Below are positions 1 to 64,000 of a stretch of 64,000 nt of DNA, piece by piece; the first letter of the stretch is position 1; each line of letters begins with the position of its first letter. The position numbers were made by a program, and so were the translations under genes. Source of the DNA: the human T2T-CHM13v2.0 reference genome, Homo sapiens; assembly GCF_009914755.1 (NCBI RefSeq), contig NC_060936.1; one strand, given 5' to 3'. The notes under the pieces were generated by a model, which saw nothing but the letters and a program-made list of their open reading frames with translations, did no database searches and was not told where the DNA came from.

Positions 1-310
1 CCAGTGTGTTCTTCTGCCGGTGTGCCCCTCTCATTGTCCTCCTGACGTCCAGCTGCTTGTGTGTTCTTCCACTGGTGTGTGCCTCTTGATGTCCAGCTGC
101 TTGTGGACATGCCCGCTAGGGTCTCAGGGTTTTTATAGGCACAGGATGGGGGCATGGTGGGCCAGGGTGGTCTTGGAAAATTCAACATTTGGGCACAAAA
201 ACAGAAATGACTGTCCTCACCTAGGTCAGTGGGCACAGGTCCGCCGGTGGAGCCCTAGACAGGGACCTGCCCTTCTCTACACAGCACTTCCTTGTCCCCC
301 TTCACAATCA
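1..310 (-). mobile_element. ERV1 LTR1-family LTR, 5' portion (continues off the window)
   Basis: Reverse complement begins TGAT..GAAGGGGGACAAGGAAGTGCTG...CCTAGGTGAGGACAG...CCCAAATGTTG...CCTGTGCCTATAAAAACCC, matching my recall of LTR1-type LTRs. It abuts an MST LTR at 311. Confidence 0.65.
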
Positions 311-391
311 CCTCCTACCAGGGCCTGCCTCCAACCATTAGATTACAACTGAACATGAGGGTGAGTAGGGACACAGATACAAACCATATCA
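311..391 (-). mobile_element. MaLR MSTA-like LTR 5' end, interrupted by the LTR1 element
   Basis: Reverse complement starts TGATATGGTTTG(T)ATCTGTGTCCC...CTCATGTT...GTTGGAGG...GGAGG, the typical MST/THE1 LTR start. Confidence 0.7.
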
Positions 392-1039
392 ATAGGCAAT
401 ATTATTTAGCACTTGTCATAAAGATATCTGTATCTATACTAACATAGATTGATATCTGTCTATATGCTTCTCTGTCGATCTCTCTACATATCCTTTTGCT
501 CCAAATGAAGATGAATTCTGATGCTACTTTTAGAGATCTCACAAAGTCTAAATCTATTCCTCTCTTACAGTTTTGGTGGTTAGAAAAGAAATCAGGTTGC
601 TTTTACAATTTTCCCCAAACTTTTCTGAACTGATGCCTCATATTTCTCTGCAGGGTTTGAGCTAAAGAAGCTTTCATGAGACAGCCCTCTGATATGGCTA
701 TAGTGAATTCAGAGATGCTAGGACAAGACTGGATTTCCTAGATCCCTAATGAGCTAGATTTTCTGGCTGCCTCTAGGTTCAGAAGGAAAGAGTTGTGTGC
801 TTGAATAATGATCCATATAATGGGCTCAAGAGGAGAAATGTAGAATGTGTAGTATATATCTTTGCTATTAGGGATATGACTGACTCATTTTGGGGACCTG
901 AATAAATGAATATATCTTGGGAAGAAAATTCAGCAAGCTAATTGTTAGCAAACTTGTGGCTTTTAGTTAGCTGTTAGTGGCTTTTTGTAAAGGGATTAGG
1001 GTGAGGTCCTCCTACCAGCCTCTTTGGCACTGAGAATAA

Positions 1040-1190
1040 GTATTAATAATAATAGGTAACATTTAAAAGTACTTATGCTAAGCACTGTACTAGGTACTCA
1101 TGAATAATCTTATTAAAACTTCGCAAAAGCCCTATGAAGTAGGTAATATTGTTAATTCCATTTTATAGGTGAGCATACTTAGGCTTTCAG
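1040..1190 (-). mobile_element. MIR SINE
   Basis: aataataggtaacattt...aagcactgtactagg...ccctatgaagtaggt...ccattttataggtgag is the MIR core in reverse. Confidence 0.7.
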
Positions 1191-1738
1191 GCTTATAAAA
1201 GATATATGGGTTTGTCTCCCTGGGTTCCAAAGTGGCAATGCCACCCAGCCCTATGGATTAAAGAAAGTATATTCACTTGCTTATACAGGTCAAATAAAAT
1301 CCTTGATGCTAGGTTTGGTTGTCTGTATCTTTTATGCCTGGTAAATTCTGAGAATCTGTTTCTGGAGCCTTGAGTTCTTAATGTATGCAGTAAAAATACA
1401 TCTATTTGTAGGTCACTGGAAAGGCAAAGGTCTTTCTGTGGTCATGCATTCTCAGCTTTAATTAGTTCAGAGTGAACAGGCAGAGAGTTTGGAGGCTAAG
1501 GAAAGACAGAGGCAAGATTTACTAGGGTGGGCAGCTTGACTATATTTGGAGTAAAGGCTCTAAAATGTGGTCTTTTTTACTTTGCATTTCCCAAAAGGCT
1601 TTTAGGATTTCAATCACGAATTTCCTCTATATTTAAATATAAGAAATGGAAAAATAAGTTTAGAACAACACATTCCTGAATATCAAGCAGGCTGTATATA
1701 TTGCCATTGCAACTTCCCAGGGTATCTATAACTTAGAG

Positions 1739-1925
1739 TAGAGGTTGACAAACTATGGCCCATGGGCCAAAAATGGCCTGCCATCTGGTTCTGCAAACAA
1801 GGTTTTATTGAGAAACAGTCATGTTCATTTATCTATGTATTATGAATGTCTGCTTTAGTCCTACAAATGCAGAGTTGAGTAATTGCAACAGAGAATGTGA
1901 GCCCAAAATATTTACTCTTTGGCCC
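1739..1925 (+). mobile_element. MER58A (hAT-Charlie) DNA transposon
   Basis: gaggttgacaaactatggcccatgggccaaa...gttttattg...gcagagttgagtaattgcaacagag...aaaatatttactctttggccc. Confidence 0.75.
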
Positions 1926-4886
1926 CTAGGTGGGGCTTTGGCCGCAAAACCTACTTTTGGTCAAACTCCTTGGACCTAATGTGAGCTAGAACTTCTATTT
2001 TCCTCTTTAAGGCCTAAGCTAGAAGCCAGCTAAGAGGCTTTCCTGGCCTTCATGGCTTCCTTACTCAAACCCATCACTATGATTTTTGTCCTTTCATCAG
2101 AACAAGTGTTCAAAGAGTTTCTCTAAGGCTTGGAGCACAGCTGCTTAAGCAGTCTTACATTAATGACAAAGTGATGGTTATCAGACAGTAAGAGTAATAG
2201 GATGGAGAGTAACTACAAAAGATGTGATAAAAATGCATAAAGTAATACATAAAATATTTCATGTTTGATAAAGTCAAAGTAGAAGTTTTAGCAGTTAAAG
2301 AAAAAAACTGATCAAATTCTGGAAATGTTAACAGGTGTCATATACAGAATAATAAAAATGAACATTCAGAAAACATGTGTCAAATTTGTCAATGTAATAA
2401 TTCTGCTTTATTGTTAATCATAACTTGGTGCACTATTTTACTAGTGTCCTGTCCTAGGTACAGGGAGAATGTAACCAAAGTGATACCAATTCCATGTCTA
2501 TTGGCTTTACTTTGCAGTTAAAATGATTCAAATTATTAAAATAAAATCAAGCTGTTTTATTCATAACGAGCCAAAGTTATCTTCTTTTGGAATATCTTTT
2601 AGAGATGATGAAAAGATGTATGAAGACCTGTGCTCAGAAATGTATTTACTACAGATCAAAAATCCAAATTACTAGAAAAATTCAATTCGAAGTAGAAAAT
2701 ACATGCTGTTGGATTCTTCATGGAATAGTAACAATACCACTGAATAGAATGTGATTTTTCACAATGTTGAATACGCTCTTAGAACGATAATTTTGTAAAC
2801 ACACTTGGGAGAATATAATTTGAATACAAATGTACTCTTATTTAGCATTTTACAGTATTTACGAATTTCAAATATATCAGAAGAGATCACTTGGCGAATT
2901 GGGAGGAAAATATATTTTTCTTCTCTGTAAGACAGAGAAGTCCAGTAAAAGAGTCCCAATTTATAGCCTCAGATTCTAAACCAAGTATGTCTTTGGCTGA
3001 AGAGATTTCTCCTGGAACATGGTGTGTGGTTCTGGGCATGACACATACAGAGGCACATAAACAACTCCAGAACTTCTAGAAGGGAACAACTGATATAGTT
3101 TGGGAGAAATCTAGCACTGAAGAAGAGTGTGCTGGAAAGATATTTGAAAAGGAGTTTGTCAGTATGGCCCAGTGACTAAAATCAGGACCAACATTATGTA
3201 AATTCAGTTGAAATGTAAGGAAAACAGATTTTAGTTGAATCATGTTCAGAAGAATTCAAATACAGAATTCAAGAAAAGGAATGAATGGTTTCTGGAGGTG
3301 GTGACATTCTTTATTTCTGGAATGTCCATAAGCAGCTATTTGGAGAGACAGTATTCTGAATTTTGAAAAAATATAAGAGGTTATAAAAGAAATCATCAAT
3401 GATACATATTAAAATTCATTATAATGAAAATAAGCTGTAAACATAACAATATAATTGAAAAAATTGCAGAAATGTGTTAAAGGATTTCTAACAATTATAA
3501 GGGATATCTAATTCTCACGTATAAAATTTCAAAACACCAAATATATGAACATAAGACACAAGTAGATAATTCATACATGGGGAATAAACAACTATAAATG
3601 TTTACCTTCACAGTTATTTAAAGAAATTCAAATTAAAACAAATATACCATGTTATACAAATAAAATAAACAAAATGGAGGACAAAAACTAAATTGGTAAT
3701 ATTCAATGGTGGCAAAAGGGTGTTTTAAAATGAACTCCATACATTGCTGGTGGCATTGTACATTGGTATAGCCTTTGCACAAGCAAGAAAACAAGTTAAA
3801 ACACATCATATAAACCATTCATAACTTGCTTCATTAAATCTATTCTTCATGATATTGTCTAAAGAAACAGCTCACGTGATATAAATTACAGTGGCATTTA
3901 TAGTAGTAAAAAAGTTAGAAGGAAATAAACTATACTTACAACAAATCGGTGAAATATGTACCAGCCATTAAACTTTTACTAACATCTAATAATTTCATTG
4001 GAACAATTGTTTCTCCAAAATTTCATGCAAAGGTGGAGATAAAATGATACACACCATGACTGCAACAATGCAAAATGTGTAGGCATGTGAGCCAAGAGAA
4101 GATAAATAAAAACAGTAGCAAAGGTGGTGAAATTACAGTGGTGATTTTCTTCCCTTCACAATTTGTCTTTAAAGGAGTAGTACTGTATTTATTTAAATAA
4201 AGAATTAGGAATGAAAATTTTTTAGACAGTTCTGTGTATACTTTTTAAAGTCTTGTTTTGATAAAGCTTGTGGTATTTTTACTTGCCTGTGAAAAACTAA
4301 CTGGCTTAGTTAGGAAAATACAGGTATATATATTTAGGGTAAATTTGTATATATATATTTTATTAAATATATGTATTTATAAAGTAGAAATATAAAAACA
4401 TAAAATATAAACATGTTTAATCAATTTGTAAACTCATTTTTTGAATGTTAGAAATAGCATTATTTTGAAATAACTGGAATATATGGCATAATATGATACA
4501 TATCGGCAACACAGTTATGCATCCGTGTACCTGGCACCCCTCGTCCACTTCTTAGGATAACTACTATCCTAATTTGATGTCTGTTATTCCCACACAATTT
4601 AATATACTTACACTTGCATAATATATGTCTACACCACATACAGGTTGTTTTTCCCATTTTAAAATTTTATAAATTATCAAAATTATAACGTTTAAAAAAT
4701 TTATTCCTTGTTATACATGTATATTCTGCATCGTAATTTTGTGTCTGGAATTGGTGGGTTCTTGGTCTTGTTGACTTCAAGAATGAAGCCACGGACCCTC
4801 GTGGTGTTACAGTTCTTAAAGATGGTGTGTCCAGAGTTTGTTCTGTCAGATGTTCAGATGTGTCCAGAGTTTCTTCCTTCTGGTGG

Positions 4887-6614
4887 TGAGAGGTGACAGC
4901 ATGCTGGCAGCCCTTGCAAGCCCTAGGTCTCTCTTGGTGCCTCCTCGGCCTTGGCACCCACTCTGGCCATGCTTGAGGAGCCCTTCAGCCTGCCACTGCA
5001 CTGTGGGAGCCCCTTTCTGGGCTGGCCGAGGTCAGAGCTGGTTCCCTCTGCTTGCGGGGAGGCATGGAGGGAGAGGTGGGGGCGGGAACTGGGGCTGCGT
5101 GTGGTGCTTGCGGGCCACTGCGAGTTCTGGGTTGAGATGGGCTCCATGGGCCCTGCACTCGGAGCAGCCGGCTGGCGCCACGCCAGGCAGTGAGAGGCTT
5201 AGCACCTGGGCCGGTAGCTGTGGAGGGTGCTCCGGGTTCCCCAGCAGTGCCGGGCCGGCGCTTCGCTCAAATTCTCACTGGGCCTTAGCTGCCTCCCCGT
5301 GGGGCAGGGCTCGGGACCTGCAGCCTGCCATGGCCGAGCCTCCCACCACCGTGGGCTCCCGCATGGCCCAAGCCTCCCCGATGAGTGCCGCCCCCTGCTC
5401 CGTGGCACCGAGGCCCTTCGACCACCCAAGGGCTGAGGAGTGTGGGCATGTGGCGTGGGACTGGCCTGCAGCTCCACCTGTGGCCCTGGTGCGGGATCTA
5501 CTAGGTGAAGCCAGCTGGGCTCCTGAGTCTAGTGGGGACTTGGAGAACCTTTATGTCTAGCTAAGGGATTGTAAATACACCAATCAGCACTCTAGCTCAA
5601 GGTTTGTAAACACACCAATCAGCACCCCCTGTCTAGCTCAAGGTTTGTAAATGCACCAATCAGTGCTCTGTGTCTAGCTGTTCTAGTGGGGACTTGGAGA
5701 ACTTTTATGTCTAGCTAGAAGATTGTAAATGCACCAATCAGCACTCTGTGTCTAGCTAAAGTTTTGTAAACACACCAATCAGTGCTCTGTGTCTAGCTAT
5801 TCTAGTGGGGACTTGGAGAACTTTTATGCCTAGCTAAAGGTTTGTAAATGCACCAATCAGCACCCTGTGTCTATCTCAAGGTTTGTAAATGCACCAATCA
5901 GTGCTCTGTGTCTAGCTAATCTAGTGGGGACTTGGAGAACTTTCGTGTCTAGCTAAAGGATTGTAAATGTACCAATCGGCACTCTGTGTCTAGCTCAAGA
6001 TTTGTAAACGCACCAATCAGTGCTCTGTCAAAATGGACCAATCAGCCTTCTATAAAATGGACCAATCAGCTCTCTGTAAAATGGGCCAATCAGCTCTCTA
6101 TAAAATGGATCAATCAGCAGGATGTGGGTGGGACCAGATAAGGGAATAAAAGAAGGCTGCCCCAGCCAGTAGTGGCAACCTGCTTGGGTCCCCTTCCACA
6201 CTGTGGAAGCTTTGTTCTTTCGCTCTTTGCAATAAATCTTGCTGCTGCTCACTCTTTGGGTCCGCACTGCCTTTATGAGCTGTAACACTCACCACAAAGG
6301 TGTGCAGCCTCACTCCTGAGGCCAGTGAAACCACAAACCCACCAGGAGGAATGAACAACTCCAGATGGAAGGAACGAACAACTCCAGACGCGCCACCTTA
6401 AGAGCTGTAATGCTCACAGCGAAGGTCTGCAGCTTCACTCTGGAAGCCAGTGAGACCACGAACCCACCAGAAGGAAGAAACTCTGAACACATCTAAACAT
6501 CAGAAGGAACAAACTCCGGACACGCTGCCTTTAAGAACTGTAACACTCACCGCAAGGGTCCGGGGCTTCATTCTTGAAGTCAGTGAGACCAAGAACCCAC
6601 CAATTCTGGACACA
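4887..6614 (+). mobile_element. ERV9 solo LTR, LTR12C/E-like (1728 bp), nested inside the host LTR12
   Basis: Starts TGAGAGGTGACAGC at 4887 and ends CCACCAATTCTGGACACA at 6614. TSD GTGG at 4883-4886 and 6615-6618. Removing it restores ttccttctggtgggttcgtgg of the host. GC-rich U3 with tandem CCAAT repeats. Confidence 0.95.
5530..6151 (+). promoter_or_regulatory. LTR12 enhancer/promoter: 12 intact CCAAT (NF-Y) boxes, 4 GTGGGGACTTGGAGAAC units, GATA site and AATAAAA TATA-like box
   Basis: CCAAT boxes counted from 5580 to 6090. AGATAA at 6136-6141 and AATAAAA at 6145-6151. ERV9 LTR promoter architecture is established knowledge; activity of this copy is not shown by sequence. Confidence 0.7.
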
Positions 6615-7009
6615 GTGGGTTCGTGGTATCAGTGACTTCAGGAGTGAAGCTGCAGACCTTCACGGCGAGTGTTACAGCTCTTAAAGGTGGCGCGTCAGGA
6701 GTTGTTCATTCCTTCCTGTGTGTTTGTGGTCTTGCCAGCCTCAGGAGTGAAGCTGCAGACCTTCACGGTGACTGTTACAGTTCATAAAGGTGGTGCGTCC
6801 AGAGTTGTTCCTTCCTTCTGGTGGGTTCGTCGTCTCACTGGCTTAAGGAGTGAAGCTGCAGACCTTCGTGGTGAGTGCTACAGGTCTTAAAACACAGCAG
6901 GGACCCAAAGAGTGAGCAGCAGCAACATGTATCGCGAAGAGAGAAAGAACAAAGCTTCCATGGCGTGGAAGGGGACCTGAGCAGGTTGCTGCTACTCGCT
7001 CAGGTGGCC

Positions 7010-7215
7010 TGCTTTTATTCCCTTATCTGGCCTCACCTACATCCTGCTGATTGGTCCATTTTACAGAGAGCTGATTGGTCCGTTTTACAGAGAGCTGATT
7101 GGTCCATTTTGACAGAGTGCTGATTGGTGCGTTTACAAACCTTTAGCTAGACAGAGTGGTGATTGGTGCATTTACAATCCTTTAGCTAGAGGGAAAAGTT
7201 CCCCAAGTCCCCACC
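7010..7215 (-). promoter_or_regulatory. Host LTR12 promoter (5 CCAAT boxes, GATA, AATAAAA TATA-like box), pointing leftwards
   Basis: Plus strand gcttttattcccttatct (7011-7028) is the reverse complement of AGATAAGGGAATAAAAGC. ATTGG occurs five times in 7050-7170. Confidence 0.6.
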
Positions 7216-7927
7216 TGTCCAAGAAGCCCAGCCAACTTCACCTCTCACTGGCACTCTCTGCCAGACTTTGTGGCTCCTAGCTCTGGCATTCTGGCAGCCC
7301 AGAGAGAGGTTGCCCCAGACAACCAAGAGGAAAAGAGGGGAAGCGAGAAAGAGACAGAGACCCACCATCCTGGCCAACAACCCTGCGAAGAGGGAAATTG
7401 GCAGTCCATGCACAGGACCCAGCCTCTGATCAAGCCCAGCAGGCACAGGCTGGCCACGTGGAGTGTGGGGCCCTCCAAGCCGCGCCCACCCAGAACCTAG
7501 GCCAGCCTGCCAGCGCGGCTTGCAGTCCCGGCTCCCACCTGTGCCTCTCCCTCCACACCTCCCTGCGAGCAGAGGGAGTCGGCTCCAGCCTTGGCCAGCC
7601 CCAGAGAGGGGCCCCCACAGCACAGCGGCCGGCTTAAGGGCTCCTCGAGCATGGCCAGAGTGGACGCTGAGGCTGAAGAGGCACAGAGAGCAAGCAAGGG
7701 CTGCTAGCACGTTGTTACCTCTCAATTTTTCTAAACATTGTTTGTGAGACTCATTCTTGTTGGTATATGTAGTTTTATTTATTTTCATTCGAGTATTCCA
7801 AATAAACATACCACATTTTGTTTATCAATGACTGTATTAACATTTGAATGGTTTCCAGTATTCTGTTATTACAAATAAAGCTGTTATAAACATCTTCTTG
7901 TCCATGTGTATGAGAATTCTTCTATAT

Positions 7928-8125
7928 CACTTCTGTTGAATAGAACATTTTACAATTATAGAAATGTTCATTGTGCTGCCCAATAGAGTAGTCACTAGTC
8001 ACAGAGTAGCTACTGAGCTCTTGAAATGTGGCTCATGCAAATGGAGAACTGAATGTAATTTAATTTTAATACATTTTAATTTAATAGCCACAAATGGCCA
8101 GTGGCTACTGCATTGAACAGTGCAG
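7928..8125 (+). mobile_element. MER3 (hAT-Charlie)
   Basis: ctgttgaatagaac...gaaatgttc...gtagtcactagtcac...ttgaaatgtggct...aatagccaca...gtggctactgcattgaacagtgcag. Confidence 0.75.
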
Positions 8126-9039
8126 TTCTAGATCATGTACTTGGGAGTATATACTGAGTCATGCACATCTTCAACTTTCTGCACTGCAAAGTTACCCTCC
8201 AAACTGGTTTGGAGATGTGTGTATAGTGTACAAGCACAGTATTCCTGTTGTTTCATATGCTCACCAATATCTGGTGTTATATTACTTTTTAATTTTGTCA
8301 TTTTTGCCTATTGCATCATTGTGGTTTTAATATACATTTACTTGATTACTAGTGACCCTAAGCAAATTTTACATGCTTGTTAGTCATTCTGGGATTTCCT
8401 TTCTTGTAGCATACCTAGGCATTGCTTCTGATCATTTTTCTGTTGGATGCATTGTACTTTTCTTCTTTTTAGGACATATATATATATATATATATATATG
8501 CATATATATATGCTTTTTGAGTTTATTTAAAAGTATTCTAAAGCCAAAAACAATTCTAATTTTTTTTCATAAATTTATTTTATTTTTCACATTTTGGTCT
8601 TTCTCTTATGTGGAATTTATTTTTATGAAATAAGGATCAATGTCTATGTTTTTGCTTTCCCATAATCAATTTCACAGCCTCGCTCAGTGTAACTTCTATC
8701 CTCTATCAAGTATCTATATGTGTATAGGATGGTTTCTGAGTTTTTGATGAAAATGTTCATGTTATCTAGCTTGTCTATTCCTAAAACAATGACTCTTAAT
8801 TCCTATAGCTTTATACCTTCTTGATACATGGTAGAATAAGTATCCCCTGTCTCCAAATAGAATCTTTTCTCAAAGTATTCCTGGCTATTCTTGGACATTT
8901 GTTTTTCTATAATAGTTTACAATCACCTTAAAATAACATTTTTAAAATTATAACTACTGGGGAGAATTGATATTTTTGTGACATTGTCTTTCTGCCCATT
9001 ATTTCATTAAATTGAATATTCTTTCATGTTAAATCCTTT

Positions 9040-9680
9040 TGATTCTCATTATTACCATCCTAGTCCAAACCATTATTCTCTTGTCTGAAATTCTGTGGTA
9101 TGAATGTGCCTCCTGAGTACATGTTCACCAACACCGCTCGTTTCTCCCCCAACCCCACCTGTTTGTTCTCCACATAGTAACAAGACAGATCATTTTACCT
9201 GTCATATTATAGCACAGCTATGCTCAAAACTCGCTAATGCCTCCTATGTCACTAAGAATAAAAACACAAATCGCTAACCATGGCCTAGGAGAACCTGATT
9301 TGGTCACTCCTCTGACAGCATCTTCTACATGTTTCCACGTTCTCATTCCACTCAAGACATGTAGGTGTGCTTCCACCTCAGACCTGTGCACACTGTTCCC
9401 TCTGCTTGTAACTCCTTCCCTCCAGGTATGAAAATGGCTCCAGGTATGAAAATGGCTCATGCTGTCACCTCATCCAAGTATTTGCCCCAATACTATTTTG
9501 TTGTGGAGAGGACTTCCTGTCCAACCAACCTAAATGATCACCCCTCTCCACAACAGTATCCCAAGCCAGCTTAACTTTTCTTCTAGCTCTTATCACCACC
9601 TGAAATGGTATCTATTTATTTGTTGATTTTCTTTCTCCTCCATTAGGACATGTACTTTATGAGTCAGCAATAAATGAATG
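9040..9680 (+). mobile_element. L2 LINE 3' fragment
   Basis: accatcctagtccaaaccatt...cctcagacctgtgcacactgttccctctgc..., ending in aataaatgaatg (L2 tail). Confidence 0.65.
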
Positions 9681-10950
9681 CTTATGCTTTGCACATACTT
9701 TGTTCATTATTTTTCTTTTCTTTCTCTATGGCTGTGGTTTTGTGAAAGAAAGAGAAAAAGCCTCAAAAATAAACTCACTATCATTTCTGCTTTTACATAG
9801 AATTATACTCTTATTTCAGGCTGCTTTTCTAAAACACCTAACATTGGAGATAAATAAGAGGTCATGTTTTAAATGCAATATATTGGTGGTGGCAGTAACA
9901 TAGCGTGCCATCCATCATTTGGAATAAATAAAAATTTCAGACTCTGTCATGCAAACAATCTCTGTGAACAATTATTTAATACAAATACAAAGACAAAAGA
10001 TATGGGGGAGTTGTCCCAGCCTGGCAAGTAGAGAGAATATAAGAAACTGCAACTCAGATTATCCTGTTCCAAACTTCTCCAATAGTTCTATTCCTTGCCT
10101 ACTTATGTCACCACCAATCCGGAGCTACTGTAGCCCAAGGAATTCCTGACTTTCTACCTGCAGGTCTATTAAGTAAGGGCAATTATTCTGCAAAGAGGTG
10201 ACAACTCCTTTATGGAAAATGTTGAATTCTAGGGTAGAAAACTGTGCAGTAATGAAATGTCAGTAAGACCACAAGGAGCCAACTCCACTGCAATGGTGAC
10301 TGCAGACAGGGAGTGTCCAGGTACCACAGTGAACAAAGTGGGTACAGAGCACAGCATCCACTTACTGTCTTCAGGGATGCTTTTGGCATGACTCTCTCAA
10401 GAGATCAATTTACTGTTGAGCTACAACACTCTACATTTGAAAAAATGGAAAATAAAAAGTCTTTCTTTAAGAACAGTTGGTATTGTCAATCCTTAAGCTA
10501 CCTACATCAACAGGACTGGGACCATGCAGGTATCTGTGGGATGTGCCGACCTTCAGAGGAAGTCCTAACTAGTCAGCAATGTGGAGCTTTGATAGATGAG
10601 GTCATGCTTAGTGAACTGAAGCTCATATTTTATTCAGTAGATGTAACCTCAGTTTTATTCAACTGAATAACTTCCGCTACTCCAACACTCAAGAGTATTG
10701 ACTGCTGTTTTAGAGCTTTGATATGCCATTCATTTTGTAAAGGCAATTTACAGGGTGTTTCAACTTTGGCTATAGATAACCAAGTTATGGGAAGGATGAA
10801 AGGGTTCCATGATATTGCAGTATAATTGAACAAATGCATGACTCTTTTTACCATTATATAAGGCAAACCAAAAAAAGCAATATGGCAGTCTTTTAAAAAG
10901 GGAGATAAACTATACAGGTTACTAAACCAAAGAATCATAGCGAAATATTC

Positions 10951-10977
10951 TTTTTTTTTTTTTTTTTTTTTTTTTTT
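10951..10977. repeat. Poly(T)27
   Basis: Uninterrupted T run. Confidence 0.95.
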
Positions 10978-11529
10978 GCAGAAAAGGGGAAATAAAGAAA
11001 ATGGAGTAAAGACTATTTTCACCAAGGCCTGCCCTTAAAGGAGCTAAGCACCCTCAAAATAAATTCATGCTTCTTAGCTCTCACTTTCCCTTAATATTGG
11101 CACAACTCAGCCATGGCATTCTGCCAATTATCATCAGAGTGAGAAATGGGGTATTAACCTTCCCTTTTTCAAGGAACAAAGTTCTTAAGAAACAATTGAT
11201 TACTGCTTGCCCAGGGCCTGCACATGAAACAGTAATTCTCCTGGGGAATCTACTATTTGTGGAGTAAACCTTGAAGAAAAAAAAATTCAATCTGAATTCA
11301 TGTGTTGCTTTAATAGTCGTTGAATTATCATAGTCTTGTATTTTCCTTCTTTTCTTCTTAACTATGAGTTTTCTTTCACTCAGCGGCCTATAGAAACCAA
11401 GGATCTGCAAGCCACCAATATGCCCAGAGCCCTACAAAGATTTCCAAAGGATTTGTAATATAAAATTCCAGCCTTGCTTCTCCTTCCAGAAGGACATATC
11501 TAAATGACAAATATGTATCTATATGGGTG

Positions 11530-11531
<2 letters not shown>

Positions 11532-11560
<29 letters not shown>
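11532..11560. repeat. (AC)n microsatellite
   Basis: About 14 AC units. Confidence 0.9.
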
Positions 11561-12281
11561 TTTCCTACACACATTTCTTACTCTCTTATAAAAATGAGTA
11601 AAGTATACTTTTTCAGGAGGATTCAATATGAAATCACAAAGCTATATAAGGAAAAAATAACTTGAAAAAACTTCAAATTAACAGATATCTTCTTGGAAGC
11701 TAAATTGCTATTTACCATTGTAATACAGCTGACAAAAAATAAACCTTATGCTCTGTTGAATTAAATTAAATTAAACATAAAAAGGCTACAGAAAAATCAT
11801 TTATGATAAATTCAGGGAATATAGCTACTTGATTTTACACATTCAATAAATATTACCATGCCAAACTATGAAGACATTTTTGAATTATCTTTCAACTCAG
11901 CTCGTGCTAGGTTGTTTCCATAGCAATAGTGAGTGAACAGTTAAAAGCCACTTTATCATTTCTGTAGCTTGCGGTGGTCACCTTGTGTTCATTTTAATTT
12001 TTTTTTAAAAAATGCCTCTATGCATCGAAAATTAATTTGACAATACTTATATTTCCTTTTCACCCTAGTGTAAAACATAACAGGGCAATATTGGATTGGC
12101 TTCCTTTATTGAGTTTCAGGATGTTTACTTTTATCCCCTCTGACATTCTGGTGCATCAAAATATTTAACATGTAATTAATATCATAATATCTTTTAACAT
12201 TGATATTTTTAAAAATTTTATATCAAAACGTGAAGGACCAATTCTTGAAGACATTCTCAACCTCACATACTGCTCTCCTTA

Positions 12282-12783
12282 TGTGTATCAGTTAGAATCC
12301 TGGCAGGAAACAGATGGCACACTCAAGCTGGCTAATTAAAGAGTATAACAAAGGGACCATTTATAAAGATATGCCTAGAAATAGAGAAAACAAGATTGAA
12401 CAGTTACCTCCCAAGGACAGAATAGCCAGAGCTGTTAATATCCCTAAGCCAGAAGATGCAAACAGTAGAAGTTATCAGAACCTGGTGAGGCAGTGAGACA
12501 GAGAGGAGTACCTTTCAAGAGATATAACCTTCAGTAAGGTGACACACCAAATCATGGCGGTGGCCAGGCAGGAAGGGAGCCAGCGGAATAAATATCCAAA
12601 CTTGACCTCTTCCTAATATGCCAGCTGTGTTTCCTGCTGCAGTATAATTGAAACCAGACAAGAATCAAGAGGAAAAGGAACCCACTATTAGGGTCTGTAT
12701 AGGTCAGCCACCCCAGGATGCACAGCAGGGTAGAAAGGGTGAAATTGAGGATCTAGAGAGGAAGAACTAAGTTATCCATCACA
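12282..12783 (-). mobile_element. Old MaLR/ERVL-type LTR (MLT1-like) just downstream of the NELL2 poly(A) site
   Basis: tgtgtatcagttagaatcctggcaggaaacagatggcacactcaa... ending ccatcaca. Subfamily uncertain. Confidence 0.5.
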
Positions 12784-12949
12784 TCCCTTACTTAGGCATA
12801 TCATTTTCAATTTGGAAATTTGGAAATAGCAACTTTCAATTTAGAAATAACATAGCAGGAGTTTATCATCAGCAGAACTAGAATGCAATTTTTATAGAAT
12901 CATCTGTGGAAAAGAGGAACATATTAAACAAGATACTCAGACTCACATG

Positions 12950-13607
12950 TGTTATAAGGTAAGAGAAATATTTATTTAATTTTGCACAAGAACGAGCTTA
13001 TACTGAACAAATTCAACCAAATAATATTAAGTGCAGTAAAACAAGGAAATAGGGATGACTTTTCCTGTTAGAAAATATTAAGTAACCATGCCTGTGCATT
13101 ATTTTTATCATTACAATAACTTGTTTCAGATTTCTTTTCAGAGTGTACTGTACATAACATGTTATAGCTTCTTTGCTTTACTTCTGAAAATATAATTCAT
13201 TCACTGCCTGACATTTTATTTCTTGCAGTGAGGAACCTAACTGATTCTTGAAGATTCTGATCTAGAGGAAAATTTTCTGCACCAGTGAAGCTAGAGGCTT
13301 TCACAGATCCAATGGGCTCAGGCTTTCTATCCAGGGTTCAGGATGTCACGGTATATACTGTACGCCCATTCTTCTACATGGTGATGTGAGACACAGTAGA
13401 GGCAGACTTGAGGTCTAATTTTGCCCCAGTAATTTTCCTTTTGTGATTTTGTCAAGCTCCACAAATTTCATAATTGAAAGTTCACTCAGCTATTAACAAA
13501 GCTGCATTTAGCTGCCCACAAATCACCCAATTTAAGTTTTAACTTCTTTTTGGTCTTTTAATGAAAGAACATTCTTTTAACAGAAATCTCCCATGAGACA
13601 GTTAACT
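12950..13607 (-). other. NELL2: NELL2 3' UTR (~650 nt)
   Basis: Repeat-free AT-rich sequence between the TGA stop (13608-13610) and the poly(A) signal. The exact 3' end is inferred. Confidence 0.8.
12971..12980 (-). terminator. NELL2: NELL2 polyadenylation signal (overlapping ATTAAA/AATAAA); cleavage expected near 12950
   Basis: Plus tttatttaat reads ATTAAATAAA on the minus strand. It is followed ~20 nt later by a CA and a GU/U-rich tract (tgtgagtctgagtatcttgttt). Confidence 0.75.
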
Positions 13608-13658
13608 TCACAGTTCCTGAAGGCACTGTGGATCCACTGAGCAACAGATGTGGCCATT
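13608..13658 (-). CDS. NELL2: NELL2 terminal coding exon: NGHICCSVDPQCLQEL* (end of last vWC domain)
   Basis: Acceptor tttaaatctAG at 13660-13659, then 17 codons ending TGA at 13610-13608. Matches the known NELL2 C-terminus and is in frame with the previous exon (phase 0). Too short for the ORF track. Confidence 0.96.
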   Translation of the reverse strand, partial: NGHICCSVDPQCLQEL

Positions 13659-13899
13659 CTAGATTTAAAAAAAGTAGAAAGAAAAACAGTATGAATTTTT
13701 AAGCCATTAGTAAATGATCACATTTATTGATTGGTACTTACAAACAAAACTGTATAATTTATTTCTGCATTCCTAAAAATTCAATGGCCCAATCACTTTT
13801 CATGACTCTACTATTGCAGACTCAATTATTATGCCCATTGTATTTGTGGGAAGTCATAAACTGGCTTTATTTACTCATTGGCATCCTCTGTATCACATT

Positions 13900-14710
13900 T
13901 GTTCTTTCATTTATTTGCAAAATATGTACTAAGTCTATGTAAGCACTAAGTATATTAATAAATAAAGCAGACATGGTCACTAACCTCACAGAGCAGGGTT
14001 TGCAGTTTATCTAGGGAGAAAACTAGTAAGTACCATGCAAACATATAATCAAAAATTGTGAAAAGTGCTAGAAAGGTGCTATGAACTAAATGTTTGCATC
14101 CTCTTAAAACCCACATGTTGAAATCCTAATCCCCAGTGTGATGGTATTAGGAGGTAAAGCCTTTGAGAGGTAATTAGTGAATGAGGGTAGAGCACTCATG
14201 AATGGGATCAGTGCCCTTACAAAAAGATGAGAACACATGCGTCCTCTCTCTCTATCTACCATGTGATACAATGAGAAATGGCCATCTGCAAACAGGAAGT
14301 GTGTCCTTGGAGATACCAGATCTGCCAGGGTCTGGATCTTGGAATGTGAGAAATGAATTTCTCAGCCTCCAAAATTGTGGGGAATGAATTGTCGTTGTTT
14401 AAGCCACCCAGTCTATGGTATTCTGTTACAGCAGCCTGAACTGACTAAGACAAAAGGAAATACACTAGGTGGTTGTGTGAGATTAATAAAAGACTAGCTA
14501 CTTAGTCAATGTCCAGGGTAGACTGTTCTGTGAGGTGATATTTAAACCGAGACCTGGAGACTGCATGAAAAGGTGGCCAAACGCACAGAGGAGAGTTTTG
14601 TGTAGTTAAGAAACTGAAAAAAAGCTTTGGGTAAGAATTTTCAGTTAGGGAAGAAAACTGTGGTGATGAAATAGGATAAATAGGCAGGGAAGGGCCAGAT
14701 ATGCATAATT
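13900..14710 (-). mobile_element. L2 fragment (hosts MLT1A)
   Basis: ttcatttatttgcaaaatatgtactaagtctatgtaagcact...aaataaagcagacatggtc is the L2 tail in reverse. Confidence 0.55.
14077..14452 (+). mobile_element. MLT1A-type MaLR solo LTR
   Basis: TG...CA termini (tgctatgaactaaatgtttg ... gcagcctgaactgactaagaca) with a perfect 5-bp TSD AAAGG at 14072-14076 and 14453-14457. Confidence 0.88.
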
Positions 14711-14849
14711 AGTTTTTGATATAAGGTATCAAAACAATATAGTGTTGTACAAAGAAGAAAAACCTTCTATCCTATTCTTTTGATTCCCTGCACTCTTACT
14801 TTTCTCAACCAGCTAACTCATAGATAATGTTAATATCGTTTTTAAAACC

Positions 14850-15100
14850 GTGATGATGATAATATCCCTCCATTCCTTAAGTGTGTACTCTGTGTCAGAC
14901 ACTTTGCCAGGCATTTAAAATACATTATCTAATTTCAACCGCACAGCATTCCCAGTTGGATTCCTATTAATAGTCACACGTTTTAGATTCAGAAACTGAA
15001 GATCAGAAAGCTTAAATATCATGTCCAAAATCACACAGCTAGTAAATGGTAGAGCTAGGATTAAAACTCAGGCTAGCCTGACTCTAAAATACATCCTCCA
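14850..15100 (-). mobile_element. MIR SINE
   Basis: tgtgtcagacactttgccagg...ttttagattcagaaactgaagatcagaaag...cacacagctagtaaatggtagagctaggatt. Confidence 0.75.
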
Positions 15101-16463
15101 TTATATAGTTTCTCTCAGAAAATTGGCTTTTGATGATTGAAATGCATTATACTTTAATATGATAAAAACTGAAAGTGTCTTTGTTTCTATAAAAGGAAAC
15201 CTGAAAAGATTTTGATAGTCTAGCCTTTGCTAAAGCACACTGATGAGGAAAAAGCCAGTATATATCCAAGAAGAATATTATCAGTTTAACTTATTTGCAT
15301 CTTTTCTAACTTATTATTAAGCTGAGTTCATATTCTGGCAGTGACAGACTCAACCATTTCTTAGACCCCTAGTGGCATTTTAAAGTTTTGTCATCATATC
15401 TCCAGCCCCTAACATATTCCTAGAGACAGAACTGTTCGATTGAGACTTGTAGAACTCAGCTGTGCCCTAGAATCTCCAAGATGCCCCAGGCTGGAACCAT
15501 CTTTGCCTCTCCTGTCTGACAAAGGCCACTCTGAGGTGCCGGCTCAGAGGCACAGGTTTTCTGACCATAACCAGGTCACACAATCTTTCTTAATTCATTG
15601 GCCCAACAAAGTGATGGGTGTACCAGTTCCTGGGAATATCAGCTCCTCAAATTATATGGCTTTGGAGCAGAAATATAATTAGGGAATTTCTGGAGCTTTC
15701 CATCACTGAGTATGTGCAATTAGCATTAGAACCCTATGGGGAAGAAACCATTAATATTGCACCCATAAGTATGTCTTAGGAAGGGTTTCTTTGTTTTCTA
15801 AAATCTTCCAGGAGTGTGTTGCTTATTCCATATTGGATATGTTCTGCTATAACAGGATTCTACAAACCATATCAATGGCAGCTCCTTAATTAGGGAAGCA
15901 TGGACAACTAATAAAGCATCCTACTTGGGTTCCAGTTTTACTGATAGCATAGTTTCTTATATAAGACTAACCCTCCTATAGATAACAACTATAAAGTCTG
16001 AACAAAATACAAAAATAACAATTGAAAGCAATAGAGAGTGTCAGGCAGACACTACAGCAGTTTCAATCTTTGAAAGAAGGAAAATGTACTGTGTGAGTGT
16101 TGTTTTCACTTGGTATTCCCCCTTAGGGCACTCCCCAGTCTGTGCAGCTTGAGATAACTATAAGGAAAGCAGAAAGCCACAATCTCACTGAGGTGTCAGA
16201 GGACAGCTTGGGAGTTGTCAGAGTGGCTGGAAATTGAGGGGGAAATATCTATAAAAGAAGAAGTGAATCAGTAAACAAACTCCTTTTAAATCCTTGGCTG
16301 ATCTTTGAGTTGCAGAAGAGATTCTAAAGAGCAAATCAAGAGAGCCACAGTTTGAAGGTTGAAAGATATGAGAAGAGCTTTCAGATGCTGCTCACTGAAG
16401 CAGTGCGTCAGATCTGTGTCCTTCTAAGATATAAAGGATTGATAAACAGTTTAAGTTTTCCTT

Positions 16464-17785
16464 AGACTTCTATCTCTCACCACCTATAAAAAATCAACTA
16501 AAAATGGATTAAAGATTTACATGTAGTATTAATACCTGCAACTATAAAACTACTAGAAGAAAACATAAGACAAATGCTTCAGGACACAGGTCTAGGCAAA
16601 TATTTTATGAGTGAGACCACAAAAGCACAGGCAACAAAAACAAAAATAGATAAATGAGACTATATCAAACTAAAAAGCTTCTGCACAGCAAAGAAAAAAA
16701 TCAACAGAATGAAGAGACAACTTGCAGAATGGAAGAAAATATTTGCAAACTATTCATCTGACAAGAGATTCATACCCAGAATGTACAGGGAACTCAAATA
16801 ACAGCAAAACACTGCAAGTAATCCAATTAAAAATGGGCAAAGGATTTGAACAGATATTGCTGAAAAGAAGTCATACAAATGACCAACACATATATTAAAA
16901 ATGCTCAACATCACTAATCATCAGGGAAACGCAGGTCAAAACCACAATGAGCTATCATCTCACTCCAGTTAGAACAGCTTTTATTAAAAAGGAACAAATT
17001 ACAAATGCTGGTGAGGATGCAGAGAAACAGGAACCCTTGTGCACTGTTGGTGGGACTGTAAATTAGTAGAGCCATTATAAAAAACAGTATGAAAGTTTCT
17101 CAAAAAACTAAAATAGATCTAACATATGATCCAGCAATCTCACTACTGGGTTTTTACTGAAAGGAAAAAAAAAATCAGTATATTGAAGATATATCTGAAC
17201 CCCCATGCAGTATTTTTCACAATCACCAAGATATGTAATCAACCTAAATGTCTATCAACAGATGAATGAACAAAGAAAATGTGGCATATATCCACAATGG
17301 AATACCATCCAGACATAAGAAGAATGAAATCTTGTCATTTTCAACAACATGGATGAGACTTGGAGGACATTATGTGAAATAAGCCAGGTGCAGAAAGATA
17401 CATACTACATGTTCTCTCTTATATGTTGGAGCTAAAAAATTCATCTTATAGAAGAAGAATTATGGTGATCAGAAGCTAGGAGGAGTATAGGGGAGAGGAG
17501 GATAGGAAGATGTTGGTTAAAGTATACAAAATTACACAGCTAGATAGGAGGAATAAGTTCTAGTGTTCTATAACACTGTAGGATAAATATAATTAATAAT
17601 AATTTATTGTATATGTTCAGAAATCTAGAAGAAAGGATTTTGAATGTTCCCACCACAAAGTAATAAATGCTTGAGGTAAAAAATACCCTAATTACCCTGA
17701 TCATTGCATACTGTACATATGTATCAACACTCTGTACCCCCATAAATATGTGCAACCACTATGTGTCAACCAAACATAAAAGGAA
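16464..17785 (+). mobile_element. L1MA-type 5'-truncated LINE-1 (ORF2 3' end plus 3' UTR)
   Basis: aaatggattaaagattta...actactagaagaaaacata...aaactaaaaagcttctgcacagcaaag...gataggaggaataagttctagtgttctata...cccataaatatgtgcaac. Confidence 0.85.
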
Positions 17786-19024
17786 AAACCAAATAATCCA
17801 AGCTTTCCATTGAAGGCCTAAAAGGGCCATGATTAGGTGTAAAACAATACCTACAGATTAAGAGATTCATGCTAAAACTAAAGGTAAATTTGAAACAGAC
17901 CCCCCCTAACTGGTGTAAAGCCAACCTCTAATAAGTGCTAGGTTATTGGCTAATAATTTACAACCTGCTAGAACAAAAACAGTCTTCACAAGAAGCCAAT
18001 GGAACCTATGATCTATAAAACATATCATCCATCATATCCAATATATTATAAAAATTAATAGACGTGAAGAAAAACAGGAAAATGTGGCTCCTAATGAAGA
18101 GAAAAAGCAGTGAATGGAAAATGACTCGAAGATGATCCAGATGTTGTAATTAGCAAAGACTGGAAAGTATCTATCATAAATATGCTCAAAAATGTTAAAA
18201 GATACAGTCATAATGAATGAATAAATGGTAAAACTTGGCAGAGAAATTAAACTACTAAAAATTAAGTGGAAATTCTGGAACTGAAAAATGCAATATCTGA
18301 AATGAAAAGATTCACTGGATGAACCTAATAGCAGATTAGAGATGGCAGAAGAAAAAGCCAGTAAATTTGAAGACAAAGCAATAGAAATTATCCAATCCAT
18401 AAAACAAAGACAAAAATATTGAAATAAAAATAGAACTTTAGTGACCTTTAGGATAATTAAACCATCTAAGCGAATGTTTAATTGGAGTCTCAGAAAACTA
18501 TGAGAGAAAAAAATGTGGCAGACAAAATATGTGAAAAAACGATGGCTCAACTTTTCTCAAGTTTGGTGAAATGACATCAACTTAGATATCCAAAAAGCCC
18601 AGCAAACACCAAAGAAAATAAAGACCAAAAAAAAAAAAAATTAGACCTAAGTGCATCATAGTCAAACTACTAAAAACAAAGATAGAGAATCATGAAAGGA
18701 AAAAGTAGGGGAAAAAAGAAATACTGCATACAAGGGAATAAAAAAACAAATGATCACTGTATCAGAAACAATGGAAACTAGAAAATAATAGAATATCACC
18801 TTTAAAGTTCTGGAAACAAATCTGTCAATCCTGAATTCTATGTCCAGTGAAAATATTCTTCAAATATAAAGACACTTTCAGATAAATAAGAGTTGAAAGA
18901 ACTTGTTACTAGCACACCTGCAATAAGGAAAATGCTAAGGAGTGTTATTCAAGCTGAAGGGAATGTAACCAGATGGAGACTCCAATATGTAAGAAGAAAT
19001 GAAGAGTACCAGAAATGGTAAATA

Positions 19025-19383
19025 CGGTAGTCTTTCCTTATCTGCAGTTTATCTTTCCACAGTTTCAGTTACCTGTGGTCAACCATGGCCCAAACAAGTG
19101 AGTAAAATGTATGATAAAACATTTTGACAGAGAGAGATAGAGAGAGAGACAGAGATCACATTCACATAATTTTTATTACAGTATATTATTATAATTATAT
19201 TTTATTATTAGTTATTGTTGTCAATCTCTTACTGTGCCAACTTATAAATTAAATTTTATTGTAGGTATGTATAGAAAAAACATAGTATATATAGTGTTTA
19301 ATAAGGTTCAGTATATTGTGGTTTCAGGCATCCACTTGGAGTCTTGGAACGTATATCCCTTGTGGAAAAAGGAGCTATTACTA
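19025..19383 (+). mobile_element. MER44A (TcMar-Tigger) DNA transposon
   Basis: TA-flanked c(g)gtagtc...ccttatc...gtttcagttacc...cacattcacataa...ggtttcaggcatccac...ttggaacg with degenerate terminal inverted repeats. Confidence 0.8.
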
Positions 19384-20667
19384 TATGTGAATAAATATAA
19401 AATATACCATTTTTCTTTTCTTAATTTCTTCAAAAGACATAAAACTTATTAAAGCAAAAATAATAACATGGAACTGTAGGATTTATAGTGAACAGAGTTG
19501 TAAAATATATTACTGTTTTAGCACAAAAGCTATGGGGATAAAATCATAATGTTGCAAAGTTCTTATATTTTATATGAGTAGTATAATACTATACCTAATT
19601 ATAATATAATAAGTTAATGATATATATTATAATCCGTAGGACAACAAATACAATAATAATATGAAAAGTTATAGTTTAAAATCCAATAGAACAATTTAGA
19701 TAAAATAAAAATGTTATTAAAGAAAAAGAAGGCAGGAATGGATAAACAGGTGTATAAAATATAGATAGGACAAATAGAAAACAAATGACAAAATGGTAGT
19801 CCTAAATCCATCAGTGTCACAAATTACATTAAATGTAAATAAACAAAACACTTTAATAAAAGACAGATTTTCACACTAGGTGAAAAATAAGAACAATACA
19901 TTTTCTATTAAAAATGCACTTTAAATATAAAACCGTTGACAGATTGGAAGTAGATGAACAAAACAATATACTATGTGGCTAAATAAATATTAGACAAAAT
20001 TAATTTCAAGTCAAGAAGCCTTGCTAGAGATAAGGAGGGACATTACATAACAACAAAATGGTCAATTCAACAGAAGATATAAATGAGTACAAGCTGTGTA
20101 ATTCAATTCATATGAAATTTTATAACAGGCAAAATGAATTTATTACAAAGAAATAAAATTAAGGTTGTCTACTGAAAGTAGGTGTTACCTGAAAGGGGAT
20201 CCAAAGGTACTCTCTGGAGTGTTGGATATATTCTGTATTTTGATTTATCAAACTCATCAAACTATATACTTAACTGTGAATTTCACTATAATAAATATTA
20301 ACTTGATAAAAATGAAAATAAAAGTGACTCACTGAAACTCAGTCTGACTACTAGGAATAATAAGCACCTACTATCAAAACTCATTATAAAAAGTAATTAT
20401 TTTTATATAGTGACACAGTAAAATAAGTTTCCTTAAGACCCTGCTATTTTTGGCTATATTTATTGTTAAAGAAGTCCTTGCCACTCTTCATGCTAACCTT
20501 TGAAAATCAAGATTAGAAGACAGTCAACTTTTAATTTTCAGCTACACTTATATTTTTTAATCCTATTACTATTGATATTTCAATATGTTTTAATAGAGTC
20601 CATTTCCTTTATTTTCAAGATTTTTGTAGTTAAATAAAGTGAATATGTAATTATACATAATATTTTT

Positions 20668-20746
20668 TGTTTGTTTTCATTATTATCATGACCAGTACTT
20701 TTTTTTATTATACTTTAAGTTTTAGGGTACATGTGCACAACGTGCA
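20668..20746 (-). mobile_element. ~48-nt L1PA 3'-terminal stub plus short 3'-transduced tag, flanked by a 12-bp TSD
   Basis: ttttttttattatactttaagttttagggtacatgtgcacaacgtgca (20699-20746) is the L1PA end in reverse. TSD cataatattttt at 20656-20667 and 20745-20756. Confidence 0.8.
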
Positions 20747-21346
20747 TAATATTTTTATCTTAATTTTTATTATAAGCATTGTGATTACTTCAACAGCTGA
20801 ATAATAATATATGATCTTCTAATATGTAATTAGAATATATTATATAAGTATAACACATCATATAATTGCATTGTATACAAAGTTACTATAACTTATTTAA
20901 CTGTTCTATTGTTGGATATTTTCGTTTCTTCCTTAATTCTGTATGACAATGTTGAGATGGATATTGGCATGTATATAGCTTGTTTTATACTTTGATTATT
21001 TCTTTAGGTTAGATTCTCAGACCTGGGATTAAAGAGAACAATATATTTGTGTGTGTATATGGGGGTGCGGATAGTATGTGTTGCATTGTGTATTTTTTAA
21101 TGATATTAACAGTGCACAAAAATAATAATTCCAGTATATCTCTGTCAGCATTAGAAATTATTAGGAGAAACTTTTTTACTATAGTATGTGAAAATAATTA
21201 TTTATAATTTTAGTTTACAATTAAGGTTCAATTATTTAAAGGCTCAATGATTTCCTCTTTTATTTTAGTAGGTGTACTTTTTTAGTGAGTTGTTTATTTA
21301 TCCTTTGCAGATTTATTTATGGGGGAAATAATTGCTTTCCAAAAAA

Positions 21347-21485
21347 GTTTTAGAGGCAAGGTCTTACTTTGTCACCCAAGGTGGAGTGCAGTGGCATGAT
21401 CATGGCTGACTGCAGCCTTGAACGCCTAGGCTCAAGTGGGCCTTCTGAGCAGTTGGGATTATAGGTATGAGCCTCTGCACCCAGC
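21347..21485 (-). mobile_element. Old Alu monomer (FRAM/AluJ-like)
   Basis: gtcttactttgtcacccaaggtggagtgcagtggcatgatcatggct...gggattataggtatgagc. Confidence 0.75.
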
Positions 21486-22042
21486 AGTAAGTGCTTTTCT
21501 TATTAATGTTTATGTTTTTAATCTAACAAAGAAACCAAATCTGCTGAAGCTGTTTTTCTAGTATGTAGTTGTGACTTTTTTTTTTTTTTTGCTAATTTTA
21601 TGTATCTATAGAAGCACTAATCTTTTCTTTCAGGTATATTTTATCACTGATAAATTTTAAAAAGTATCTCCCTTCTAGAGTTTTGATAAATATTTAATTA
21701 TATTTTCTTTATTTTAATTTATTTTAATATTTAACACTTTTTCCATGTGGAATTTGTTTTGATATGTAACATAATTTTTATAACTGTGTGTTATTTCCCT
21801 CAAATTGTTATTTAGTCATTCCATTATTTGTGAAATAATGTTTTCTTCCTCCATTGATCTGCAAAGTCCTGATCATATATTAAAAGCTTTATTATAATAT
21901 TGCTTATTTATAGGTATTTTTTCCTTAGATCGAGTTATCTATTCTAATGTTAGAACAGAGGTCCACTGGCACAACTTCAAGTTTGTAGTTTTTGATAGAT
22001 AAAGGCAACATTTACAAATGTCTGGTACCTACCCACCAACTA

Positions 22043-22045
<3 letters not shown>

Positions 22046-22089
<44 letters not shown>
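22046..22089. repeat. (TC)n microsatellite
   Basis: About 22 TC units, within an MST LTR. Confidence 0.95.
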
Positions 22090-22092
<3 letters not shown>

Positions 22093-22246
22093 CCCACTCT
22101 TGCCATGTGAAATGCCTTCCCCGAAGCAGACCATGGTACTGTTTCCTATAGACCCTGCAGAACTGTAAGCCAATTAAACCCCTTTTCTTTGTAAATTACC
22201 CAAGCTCAAGTATTTCTTTATAGCAATGCAAGAATGGCCTTACACA
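22090..22246 (+). mobile_element. MST-family MaLR LTR 3' part
   Basis: cctgcagaactgtaagccaattaaacccc...taaattaccca...gtatttctttatagcaatgcaagaatggccttacaca. Confidence 0.75.
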
Positions 22247-22409
22247 GTGTGCTATCTAATATGACAGCCAGTAGCCACATGTGGCTATTGTGCAGTTGAA
22301 ATGTGGCTAGTGTAACTAATAAATTAAAATTTTCATATTATTTAATTTTAATTAATTAAAATTTAAATAGCCACATGTGGCTACTGACTAGCATATTGAA
22401 CAACAGAGT
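22247..22409 (+). mobile_element. MER3 (hAT-Charlie), partial
   Basis: agccagtagccacatgtggctattg...gaaatgtggctagtg...ttaaatagccacatgtggcta. Confidence 0.75.
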
Positions 22410-22861
22410 GCCAGATAATAAGCTGATAGAGAATAATTTCCAAGGGTGACTGTGTCTGGTTTTGCTTATCATTATACACCTGGTACCAGCACAATGCCCC
22501 ACACGGTGTGTATTTATCAATTAGAAACAAATAACTCAGAGGGGAGTAGAATGGAGACATAATAAATAAAATAGTGCTTTCAAAGCACTAAATTGTGAAG
22601 AATGCTTACCTCTAATGCAATACTTGAAGCTTGTTTTGCATAAACTTTATTTTCAAAATAACACAAAATAAATGTAATAAAAATGAGTACTTGAGATAAA
22701 TTTGACAAAACTGAGCATATTTTTATGACTCATATTTAATAACAAGAGATAAAGAAAATAGTATTTAATAGTAACTTCTATGAATCAGTACTTATCTGAC
22801 AGAAAGAAATGACTTTAATATCAAAATACACTTTCTGGAATATATTCCTATCAAAAGCTGA

Positions 22862-23212
<351 letters not shown>

Positions 23213-24672
23213 TCATTCAAATTCTTTACCCCAGAAAACAGTCTGAGTTGTTTTCCTGCCTATTACTGTATGCATTTTTCTTACTGGAAATATCCATCTG
23301 TGCTATATTTCATTTTTGTCCATCACTCAATATATATTTTTGTCACTATTGCTCAGAAGAATAATCTCACAGAAAGATTAAGGGTGTAAGAGGACTCAAC
23401 TCTATTTGGTAATTAAATGACAGAAAGTATTTCCCTGTTAGTCATTAGTGCTAAGTTTCAAGATATGCACTATTAAGTATACACATATTAAATGTATATT
23501 AAAGGAACATCGCATATACATTATTAGTAACTTTTAGTAATAGTAACTTTTAAATTTGCTAATGCATTTCATAAAACAGCAGTAAATGTTCACTCAAAAA
23601 GCTTTGCTTGATTGACAAATTGCATTGATTGAAAGAACTAGAAATTTGAGCTTGAAATAGATAAAAATGGCATCTCAAAGCTTAAAGCATTTTATATTTC
23701 TTTGTCCTGTTACTTCAATCTACTCTGGTAAGAATTTGTAGTAAGTGAATCTGAATTAAATTGCTCTGTAGGAAAAAAATTACAAAATGGAAATGCTCAC
23801 TTAAAAAAATCAGAGCAGTTACAGATATCTGGCTATGTTATGCTGAGAAAAATCTGACACGTCTGCTATTTAGTTGTTACTGTTAAGCCTTCAGGTTATT
23901 TATTTAGTTTTAGTGTTGATTACAAAATTATGACTATAAAGCATAATGGCCACAAAATTAAATTTTTGTAGAAATAATAATCAAATTAGAATGCTTCCAA
24001 CATTGTCACTAATCTACAAACTCTATATGCTCTGCCTATATTCATTGTATTTGTGCTCTCATTGAAGCAAAAGGCACAGAGCTCTATTTTCCAATGAGAA
24101 TAAGGAGAAAGAGCTTTGTAATGGTTTTTCTCCAACTGTATGAATAAAATATGGTAAAAAACAGATCTTAAATGTTTCAACTCAATGTAACTGACCACAA
24201 CAAACCAAGAAATATGCCCATCTTTGCCATATTGATTTCCACTTTGGAAAATGTAATAAATCTACTTCACTTATGTATCTTACGGACCTTGTAAAAGAAC
24301 CAGCTAAAAATCAATAAAACAATATTGTCTCCTATCATGAAAGAAGAAACATGAGGTTTGTTGTTTCAGCTTTTTTAAAAGATGTGTACGGTTAGATATC
24401 TAGGACAATTTAAGTAGCTTGTTTCTATGTTGGTGATATAAATAACGGATCATTCTGGTTTTAGTCCATGCACTATCCTTGAATATACATCAGATGGATG
24501 TCCATGACAGCCCTGGAACTAACAGCTGAGTGGCATTCCGCCCACCTATGTTTGAAAAATAAACAGGAAAAAAAAAAAAAACCTTCCTATTGTCCAGGTA
24601 GAGCACATTATTATCTATGAGCCCTGGGTGCAGCTGGCAAAGTGCTCACTATTTAAATTTAATGGAGTTTAC

Positions 24673-24897
24673 CTTGCACTGGCAGAGAGTACACTCAGTG
24701 CCATGTTTGATCCAAGAGGACCCGGTGAAGCGAACCACATTCATTTCGTCCAGGCAAGTCTTGGTGATGTCATTGCGGATGGTGTCAGCCTGGCAAGGGT
24801 CTGTGACACAGCGCGGGCAGCACTCATTCTCTGGGAGAATGCTGAATTCACACTCCACATCTGGGCAAGGCAGGGGCCAACAATCAACTTCCCCTTG
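24673..24897 (-). CDS. NELL2: NELL2 penultimate exon, 225 nt, phase 0-0: QGEVDCWPLPCPDVECEFSILPENECCPRC...SSWIKHGTECTLCQCK (vWC domains)
   Basis: Acceptor ttccttgtAG (24899-24898) and donor AAG|GTAAAC (24672-24671). 75 codons, overlapping ORF 24649..24858. Confidence 0.97.
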
Positions 24898-25952
24898 CTA
24901 CAAGGAAAGCAGATGTGCAAGGGCAGAGGGAGAGGGAGGAGGAAATGGAGGGAGGCCAGGAAAAAGCAGATGAGCACAGTGTTTACTGAATACTCAATTA
25001 TTTGATTGATATTTAAACTTAGATCTACAAAGCCCATGAATCTTTCAGGGAATCTATTAACACAAAAGCCCTATCAGAATGATGAATTCTGTATTGCAGC
25101 TTGATTTTCAAACAATCTTCAGGATTTAAATAACACCAATAAAACAAAAGCAAAAATCACTCATCTTAAAACAATAAAATGTGCATGCCCCTATCTTTCC
25201 CATGACAAAGGAGAGAGGTTTCAATTTAACGTTTTTGCCCATGTGATATCTTTTTCATTCTTTTGCTATTTTTTCTAACCTATTATTAATTCCTTTATGC
25301 ATAAAGAATGTTTTGTCCATTTACAAGAAAATAAACTAAAATATGAAGGCAATATGATGGTTTTTCTTTGTTCATTTATATATTTTTCAGTGTAGAGACT
25401 TTGAAAAAAAAAGAAACAAATCCTAGGAATTGATTTCATTCCTTTTTAATTCCACACAGGAAAATTGTGTGAATTGGATCTTTTTAAAAATGTAGTTCCC
25501 ACCTGTTTCCTATTTTCTTCATAATTCTGAATCTCATGGTTTGGGAGATGAAAGCAGCCTTCGGGCACAGAAACTGACCTTGCTCTTTCCATTGATTTTT
25601 GGGTTGAAAGTATAAAAAGGAAGGAACAAAAAAGCTTTGCCTTAAAAATAACCTCACACAAATAGAAAGAAACTGGCCATAACTTTAAAAGTAGCATCTT
25701 CTGTGAAAGTTTTCGCTATAAAGACACATAGACCAATTTTCCTTTTCATTTACACCACTAGAAACAAGAAATTCGTTCAACTGAAAAAAGACTTTATCAA
25801 GTCATTACTTTCTTCTTACTTATTGTTTCTAGTAAAAGTTTTATAAATATATAGAGAAATTCAATTCTAATATGTATTTATTGCATATCCATATTATGTG
25901 CAAAACAAGGTGCCCATCAGAAGCATTGAAAATAACAATCTTTAGAAGGTTG

Positions 25953-26317
<365 letters not shown>

Positions 26318-26667
26318 TTATGAATGCCATTGTTCTATCAATATTTGTCTTTAAGTTAGCCTAAACAGGATAGGAATGGGGAAGCTAGGAGAGTCTTTTC
26401 TTTTGAGCTATGGAGATACTCCTGAAAGAGACATACATTACTGTCAGTGAAAGACTATTCAACACCTTGTACCACATCTACCTCAGAATATTCCTTCTTG
26501 GGTTGTGATCGTGTAACTATCACCTCATCATCCTAACCAGGCTCACTGTTTATAACTGTCAACACTGTGGCCTGGTGCTAGGTATTGGCAGATGGGGAGG
26601 ACGAGGTTGCTTCTCTATTTAGATTCTGGGCCTAAATTTTCTTTCCACTTCATGTAGCTAAATTTAC

Positions 26668-26844
26668 CAAGCAGCGGCACTGTTGACAATTCTGGACCCA
26701 GGTGTCACCACTGTTATACAAAGTTTCCCCATTTTGATGGAGGCACTGACTACTAAGCCTTGGGTCACATTCAGGGCAGCAAAAAAGATCAACTGTGGGA
26801 TTCTCACAGTCACAGACCATCCGTCGACACATAACGAATCCATT
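26668..26844 (-). CDS. NELL2: NELL2 exon, 177 nt, phase 0-0: NGFVMCRRMVCDCENPTVDLFCCPECDPRLSSQC...VQNCQQCRCL (vWC domains)
   Basis: Acceptor ttttcatacAG (26846-26845) and donor TTG|GTAAAT (26667-26666). 59 codons, overlapping ORF 26650..26832. Confidence 0.97.
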
Positions 26845-27534
26845 CTGTATGAAAAAGAAAAAAAGCAGTTACCAAAAACCTCCATTTCTCAGTAACACGC
26901 ACACACACACACGCACACACATTTCAGATGGTGACTTGGAAGTTGAAATAATTCACACTGCTTATCTGATATAATAAATTTTCTTTAGCATTTCTTTTTT
27001 TAGCTAACACAAAGAAATTACCTAAGCTGGAGGATTTTCAATTTCCTTTCCACATACTACTCCTCAAATGACCAGAAAATATTTTTTTTCAGAAATGACC
27101 AGCATAAAATAACCACTGTGTATATAAATGTCTTCATTTATACGTAAGTATATATTTGTATATTAGTATGGTAAGTTGCATACTAACTAAATTTTGTTTT
27201 GTTTGAGGACATGTGTTTTAATATTTCATAGTTAATAACATATATATATTACTAAATTTCTGGAGTATTTAAAACCTATGTTTTTGTATAAACTGTTATC
27301 AATTTCTTTTATGACAGTTGGGTTCTTGGTACATAATATTATTCATCTGAAAATAATTTGAGCATTTATTATAACTAGGTACATATAACAGAATACCTAT
27401 CTAAAACTGAAATATACACCAAATAAATATTTTTCACTCTTGGATCACAGCATGTTCATTCTGACTTTATTTATGCAGTCATTCAAACATGATACTGTGA
27501 CTAGGAAAAAATTAGCATGGTTAGTAATAAAATT

Positions 27535-27932
27535 TTATCAACATGTGGATAGATAAATACATTGGTATATCCATACAATGAAATATTATTCGGTATTAAA
27601 AAGAAATGGATTAGAGATATAGGTACAATAGGATTGAATCTCAAAAACATAATGTTGAGAGAATGAAGTCAGACACAATATAGTATATACTATAAAACTC
27701 CATTTATATGAGGCTCTAGAAAATACAAATTTAATCAATAGGGACTGGATGCAGTTTTTGCCTGGATCTAAGGTTGTGGGACTAACTAGGAAAGAACATA
27801 GGCAACATTTGGGATAATGGAAGTGTTCTGTTATATTAATTGTGATGGTAGGTAAGTGGATGTACACATTGTCAAAACTCATCAAGCCATATACACACTT
27901 AAAACATATGCAAATTACAACTGAATAAAATT
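27535..27932 (+). mobile_element. L1ME-like 3' fragment
   Basis: ggtatatccatacaatgaaatattattc...gaatctcaaaaacataatgttgag...tccatttatatga...ttgtcaaaactcatc. Confidence 0.7.
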
Positions 27933-27958
27933 AATTAAAGTTTTTCATTTATACCAAC

Positions 27959-28152
27959 CTGACATGAGCACACAGAGCACCTGTCATTTTCCAACACCCA
28001 AATCTGACCATTGTGCTTAACTTTTCCATCATGGATGCAGTCCCCTGTGCAATTCTTTCCATGAGGACATCGACAATCATATCCGCCATCCAAATTGAAG
28101 CAAATGGTATCATTGGCACAGCTGTGCCTCCCGGTCCCACACTCATCAATAT
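27959..28152 (-). CDS. NELL2: NELL2 exon, 194 nt, phase 1-0: (D)IDECGTGRHSCANDTICFNLDGGYDCRC...LENDRCSVCSCQ (last EGF-like domain plus start of a vWC domain)
   Basis: Acceptor ttcttgtctatAG (28154-28153) and donor CAG|GTTGGT (27958-27957). Calcium-binding EGF motif DIDEC; ORF 27935..28162. Confidence 0.97.
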
Positions 28153-30559
28153 CTATAGACAAGAAAAAGCAGCACTCAATGTGCTTAGAATATGTGCAGT
28201 TTCAAACAACTGCAATCAGGCCAGTTGTCTCCTGACATAAGGTATTCAACTGTAAATTAATTTTCATCTTACTGGCTTGCATTTGTGATTAAATGTTGAC
28301 TAAAGCAATGTTAATGATCTGGGGATTTCACAGGAAAATATTATCATGTTTGATTTAAAAAATCAGGTAACCTTGGCTAGAATTTCAACTTTTATATCTC
28401 TGTAAATAACATTAGGCTTTATGAAACATTTTTATTTTTGAGAGTAAGAATATGACTCAATTTACCAAACAAAAACAGTTTAGCAGTGGAAATTCTAAAA
28501 GTGCCTATGATACTTTAATGGGGATATCATCCCCAGTGTTAAACTGGTGATTATAGAAAAATCCCTTCTTAGTGGGAGATGAAATGTCATGAGATCCCTG
28601 CAGCATTTTATGCAATATCAAGCCTTATTCTCGCGGCTGCACCTGCCCCCCTCCATGAAGCTCTTTCCATTGTTCTGCCTAGGTGATCTTCCCTTGCATT
28701 CCAGGCATTTTCATACAGTCCTTAGACCTTGACTCTCAACCACAGAAGGGCAAATAATAATCAGCAATTACCATCTCTCTTACAAAGAAACCACTATTTT
28801 TTAACTTTTCCATTTCAGATTATCATTTTGTCCCCTGTCTAACTCAACTGGCAACTGCCCATACTTCACCTGGCCTCACCTATTTCATGGCCATCACAGC
28901 CTAAAGCGTTTTCATACAGATGAAAAGCAAACATATCGTGACCCACAGATCAGGTCCATAAGAGGAGATGGGATTCATTTTTATTTACCCCCGTAATTTA
29001 AAGGTCACAAGCCAAAATACATTTCAGAGACATGGTATGAGTGGCAATAAGTAGTTATTTCCCATTTCATCAGTTGCCTCTGAGTAAAGGTCAAGAAAGA
29101 AAGAATTAAATCATGGCAGAAGTGGGTTAGAGACAAGATGGAGTGTATAGCTTTTAACTAGGGCGCTGTATACTGATTCTCCTTGAAGATTTTAAAAATA
29201 AAGTTTAGGAAATATCTTTTTCAAATGGTTGGACTTCAACATTAACTGAAGACTTGGACTAGTAAAAACTTGGCAATTTTAAATTTCTTATATACTTAAA
29301 TTCTGCCATATATGTATTCCTGAAAGTAAGCCACAGGACATTTTTTTTCTATTTGCCTTGATTTTTATTAGTTCCCACTTCAACAAAACTAATGGATTGG
29401 ATCAATAGCCGAAAAAGTGATTACAGAGCTTTATTAAGCTTGATTTGTTAAGGATAATATTACTTATTATCGTAGACTATGATCAGAAAGAAAACTGCTA
29501 GCCAGGATGAGAATATATATTTTTTAAATTAAGTACTATGGTTAATGTGTATTTTTTCAGATTAGAGAAAATTTTTCTCTTTGTAATAAAAATTAAATTT
29601 TATTAGCTAGTTTTATATTTGGTCTATTTGGAATGATATGGTACATCTGATGAGTTGATATTTGTCTCCCATTACATATTTCTAGAATTAAGAATTATAA
29701 TAAGCCAGAAAAACATAAACAAACCATAGTTATTTGGTCTCTTTGACAACAAGCTCTACAGACATCCTTACTACATAGCCTTTTTATGGTCTACTATAAG
29801 GACATTATTCCATGAATGGCAATGGCCGAATTTTTGCAATCATTTTATTTTGCTTGACACTTTAAAATAAAAGCTGTGTTATCAGATAATACTTTTTTCC
29901 CCCTTATAGGCAGAAAGATTCCACAGGATTGCTGCAAGGGACAAAGAAGAGATATCCAGGCACAAGACGAATATGTATACTTAAATAAAGCACATCTATA
30001 ATAAAGAAATAGAGTAAAAAGTTGCTCATAACGATGGTTGGCATGTACTTGTTATACCTGGAAAAATGTGTGGGCAGATGCATCATAATGGACTAACTAC
30101 AACCTCTTGCTATCCAAGGAGTTTGAGTTAGTTTGAACTCAGCTTGCCTTTTCTGCTTATTATCTACACTGGCTCTGACAATGCAGAAACTTTTCCCAAC
30201 TAACTGGTGGTATAGAATTTTGGAACCCATTTTTACACATAGTTTGGTTATAACAAGATTCCCAAATTAAATATCTATACAAGGTGTGTATTCTGCTTTG
30301 AAAAACCTATCATGGCATACACAAATTCCAACTTTAAAAATATTGATAACTCCTTTAGTGAGCGATTATTGAAGAACTAATGTTGCTAAATCCATTTGTC
30401 AGTGTCAGCTGTCATGTAACTTGGTCTAGCAGAGCATTTGACACAACTTACTCCCTCTCCTTGATACATTTTCCCTACTTGCTTCCTATCACACTGGTAG
30501 CTCTTCCTGGATCTTTTTTTGTCTATACATTCTCTAGGTTTGGCAATTATACTATGATT

Positions 30560-31510
30560 AATATTTTGCCATGCAAAGAGTAGGTAAAGAGTGGTCTAGA
30601 GTGTTTTTGAGGCAAGAGCGTGCTTGAAGGCCCAACGTCTAGAGCTATCAAGATGTGCTGGAGAAACAGAAGTGCTGGTATGACTGGAATGTTCAGTGAG
30701 AGAGCAGAGTAAACAGCATGTAGCTGAAGAGCTACTCAGGGCCCAGGTAAAGGTCATGTTAAGAAATTTGAACTTTTTCATAAAGCCAATAAAATGTCAT
30801 TTTAGAGAAATGCAAAAAAAAAATCACAATCTGATTTTCATTTTAGACAGGTCCCTTTGGGTTCATTTTGGAAAAGAGATTTGAATGGATTAGAATTTGG
30901 AGCCAGGAGACCAGTTAATAACTGTTTCCTTGGTTCAGGCAAAAGATGATCATACAATAAAAGCAGAGTCTCATAGTGGTTGGAATGTACCAGACTCTGA
31001 GTACTTTCCTTATAATGATTTATTTAATCTTCACAACAACCCTCGAAGATATAATTAAATTTTGATTCTCACTTTATAAATCAGGAAATTGAGACATAAT
31101 ACTGTTACATAACTTGCCCAAAATGACACAGCCACACAGCCAGTAGGCCCAGATGGGAACTGAAGCAATCATGCTCTAAGCCTGTGTTCTTAAGTACCAT
31201 GCTACACTGAGTTGGGGACTCAGTGGGGACATTGCTATACACTGCAGCAATGGGGACGCATAGAAAGAGACAACAGAGAGAATTAACACAACATAGTGAT
31301 TTGTTGGCTTTGAAGATTAGAAAGAGAGATCAAGAACGATGTATAGATTTCTGGCGTGGAAAATATGGTTGACGTTATTTATGGAAAGAAGAGCAAGATT
31401 TTGCTGCGGAGCAGAAGAATGGGGAGGGATGAAGGCAGAAGTGTTCAGTCTAGGACTGGCTGAATTGCACTTCCTCTGGGCTTCCACCAGGGCTGTTCAG
31501 TAAGTAGTTG
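30560..31510 (-). mobile_element. L2 fragments with an embedded MIR (~30990-31210)
   Basis: Degenerate L2 sequence (ggagccaggagaccagtt..., gatttctggc...). MIR core ttaatcttcacaacaaccct...aggaaattgagaca...aacttgccca. Confidence 0.5.
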
Positions 31511-32480
31511 GATATGTGTGTGGGGGGCTCAGAAAATAGGATTGGGCCAAAATGTGGGTTTGATGCAGATTACTTTCATCACCTCCTTTCTCAAAAAGAG
31601 CCCTTCATACGCATGTTCAAACTTCGTAGTACGGTATTTAGAGCTACCTCTTGTTTGCAATCATTTTCCCTATCTCGACTTGGCAATAATCTCATCATAC
31701 TTAGCAAAGTCCTAAAGCAAATACTAGGTACTCTGAGAAGCCTTCCTTGATGTTAAAGAGCAAATAATTTCTCTTTGTTCCTTCACAGCATGACATTTAT
31801 ATTTTTTCTCAAAATCAAATGCTTTTCTCAATCACAGCGTTGGGCTTGAACAGAATATTTAAAATACTATCATGTAAACTTCATTTTTTTGGTATCAAAA
31901 GTTCAAAAAACTTCACCAAACTTAAAGATTGTCCAGAAACTAAAGCAATAATGGGACATGTGGGCATAAATATATTTATGTGGAAAAAGATACTGGACTG
32001 TGTCTCAGACAGAGACAAAATTTTAGGCACAGTGGAAATGGGGGATGGATAAGGAAAATAGGACTCTGGCCTGTTACTTCAGGATGAAATGTCTAAATCT
32101 CTGAGATAAATGGATGAGCAAAACAGCAAACAATTTGTATGAATGCAGCTTATAAACATGTATGTTGTAGATCACACAACTGTAACCTAAAAAGTAATGA
32201 CACAGTGAAGTTATTTATTCATGCCTCCAAGTATGAGTCTTACACTTCAGAGTAATTGTAAAGCTACCATTGTGGCTTTGTCTACTTTCTTTCCCCCAGC
32301 AACAGAAAAATAGCACCTTCTCTGAGATAATCATACTCTTAAAATGAATCCTTCTAAATACTAATATTACAATTCTACACATCACGGAAATCGCAGTAAA
32401 TGGAGAGTTGTTTAGAAGTATTATTTTTATCTTTTTTAAAAAATATAACTTAGATGTGTTCTTTTAAAAAACTCCTTCAT

Positions 32481-32764
32481 GCCGGGCACGCTGGCTCATG
32501 CCTGTAATCCCAGCACTTTGGGAGGCCGAGGCGGACGGATCACGAGGTCAGGAGACTGAGACCATCTCTGGCTAACACGGTGAAACCCCGTCTCTACTAA
32601 AAATACAAAAAATTAGCCCGGCGTGGTGGCGGGCGCCTGTAGTCCCAGCTACTCGGGAGGCTGAGGCAGGAGAATGGCGTGAACCGGGGAGGTGGAGCTT
32701 GCTTGCAGTGAGCCGAGATCGCCTCACTGCACTCCAGCCTGGGCGACAGAGCGAGACTCCGTCT

Positions 32765-32795
<31 letters not shown>
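32481..32795 (+). mobile_element. AluY, full length
   Basis: AluY diagnostics, a private 4-bp duplication (gcttgctt), an A30 tail and a degenerate TSD ...tccttca. Confidence 0.93.
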
Positions 32796-32797
<2 letters not shown>

Positions 32798-33229
32798 ATC
32801 CTTCAGAGCATGTTGTACTCTGACAGAGTAGTAGGTTTTTCTGATAATCTTTATAAATTTTATTGGTAGAATCATCTTTCCAGAAGAGTTTTTTTTTGTT
32901 GTTTTTTGTTTTTTTAAATAAGGTTTTTCACTGCTCCTATGTTTGCGGGTTTCCTTGAAAGGCCTTTCCTATGAAGATGAATCCTCTACTTTGCTGTCTT
33001 CCTATTTGTAATGTGTTATTTTGATGTTTAGTTTAATTATCCTTGTTACTTTCTGGGCTGAACACTCGTGAATGCATTAATTATGTTTTATCCTGATCAT
33101 TATTATGTATCTACTTTTAACTACATATACATATCCAGTATATGTCATACTAATATCTACATTCCAACATAGGTTATGTGCCTGATGCATTTCTAATGAA
33201 GAGATTAGCTATCTATTATTTACCTCAAT

Positions 33230-35125
33230 CTTTTCATTGGACAAATAAATGTATCATCTACTATGTGCCAGACACTGCTCTAGGCATTGGAGATATGATA
33301 GCTGACAAGCAAACACAAACTATGACCTTTGAAACTTACATTCTAAAGCAGATAATAAGCAAGCAAACACATAAATACATACTATAATTTCAGGTGACTT
33401 TATAATTTCTATCAAAAAAAGTGAAGCAGGGTAAGTGAATAGAGTGTCAGAGGTGGGAGACTATTTTAAATTAGCAGTCCAGGAGAAACCATTTGAGAAG
33501 AAATTTGAATTAAATGAAAGAAGAACCATGCAAAGATCTAGGGGAAGGGCATTCCACATAAAGTGACAGTACATGCAAAGAAATCTGTTTCATATATTTT
33601 AGAAATGGTAAGAAGGCAAAGGATGCATATCATGTGAGCCCTTGTCAACCATGGTCAGGGTTTGCATATTGCTTTGAGAGAGGTGGAGAGGCTCCACGAG
33701 TGTGAACAGAGGAGTAACATGATCTAACTTCAGTTCTAGAAGAATCACTCTGAATGTTATTAAAAAAAGACTCTAGGGGAATTGGGTGTGGAAGTAGGAA
33801 GACCAGTTTGGAAGCTGCTATAGTGGTTCAGGCAAAAGGTAGTAATGGCTTAGATTAAGATGTTAACAGAGGTGGTGAGGGGTGGTCAGACTGGGAATAT
33901 ATTTTGAAAGTTGAAACTGTGAGATTTGTTAATGTATGGAATGTGAGATATGAGGAAAAGAAGGAAGGAAACAATGACTCTAAGATGTAGTTCTGGGCAA
34001 CTATGTTAAGGGACCTGTAGGACTTAGAAAGTAAATGAAAAGTTCTGTTTTAGTCGTATTAAGTCTGAGTTGTCTATTAGAAGTCCAAGTTGAGCTACCT
34101 AGTAGGCCACTAGATGTAGAATCTGCAGCCAGGGCAGAGGTCTGAATTAGGGATACATAGACGGCATTTTAAGCCATGAAACTGGTTGACTTAGGGATTG
34201 AGAATGGATAGAAAAGACTGACAAGGCCTGAGTCCTGGGGCATTTGCGAGAGTGAAAGAAAAGGCCTGTAGGAGAAAGGAGAAAAACCAGGAGAGAGTGG
34301 GGTACCTGAAGCCAAGTGAGGAAAATTATGTTTCGAGAGAAAGGAATGATCAACTGAGTCAAATCCCTGAGTGGCTGATCAAGGAGATAGTAACTGATCA
34401 GTTAATTTGGCGAAGTGGAAATTGTTAGTAATCTTGAAAGAAAAGCATTGGCTGGAGCAGTGAGACTAAAGTGTCACTGGAAGGAAGAAGGCAGAGATAA
34501 CAAGTATTGAAAATATTTTCAAGGAATTTTGTTCTAAAGGGGACAGAAAATTGGGAGATATGTCTGTAGAATCAGATGATGTCAAGGGAAGTTACTTTTT
34601 GTTTGCTTTTGTTTTGTTTTCAAAGATGGCCGCCACTCCTGACTCTTTGAACACTGATAGGAATGATGCAGTTGAAAAAGACTTAACTATATGGAAGAGA
34701 AAATTAATATTATATGGGCAGAATCCTTAAATAGGTGAGAGAGGATGAGATGCAAGATACAATGATGAGTTTGATTTTTGATAGGAGCAGGGCCACTTCC
34801 TCCAATAAAAGAGGAGAGAGAAAAAGCAGCAGGTATATAGAAATAAATGAGCAGATATATAGAAATAAATAAATAGGCGAGTACGGGTCGTGGTGGAAAG
34901 TGAGGCAGATCTCTTTTGACTACTTCTGTGTCTCAGTTAAGTAGGCAGGCCACTGACAGAGAATAAAAAGAAAGGAAGCAGTATTGACAGAGAATAAAGA
35001 GAAAGGAAGCAGTATCCAAAGTCTGAGGAGACTTAAGAAGTTGTGAAATGGCTGTTAATTGGAAAGTTGGAAGGGAACGTAACTAAAGAAATGAAGTAGG
35101 AATGCTGGACAGTGCTGATGGCCCT
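33230..35125 (-). mobile_element. Long L2 LINE fragment
   Basis: ttcattggacaaataaatgtatcatctactatgtgccagacactgctctaggcattggagat... with continuing L2 ORF2-derived sequence. Confidence 0.7.
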
Positions 35126-35656
35126 TGCAGTAGGTAGCTTCTGAGATGGCCCCAGTGATCCTCACCACTTAGTATTCAAGCCCTTGTGCAATCCCCTTCC
35201 CTTGAATGTGGGATGTACTTATTGACTTGATGCTAACAAATATAAAGTGTGAGAAGTGATGGAATGTCACATCTGACATGAGGTTATAAAAAGACTATGG
35301 CTCCGATATTCGGCATCTGCTCTTGGATTGCTTGCTTTAGGGGAAGCAAGCTCCCACGCCTTGAGGAGTGGCCCATGTATTAAGGAAATGAGATCTGCCA
35401 ATAGCCACATGAATGATCTTGGAAACAGATTCCCACTCCCCCCATTACCACTACCACCATAGGCAAGCCTTCAATATAAGAAGAGCACAGTCCTGGCCAA
35501 GAACTTGACTGCAGTGTCATGAAGACCCTGAACCGGAGCCACCCAGCTAAGCTGTGCACAAATCCCTGACCCATAGCAAGTGTGAGACAATGTTTGCTGT
35601 TTTTAGCTGCTAAGTTTTGAGAGTAATTTGTTAGGCATCAATAGATAACTAATACA
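35126..35656 (+). mobile_element. MLT1F-like MaLR solo LTR
   Basis: tgcagtaggtagcttctgagatggccccagtgatcctcacc ... ctaagttttg...taatttgtta...aatagataactaataca. Confidence 0.8.
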
Positions 35657-37247
35657 ACCCACTAGAGATTTGTGATCATAAATTTGAAAGACAGTGAGTT
35701 TAGTTACAAACTTAATGTAACACAGTCAACAGAGGTATGTGTATTTTTCTACTCACATCCAGATGCACAGAAAAAAGTGTGCAAGGATACTAACCCAAAT
35801 TAAACATAGGTAACCCCTAGAGGATGAGTGGAAAAGATGGGGAAAGGGGGGAAGAGAAATGAAGATGCATACTCAGCTTTAATCCATATACATGCTTCTG
35901 TATGATTTGCATTATTTATAATCAGCTTATATTCATTCTTTATGTGCATAAATTTTTTAAAAGATGATCTCCATTAAATTCTATAAAATACAAACAAAGT
36001 AGCTTATCAGGGAAGAACAAAGTTCCAATGTCTGATCTGTCTTGAAACTATAATCTGTGGTTCCTGGCATTCTCTCCAGGGCTGGAAATGTTCACTCTGG
36101 AACATTCACCAGTGCAAGATAAAGCCCTTAGACCATATTTAAGTGGTAACATGCAAATGCCAGGTTTTAGCCCCCAGTAAGGCAACAGCATTCCCATTCC
36201 TAGGTGGAAATCCTGATGAAAACTCTGCTCAAGCTCCAGAGCTTGTCTGCTGCCGGCAAAACAGGCTAGAAGCCTTGGCATCCATCACCCAAGTCTGTTT
36301 CACTTGTCTCTTTGTGAAAATCCTTTGAGGCACAAGGATAAAAAACATCTTATCATTTAGGTGTCAAGTATCTTTAGGTTAGATTGTCAAAAGCTTTCAT
36401 TGACTGTGTCATCTTAACCCCATTATCCTCTCAGGCTCTATGAAGTTGTAAATGCAAATGGAGAAAACAATGAGTTCTCAAGTTGTGTTTTGTTTTTCAT
36501 TCCTATGCCAAGACTTCTGATGGCAAATTCTTTCAGTGCGGGTAGTTTCCCTGACAATTATTCATGGGGCTCTGCTTGCTCTGTCTGCCTGGTTTCTAAA
36601 AATCATGCCCCTTAAATAGAGGCTACAGAGGAGCAGATTTGTCAGTCTGTTGAAAATAATTCAAAATTAATGGTAACTAATTGAATATAATCTGATTGAA
36701 TTTTCTACTCCTCTTAGATTGAAAACTTAATGGAATCAGGGACCATATCTTATGTATCCAACATTCAACAATCACTAAACATCTCTTACTTTGCCAGGCA
36801 AGTGTTATGTTAGGAATAGCCCTGAGTAGCATGCATTGTGTATGTCATCCTTGGCCACATCATCATTGCATTTCCTCTATCCCCATTTTCCCTCTATCTT
36901 GCTTTTCTCATGTATTTTTGCTACCTGTTTTTGGATCAGATGCTTGCATGCTTTCGTTTTAAAAAATTTATGTGATACTACATGTTTTTTCATTCTAAAA
37001 ACACCATTTAACAGTTGCAAGAATCCACAGAAAACTGGGTTAGTGTCACAAACTTTAATTATCTAAAAATAACATTAGATACCATATTAGCAAGAAAAAG
37101 TTAGATTTTAACACATTTCCAATCACTGTTGTATACACATATAGTAAAAACACTAACATTGGCTCAATGTCTTCTATTTATAGCTTATGATATATTCCTC
37201 AAGTTCAAGAGAAGTTCATAAATTCTAGGTCTTCTCCTTGTACTGAC

Positions 37248-37388
37248 CTTCACACGATTCTCCACTTGGTGAAAACATCCCATTGTCATGGTAGCCATCT
37301 CTGCACTCACAGTGGTACCATCCAGGCAGGTTAATGCAATTAGCACGACTGTCACATTGAACAAAACCATCAGAGCATTCATCAATGT
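37248..37388 (-). CDS. NELL2: NELL2 exon, 141 nt, phase 1-1: (D)IDECSDGFVQCDSRANCINLPGWYHCECRDGYHDNGMFSPSGESCE (calcium-binding EGF-like domain)
   Basis: Acceptor ctttttttgccAG (37390-37389) and donor AAG|GTCAGT (37247-37246). I translated it by hand; the ORF track lists a different frame. Six-Cys EGF pattern. Confidence 0.96.
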
Positions 37389-37639
37389 CTGGCAAAAAAA
37401 GAGGGATTTTATAAAATTATTTATCTTCTTTGAAAGAAACTAGAATATTCTGCTACAAGGCTACTAAAATTTTTAATGCCAGCAAATCCTTGAAACTGGG
37501 AAAATATAAAATTAAGAAAGTCTACTTGTTTGTTAACAGCTACACAGAAAGAATGTAGTGTTATTAGTAACAGGAGAAACATCTAGAAGGCTTCTTTGAT
37601 GCAAAAGGTATTCCACTGTAGAAAATGGAAAGAATCCAT

Positions 37640-37980
37640 ATGTGATGGTCATTAGTGCTGCTCACCAATATTTTAGCTCCTCTAGACACAAGCTAGGATT
37701 ATGATTCTCCAGGCCCTTCAAGTTAGGTATGGCCACGTGATAGGTGAAGTGTCACTTAAGCCAGTTAAGGAGTGATAAGTGTCACCTCTATGCAGATCCT
37801 TTAAGATGCAGTGTGTGATTCACATATGCCCTTTCCCTATCACAATGACTAGCCATTTCCAGAGGCTCTAAAGACCTACCTGAGTTCCTGTAGGAGACAA
37901 CCTGGGACACATTCCTTACTTACCTGGGATGGACTTATGGCATGAGAAAGAAATCAACCTTAGTTGACACTCTAATATAG
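37640..37980 (+). mobile_element. Old MLT1 (I/J-like) MaLR LTR
   Basis: tgtgatggtcattagtgctgctcacc...gttaggtatggccacgtga...gaagtgtcactt...catgagaaagaaatcaacctt. Confidence 0.6.
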
Positions 37981-39880
37981 ATGACAATAGCATTCATGCA
38001 TCAACATGCTTCACATGTTCAAGTATACATATTATTTATGTCACTTTCTACTGTGTTTCATACATACTACTTCGTTCAACCCTCAAAAAAATCCTGCCAT
38101 GTAGATAGTATATTGAACATGTGAAAAAAAAAATGGAGGCAGAAGGAAATTATGGGATTTAACCAAAGTCACCTAAAAGTTCACAGTGCCTGACATTCAG
38201 GTGTGTGCTCCTTTATAGAAGTAGATCACGCTGGATCTACTATACAAAGACAGCTATGGATCTTAAGTCTCAGATATTTCCTCCAGAGGCTTATTACTAT
38301 TCCTAAATATTGAAAGCCCTTGATTCTTCTTGTTTCGTCTACTGAATCGTGAGAACATCCAACACCATCCGAGTACCTTCCTTTGCTCACAGGAGGAAAA
38401 GCAATCCCTGAAGTTGCTTTACAAAGTGTCTCCTTCTCATTAGCTCCTGGTTTTCAGGATCTTTTGGCTTAACTTAGACTCTGCTATATGATCCAATGGT
38501 GCTGAACCATTGTAGCTGCCAAAAATATCCACATGTCTCCCACTCCCATCTTGATAGCCGAAGGTTCCAACCTGCCAAGGCAGGATGGTTCTTTCTGATA
38601 TGCCTCTGACACCTGAATCATATTCCCTGCTTCTGTGACCAGGCACAATGACATCCTTCAAGTTGAAGGTAAGGCAAGATGCTTTTTAGAGACCTTTCCC
38701 CTTCAGACAGACTACTTCAGTTGACAGAATCTACTTCCTCCTATTTCAGTCTCATCCCCCTCCAAATTCCTGGAAGCATATATTCCTTTCATTTTCTTAT
38801 AAAATGTCCTCTTTTCAGAAGTTCAATGTTGAAAGAGATAAATTAATGAATAAATGCATACATAAGTAAAAAAAAATCAGAGAAATGAGCTATCACTCAT
38901 TTATTTCTTGATAGGTCAAGTGTCCCTTCAGCAAAATAGTATGCAAAGCATCCTCTTAGATTATTAGGTAATAGGCAAAAAATATTTTATATTGCTGTAA
39001 TATTTCAGCATTATTTCTGAACTATGAATGATTCTGCCTCTGTGGTGCCTCTTCTTTAGAATCAGTTACTATCGGCAGTCATTCTGTCAAAATAATTGTG
39101 ACTGACCAAATCGGCTAACCACTGACTTCTGACACATAACTGATGTGGATTGTATCCATTTACTGAGGCCTCATAAGTTTTGTGAAATAGTCTATTTGTA
39201 CTTCAGGGGCTTCCCTAACTGATGAACCTCTGATTATAAATAGATTCAGAATGCTTTGCTCATTTCAGCTTTATATGGTCTTTTCTTCTAACCGCAATGA
39301 TGTAGAGAATTGATTATGTCATTTCTTAAGTGCATGGACAAAAGAAAACAGGTTGGAATTTAAGCTTTAGAAGTGAGTTTTATTGGAAGAAAGCCATATG
39401 GGGGATGGTTAGAGTCATTCGTTTTAGAAGAATTTGGTCACTAGGGCTGGTAATTTGGAAGTAACTCTTGATGGAACTGAACTTTCTCCACTGAAGCAAC
39501 TTTCCCATTATATTTAGCCTTCAAATTAGTCCTTTCTTCCTACCTTGACATAGTAATAAGGTTATCTCAGTTTCTATGGTATAGATATATATTTCAATTG
39601 TTACTTCTCACTTCATTTCTCTCTTGTCACTCCTTTACCGGGCCCACTCCTATACTGCCTCATACTCATTTCTTCTTAATTACATTATGGTAAACTTCCT
39701 TGATTTATAAATATACTCCATAAAGTTTAATAGAAATGCTATGTGTTATATTAATTAGTGTTTTGAAGACTGGGAATACAAGCATGTGCCTGCCCATAAT
39801 GTATTTTCATATAAACTTTGGGCATTATCTTATTTAATTATTACTTTGTAATAGGATTATAGAAGATGAATAGGTAAATA

Positions 39881-40032
39881 TGGCTGTTCCTACACTTTTG
39901 ATGGGGTTACCTTCCAATAAACCTATTGTAAGTCAAAAAATCATAAGTTGAAATTGTATTTAATACTCTGAGCAACCTATCATAAATTAAAAAAACTCTT
40001 AAGTTAAACTATTTTAGGTCAGGGACCATCTG
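39881..40032 (+). mobile_element. MER47/Tigger5-like TcMar DNA transposon
   Basis: gatggggttacc...ataaacctattgtaagtc...gtatttaatac...ggtcagggaccatctg. Confidence 0.6.
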
Positions 40033-43000
40033 TGTAAGTTTCATGCATTAATTTACATATTCAGTATTTATTGAATGCATTTTATGCACCAAGAACTAAG
40101 TGCTGGGGAAACAAGGATAAACAACACAGATGCAATTTCTGCCCTCAGTTAGTTTATCATCTATTTAAATTGTGCTTTATTTTAATAAAATTAAATTTAT
40201 GAAAATCTGAATTTACAATCATATAGAACAGTATTTCCAAACATGCAATTTATCTGCCACCAGTGATATGGTATGTAGGTGATAATGGGCAGATATTTTA
40301 TTTTAATGGCTACATATTTATTTTTCTGAATTAGTTCAATTTGTAGCAACTGAGACTTATAGTAGAGTAATAAAACTTTGAAATTTTAAAATGAGAAAAA
40401 TTACAGAAACAATATTAAGTAAATATGGGTATAAATGGTCTATGAATATGACAAAAACAGTGAAGTTTTGAAAACAGCAATATACAATATAGGGTAATTA
40501 TTCATCTTTCAAAGGGAGTTGCTGAGTAATTCCTTGTGAAATGCAATGCCTTAATTTGTCTAAAATACGTCTGAATTTATAAAAGATACCTATGTCACAG
40601 ATCAAGATTATATACTTGCTATCATTTAGAATAAGGAAAAAACTAGTCAGATAATATATATAACTTCATATTACACTTTAATGTTCCTACTAATTTTGAT
40701 TTGTTTATGCAAATTTTTCTACTTTGGTTAGTCAGTAGACAATGAAAATGTGCTTGAATTGACAGAGTATAAACTTCCCACTAGAAGGCATGTTTTTTTC
40801 GCTCATGACTCTAATTAAAGCCAAAGATCTAATAAAACAGTCTCATCTGTAAGTGATTTGATGGTATGCATATCCTTATTCACTCAGTAAATACTTAGTA
40901 AATAAAGAATTGAAAGCTGATCCACAATTTATGAATTAAGTATATTTTGTCTATATACAAATGAGGACATTAACATGAATTACAACATAAATGCACACAT
41001 ATTTTGAAGTATGCTCATATTGTGTTTCACATATTTTGTAATAACACAAAGCAGTAAAAAAGAGTTCAAATAATTTATTTCTTGGGTACTTTCTTTAGGT
41101 TAGTTAAAACCTAACTTCACAGTCTGTAACTGAGTCAGATACACAGAAAATAGCAGACCTGGGGAAAAAAATGTTATTATTTTATTCAGTATAAGAACTT
41201 CAAAGTTTGAACGCATTATTTTCCAAACTAAATAAAAGTATTCAAAAAATTAATATAGGCTGTATAAGCTTATATGACTTAGTCTTAATCATAAGGACCT
41301 TAACTTTTTACTCTGTAGGTACATTATATAAAAAACTAAGAGTAAATTTCATGAGTTTTATAATTTTATTACATATTCTGTCTTAGAAAGGAACTAGTTC
41401 CTTAGAACATTTTCAGTAACCACATTTAGAACAGTCAGCTAGCAATAGTATTAAAATGCTGTCCAAAAGCACAGAGAATCTAAAATCCAAAAGATGTTTA
41501 GCCATCCAACAACAGTCATGAATAGCAGTCATACTCTGGGGATCAGTATTGACTTAGATAATAAAAATGAAAGGCACTGCTGAGGGTAGATTTCCTAGAA
41601 AGCACACATGTTTTGAGGCAATCATTAAAAACAAACCAACAGGCAAACAAAACAAAACAAAACAAAAACCAAAAAAAAAAAAAAAAGGAAAATGTATGAA
41701 TAGAAAAAAAAAAACAAGCTCATATACATCAGTGTCTTGTTTTCTTTGTCTCTTTCAGGTATGGTAGCACAATACTGGTTGTTCTGTACAACACCACACA
41801 GATCACTGGCTTCAGAGGCAATCAACTGACAATGGCTTTTGCCAGCAGCATTTAAAGGGTCATTTTAGAAAATGACAAATTATTTCTTGTAAAATTAACT
41901 GCAGTTGTAGAATGAGACACTTGAGTGATAAACACCCTCTTTCTCATGCATAGTAATAGTTATTTCTACTATAAAATAACTAAGAACAATAAAAAATGTG
42001 CAAATGTCTAGAATAATCCATACCTAAAATAGACCCTAATTATTACTTTAACACTCTCAAGAAAACTGATTAGTTTCTGCTCTTATATTGGATAAAAAAG
42101 GAAAGGAAATCCATCTCTTTTTTTTGGATGAGTCTACTGTTTTTAATGACAGTCACATAGAGTACTCTTTTTCATACTATTTATCATTAATAAAAATATG
42201 ACATCATTTCTCATTTAAAAATAGGCACTTGTTCTATCTATATCATCATTACATGCACTGTAGTTAAATTATATTGATAAACAGTAGGCAATTAAAGATC
42301 CCCAAAACAATGAACTCTTGATTACCCACATGTGGGTTATTTGCTTTCTAGATTATCTGAAACATTTTTTTTAATCAAAAGGTCACTTCCCTCTGTCTCT
42401 TGTTGAGCTTCTGGGAAGTCTGCTTTCAACATTTAGGCATGAATGCTGAGAATGCAAACGCATTACATTACTTTAAATGACTATGTAAGATTTGGGTATA
42501 AAATATTGTCTAAAATTTCATATAAGAAGACTGATTTTCTCATGAATTTTTTGAAAATACAACATGGTAACATATGTAAGTAAAAATGGAAAACCATAAA
42601 ATCCTCTGCACAAGTTGCACCCAACATTGCATATTTAGAGAAAATTATTTTCATTAGTTTATAGTTCATAATTAGGAAGTTAATGACTGGTATTCAAAAT
42701 GCACAGATATAATCTCTTCATCATATTGATTAATCCTTACAAGAGTCATATGAAATATTCTTATCCTTATGTCATAGACAAGAAGGTGGTGACAGCAAAA
42801 ACAACAGAACCCTTTCAACTCCAAGTCTAGTTCTTTTTTCCCTTATGGTAGGCTGCCTTTCAAGACCAACACTTGGCCAAACAGAATCAGCCTATGCTTT
42901 GGAATATCACAGTGTATATCTTAAAGTCAGTGAATTGCAGCTCATTGGCTCTTTGAACTAGGAATAATACTTTCCCTCTTCACAGTTTGCTGTTAACATA

Positions 43001-45440
43001 CGAGGCCTCACAGGAGAAGCAGTAACTGGCTCGTAAGAGGTATCTAATATGTGCACATTCCATGCCCATCTCCAAAATAATCCTTCAGAGTTTACAACAC
43101 ACGTTCACATTCATCATTTGATTACACAGAGGAAAATACAATTTCGTAAGACGGATTTAGGTGAAAGAATGTCTTTTTTTTCTGTGAACAATCAAGAGCC
43201 ACTGAAAGGTTATTAATAGGAGAGTGATGTGGAAGCTGCACTTTGGGAAGAACAGGTGAGCAGCTATGTGTCAAGCCGGTAGGACTGGGTAAGACTAGAG
43301 GCCATCTCACCAGCTTATGAGACTACGTTTTATAAAGAAAAAGGTTATAAACATTTCAACTCGGGAAAAAGTGGAGACAAGGATAAAGAAGCATGTTTTC
43401 TTAAATGCTTATCTTTGGTCAATGTACAACTCCCTCTCATGTCCCCTGTGTTGATGTCAGGTTGACCAAGTTCACATTCCATGTCTGGGAGATATACCAG
43501 AAAAGGAAAGAAAACTGAGACAATCTGATTTTTCTTTTGGTTACTAGAGTCTTAGTATTTTATTATTTCTTTCTTCTTCACAGAGTCTCTGCATATGTTT
43601 TTCCTATTGACTAAAATGTTCTTTTTCTCATCCTCTCACCTGAGTTAGTTAACTATTTCTCATCTATCTGTCCCATACTAAAATTAATGTTCCTTGGGGA
43701 AGCTTTCCTGGACTCCAGAGACTATATTTGATCTCCTATTACTTAATGATTTGTCTGTTTCCCCCCATATTCTCCTCGTATTTTGTATCCTTGTAATAGC
43801 ATCTATAACTATGCTTTTTCTTTTTGCCTAAACTTGCACAAATATTACACTGACTTAATTAATATAATTTTAATTCAGGAGAAATTCCTACCTGTTTTTC
43901 TCCCCTGTTCAAAAGCATTTTTAATTTGGGCTTTTTGTCCTTCCAAATAAATTTCAGATTTATTAGTTGGTGGACTTCTCAGCAACACAACACAACAAAA
44001 CAGAACAAAACAAAACAAAACAAACACAAGAAATTGGCGGGGGGGATGCCTGCATTGATTCTATATATCGACTTTGGGAGAATTGAAATCTTTATATTAT
44101 TGTACCTTTTAATCAATACATATGATATATTTCCTATTTCTCTAATATTTTACAGATTTCTGAATGTATGTATTGTGCATATTTTGCCTGAACTTATTCC
44201 TAAATGTTTTATTACTTTATCTTTTTTTAAATAAACTTTATTGAGGTAAAATTTATATAGGAAGAAAATCACTAATAATTTCATGGCTTTTGACCTTAGC
44301 CACTACCATAACCAAGATATAATGCATTTCCTTCACCTCCAAAATTTCCTTCATATCACAGTAGTTTGAAAATAGTTTTTATAAATATTAATTTAATGTT
44401 TATCTCTAAGAGTAAATTTCAAATGGCCAGAAATTGTTATATTTTACACCATATCTCTAACACTTAGAAAAGAACTAGACACATGGTTAGAGATTCATAA
44501 ACACATGCTGAATGAATAGACGAATGAATAGTCTGTTTATAACAGCAAGTAAGTAAGTGGAACACTCACTATGCCACACTTGAGTTCTGCTAGGGTTGGA
44601 GGGGAATGAAGGCAGGAGTGCCAGTCTGAAAGCATACACTAAGACAAAAATAACATGAAAGTAAAATGATACTTCCTCATTCTACTTTAAATGTTTTTGC
44701 CAAAAGACTATCATATTAGATGGAGTACAATAGGTGAAGAGAATGTGTTAATTTTACACACTTTTATATACCTGTTTAATTATATGTATTTTTAAACAAA
44801 AAGAATACATCAACACCTCTGATTAAAATGAAAGACTGAAAACATTTTAAAATCTCTTCTTTTTTACTTCCAACCCTATAAACATTATGTTAGAGGAACA
44901 AAGAAAAGTATAAAAAGCCAACAAAGACAAAAAGAAAAATGACAGCAGCATAGGGGAAAGTATAATACATTTTTGTATTTTCTTGGAAAATAGAATACAG
45001 GTGAAGTGGTAGAGATAGAACAAAAGGAGCCAAAGATTAGAGTCTTTATGTGATAATTTGGTATGGCTGATTACTAATAATTATTAGTGATTAATAATAT
45101 GGCTAATGGGGGTAGTTTGAAGAGTCTTGAAATACCATGTAGAGCTGAGATGAGACATGGAGCTGGAAGTAGCTGAGTTAATTAAAAGTCTACTGATGAA
45201 TAATCAACCTACTCATCTCCTCCCACCATGAGCAGATTGCTGAAAGCAAGCAGTTACCCTCAAAGGGCAGAGTGAATGTTTGTTTTTTTCCTGCAAGGGA
45301 AATAAATATCTGTGGGAAACTAAAGCAGCAGTGTAGAATTTGCTATTGTTTGAATCAAAGTCCCCTGCATTTCAGTCTTTAGATATCTTGAAGTATAAAA
45401 ACTGGCTCTTTTTTTAGCTTACTAATGTAAGTCTGCAAGC

Positions 45441-45441
<1 letters not shown>

Positions 45442-45471
<30 letters not shown>
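45442..45471. repeat. Poly(A)30
   Basis: Pure A run flanked by aagcc on both sides. Confidence 0.9.
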
Positions 45472-45472
<1 letters not shown>

Positions 45473-45636
45473 CCCATCCTCATATCAAAGCTCAAAATCA
45501 ATTTTCTGTGTATTCACTTCTAAACATTAATGTGAAATCAAGGAGCAATGGATAATCAAGAAAAGTCTATAACATTTAAGAGAATAGCCAAGATACAGTA
45601 TCAGAAAAACTGAACCTGAAAGAAATAGAGATAATT

Positions 45637-45995
<359 letters not shown>

Positions 45996-47139
45996 TTAAC
46001 ATTCTCAAATAGATTTGAGAGAATATTTCATCTATAAAATAGGGCCACAGTGATTACAAAAGGATATCCAGAGAGGAATAAAAAGTTCTTGAAAATTAAA
46101 TATATACTAACTGGAGCTTTAAAAAATGCAATGTTAAGACTTGGAGGATCAAGTAGAAGTTGTCTCTCCAAAAGTAAAACATATAGAAAATAGAGGAAAA
46201 ATATGAAAAAAGCAAAAGCAAACAAAGCAAAGAGCACCAACCCAAAATCTTCAGCTTCTGATTAAAGAGAAATTTCATACCAAGAACACATACACAAAAA
46301 TCAATGGGAGAAAAATATCTTTAATAATAATAATAAGTCCAGAACTTTTCTCAAAGCTATTGTCTTCAGATTGAAAGGTCAACCGGGGTCCCCAAACATA
46401 CTGAATAAAGATATGTTAGCCAATTCCTGTTGTTGGCTATGTGGCAGCTATTGTTCTATGTAATTTACCTATATTTACTCACTTAATGCTGACTGCAGTA
46501 CTATGAGGTAGGAAATATTACTGCTATCCCCATTTTAAATGGAAGTGAACTTAAGCAATGAAAGTTTAAGTATTTTTTTACAAAATTATTTAGGGGCAAA
46601 GCCAAGATCTAAGCCCAGATATTTTAGATAACAGAGGTCTAACCCTTGCCCATACACAATGTTGCCTCACAAATAAATGAAACAAAGACCTACATCTAAA
46701 TACACAATTGTCAAATTTCACAACAACAAGGATAACATAATGTCCCATTAGGCCATATAGTTCCTTAGAAGTTTTATGTTCCATGCATTATTTAAAAATA
46801 TTTTACTGATGATATAGCGCAGTAAAATAAAGGACTAAATTGAGACAGAGAAAAACCTATCAGTAGTTCATCACTCCTTCCTTTTTACAATACTTTCTTC
46901 ACTTTGCAAGGATACACCCCTCTCTCTTAGTTCTCCTTGTACCTCAATGTCCTCTATATATTAGTCTTTTTTTTTTTTTTTGCAGACCTTATCTTCTCAA
47001 TCTCTGAAAGTTTGAATTCCCTGGGGATCTACCCTCAGACCTTTTCTTTTGTAGCTACCAAATTCTTAGTGATTTCATTTAGTACCAGGGCTTTAAAGGC
47101 TTTAAATATCCAAATGCCACTAGTACATTGAAAACTATC

Positions 47140-47755
47140 TGTAGTGGGCAGAAGAATAGTGTCCCTTAAAAAACCATGTCCAGTTGGAACCTCAGAATAT
47201 GACCTTATTTAGAGAAAGGGTCTTTGAAGATATGATTAGGTGATAAACTCAAGATAAAATCACCCTGGACTTAAGATGGGTCCCAAATCCAGTGACTGGT
47301 GTTTTCGTAAGAAAAGAACACAAAAGAAACACAGAGAAAGCCTGGTGAAGAATGTAAATCAACTCTCCACCACATCCTCAGGTCTCCAGACTTTCCTGTT
47401 TCAGTCTGCATTCAGTCAGGAAAATTGGGCCACTACAAGTATTATGGGAATAAGGAGTTTTATATAGAAATCAAGTCTGCACAGATGGGGGAGGAGTTGG
47501 GGAAGTAAAGAATGCTTCATTCTTCATCTGGAGTTATGTAGGTGTACACTGGAGTTATGTAGCCATAGCCAAAGAATGCCTGGGGCCACCAGAAGCTGGA
47601 AGATGCAAGGAAGAATAATTTTCCTAGTGTCTGCAGCAGGAGCACGCCTCTGCTGACACCTCCAGAACTGTGAGATAATAAATTCCTGTTGTTTTAAGCT
47701 ACCCAGTTTGTGGTTTTGTGGTACTTTACTATAGCAGTCCTAGGAAAATAGTACA
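47140..47755 (+). mobile_element. MLT1C-like MaLR LTR carrying a ~190-bp internal insertion
   Basis: TG...CA termini (tgtagtgggcagaa ... gcagtcctaggaaaatagtaca) with near-TSD ctatc/gtatc. Foreign sequence at ~47355-47548. Confidence 0.8.
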
Positions 47756-48207
47756 GTATCTTATTTACATTTTTATTCTAGACTTCTCTCCCTCTAGTTC
47801 CTACCTGTATATTCAATTTATCACCATCATTTCCACTTGGATACAAAATTTCTCCTTCTGAAGTCTCCCTGTTCTCAGAAAATGGCAATACCATCAGTTA
47901 CTTGGGCAAAAGTCCTTATATTCATTCCTCTTTTTCTTGCTTTTGTCTCATGCCTTTTATCCAATCATCAGCAAATCCTATTAGTAATGTCTTTCAAATA
48001 TATCTAGAATCTACTAATCACTTCTAACTAGCTTGATACTTACCACTCCAGTCCATTCACTATCACTATCTCCCTGATTCCATCTTTCCCTCCTACAGTG
48101 CATTCTGAATCATAGCAGTCAGAAGATCCCTTAAAAATATATGTCAGATTGTGTCATACTTATGCTCAGATCCTATTTCCCATTCATGGAGAATTTTAGG
48201 AGGGAAG

Positions 48208-48575
48208 TGTCTTGGGATAAAGCTGTAGGGAATATATGCTGTTATCAACAACTTTCTATTGCTAAGGCTGAAGACTACATTTCCCAAAAGCCCTTTCCCT
48301 GTGTATGGCTTTGTGTTAGAGTTCAACAATGAGTGGAATGTCTAAATTTGCCAAAGAGAACTAAGGCAGAAGCCATTATTCCTGGGAAGTCATAGCAATC
48401 AGTGTCAGTGATTCTAAGAGCTCTGGTTTCTCTACCAATTCTAGTGCATCAGTCTGAAGTGATGAGTGAATGTTTTGCAAATCCTCTGGCTGCAACCTCG
48501 AGGATCTTCACTTTCCCAACTCCTCCCTCATTTGTGCATCTTAATTTCTGTATAAAACTCCTTATTCCTATAATA
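48208..48575 (+). mobile_element. Old ERVL-type LTR (LTR33/LTR16-like), 3' end missing
   Basis: gctaaggctgaagactacatttcccaaaagccctttccc...ataaaactccttattcc. Family assignment tentative. Confidence 0.45.
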
Positions 48576-51500
48576 AGGAATATACTACTTGTCTGTCTAG
48601 TAAACAATATTTAGCTGGTCACAATGATATAAACACTATGGATTTTCAAATTTTATATACAGTCCATAGGTAAAGCATGAGATATTTAAATATTAACCTT
48701 CATAATACAAAAAGAAGATATTGGGAGATGAAGGTAAGGGGCAGAACCAACATCTTTACATTTCATAGGGAGGAATCAAAAAAAACCATTGTAGTTGATA
48801 CGATGCGAAATGAAGGTGGAAAAATATATTGCTGAAGTCTGAAAAGGTAACCAATAGAGGAACTGAAACTAGTGATATAACTATATTAGAATTAAATGAG
48901 TATGAACAGGTGATGGTATAACAGAGATAAATCTTCATCTATCATACCCAGCATTCTACTGATAATGTCTGAAATTGATCAATTAAACCAAGAATGGTAT
49001 AAACATATTGAAATAATTAAGTTATTTATCCTAGCAGCTTATCTCAACTAAGGTTTCAGAAGAGAATTAAACCCTAACACACCCTCGTAAGCATGGATAA
49101 ACTTATGTCCTGTATATCTGGTATGGTGCTAGTCATATGCCATCTTTGGGAGTTATGAGAAAATAGTCCCTCAGGTAATTTTCTGGTTTTGAGTTTAGAT
49201 GAGGAACTCCTTGTAAGAAAGGGTGCTGGAAAGTGAGCAGGAAGTGAGTCAGGTGACTATTTCTTTTCATTCCAAATTCTTCTCTGTTGTTTGGTATCTT
49301 TTAACTATGTGTCTTTTTTCTTTGACACACATAAAATATATATTTAAAAACATTTAGGAATCTCATTTTAGAAATGTTGAGTATAATAATATGATAGGAT
49401 GGTGATTCACATAGTAATGATATGAAGTATGATATGAATGATATGAAGATATAAAGAAAATGAGACAGAAGCTTTGGACAAGATATCAGGGCTGGAAACA
49501 TGAGGGTAACCTAATCAGAATTGATACTGCAAGATGCTACTACAATTAGACCCAATTTGATGAAAGTACTAAAGTTGAGATTACAGAGAGACAAGAAAGA
49601 GGTAAGGGCAGTCCTTGGAGAAAACTGAGGGGACTGGAAAGGGAACTATAGGAGGGATTGTGAGTAGGGAGGTAGGAAGAAGATCACAAGTCAAACCACA
49701 GAACTAAAGAAAAAAAGAGTGTCAAAAACAGAGGGTTGCCAACAATGGTAAGGAGTATTTGCAATGGCCTTTTGATATATATTTTAAAATAAATATTTCT
49801 GGTTTAACATAGAATTGAAATTCTCTCTGATACATGAATGAGTTGAACAAAGCATTTAATAAAAGAATTCTGGAAACTCCTTAAGACTTTTCAAAAATCT
49901 TTGCAGTTTCTATTCCTTTCACAACATAACCAATGTGTAAGATACAAGACTTACAAGAGTTTTATTCATGTTAAGTATTTGAAATAGTCCCTCAGGTCAT
50001 TTTTTGGTTTCGAGTTCAGAGGAGGAAATCCTTTTAAGAAAGGGTGCTACAAAGTGAGAAAAAGTATTTATTCATTCATTTAAGTATTTATTAAATGTCT
50101 ATCGTGTAAAAATGTGCTAGACACTGTGGAAATATATTCAAGAGTTCATAGTCTTATAAAGAAGATACAGAATGATCATAAATAACTCAGATAACAAGGT
50201 AAATATTATGAGGTCTACAGATGAAGAAAGAGATGAATTCAGGAAAGAGACATCACCTCACTTTAAAGCTCAGTTCAGTAAAAGTTCAAAGAAAATTAGT
50301 CCACTGTAGTAAAACATGGCTGAACAGAAACTTCCAGCTTTACTCCTACACATGCTAGAAAATTACTTAAAACATTCATTTATTTACTACATTGTGATCA
50401 AATATCTACTTCAAAAGCAGAGTTTTAAAAAAATCAGGTGATATGATAGAGAATATGGATGTGAAGCATCTATTGGCTCTGCATTATTAAGTAGACTGCT
50501 CTTAATCAAGGTAAAGCCAGGAAAGTCTTACTTTCTATGCCTTCCAGAGCCATTTTCTAATAGCAAAGATTAGATTGAATACTTGATCTACTTAAAGATT
50601 ATTTCCAGAAGAAAAAATCTGATTTTCTTGAACTATCCAGTAAGAATAAGAGAGTTATGGTGTCTTTGTATAATAGTTTACTGTGAGCTTTCTAATTATT
50701 AATATAGTGAAGCAAAAGACTTTATGCATTTTGATGAGCTCACTTACTGGTTATTCAGAAAAATGAGCTTTGAATGGTATGCCAGGAATGGTAAGATGAC
50801 AGCAAAAATAGCTATTCTGTATTTATTTGCAAGCTAACTGACAAACCTACATCACAAGAAATACTGCTTTGAGTGAAACTGGCTCACTGATGCCAATAAA
50901 CAAAGAAATGCAATACTACAGTTTTCATATATCTGAATGAGAAGTTGTCAGATATAGCTTTGAGTGGGTCTTAACCAGAAAATTCACTGATGGATGGCTT
51001 CTACTGGCTTTGAGCGAGTGTCATATGCCTGACAGACTGTCTACTTTAAGTCCATTTTATTATAACAACCACTTCCATCTCTGCTGAAACACCCTTTAGC
51101 TTGATACAAGTTTTTTAGCCAGTAAGGAAACATCATATCTCTCCCACATAGATAACTGAAGGGAAAAATATACCAACTGAGCAAGCCAGTAACTCCTTCC
51201 AATTAAAATTACATGAAACAGGCTATGTGTTTCTTAAACACAGGTTTGCTATTTGATGGTGCTTTAAAACCTCTTAACCACACAACCTGATGGCACTGTC
51301 TGGCTCTGTCAATATGAGGTCACTTAATCAAACTTTTTCCAGACTAATTAAATTTTGTGTTCACTTTAACAACCTATTTTTTCATGATCAATCAGATCAG
51401 TTGTACAATCCAATTTTATTGCCAAGGCAACCCCAAATGATAGATCAAAGGAAAAGGTTTTCACTCCTGAGTATTTGATCTTACAGACTCAGCTTAATTG

Positions 51501-53023
51501 TGTACTTGAGTAATGTATCTTTAAAAAAAACCTTTGGCTTGCATTTTTCTGATTATTTAATGTAATAAAGGGAATAGGAAAAGGAAGGTAACTGACAGTT
51601 GTTTGGCTGCTAACTGCCAGGTATTTTGTCTATCTTTTGCATCTAATTTCCATTACAATCATTGTTTCTACACATTCACACACAAACCTTTTTTTTAAAA
51701 GATTTATATGGTGATAGGAGACATGATATGGGGTACCTAAAAGGAAAACAATCTCTATACGAACAGAGCTGCCACAGCTACTTATAGTTTTCTGTGGCAG
51801 AACATATCATCCTGCTACTTCTTAGAGGCAGGTTCCAACACTATAAAAAGGCTTGGTACGAAGTCTGTCCTTCTAGTAGCTTCAGTGCTTTAGTCAACAA
51901 CATGAAGTATTTTAAAGTCTAGTTTTATCTATACTGTCTCAGCATTAAGCTGCTAGAGCACAGAAAATGATCTAAATGTACAGTGATGAGACAGTGATTA
52001 AATAAATTATAGCACGTGCATAAAATGGAATGCTATACAGCTTCTTAAAATGCTTCGGAAAATTCTGAATGTCATGGAAAAATGCTTGCGATAAATATCA
52101 TGTAAACGAGGTAGGATCAAAATTATGAATAAAATATTACTCCAGCATGTAAATATGCATCTTACTCATGAATAAGATAGCAGTTATCTTTAATTGGTAA
52201 TATTACAGATAGTTTTTATTGTATTTTGAATATGCTTTTCCATTTTATACATTTTCCATATATGCATTGCTTTTTTAATTTAAAAAGATTTACCAAAAAA
52301 TATATCAGAGTTGGTGAATAAAACCAGAATGAATTACAAGAGTGGTTTGTATGTGCTCCTTACATAAATTAATGTCTCAAGAAGATGGTCAAGGCAATCT
52401 CATCTCATCTCCCATTGTACCCCTTCCATAGATTCTGTGCTCTGCCTGCCCCTTCCCTGCACATGAACTGGACTCTTCTGCCTCCATGCTTTTGCCAACA
52501 TGACTTTCTCTTTCTGGAATACACATTCCCTTCCTTTTGAGGCACCGAAAGTATATTTTCAAGGCTCTTCACAAGTCTTACTTATCCAGGCTGCTGTTCT
52601 TAACTTTCTGGGTTTCAGTTCTCTTGCTGAACGTATAATTGAACCAATCACAATCTGCGAAATGCCTGCTAGTCTTACCAAAACAAAATGTGAGCCCTTA
52701 GAGGACCTGAATCTCACATTATTCATCTTCATAATTATTGATTATTCATTCCCTCCACTTCTAGAACACAGCCTGGTACACATTAGGCCTCAATAAATAT
52801 TTGCTGAACTCTGGTAAAGTCATCCTCAGCAAATAGGACTGGGATGCATGAGTGGGATGCATTTGGATTAACATATGGAGTTTTCAGTGCAATCAAAAGG
52901 GCATTAATTTAAGCTATTGTATTTCTTCAAAGGAAATTATTATGTAGTAGATTTAAGAACATAACATAAGTGTTAGTCTTTAAAATTTTGGCCCACAGTG
53001 ACTAGTATAAAACAAGAAGGATC

Positions 53024-53243
53024 GCCTGGCCAACATAGTGAAAACCAGTCTCTACAAAAGAAAAAAAAACATTAGCTGGGCATGGTAGCAGGCACTTGTA
53101 ATCTTAGCTACTTGGGAGGCTTAGTCAGGAGAATCGCTTGAACCTGGGAGGCGGAGGTTGCAGTGAGCTGACATCGCACCACTGCACACCAGCCCGGGTG
53201 ACAGTGTGAGACTCCGTCTAAAAAAAAAAAAACAAAAGAAAAA
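53024..53243 (+). mobile_element. 5'-truncated AluS
   Basis: gcctggccaacatagtgaaa...gaatcgcttgaacctgggaggcggaggttgcagtgag. TSD aa(a/c)caagaagga on both sides. Confidence 0.88.
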
Positions 53244-53872
53244 ACCAAGAAGGAAAATAAAACACCAAGGAGAGAGGCCTGAAAGCTAAGCTACCGTTTT
53301 TTTTGGTTGTTCAAAGAATATGATATATACCAACATATGTCACTTTCATTTTCACATAAGCAATATTTTCTTTCAGAATAAATAACAATTACTGGTTTGA
53401 AATTTAAATTGGGACTTAAAGATAAGTTGTAAATATTAAATTAAATTTGTCTCACCTTTTAATTGGCACTATTTTAAATATAATACATAAATATAGTTGT
53501 AATTCACAATGATAAATTTAAGCACTCTATGCTTCTAATTTCCTATGGAAGTTGATTATAAAACAAATGCTTTCTGTTAAATTGCCTTTATTTATTCCCC
53601 AGTGGAATGTTCTTTCTAAACTATGAAGATAACCTCTGTAATTCTTTCCACTGTAATATCTCCCATGACCAGAGATCAAAAGAAATTCACTTAACTAGGA
53701 AAGTGAAACTTATTAGACAGGCAAGGATAATTAATGATAAATTCTACTATGTTGGCTGTAAATTTTTCTACCCACATATTTAATTTCATGTTATATTGAA
53801 GAAAATAGAGTCATAGTACCTGTTAATAAGACAAATTCCTGGAAGTAATTAAAATAGTTATAGTACACTAAC

Positions 53873-54215
53873 TGTGGAGGAGATTGCTAATGGTTCACAG
53901 AAATCTATTTCCTCTTCCTTGTTGGCACATAGCTAGACTACATGAGTTTCAGAAAGTGGAATATGAGTGGTCAGGGTTTTTAGAAAGCAGATGTGGCACT
54001 GCCAGTCTCTTATTATTCTGCTGGTTGGATAGAATTAACAAGATCATAGGGAAGAGGGGAAGGGTGGGAGAGAGATTAGAAGGAGTTTGAGACTCTAAAA
54101 TGTCTGCCAACCAGAAACACTTAACTTTGGGCAGTTACATGAAAAATAAACTTCTATTGTATTTGTCATAATACATTTTGGCTCTATTTACTATTGCTGC
54201 TAATACTTCCCTATC
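53873..54215 (+). mobile_element. Old MLT1 (J-like) MaLR LTR
   Basis: tgtggaggagattgctaatgg...ggcacatagctagactaca...aaataaacttctattgt. Confidence 0.5.
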
Positions 54216-54219
54216 TAGG

Positions 54220-55885
<1,666 letters not shown>

Positions 55886-57666
55886 ATTCCCCTAATTCAA
55901 TACTATATCCTAAGTAAACTATTTAAAATCTACATCTTTCATGCATCCATGCACAGAAAATCCAGGTATCATTCGTTGTGTACCCTGTTTTCTGATTTAT
56001 TCACCCTTAAATATGCATGTTAATTTTTCCAGATGCATATATAATATATATGTCATGTGCATTCACATTTACATTAATTTATTCACTCATGAGAATCTGC
56101 TAATTAGTAGGTCTTGAGGATACATGAGTAAAGAAAGTTCATTAGCAGTCAGAGAGACAGATCTGTATAGCAGGAGTAAACTTGATGTATTTAATATGTG
56201 TGCTTCCTTTTATTTCTCATTCTCTCTCCTCTCTCAATGGCCTTCTCCTCTCCCAAGTGCCTTCTCCCCCTTCTTCAGTGCCTACCCTCAGTTCACACAG
56301 GCAATAGCAACAAAAACTGGAAAACTCATAGAATTCTAAGTGGGTATAATGGTTAATGGTGTTTGGAAAAATCAGGAAGTGGTTTGATGAGGAGATGATG
56401 TGAGGTTTGTGTAAATATCTGGAAGACAATTCTAAGGTAGTATAGGTAGGGCTTAGTGCCCAACTTGGACTGAAGGAGCCCACAGTGGCTTTTTAAAAAA
56501 ACCACCAAGTAATAACTAAAGCAAATGAAACCAAAAGCTTTTATTACTCATAAGATAAAGCACTCTCTTGTAGCATTGCCTACTAGAATCCCCTCAGAGA
56601 ACATGAAATTCTCCTGGACACACAAACTGAAGGAGCCCAGGGAAACACAGGTCGTGCATGTAGGCATTCCTAGGTATGCTTTCGGGAGACTGGTCCCAGA
56701 AAAATGACTGGTCTGGCTGCTAAGCTTGGGGAGTTTCCATTGCAGCTACTAGGCATATTACTGCTAATGTGGTGTCTGTGATGTCTGGGATGCAAAGTAA
56801 GGCAAATTTTAAAAAGATCACTTAATTAGAATATTTAGGTAGTTGGCTCATTGCATGTAATTTAATAACATTTTCAAGTACAGCAAACATAAATTTTTCT
56901 GAAAGATTAGTGTAACCAAAGGTTTAATTGGTAACTTTGGATTGCTTTCCCTCTTCATTCTTCAATATTACGGAGGAGATGAATAACATCCTTGTAACCT
57001 GTCATTTTTAAAGATGATACTAAAATTAAAGTCCTATAATCATCTTTTAGAAGGGTTTCTAAGCCTTAAAAGTGCTAAAAACCTTCACATATTTTCTTTA
57101 AAATAATCATTTCTTTTTGTCTGGCTGATAAGTTCAAACTTCCCACTCAGATAGACTGTATTTATTGAATTTCACAGAAAACTTCAATTACAGGTCTCTT
57201 GCAATGAAGATAATTATACTAAAATTTTATATTAGATTGTTTCTTTTTCCAGGTTTTAGGGGGAAAAGAAAGACATACTAATATTTATTTTATTATTACT
57301 ACCAGCTCTTACCATGTTACATAGAATTCTCCACAAAGAAAGCACATACCAAACGATTTTTAGTATGTGATGTTAAGACTGTAAGAACAAAAAGAAGCCA
57401 GTTACTTGTGTTTACATTTTGAGGAAACTATCCCAAAGCCCCACATTAATAATAGCACTCTCTCTTTCAATGTCTTAAAGTTGTTGCTGTGACTTTCAAA
57501 TTTTATTTTTCCATAGGCCAAGGATCCCAACTGTGCCATAAAATATGACCTATAATTTGGAACTCTCATCTCTGAGATTTTATTTGGTCAGCTTCTATTA
57601 TCTACTCTATTTATCTCTCTATTTCAATTGGACTCTGCAGAGTTGGTTAAAGGTGAACATTTCCTA

Positions 57667-57983
57667 GAAACCATCATTCTCAGTAAACTATCGCAAGAAC
57701 AAAAAACCAAACACCGCATATTCTCACTCATAGGTGGGAATTGAACAATGAGATCACATGGACACAGGAAGGGGAATATCACACTCTGGGGACTGTGGTG
57801 GGGTCGGGGGAGGGGGGAGGGATAGCATTGGGAGATATACCTAATGCTAGATGACACGTTAGTGGGTGCAGCGCACCAGCATGGCACATGTATACATATG
57901 TAACTAACCTGCACAATGTGCACATGTACCCTAAAACTTAAAGTATAACAATAATAATAATAAAAAAAGAAAAAAAAAAAAAA
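57667..57983 (+). mobile_element. Young human-type L1 (L1HS-like, ACG/A), 5'-truncated, ~315 bp
   Basis: L1HS-type 3' sequence gagatcacatgg, gaatatcacac and gtggtggggtcggggg. ACG at 57856-57858 and A at 57941. A-rich tail. Confidence 0.92.
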
Positions 57984-58297
57984 TAAGTCTCTTCACCTCT
58001 ATCTCCCAGGTTGATTCATGACCTAATATAACCTTTGACCCTAAGAAAGTAGATTTCTAAAAGAATAACTGCTAGTTTTAGACTGCTATTTGGCTTCATA
58101 TCTACAGCCAAGCAACATTCTTAAATATACCCAAGAATTTCCACCTTCACAAATATATAAAGTGCTCTTCTCCTATTTTTTTAAAAGAAGAATCAAAACA
58201 ATCACTTCTATAACCTAGTGTAAGGCAGTAAATTTTAAAAAGGTCAAATATATAGTGAACTATGAACCATGAATGCTTAAAATAAGTAGAATAGTAT

Positions 58298-58425
58298 ATG
58301 TTTGAAGGGATGGATATTCCAATTACCCTGATTTGATCAGTATGCATTGTATATGGGTATCGAAAATCACATGTACCCCCAAATATGCACAACTATTATA
58401 TATCAACGAAACAAAGAGACAAAAA
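58298..58425 (+). mobile_element. Short L1MA 3' end
   Basis: tgtttgaagggatggatattccaattaccctgatttgatca...aaaatcacatgtacccccaaatatgcacaactattat. Confidence 0.75.
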
Positions 58426-59019
58426 GTAGGGTGTTTTTGAAAGTAAATCATAAAGTAATACCACGGAGGACAATGAATTGGACATTGTGAGAATATAGGA
58501 TTTAAATGTTCCAAACTAAAGAGACTGCTCATTTCTATCAACACATTATTCCACACACACACATGCACACACACGCACACATCTGTGCATTTAAGCTACT
58601 TGCACATGCTAGTTTCACCCAAATATGATGTAGTAAAGCGCAAATATTTTAGGGCTTAATTAGCCTCCAATATGGTAGGAGTACTAGCAAAACAGGACAG
58701 ACTTCAGATTGCAGATATCATGTACTGTGTGTGGGAAACTACCTTATGCTGGCAGTTGCTACCGGCATATTACTATATTATCATGAGGAATCTGCAGAAT
58801 GGACTCCAAACTTGAGCTATAAAATAATGTAGCCTTCTGATTACAGACGTTTTAGAAAAATTGCACATTTGAAAACTTTGAATGGATGCCATCTTGTTCA
58901 CAGGTGGCAGACCCACAAATGGAGCCATAGTGTGTTAAGATATCTATTTACACATGGATCTCTAACCAGCCTGGATAACTGTCAACTAATATTAGAGATC
59001 ATGGTGAGAATAAATCAAA

Positions 59020-59330
59020 TATAAAACAGAAAAACAATACAGTACATACTATATGATTATGCTTACATAAATGCTAGGAAATGCAAAGTAACATACAATG
59101 ACAGAAAGCAAATCAGGGGTTGTCTAGGCTTAGGGGAGAGGGAGTTGGAATGAGGTCTTGCAGAGGGATACCATAAAAATTTTGGCGATAATGGATATGT
59201 TCGCTAGTTTGATTGTGATGATGATTCCGTGGATGTATAACATATATTAAAACTTATCAAACTTTACACTTTAAATATGTGGGGTTTACTGTATGTCAAT
59301 TTCAATTTTTAAAAAGCTATTAAAACATAT
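59020..59330 (+). mobile_element. L1ME-like 3' fragment
   Basis: agtacatactatatgatt...tgacagaaagcaaatcag...gatatgttc...tttgattgtgatgatg...aaaacttatcaaactttacactttaaatatgtg. Confidence 0.7.
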
Positions 59331-62300
59331 GGAATAAAAATGTGTTCCCAATTTTATGCACATATTCAATACAATGGTCAGAAATTGGTCTCTAATGATT
59401 TACTGGTGTATGACTGTCAACAACTAAAGAACTTCCAGATACTTAAGGTAACAAACTGTCCTTCCAAAAGGAGCCAGAATTAGCCTTCAGTTACAGGAAG
59501 TGGGAGAATTGAGGAGGGATAGTTGGTGTGAAGCAAGACTGTGTGTGTTTGGAAACTCAGGTATTAAAATGGGGAGTTACTTAACAGGAACACAATAGTT
59601 TAGTACACATTAATAAAAAGAAATTTCACAGACACAGGTTTAGAAACACAGAGTAGGTAGCCTCCTTTTAGAATGGGGAAGCCATGTGCTGGAGGAAGAC
59701 ATACTCCAACTCTGAATAATAACTGAACTCAGCATGTCAGTCATGGAGTCATTCTTCGTAGATGATGCTGACAGCAAAGATAACTGAGTGGAAGGTCTGG
59801 AGTACCCAAGTCAGAACTGGTTGGGGTTCAGGTGGAGGGGTCTGTGAGCAGCAGCCTACTCAACCTGTTTGGAAATCAATTAACCTAGTTGTGGAAAGTA
59901 GAGTCTTGTGAGGGCTGGAAGGTCAGATTCAGTTTGAGTAGGAATCTGTTTTCCCTCTGAATACAGTGCTTACAGGTTCATTATGCATCTCCTAAAATAA
60001 GTAACTGGTTTTATAGCTATTTTGGTGTGTGGCTTACCATCTCCAGCTCTCTTTTTGAGGTCATGCTCCTAGAGTAGGGAGTATTTCTTATGAGTCTTCG
60101 AACCTTCATATTGCTGACAATAAACATTGAGTGGAAGAATAACATTAGTTTTAGTAGGCTTTCCTAAAGCTCATTAGCCATGTACCCCAACTGACACCAT
60201 CATCTACTTCAAAGACCCACTGCTAGCAATGGGATCAGCTGCCAAGTCTGCTAAGTGAGGAGTGGACACTGGAGTCTCAGAATTGAATCACAATAACCTT
60301 TCAACCCATGATAAATTTCAGGCCCACTGTATTAAAAGTTGCAGAGACCAGCATGACAGGAGGCCAAGAAAAGCAAACTCAATACCCCAATTCAGAAAGC
60401 TCCTTGGGATTTCCTGCTGTGTGATTTGACATGACTGAGTTTCTGAAAAGGCCATCTAAGCAGGAGACAAATCTAGCAGTAAATCTGCCTGGGGATGGAT
60501 AACATAATATTTATCTTTCATTCCCTGCTTCCCTTATTTTATCAGTGGGGGATTGATTAAAGAGAGGATGTCTAGGCACCAGGCACCAGAGATCTGGGAA
60601 ATAAAGCTATGAAGGCTCACAGGCTTTAGGTACACATATACCCAAGGTGCATGCTGCCTTCAGGTCCACTCTGTCGAGCACAGCAGTTAGAAAGCAAGTA
60701 CCAATCTGGACTATTGATAACTTACCAAAGTAAGCTCTTGAGCTTCTTTTGCCTGCATAATACATAAGAGAAGGGAGGGGTACAGTCTCTTTAATTTGAT
60801 GATGCTAATCCAGCATAGCTGGCATGATACAAGGGAAAATAAGGTCTGTGCAGTTTACTTCAGGGTTTTTAAAATCCAATCCATTCAGACAAATATTATT
60901 AGAGTCTAATAAGTTCCAAATACCATGTTGGGCACTGTGGATGCAGCAACAAATGAGCTAGTCTCTGTTCCAGGAAAGCAGGTGCTTACCCAGAGGGGCT
61001 GATTTGAAATCTTAAGTGGGAAAAAAGGATAGGCAGAGCTTGTCCTTGGGGTTGGGGGAGTGTGTGAGATCAAGATCTATGAGCAGCATGCGGGGATGAA
61101 ACAAACAATAAACCCAGCACCCAAATGGCAATCTCAGTAGGTCATCAGTCCAATGGTACTAGAAATAGGGTGAGAAGCCAGATATAGGATCACCTAAGCT
61201 GAGAAATCAGAGAAAGTGGGAATCAACCTGGAGCAATTCCTCTACCTAAAGAAACAGACACTGGCACTTTAATAGCAAACTGGGCCTCCTCCATGGATGT
61301 GAGGGGCTTTGTTAAAGGTACTAACCCAGCTAAGATCCAGCTCTCCAGCAGCTAGTTCAGGGGTATAAACATGTTAACAAATCACTAGAAATGAATTTTC
61401 AGAATTCATAACAGAGGTCCTGTACTCTGCCAGAAACGCTATGCAAAGCAAGTGACTTCTAAAATGATTAGATAGACAAGCTGGTAAAGGAATTCCAAAC
61501 AAAGGGAAGAGCCTGTGCATGGACATGGGATGACGACAATGATGGAAGAAGAGTGAGTGATTCAATGTGGCAGGTGCATATTTTTGTGAAGGGAGGTGGC
61601 AAGAGACAAGGTGAATATATAGGTTGGGGCCAGATGGTGAAGGGATTTGTTTGTTGGACCTGAAATTTTAGATATTATCCTGAAAGCAATGTGGAGATGA
61701 ACAAGCTTTTGAGTAGAGTGTTCAATAATGAATTGTCCCCTGAAGCTCTCTCAGCATGCTAATGGCTGAAAGAAGCAGATGATGCACTCCCACACATCCT
61801 TTCTCGTTCTCCCATGAAATGTCCTGGTCCCAGCCTTGAACCAGGGCCCCCCACCTCTGCTTTGGAAAGTTTATCTTTGGATCCTACCATTTTGCCCAGC
61901 CCCTTTTGAGTTACAGATTACTTGCCAAATTCTGATGTTCTTCACCAAGGGACCACTGCTCCCACTATCTATGATAACATTACTGCAAAATAGAAACAAA
62001 AAGCATCAAAATTCTTTTTCTGGTCTTAGCCTCTGAAATGCTGTTATCAGTTAAGGGTAGAGACGGGGCAGTAACAGGATTTGGAGGTAAAGTTGAAGGG
62101 GAGATGGTAGAAAGAGAGCTATATTAGAGAAAGGAAGAACACTGAAGAGGACAAATAAAGATAATGATGATCATTGCCAAGAGGATCAATGCAGAGGTAC
62201 TGAAGAGGTGGAATCTACAAGACTTGGTGACTAACTGACATGTTGTCACTTCAACTGAAGGTAATGGAGAAAAAAATCATGGAAGATCACTTTAGACTAC

Positions 62301-63042
62301 GTTGAGATTTTAGTGTTTGTGAGAAATCTGGGTAAATATGTTGAATTGGCTATTGAAAACACAGGTATGGGGTTCAAGAGAGATTGAGAACCAAGTGCAA
62401 ATTTGGTATTGTTTGATATATACTGCAAAAATGAAATGAAGCCATGGAAATAAATGAGAGGATGGAATTGTAAAGGGGAGTATTCACGAGAGAAAACAAG
62501 ACTGAAAAAGAGGAACCAAAGGAAGAAGAGATCCAAGAAAGGGCACCCCGAGCAGTAAAAGTAGAAAAAGGATTTCAACAAAGAGAACTGTCCACAGTTC
62601 AAAATGGTTCAGTCAAATGAAAATGGAAGAGAGGACACTGGATGTAGCAATTCACATGGAACATGGGGGAGTACAAATTGAAATAAGCTAAAAAGTGAAT
62701 GGAACATCAAGAAAATAGAGACAGGAAATACAGATTTCATTTCAAAAAGTTTGCCTATGAAGGAAAGGAGAGGGCTACGTTGGTATTTTGAGAAGAAAAC
62801 AAAAGCAAGGATTTAAGGAATTACTTAAGGTAATGAAACTTGAATATGTTTACAGGTTGAGGAAATGGGACCAGTAAAAGGGGAAAGACTGGATGGTACA
62901 AAGTACAAAATGGATAATCGATTGAGCTCTAATCCAATTTCACTATTTCTAGCTGCATAAAAAATAGTCCATAAAACAAATTAATTAGTTCTTCTCTGAT
63001 GTTCAAGACAAAACAAGATAGAAGGTAAAGAATGGAACATCA

Positions 63043-64000
63043 GGGGCTGGCAAGATGGCCAAATAGGAACAGCTCTGGTCTGCAGCTCTCAGAGAGATAA
63101 ACGTGGAAGGTGGGTGATTTCTGCATTTCCAACTGAGGTACCTGGCTCATGTTATTGGGACTGGTTAGACAGTGGGTGCAGCCCAGGGAGGGCGAGCCAA
63201 AGCCAGGGCTGGTCGGCGGGAGGGGGTGCGTCACCTCATCTGGGAAGTGCAAGGGGTCAGGGAACTCCCTCCCCTCCCTAAGGGAAGCTGTGAGGGACTG
63301 TGCCATGAGGAAGGGTGCACTCTAGCCCAGATACTATGCTTTTCCCATGGTCTTAGCAAACCACGGACCAGGAGATTCCTCAGGTGCCTATGACACAAGG
63401 GCCCTGGGTTTCAAGCGCAAAACCGAGCGGTTGTTTGGGCAGACACTGAGCTAGCTGCAGGAGGTTTTTTTCATACTCCAGTGGCGACTGGAACACCAGT
63501 GAGACAGAACCGTTCACTACCCTGGAAAAGGGGCTGAAGCCAGGGAGCCAAGTGGTCTAGCTCAGCGGATCCCACTCCCATGGAGCCCAGCAAGCTAAGA
63601 TCCACTATCTTGAAATTCTTGCTGCCAGCACAGCAGTCTGAAGTCTACCTGGGAAGCTCGAGCTTGGTGGGGATAGGGGTGTCCACCATTACTGAAGCTT
63701 GAGTAGATGGTTTTCCCGTCATGGTGTAAACAAAGCCAGAATTTCATTATCTAGCCAAACTAAGCTTCATGAGTGAAGGAGAAATAAAATCCTTTACAGA
63801 CAAGCAAATGCCGAGAGATTTTGTCACTGCCAGGCATGCCTTACAAGAGCTCCTGCAGGAAGCAGTAAACATGGAAAGGAAAAACTGGTACCAGCCACTG
63901 CAAAAACATACTAAATTGTAAAGACCATTGACACTATGAAGAAACTGCATCAACTAATGGGCAAAATAACCAGCTAGCATCACAATGACAGCATCAAATT
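63043..64000 (+). mobile_element. L1PA7/8-like LINE-1 5' end with internal deletion (5' UTR fused to end of ORF1; ORF2 ATG at 63985); continues off the window
   Basis: GGGGCTGGCAAGATGGCC start with YY1 motif at 63051-63060 and tgatttctgcatttccaactgaggtacc. Jump near 63736 to ccagaatttca...ccaaactaagcttcat. ORF1 stop TAA at 63919-63921. Confidence 0.88.

What the first reader, a model, noticed from the sequence alone, without database searches (positions are those of the whole stretch)
4736..7728. LTR12 nested head-to-head inside another LTR12, both TSDs intact
Seen directly: a plus-strand 1728-bp LTR12 (4887-6614, TSD GTGG) sits in the 3' (U5) part of a minus-strand ~1253-bp LTR12D-like solo LTR (TSD ATTT), which itself interrupts an old L1M. 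This records two independent ERV9 integrations at one spot, each later reduced to a solo LTR. Both promoter cores are retained and face each other ~860 bp apart (AATAAAA boxes at 6145 and ~7015). LTR12 elements are established NF-Y-dependent promoters, active in germ cells and inducible by HDAC/DNMT inhibitors. Inference: this is a primate-specific convergent promoter cassette ~5 kb past the NELL2 poly(A) site.
Basis: partly seen in the sequence, partly recalled or inferred. Interest (0 to 1): 0.8.

Follow-up and report, generated by a model that had tools for sequence, protein, structure and literature searches.

The report
Two nested convergent ERV9 solo LTRs
Two leftover control regions (solo LTRs) of the ancient primate retrovirus ERV9 lie one inside the other, pointing at each other, about 5 kb beyond the end of the NELL2 gene; the structure is real but of an ordinary, well-known kind, and any activity at this spot is untested.

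Summary
The structure is real. A plus-strand LTR (4887-6614, 1728 bp, TG..CA) is flanked by GTGG. It splits a minus-strand LTR (4740-4886 plus 6615-7724, 1253 bp) that is flanked by ATTT. In 6 of 12 fetched uninterrupted relatives of the outer LTR, its two pieces map side by side with exactly 4 bases of overlap. This means a clean integration, not an inversion.

Both belong to ERV9/LTR12. The inner is colinear with named LTR12C copies. Its 5' extension piece has 2410 first-look candidates, against 2453 LTR12C in print. The outer is a rarer type with 131 candidates. Its extension is shared with the named LTR12D of DHRS2 and its relatives. LTR12D versus LTR12E stays open.

Divergence puts both in the age class of the IRGM LTR12C copy, which is shared by human and orangutan and absent from macaque. 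That suggests roughly 15-30 million years, the outer being older by nesting.

The promoter motifs are there, 861 bp apart and convergent. No transcript is annotated. RefSeq marks 7055-8056 as an hESC enhancer. The L1M flank label was not verified. The "promoter cassette" remains an inference.

The parts
4736..4739 (.). Left copy of the outer element's target-site duplication (ATTT)
   Evidence: Read. Identical to 7725-7728.
4740..4886 (-). Outer LTR, 3' piece. It holds the last U5 repeat unit and the LTR end. Its last 4 bases, 4883-4886 (GTGG), are the left copy of the inner element's TSD.
   Evidence: I7, I15; D5 and D9 repeat units. In one search it maps to the 3' end of 10 of 12 outer-type relatives at 80-89% identity.
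4887..6614 (+). Inner solo LTR, 1728 bp, LTR12C-type
   Evidence: many genomic matches span 1-1728; colinear with the named LTR12C copies of IRGM (query 1-1723) and HBB (1-1728).
4887..5526 (+). Inner LTR: GC-rich 5' extension (640 nt, GC 0.68)
   Evidence: aligns 1-640 with all 6 named LTR12C copies; 2410 first-look candidates for 5190-5490; base composition.
5527..6140 (+). Inner LTR: U3 tandem-repeat enhancer. It has a 41-nt period (about 11 copies, arranged as a 119-nt higher-order unit x 3.7) followed by a 24-nt period x 4.4. It carries 12 CCAAT, 4 GTGGGGA and a GATA-like site at 6136.
6145..6179 (+). Inner LTR core promoter: AATAAAA box at 6145-6151 and the printed TSS-associated motif with 1 mismatch at 6169-6179
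   Evidence: The motif is from PMC12587700 (passage read).
6231..6236 (+). AATAAA in the inner LTR's R region
6263..6614 (+). Inner LTR U5, with 3 tandem units spaced 125 and 133 nt apart
   Evidence: D4.
6615..7724 (-). Outer LTR, 5' piece (1110 nt). Its first 4 plus-strand bases, 6615-6618 (GTGG), are the right copy of the inner element's TSD.
   Evidence: genomic matches span 1-1110; colinear with fetched relatives.
6615..6923 (-). Outer LTR U5: a tandem array with a 103-nt period. TRF reports 2.5 copies over 6638-6891; the repeat finder reports 3 copies over 6615-6923. A fourth unit lies in the 4740-4886 piece.
   Evidence: (D3, D5).
7013..7214 (-). Outer LTR promoter and short U3 repeat region. 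AATAAAA lies at 7013-7019 and a GATA-like site at 7022. There are 5 CCAAT (7050-7162), as 24-nt x 3.4 plus 39-nt x 2.1 repeats, and 1 GTGGGGA at 7208.
7215..7724 (-). Outer LTR 5' extension (510 nt, GC 0.63). Its middle part is rare in the genome.
   Evidence: aligns 1-507 with all 12 fetched relatives, but only about 1-270 with the LTR12C copies; 131 candidates for 7300-7520.
7725..7728 (.). Right copy of the outer element's TSD (ATTT)
6179..6985 (.). Near-palindromic stretch: R-U5 of the inner against R-U5 of the outer, meeting at 6614/6615
   Evidence: As one RNA strand it folds at -544 kcal/mol (z = -37 against 20 shuffles). There are 322 pairs across the junction, and the longest helix is 25 bp.
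7055..8056 (.). Two RefSeq functional-element rows named 'H3K4me1 hESC enhancer' (7055-7556 and 7557-8056). They overlap the outer LTR's U3 and 5' extension and the right flank.
   Evidence: from the annotation file supplied with the session.

Best explanation
This is a fossil of two successive germ-line integrations of ERV9, a class I, gammaretrovirus-like endogenous retrovirus whose LTRs are called LTR12.

History:
1. An LTR12D-like element integrated on the minus strand and duplicated ATTT.
2. Later an LTR12C-type element integrated on the plus strand into the U5 of the first element's LTR, 143 bases from its end. It duplicated GTGG.
3. Each provirus was reduced to a solo LTR, presumably by recombination between its own two LTRs. 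The order of those two losses cannot be read from the sequence.

Shown: the boundaries, the TSDs, the nesting order and the family. Inferred: both insertions date from about 15-30 million years ago, the age class of the IRGM LTR12C copy.

Present state: both LTRs keep CCAAT-rich U3 regions and TATA-like boxes that point at each other. The 811 bases between the expected start sites form a near-palindrome of their R-U5 parts.

Most likely behaviour (inferred): the pair is silent in most tissues, like most LTR12 copies. It is an ordinary nested repeat with latent, family-typical promoter or enhancer potential. It is not a dedicated regulator of NELL2.
For: Structure:
- Boundaries and TSDs were read directly.
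- The inner matches other genomic copies over its full length, 1-1728. The outer 5' piece matches over 1-1110.
- The two outer pieces abut with exactly 4 bases of overlap in 6 of 12 relatives.
- No other LTR12 piece lies elsewhere in the 64-kb window.

Family:
- Both align with copies named in Table 1 of PMC11853044: LTR12C at IRGM, HBB, ZNF80, GBP2, GBP5 and TNFRSF10B, LTR12D at DHRS2, and LTR12 at ADH1C.
- Both have the U3 tandem repeats with the CCAAT, GATA and GTGGGGA motifs described in that review.

Subtype:
- The inner's extension piece has 2410 candidates, against LTR12C n = 2453 in PMC8767690. The outer's has 131.
- DHRS2-like copies L045 and L046 carry outer positions about 1-300 and 417-613; L047 is shown only for 1-305.
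- L048 carries the outer-type extension through position 582, plus a 3' part 88% identical to the DHRS2 LTR12D.

Age (star-tree branch lengths):
- 5' extension, all sites / non-CpG columns: inner 0.120 / 0.041; IRGM copy 0.085 / 0.027; six named LTR12C copies 0.068-0.103 / 0.024-0.039; outer 0.115 / 0.028.
- Promoter-R segment: inner 0.057 / 0.051; IRGM 0.061 / 0.050; outer 0.090 / 0.051.
- The IRGM copy is present in human, chimpanzee, gorilla and orangutan and absent from macaque, baboon and marmoset. The paper gives about 20 million years (PMC2644816, passages read).
- In print, ERV9 entered about 30 million years ago and stopped about 6 million years ago (PMC11853044). An LTR12D in ELMO1 is dated at 20-25 million years (PMC12147996).
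Against: - The outer's divergence (0.115) is not measurably larger than the inner's (0.120). Distances alone therefore do not show the order; only the nesting does.
- The relatives were chosen as the best matches to each element. The star-tree assumption ignores sub-lineages. Only 215-435 non-CpG columns were usable, so the ages are rough.
- The outer's U3 holds only about 5 short repeat units. The printed prototype has 5-17 units of about 41 nt.
- Its U5 period (103 nt) and the inner's (125-133 nt) differ from the 72-bp unit given in PMC11853044.
- The outer's 3' half is closer to copies without the extension than to the DHRS2 LTR12D: 84-87% against 82%. Its subtype is therefore mixed or unresolved.
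- No orthologous primate sequence could be examined with these tools.
Confidence: 0.9

Rival explanations
1. The pair is an active, primate-specific convergent promoter cassette. Both LTRs fire in germ cells or after HDAC or DNMT inhibition, driven by NF-Y, and their transcripts collide or overlap downstream of NELL2.
For: - Motifs are retained. The inner has 12 CCAAT in U3, a TATA-like box and the TSS motif with 1 mismatch. The outer has 5 CCAAT in U3 and a TATA-like box.
- Family-level print, passages read: NF-Y binding to LTR12 CCAAT boxes (PMC11853044, PMC8767690); enrichment of LTR12C/D/E start sites in testis (PMC12587700); induction of LTR12 and LTR12D transcripts by trichostatin A and 5-aza-deoxycytidine (PMC12147996).
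- RefSeq enhancer rows cover 7055-8056.
Against: - No transcript is annotated from either LTR in RefSeq.
- No paper holds both LTR12 and NELL2.
- The outer has more than 2 mismatches to the TSS motif and no AATAAA in R.
- CpG observed/expected is 0.33 and 0.35. This fits long-term germ-line methylation (inference).
- PMC12587700 reports 319 start-site-bearing loci against 2772 silent ones for the family it analysed, so most copies are silent.
They could list this locus.
Confidence: 0.2
2. The pair is a hairpin RNA source. A transcript from either LTR promoter, or NELL2 read-through on the minus strand, crosses both R-U5 arms. It folds into a roughly 320-bp imperfect hairpin. A minus-strand transcript would also carry the inner U3, with its 12 CCAAT boxes, in antisense.
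For: - Fold of 6175-6985: -544 kcal/mol, against a shuffle mean of -265 (z = -37). There are 322 pairs across the junction.
- Antisense LTR12 U3 RNAs that bind NF-Y are described in PMC11853044 (passage read).
- The idea that drug-induced repeat dsRNA triggers innate sensing is recalled from the literature. It was seen here only in search listings and abstracts.
Against: - No expression evidence at this locus.
- The longest uninterrupted helix is 25 bp, and the arms are only 81-91% complementary. The duplex would therefore be imperfect.
- The fold follows automatically from any two related LTRs in inverted order. It is not evidence of selection.
Confidence: 0.1
3. The outer LTR's U3 and extension, with the right flank, act as a distal enhancer in pluripotent cells, possibly for NELL2. 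The inner LTR is irrelevant.
For: - RefSeq functional-element rows 'H3K4me1 hESC enhancer' lie at 7055-7556 and 7557-8056.
- My inference is that they derive from the ChIP-STARR-seq catalogue of PMC6084406. The RefSeqFE paper names that method as a planned source (PMC8744684, one passage read).
- LTR12-derived enhancers are in print (PMC11853044).
Against: - PMC6084406 states that only a minority of marked regions function as enhancers. LTR12 does not occur in its main text.
- A plasmid reporter assay says nothing about the target gene or the native chromatin state.
- I could not see the activity value, because supplements are closed.
Confidence: 0.15
4. This is not two integrations. It is one LTR rearranged by an inversion or an inverted duplication.
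For: Long inverted repeats lie between the two halves.
Against: - Each element is complete from TG to CA and has its own 4-base TSD.
- The arms are only 73-91% complementary.
- The U3 architectures differ, 11 x 41-nt units against about 5 short units. So do the 5' extensions, with 2410 against 131 candidates.
- The outer pieces abut exactly in uninterrupted relatives.
Confidence: 0.01

Closest known systems
LTR12C solo LTRs of ERV9, such as the IRGM promoter copy and the copy upstream of the beta-globin locus (Table 1 of PMC11853044)
   Same: - The inner element is colinear with them over its whole length.
- It has the same roughly 600-nt 5' extension, the 41-nt U3 repeats with CCAAT, GATA and GTGGGGA, the TATA-like box and a repeated U5.
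- Its divergence is similar.
   Different: - No gene or transcript is known to start in it.
- Its branch length in the extension is somewhat longer than any of the six named copies, 0.120 against 0.068-0.103.
- It lies inside another LTR12.
LTR12D, such as the alternative promoter of DHRS2 (PMC11853044), and the LTR12D in ELMO1 intron 13 (PMC12147996, not fetched)
   Same: - The outer element shares with the DHRS2 copy positions 1-195 of the extension and positions 404-613, which run into the U3 repeats. LTR12C copies align with the outer's extension only over about its first 270 positions.
- DHRS2-like copies L045 and L046 carry outer positions about 1-300 and 417-613. L048 joins the outer-type extension (through position 582) to a DHRS2-like 3' part.
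   Different: - The outer has about 114-144 more bases in the extension than the DHRS2-type copies.
- Its U3-R-U5 part is closer to extension-less LTR12-type copies (84-87%) than to the DHRS2 copy (82%).
- LTR12E could not be compared, because no securely named copy was at hand.
Nested transposable-element insertions used for relative dating (general knowledge, recalled)
   Same: A younger element interrupts an older one with its own TSD, which gives the order of events.
   Different: Here host and guest belong to the same family and lie in opposite orientation. This creates a near-palindrome.
Inverted-repeat retroelement pairs as sources of intramolecular dsRNA (recalled; seen only in listings and abstracts)
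   Same: Two related repeats in inverted order within one possible transcript. A long hairpin is predicted.
   Different: - The arms are LTRs that carry their own promoters, not SINEs inside a host transcript.
- No expression or editing data exist for this locus.

Membership tests
ERV9 / LTR12 (class I ERV LTR) | Sequence similarity and colinearity with copies named LTR12-type in print | tested here: met
   - Eight of nine named loci taken from Table 1 of PMC11853044 were found at the predicted places. The CCR4 stretch L008 gave no alignment of 100 bases or more; shorter ones were filtered out.
- The inner aligns 1-1723 / 1-1728 with the IRGM and HBB copies.
- The outer aligns with the DHRS2 LTR12D and the ADH1C LTR12 at 82-84% over about 500 bases.
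ERV9 / LTR12 (class I ERV LTR) | LTR termini TG..CA with a short (4-bp) target-site duplication. That 4 bp is typical of class I ERVs is recalled, not tested. | tested here: met
   both elements start TG and end CA. The TSDs GTGG and ATTT each match 4 of 4.
ERV9 / LTR12 (class I ERV LTR) | U3 enhancer of 5-17 tandem repeats of about 41 nt carrying CCAAT, GATA and GTGGGGA motifs (PMC11853044) | tested here: met
   - Inner: 41-nt period x 11.0, 12 CCAAT, 4 GTGGGGA.
- Outer: met only in part, with 39-nt x 2.1 plus 24-nt x 3.4, 5 CCAAT and 1 GTGGGGA.
ERV9 / LTR12 (class I ERV LTR) | U5 of variable length made of tandem units (72-bp 'B elements' in PMC11853044) | tested here: inconclusive
   Both U5 regions are tandemly repeated. 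The units are 125-133 nt apart (inner) and 103 nt apart (outer), not 72.
LTR12C / LTR12D / LTR12E group | About 600-nt extension at the 5' end (PMC8767690, PMC11853044) | tested here: met
   The inner has 640 nt before the first U3 repeat and the outer 510 nt.
LTR12C (inner element) | Assignment by the Repbase/Dfam library (RepeatMasker) | not testable with these tools
   - No repeat library is at hand, and the supplied masked-repeat rows carry no names.
- Indirect evidence: full colinearity with 6 named LTR12C copies, and 2410 candidates for its extension against n = 2453 in print.
LTR12D (outer element) | Assignment by the Repbase/Dfam library; architecture like named LTR12D copies | tested here: inconclusive
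   - It shares with the DHRS2 copy extension positions 1-195 and positions 404-613, which run into the U3 repeats.
- It shares more with DHRS2-like copies, but it has about 114-144 extra bases.
- 131 candidates lies between the printed counts for LTR12E (104) and LTR12D (377).
- No secure LTR12E comparator was available.
Solo LTR | LTR bounded directly by its TSD, with no internal proviral sequence | tested here: met
   - the TSD copies touch both ends of each LTR.
- no further LTR12 sequence lies in the 64-kb window.
NF-Y-dependent LTR12 promoter (function) | NF-Y occupancy and transcription start at the U3/R border | not testable with these tools
   Only the motifs could be checked. No annotated transcript exists.

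The most novel reading that the evidence does not exclude
The tail-to-tail LTR12 pair is an epigenetically gated hairpin-RNA unit. When either NF-Y-type promoter is de-repressed (germ line, early embryo, inhibitor-treated tumour cells), or when NELL2 transcription reads through, a single transcript carries both R-U5 arms. It folds into a roughly 320-bp duplex. On the minus strand it also carries an antisense CCAAT-rich U3 decoy. This one locus would then feed dsRNA sensing, A-to-I editing or NF-Y titration.
Probability: 0.08. Interest if true: 0.5.

Novelty: already known. Interest (0 to 1): 0.22.

Why it matters
As it stands this is a tidy textbook case. The nesting gives a firm relative order for two ERV9 integrations, and the site could serve as a phylogenetic marker in catarrhine primates.

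It would matter more if the locus proved to be transcribed. Either promoter alone would produce a long intramolecular hairpin, because the two LTRs meet tail to tail. Such LTR12 inverted pairs would then be candidate contributors to the dsRNA seen after epigenetic drug treatment.

Nothing found here suggests a role in NELL2 regulation beyond a reporter-assay-type enhancer annotation over the outer LTR.

Tried and rejected
1. **Naming the flank as L1M.**
   - Pfam scans of 4 right-flank and 10 left-side open stretches gave no L1 domain.
   - A PDB sequence search of the 46-aa right-flank piece found nothing.
   - Genome searches showed the right flank to be an old dispersed repeat. The left flank matched only itself.
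   - Sensitive blastn of the left flank against 8 right-flank relatives found nothing.
   - The likeness I saw by eye to the end of L1 ORF2 is recalled. It comes from no call, so the label stays unverified.

2. **Getting a named LTR12E.** The imprinting preprint (10.1101/723254, passages read) names an 'antisense LTR12E' at SORD.
   - I fetched the SORD gene and 16 kb beyond it.
   - I found a single LTR12 element (L031:1673-3286), in sense orientation and LTR12C-like.
   - I could not equate it with the printed element, so LTR12E versus LTR12D stays open.

3. **The CCR4 LTR12C.** My coordinate guess was evidently wrong. L008 gave no alignment of 100 bases or more, and I dropped it.

4. **Absolute dating with a substitution rate.** I rejected this because the rates would be recalled. 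I scaled to the IRGM copy instead.

5. **Rfam.** No family matched in 4000-8500.

6. **Literature.**
   - No paper holds both 'LTR12' and 'NELL2'.
   - Supplements are closed. Tables of drug-induced or CAGE start sites, and the hESC enhancer activity values, could bear on this locus.

Full report
**Observation**

- A plus-strand element runs from 4887 (TG...) to 6614 (...CA), 1728 bases. GTGG lies just before it (4883-4886) and just after it (6615-6618).
- Around it lies a minus-strand element in two pieces, 4740-4886 and 6615-7724. Together they make 1253 bases once the duplicated GTGG is counted once.
- ATTT sits at 4736-4739 and again at 7725-7728.
- The repeat finder reports long inverted-repeat arms between the two elements. 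Examples are 6054-6274 against 6890-7110 at 86%, and 5984-6094 against 7046-7156 at 91%.
- The repeat finder and TRF also report tandem arrays in both U3 and U5 regions.
- The AATAAAA boxes are at 6145-6151 (+) and 7013-7019 (-), with 861 bases between them.
- By the supplied gene table, the NELL2 3' end (12949) is 5221 bases from the right TSD.

**One split LTR, not an inversion**

I searched the reference genome with the inner element and with the larger outer piece.
- Only 40 of 4655 and 39 of 4728 first-look candidates were scored, so these are samples, not censuses.
- Many copies match the inner over 1-1728 and the outer piece over 1-1110.

I fetched 12 outer-type relatives with about 200 bases (up to 400) beyond the end of the match at the 3' side. 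I then aligned the two outer pieces to them separately.
- In 6 of 12 the end of the large piece and the start of the small piece fall on the same 4 bases. That is what a 4-base target-site duplication predicts.
- In L012, L013 and L016 this holds for the main alignment. In L014, L015 and L021 it holds for a secondary alignment one U5 repeat unit away.
- The other 6 are uninformative. L010 and L020 show no alignment of 120 bases or more to the short piece. L011 is off by a few gapped bases. L017-L019 have fewer U5 units.

Four facts together exclude the inversion or inverted-duplication rival:
- Each element has complete TG..CA ends.
- Each has its own TSD.
- The U3 architectures differ.
- The 5' extensions differ.

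**Family**

A review of LTR12 (PMC11853044, passages and Table 1 read) lists named copies with hg38 positions.
- I placed nine of them in this assembly by gene-coordinate offsets. Eight were found exactly where predicted. The CCR4 stretch missed.
- The inner element aligns end to end with the IRGM (1-1723) and HBB (1-1728) LTR12C copies. Its 640-nt 5' part aligns 1-640 with all six named LTR12C copies.
- That fits the printed statement that LTR12C, D and E carry a roughly 600-nt 5' extension (PMC8767690, PMC11853044).
- A 301-base piece of the inner's extension has 2410 first-look candidates. Print gives 2453 LTR12C copies (PMC8767690).
- The inner is therefore LTR12C-type, not plain LTR12. 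The named plain copy at ADH1C is 740 bases and lacks the extension.

The outer element also has an extension (510 nt).
- LTR12C copies align with it over only about its first 270 positions.
- A 221-base piece from its middle has only 131 candidates.
- The named LTR12D at DHRS2 matches outer positions 1-195 and 404-613.
- DHRS2-like copies L045 and L046 carry about 1-300 and 417-613; L047 is shown only for 1-305.
- L048 joins the outer-type extension (through position 582) to a 3' part 88% identical to the DHRS2 copy.
- Against this, the outer's own U3-R-U5 part is closer to extension-less copies than to DHRS2: 84-87% against 82%.
- I therefore call it LTR12D-like and leave LTR12E open. My attempt to obtain a named LTR12E at SORD failed.

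**Age**

Nesting makes the outer insertion older.

For absolute age I built no consensus.
- I aligned homologous segments of each element with its fetched relatives.
- I computed Jukes-Cantor pairwise distances, over all columns and over columns free of CpG in every row.
- I solved for star-tree branch lengths.

| Element | 5' extension (all / non-CpG) | Promoter-R segment (all / non-CpG) |
|---|---|---|
| Inner | 0.120 / 0.041 | 0.057 / 0.051 |
| IRGM LTR12C | 0.085 / 0.027 | 0.061 / 0.050 |
| Six named LTR12C | 0.068-0.103 / 0.024-0.039 | not given |
| Outer, in its own group | 0.115 / 0.028 | 0.090 / 0.051 |

- The IRGM copy is reported in human, chimpanzee, gorilla and orangutan and absent from macaque, baboon and marmoset. 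The paper gives about 20 million years (PMC2644816, passages read).
- The inner is thus 0.9 to 1.5 times as diverged as that calibrator.
- The review puts ERV9's entry at about 30 million years ago and its end at about 6 (PMC11853044). An ELMO1 LTR12D was dated at 20-25 million years (PMC12147996).
- I conclude both insertions fall at roughly 15-30 million years.
- The caveats are wide error, relatives picked by similarity, and an idealised star tree.
- The distances do not themselves separate the two ages.

**Flanks**

The claim that the outer element interrupts an old L1M could not be reproduced.
- The right flank is an old dispersed repeat that reaches to within 7-17 bases of the insertion.
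- The left flank matched nothing but itself.
- No L1 protein domain was detected in the flank pieces.

**Regulatory content**

Inner:
- 12 CCAAT in U3, plus one in U5.
- 4 GTGGGGA and a GATA-like site at 6136.
- The TATA-like box.
- The TSS-associated motif printed in PMC12587700, with 1 mismatch, at 6169.
- AATAAA in R at 6231.

Outer:
- 5 CCAAT in U3, plus one in the extension.
- 1 GTGGGGA, a GATA-like site and the TATA-like box.
- More than 2 mismatches to the TSS motif, and no AATAAA in R.

Other points:
- CpG observed/expected is 0.33 and 0.35.
- RefSeq annotates no gene or transcript between TMEM117 (96 kb to the left) and NELL2.
- RefSeq does carry two functional-element rows, 'H3K4me1 hESC enhancer', at 7055-7556 and 7557-8056. 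They overlap the outer U3, its extension and the right flank.
- That these come from the ChIP-STARR-seq catalogue of PMC6084406 is my inference.
- No paper holds both LTR12 and NELL2.

**A consequence of the geometry**

The U5 tails meet at 6614/6615, so the stretch between the two expected start sites is a near-palindrome.
- Folded as one RNA strand, 6175-6985 gives -544 kcal/mol, against -265 +/- 7.5 for 20 shuffles (z = -37).
- There are 322 pairs across the junction, 21 of them G-U. The longest helix is 25 bp.
- Any transcript from either promoter, or NELL2 read-through, would contain both arms.
- This follows automatically from two related LTRs in inverted order. It is not evidence of function. 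I list it as the boldest reading that the data do not exclude.

**Verdict**

The structural observation is right and well above chance. The family is ERV9/LTR12, with an LTR12C-type inner element inside an LTR12D-like outer element. Both are old hominoid- or catarrhine-era solo LTRs.

This is an ordinary nested repeat that any RepeatMasker track would show. That statement rests on general knowledge, since no such track was available here. The functional 'convergent promoter cassette' is a motif-based inference without locus-specific support. No Rfam family lies in the region, and no further LTR12 sequence lies in the window.

Noticed in passing
window 7055-8056: Two RefSeq functional-element rows, 'H3K4me1 hESC enhancer', overlap the outer LTR's U3 and extension and the right flank.
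   Followed up: partly
window 4736-4918, 5467-6303, 6309-6618, 7000-7217: The reference's own soft-masking covers only the tandem-repeat, promoter and U5 parts of the two LTRs. Both GC-rich 5' extensions (about 4919-5466 and 7218-7724) are left unmasked.
   Followed up: no
L001:3841-4501 (G000 chr14, about 1 kb downstream of the DHRS2 LTR12D): A second LTR12-type copy sits without a detectable 5' extension in the fetched stretch. It is the best fetched match to the outer element's U3-R part (87% over 532 bases). It is cut off by the end of the fetched stretch.
   Followed up: partly
L031:1673-3286 (G000 chr15, SORD intron): This is the only LTR12 element found in SORD plus 16 kb downstream. 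It is 1614 bp, LTR12C-like and in the same orientation as SORD. A preprint describes an antisense LTR12E-initiated transcript at SORD. The two could not be reconciled.
   Followed up: partly
G000 chr4:102670451-102671357: A further LTR12-type copy lies about 1.4 kb from the named ADH1C LTR12 promoter copy, in the opposite orientation. It is 86% identical to the outer element's 3' half.
   Followed up: no
window 7186-7809 (minus strand): A 207-aa open frame runs through the outer LTR's GC-rich 5' extension. It is most likely a by-product of base composition. It was not searched.
   Followed up: no
window 4420-4739: The AT-rich left flank has no other match in the genome at this tool's sensitivity, whereas the right flank is an old dispersed repeat. 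The host sequence at the outer element's insertion site is therefore asymmetric, or too decayed to recognise.
   Followed up: partly
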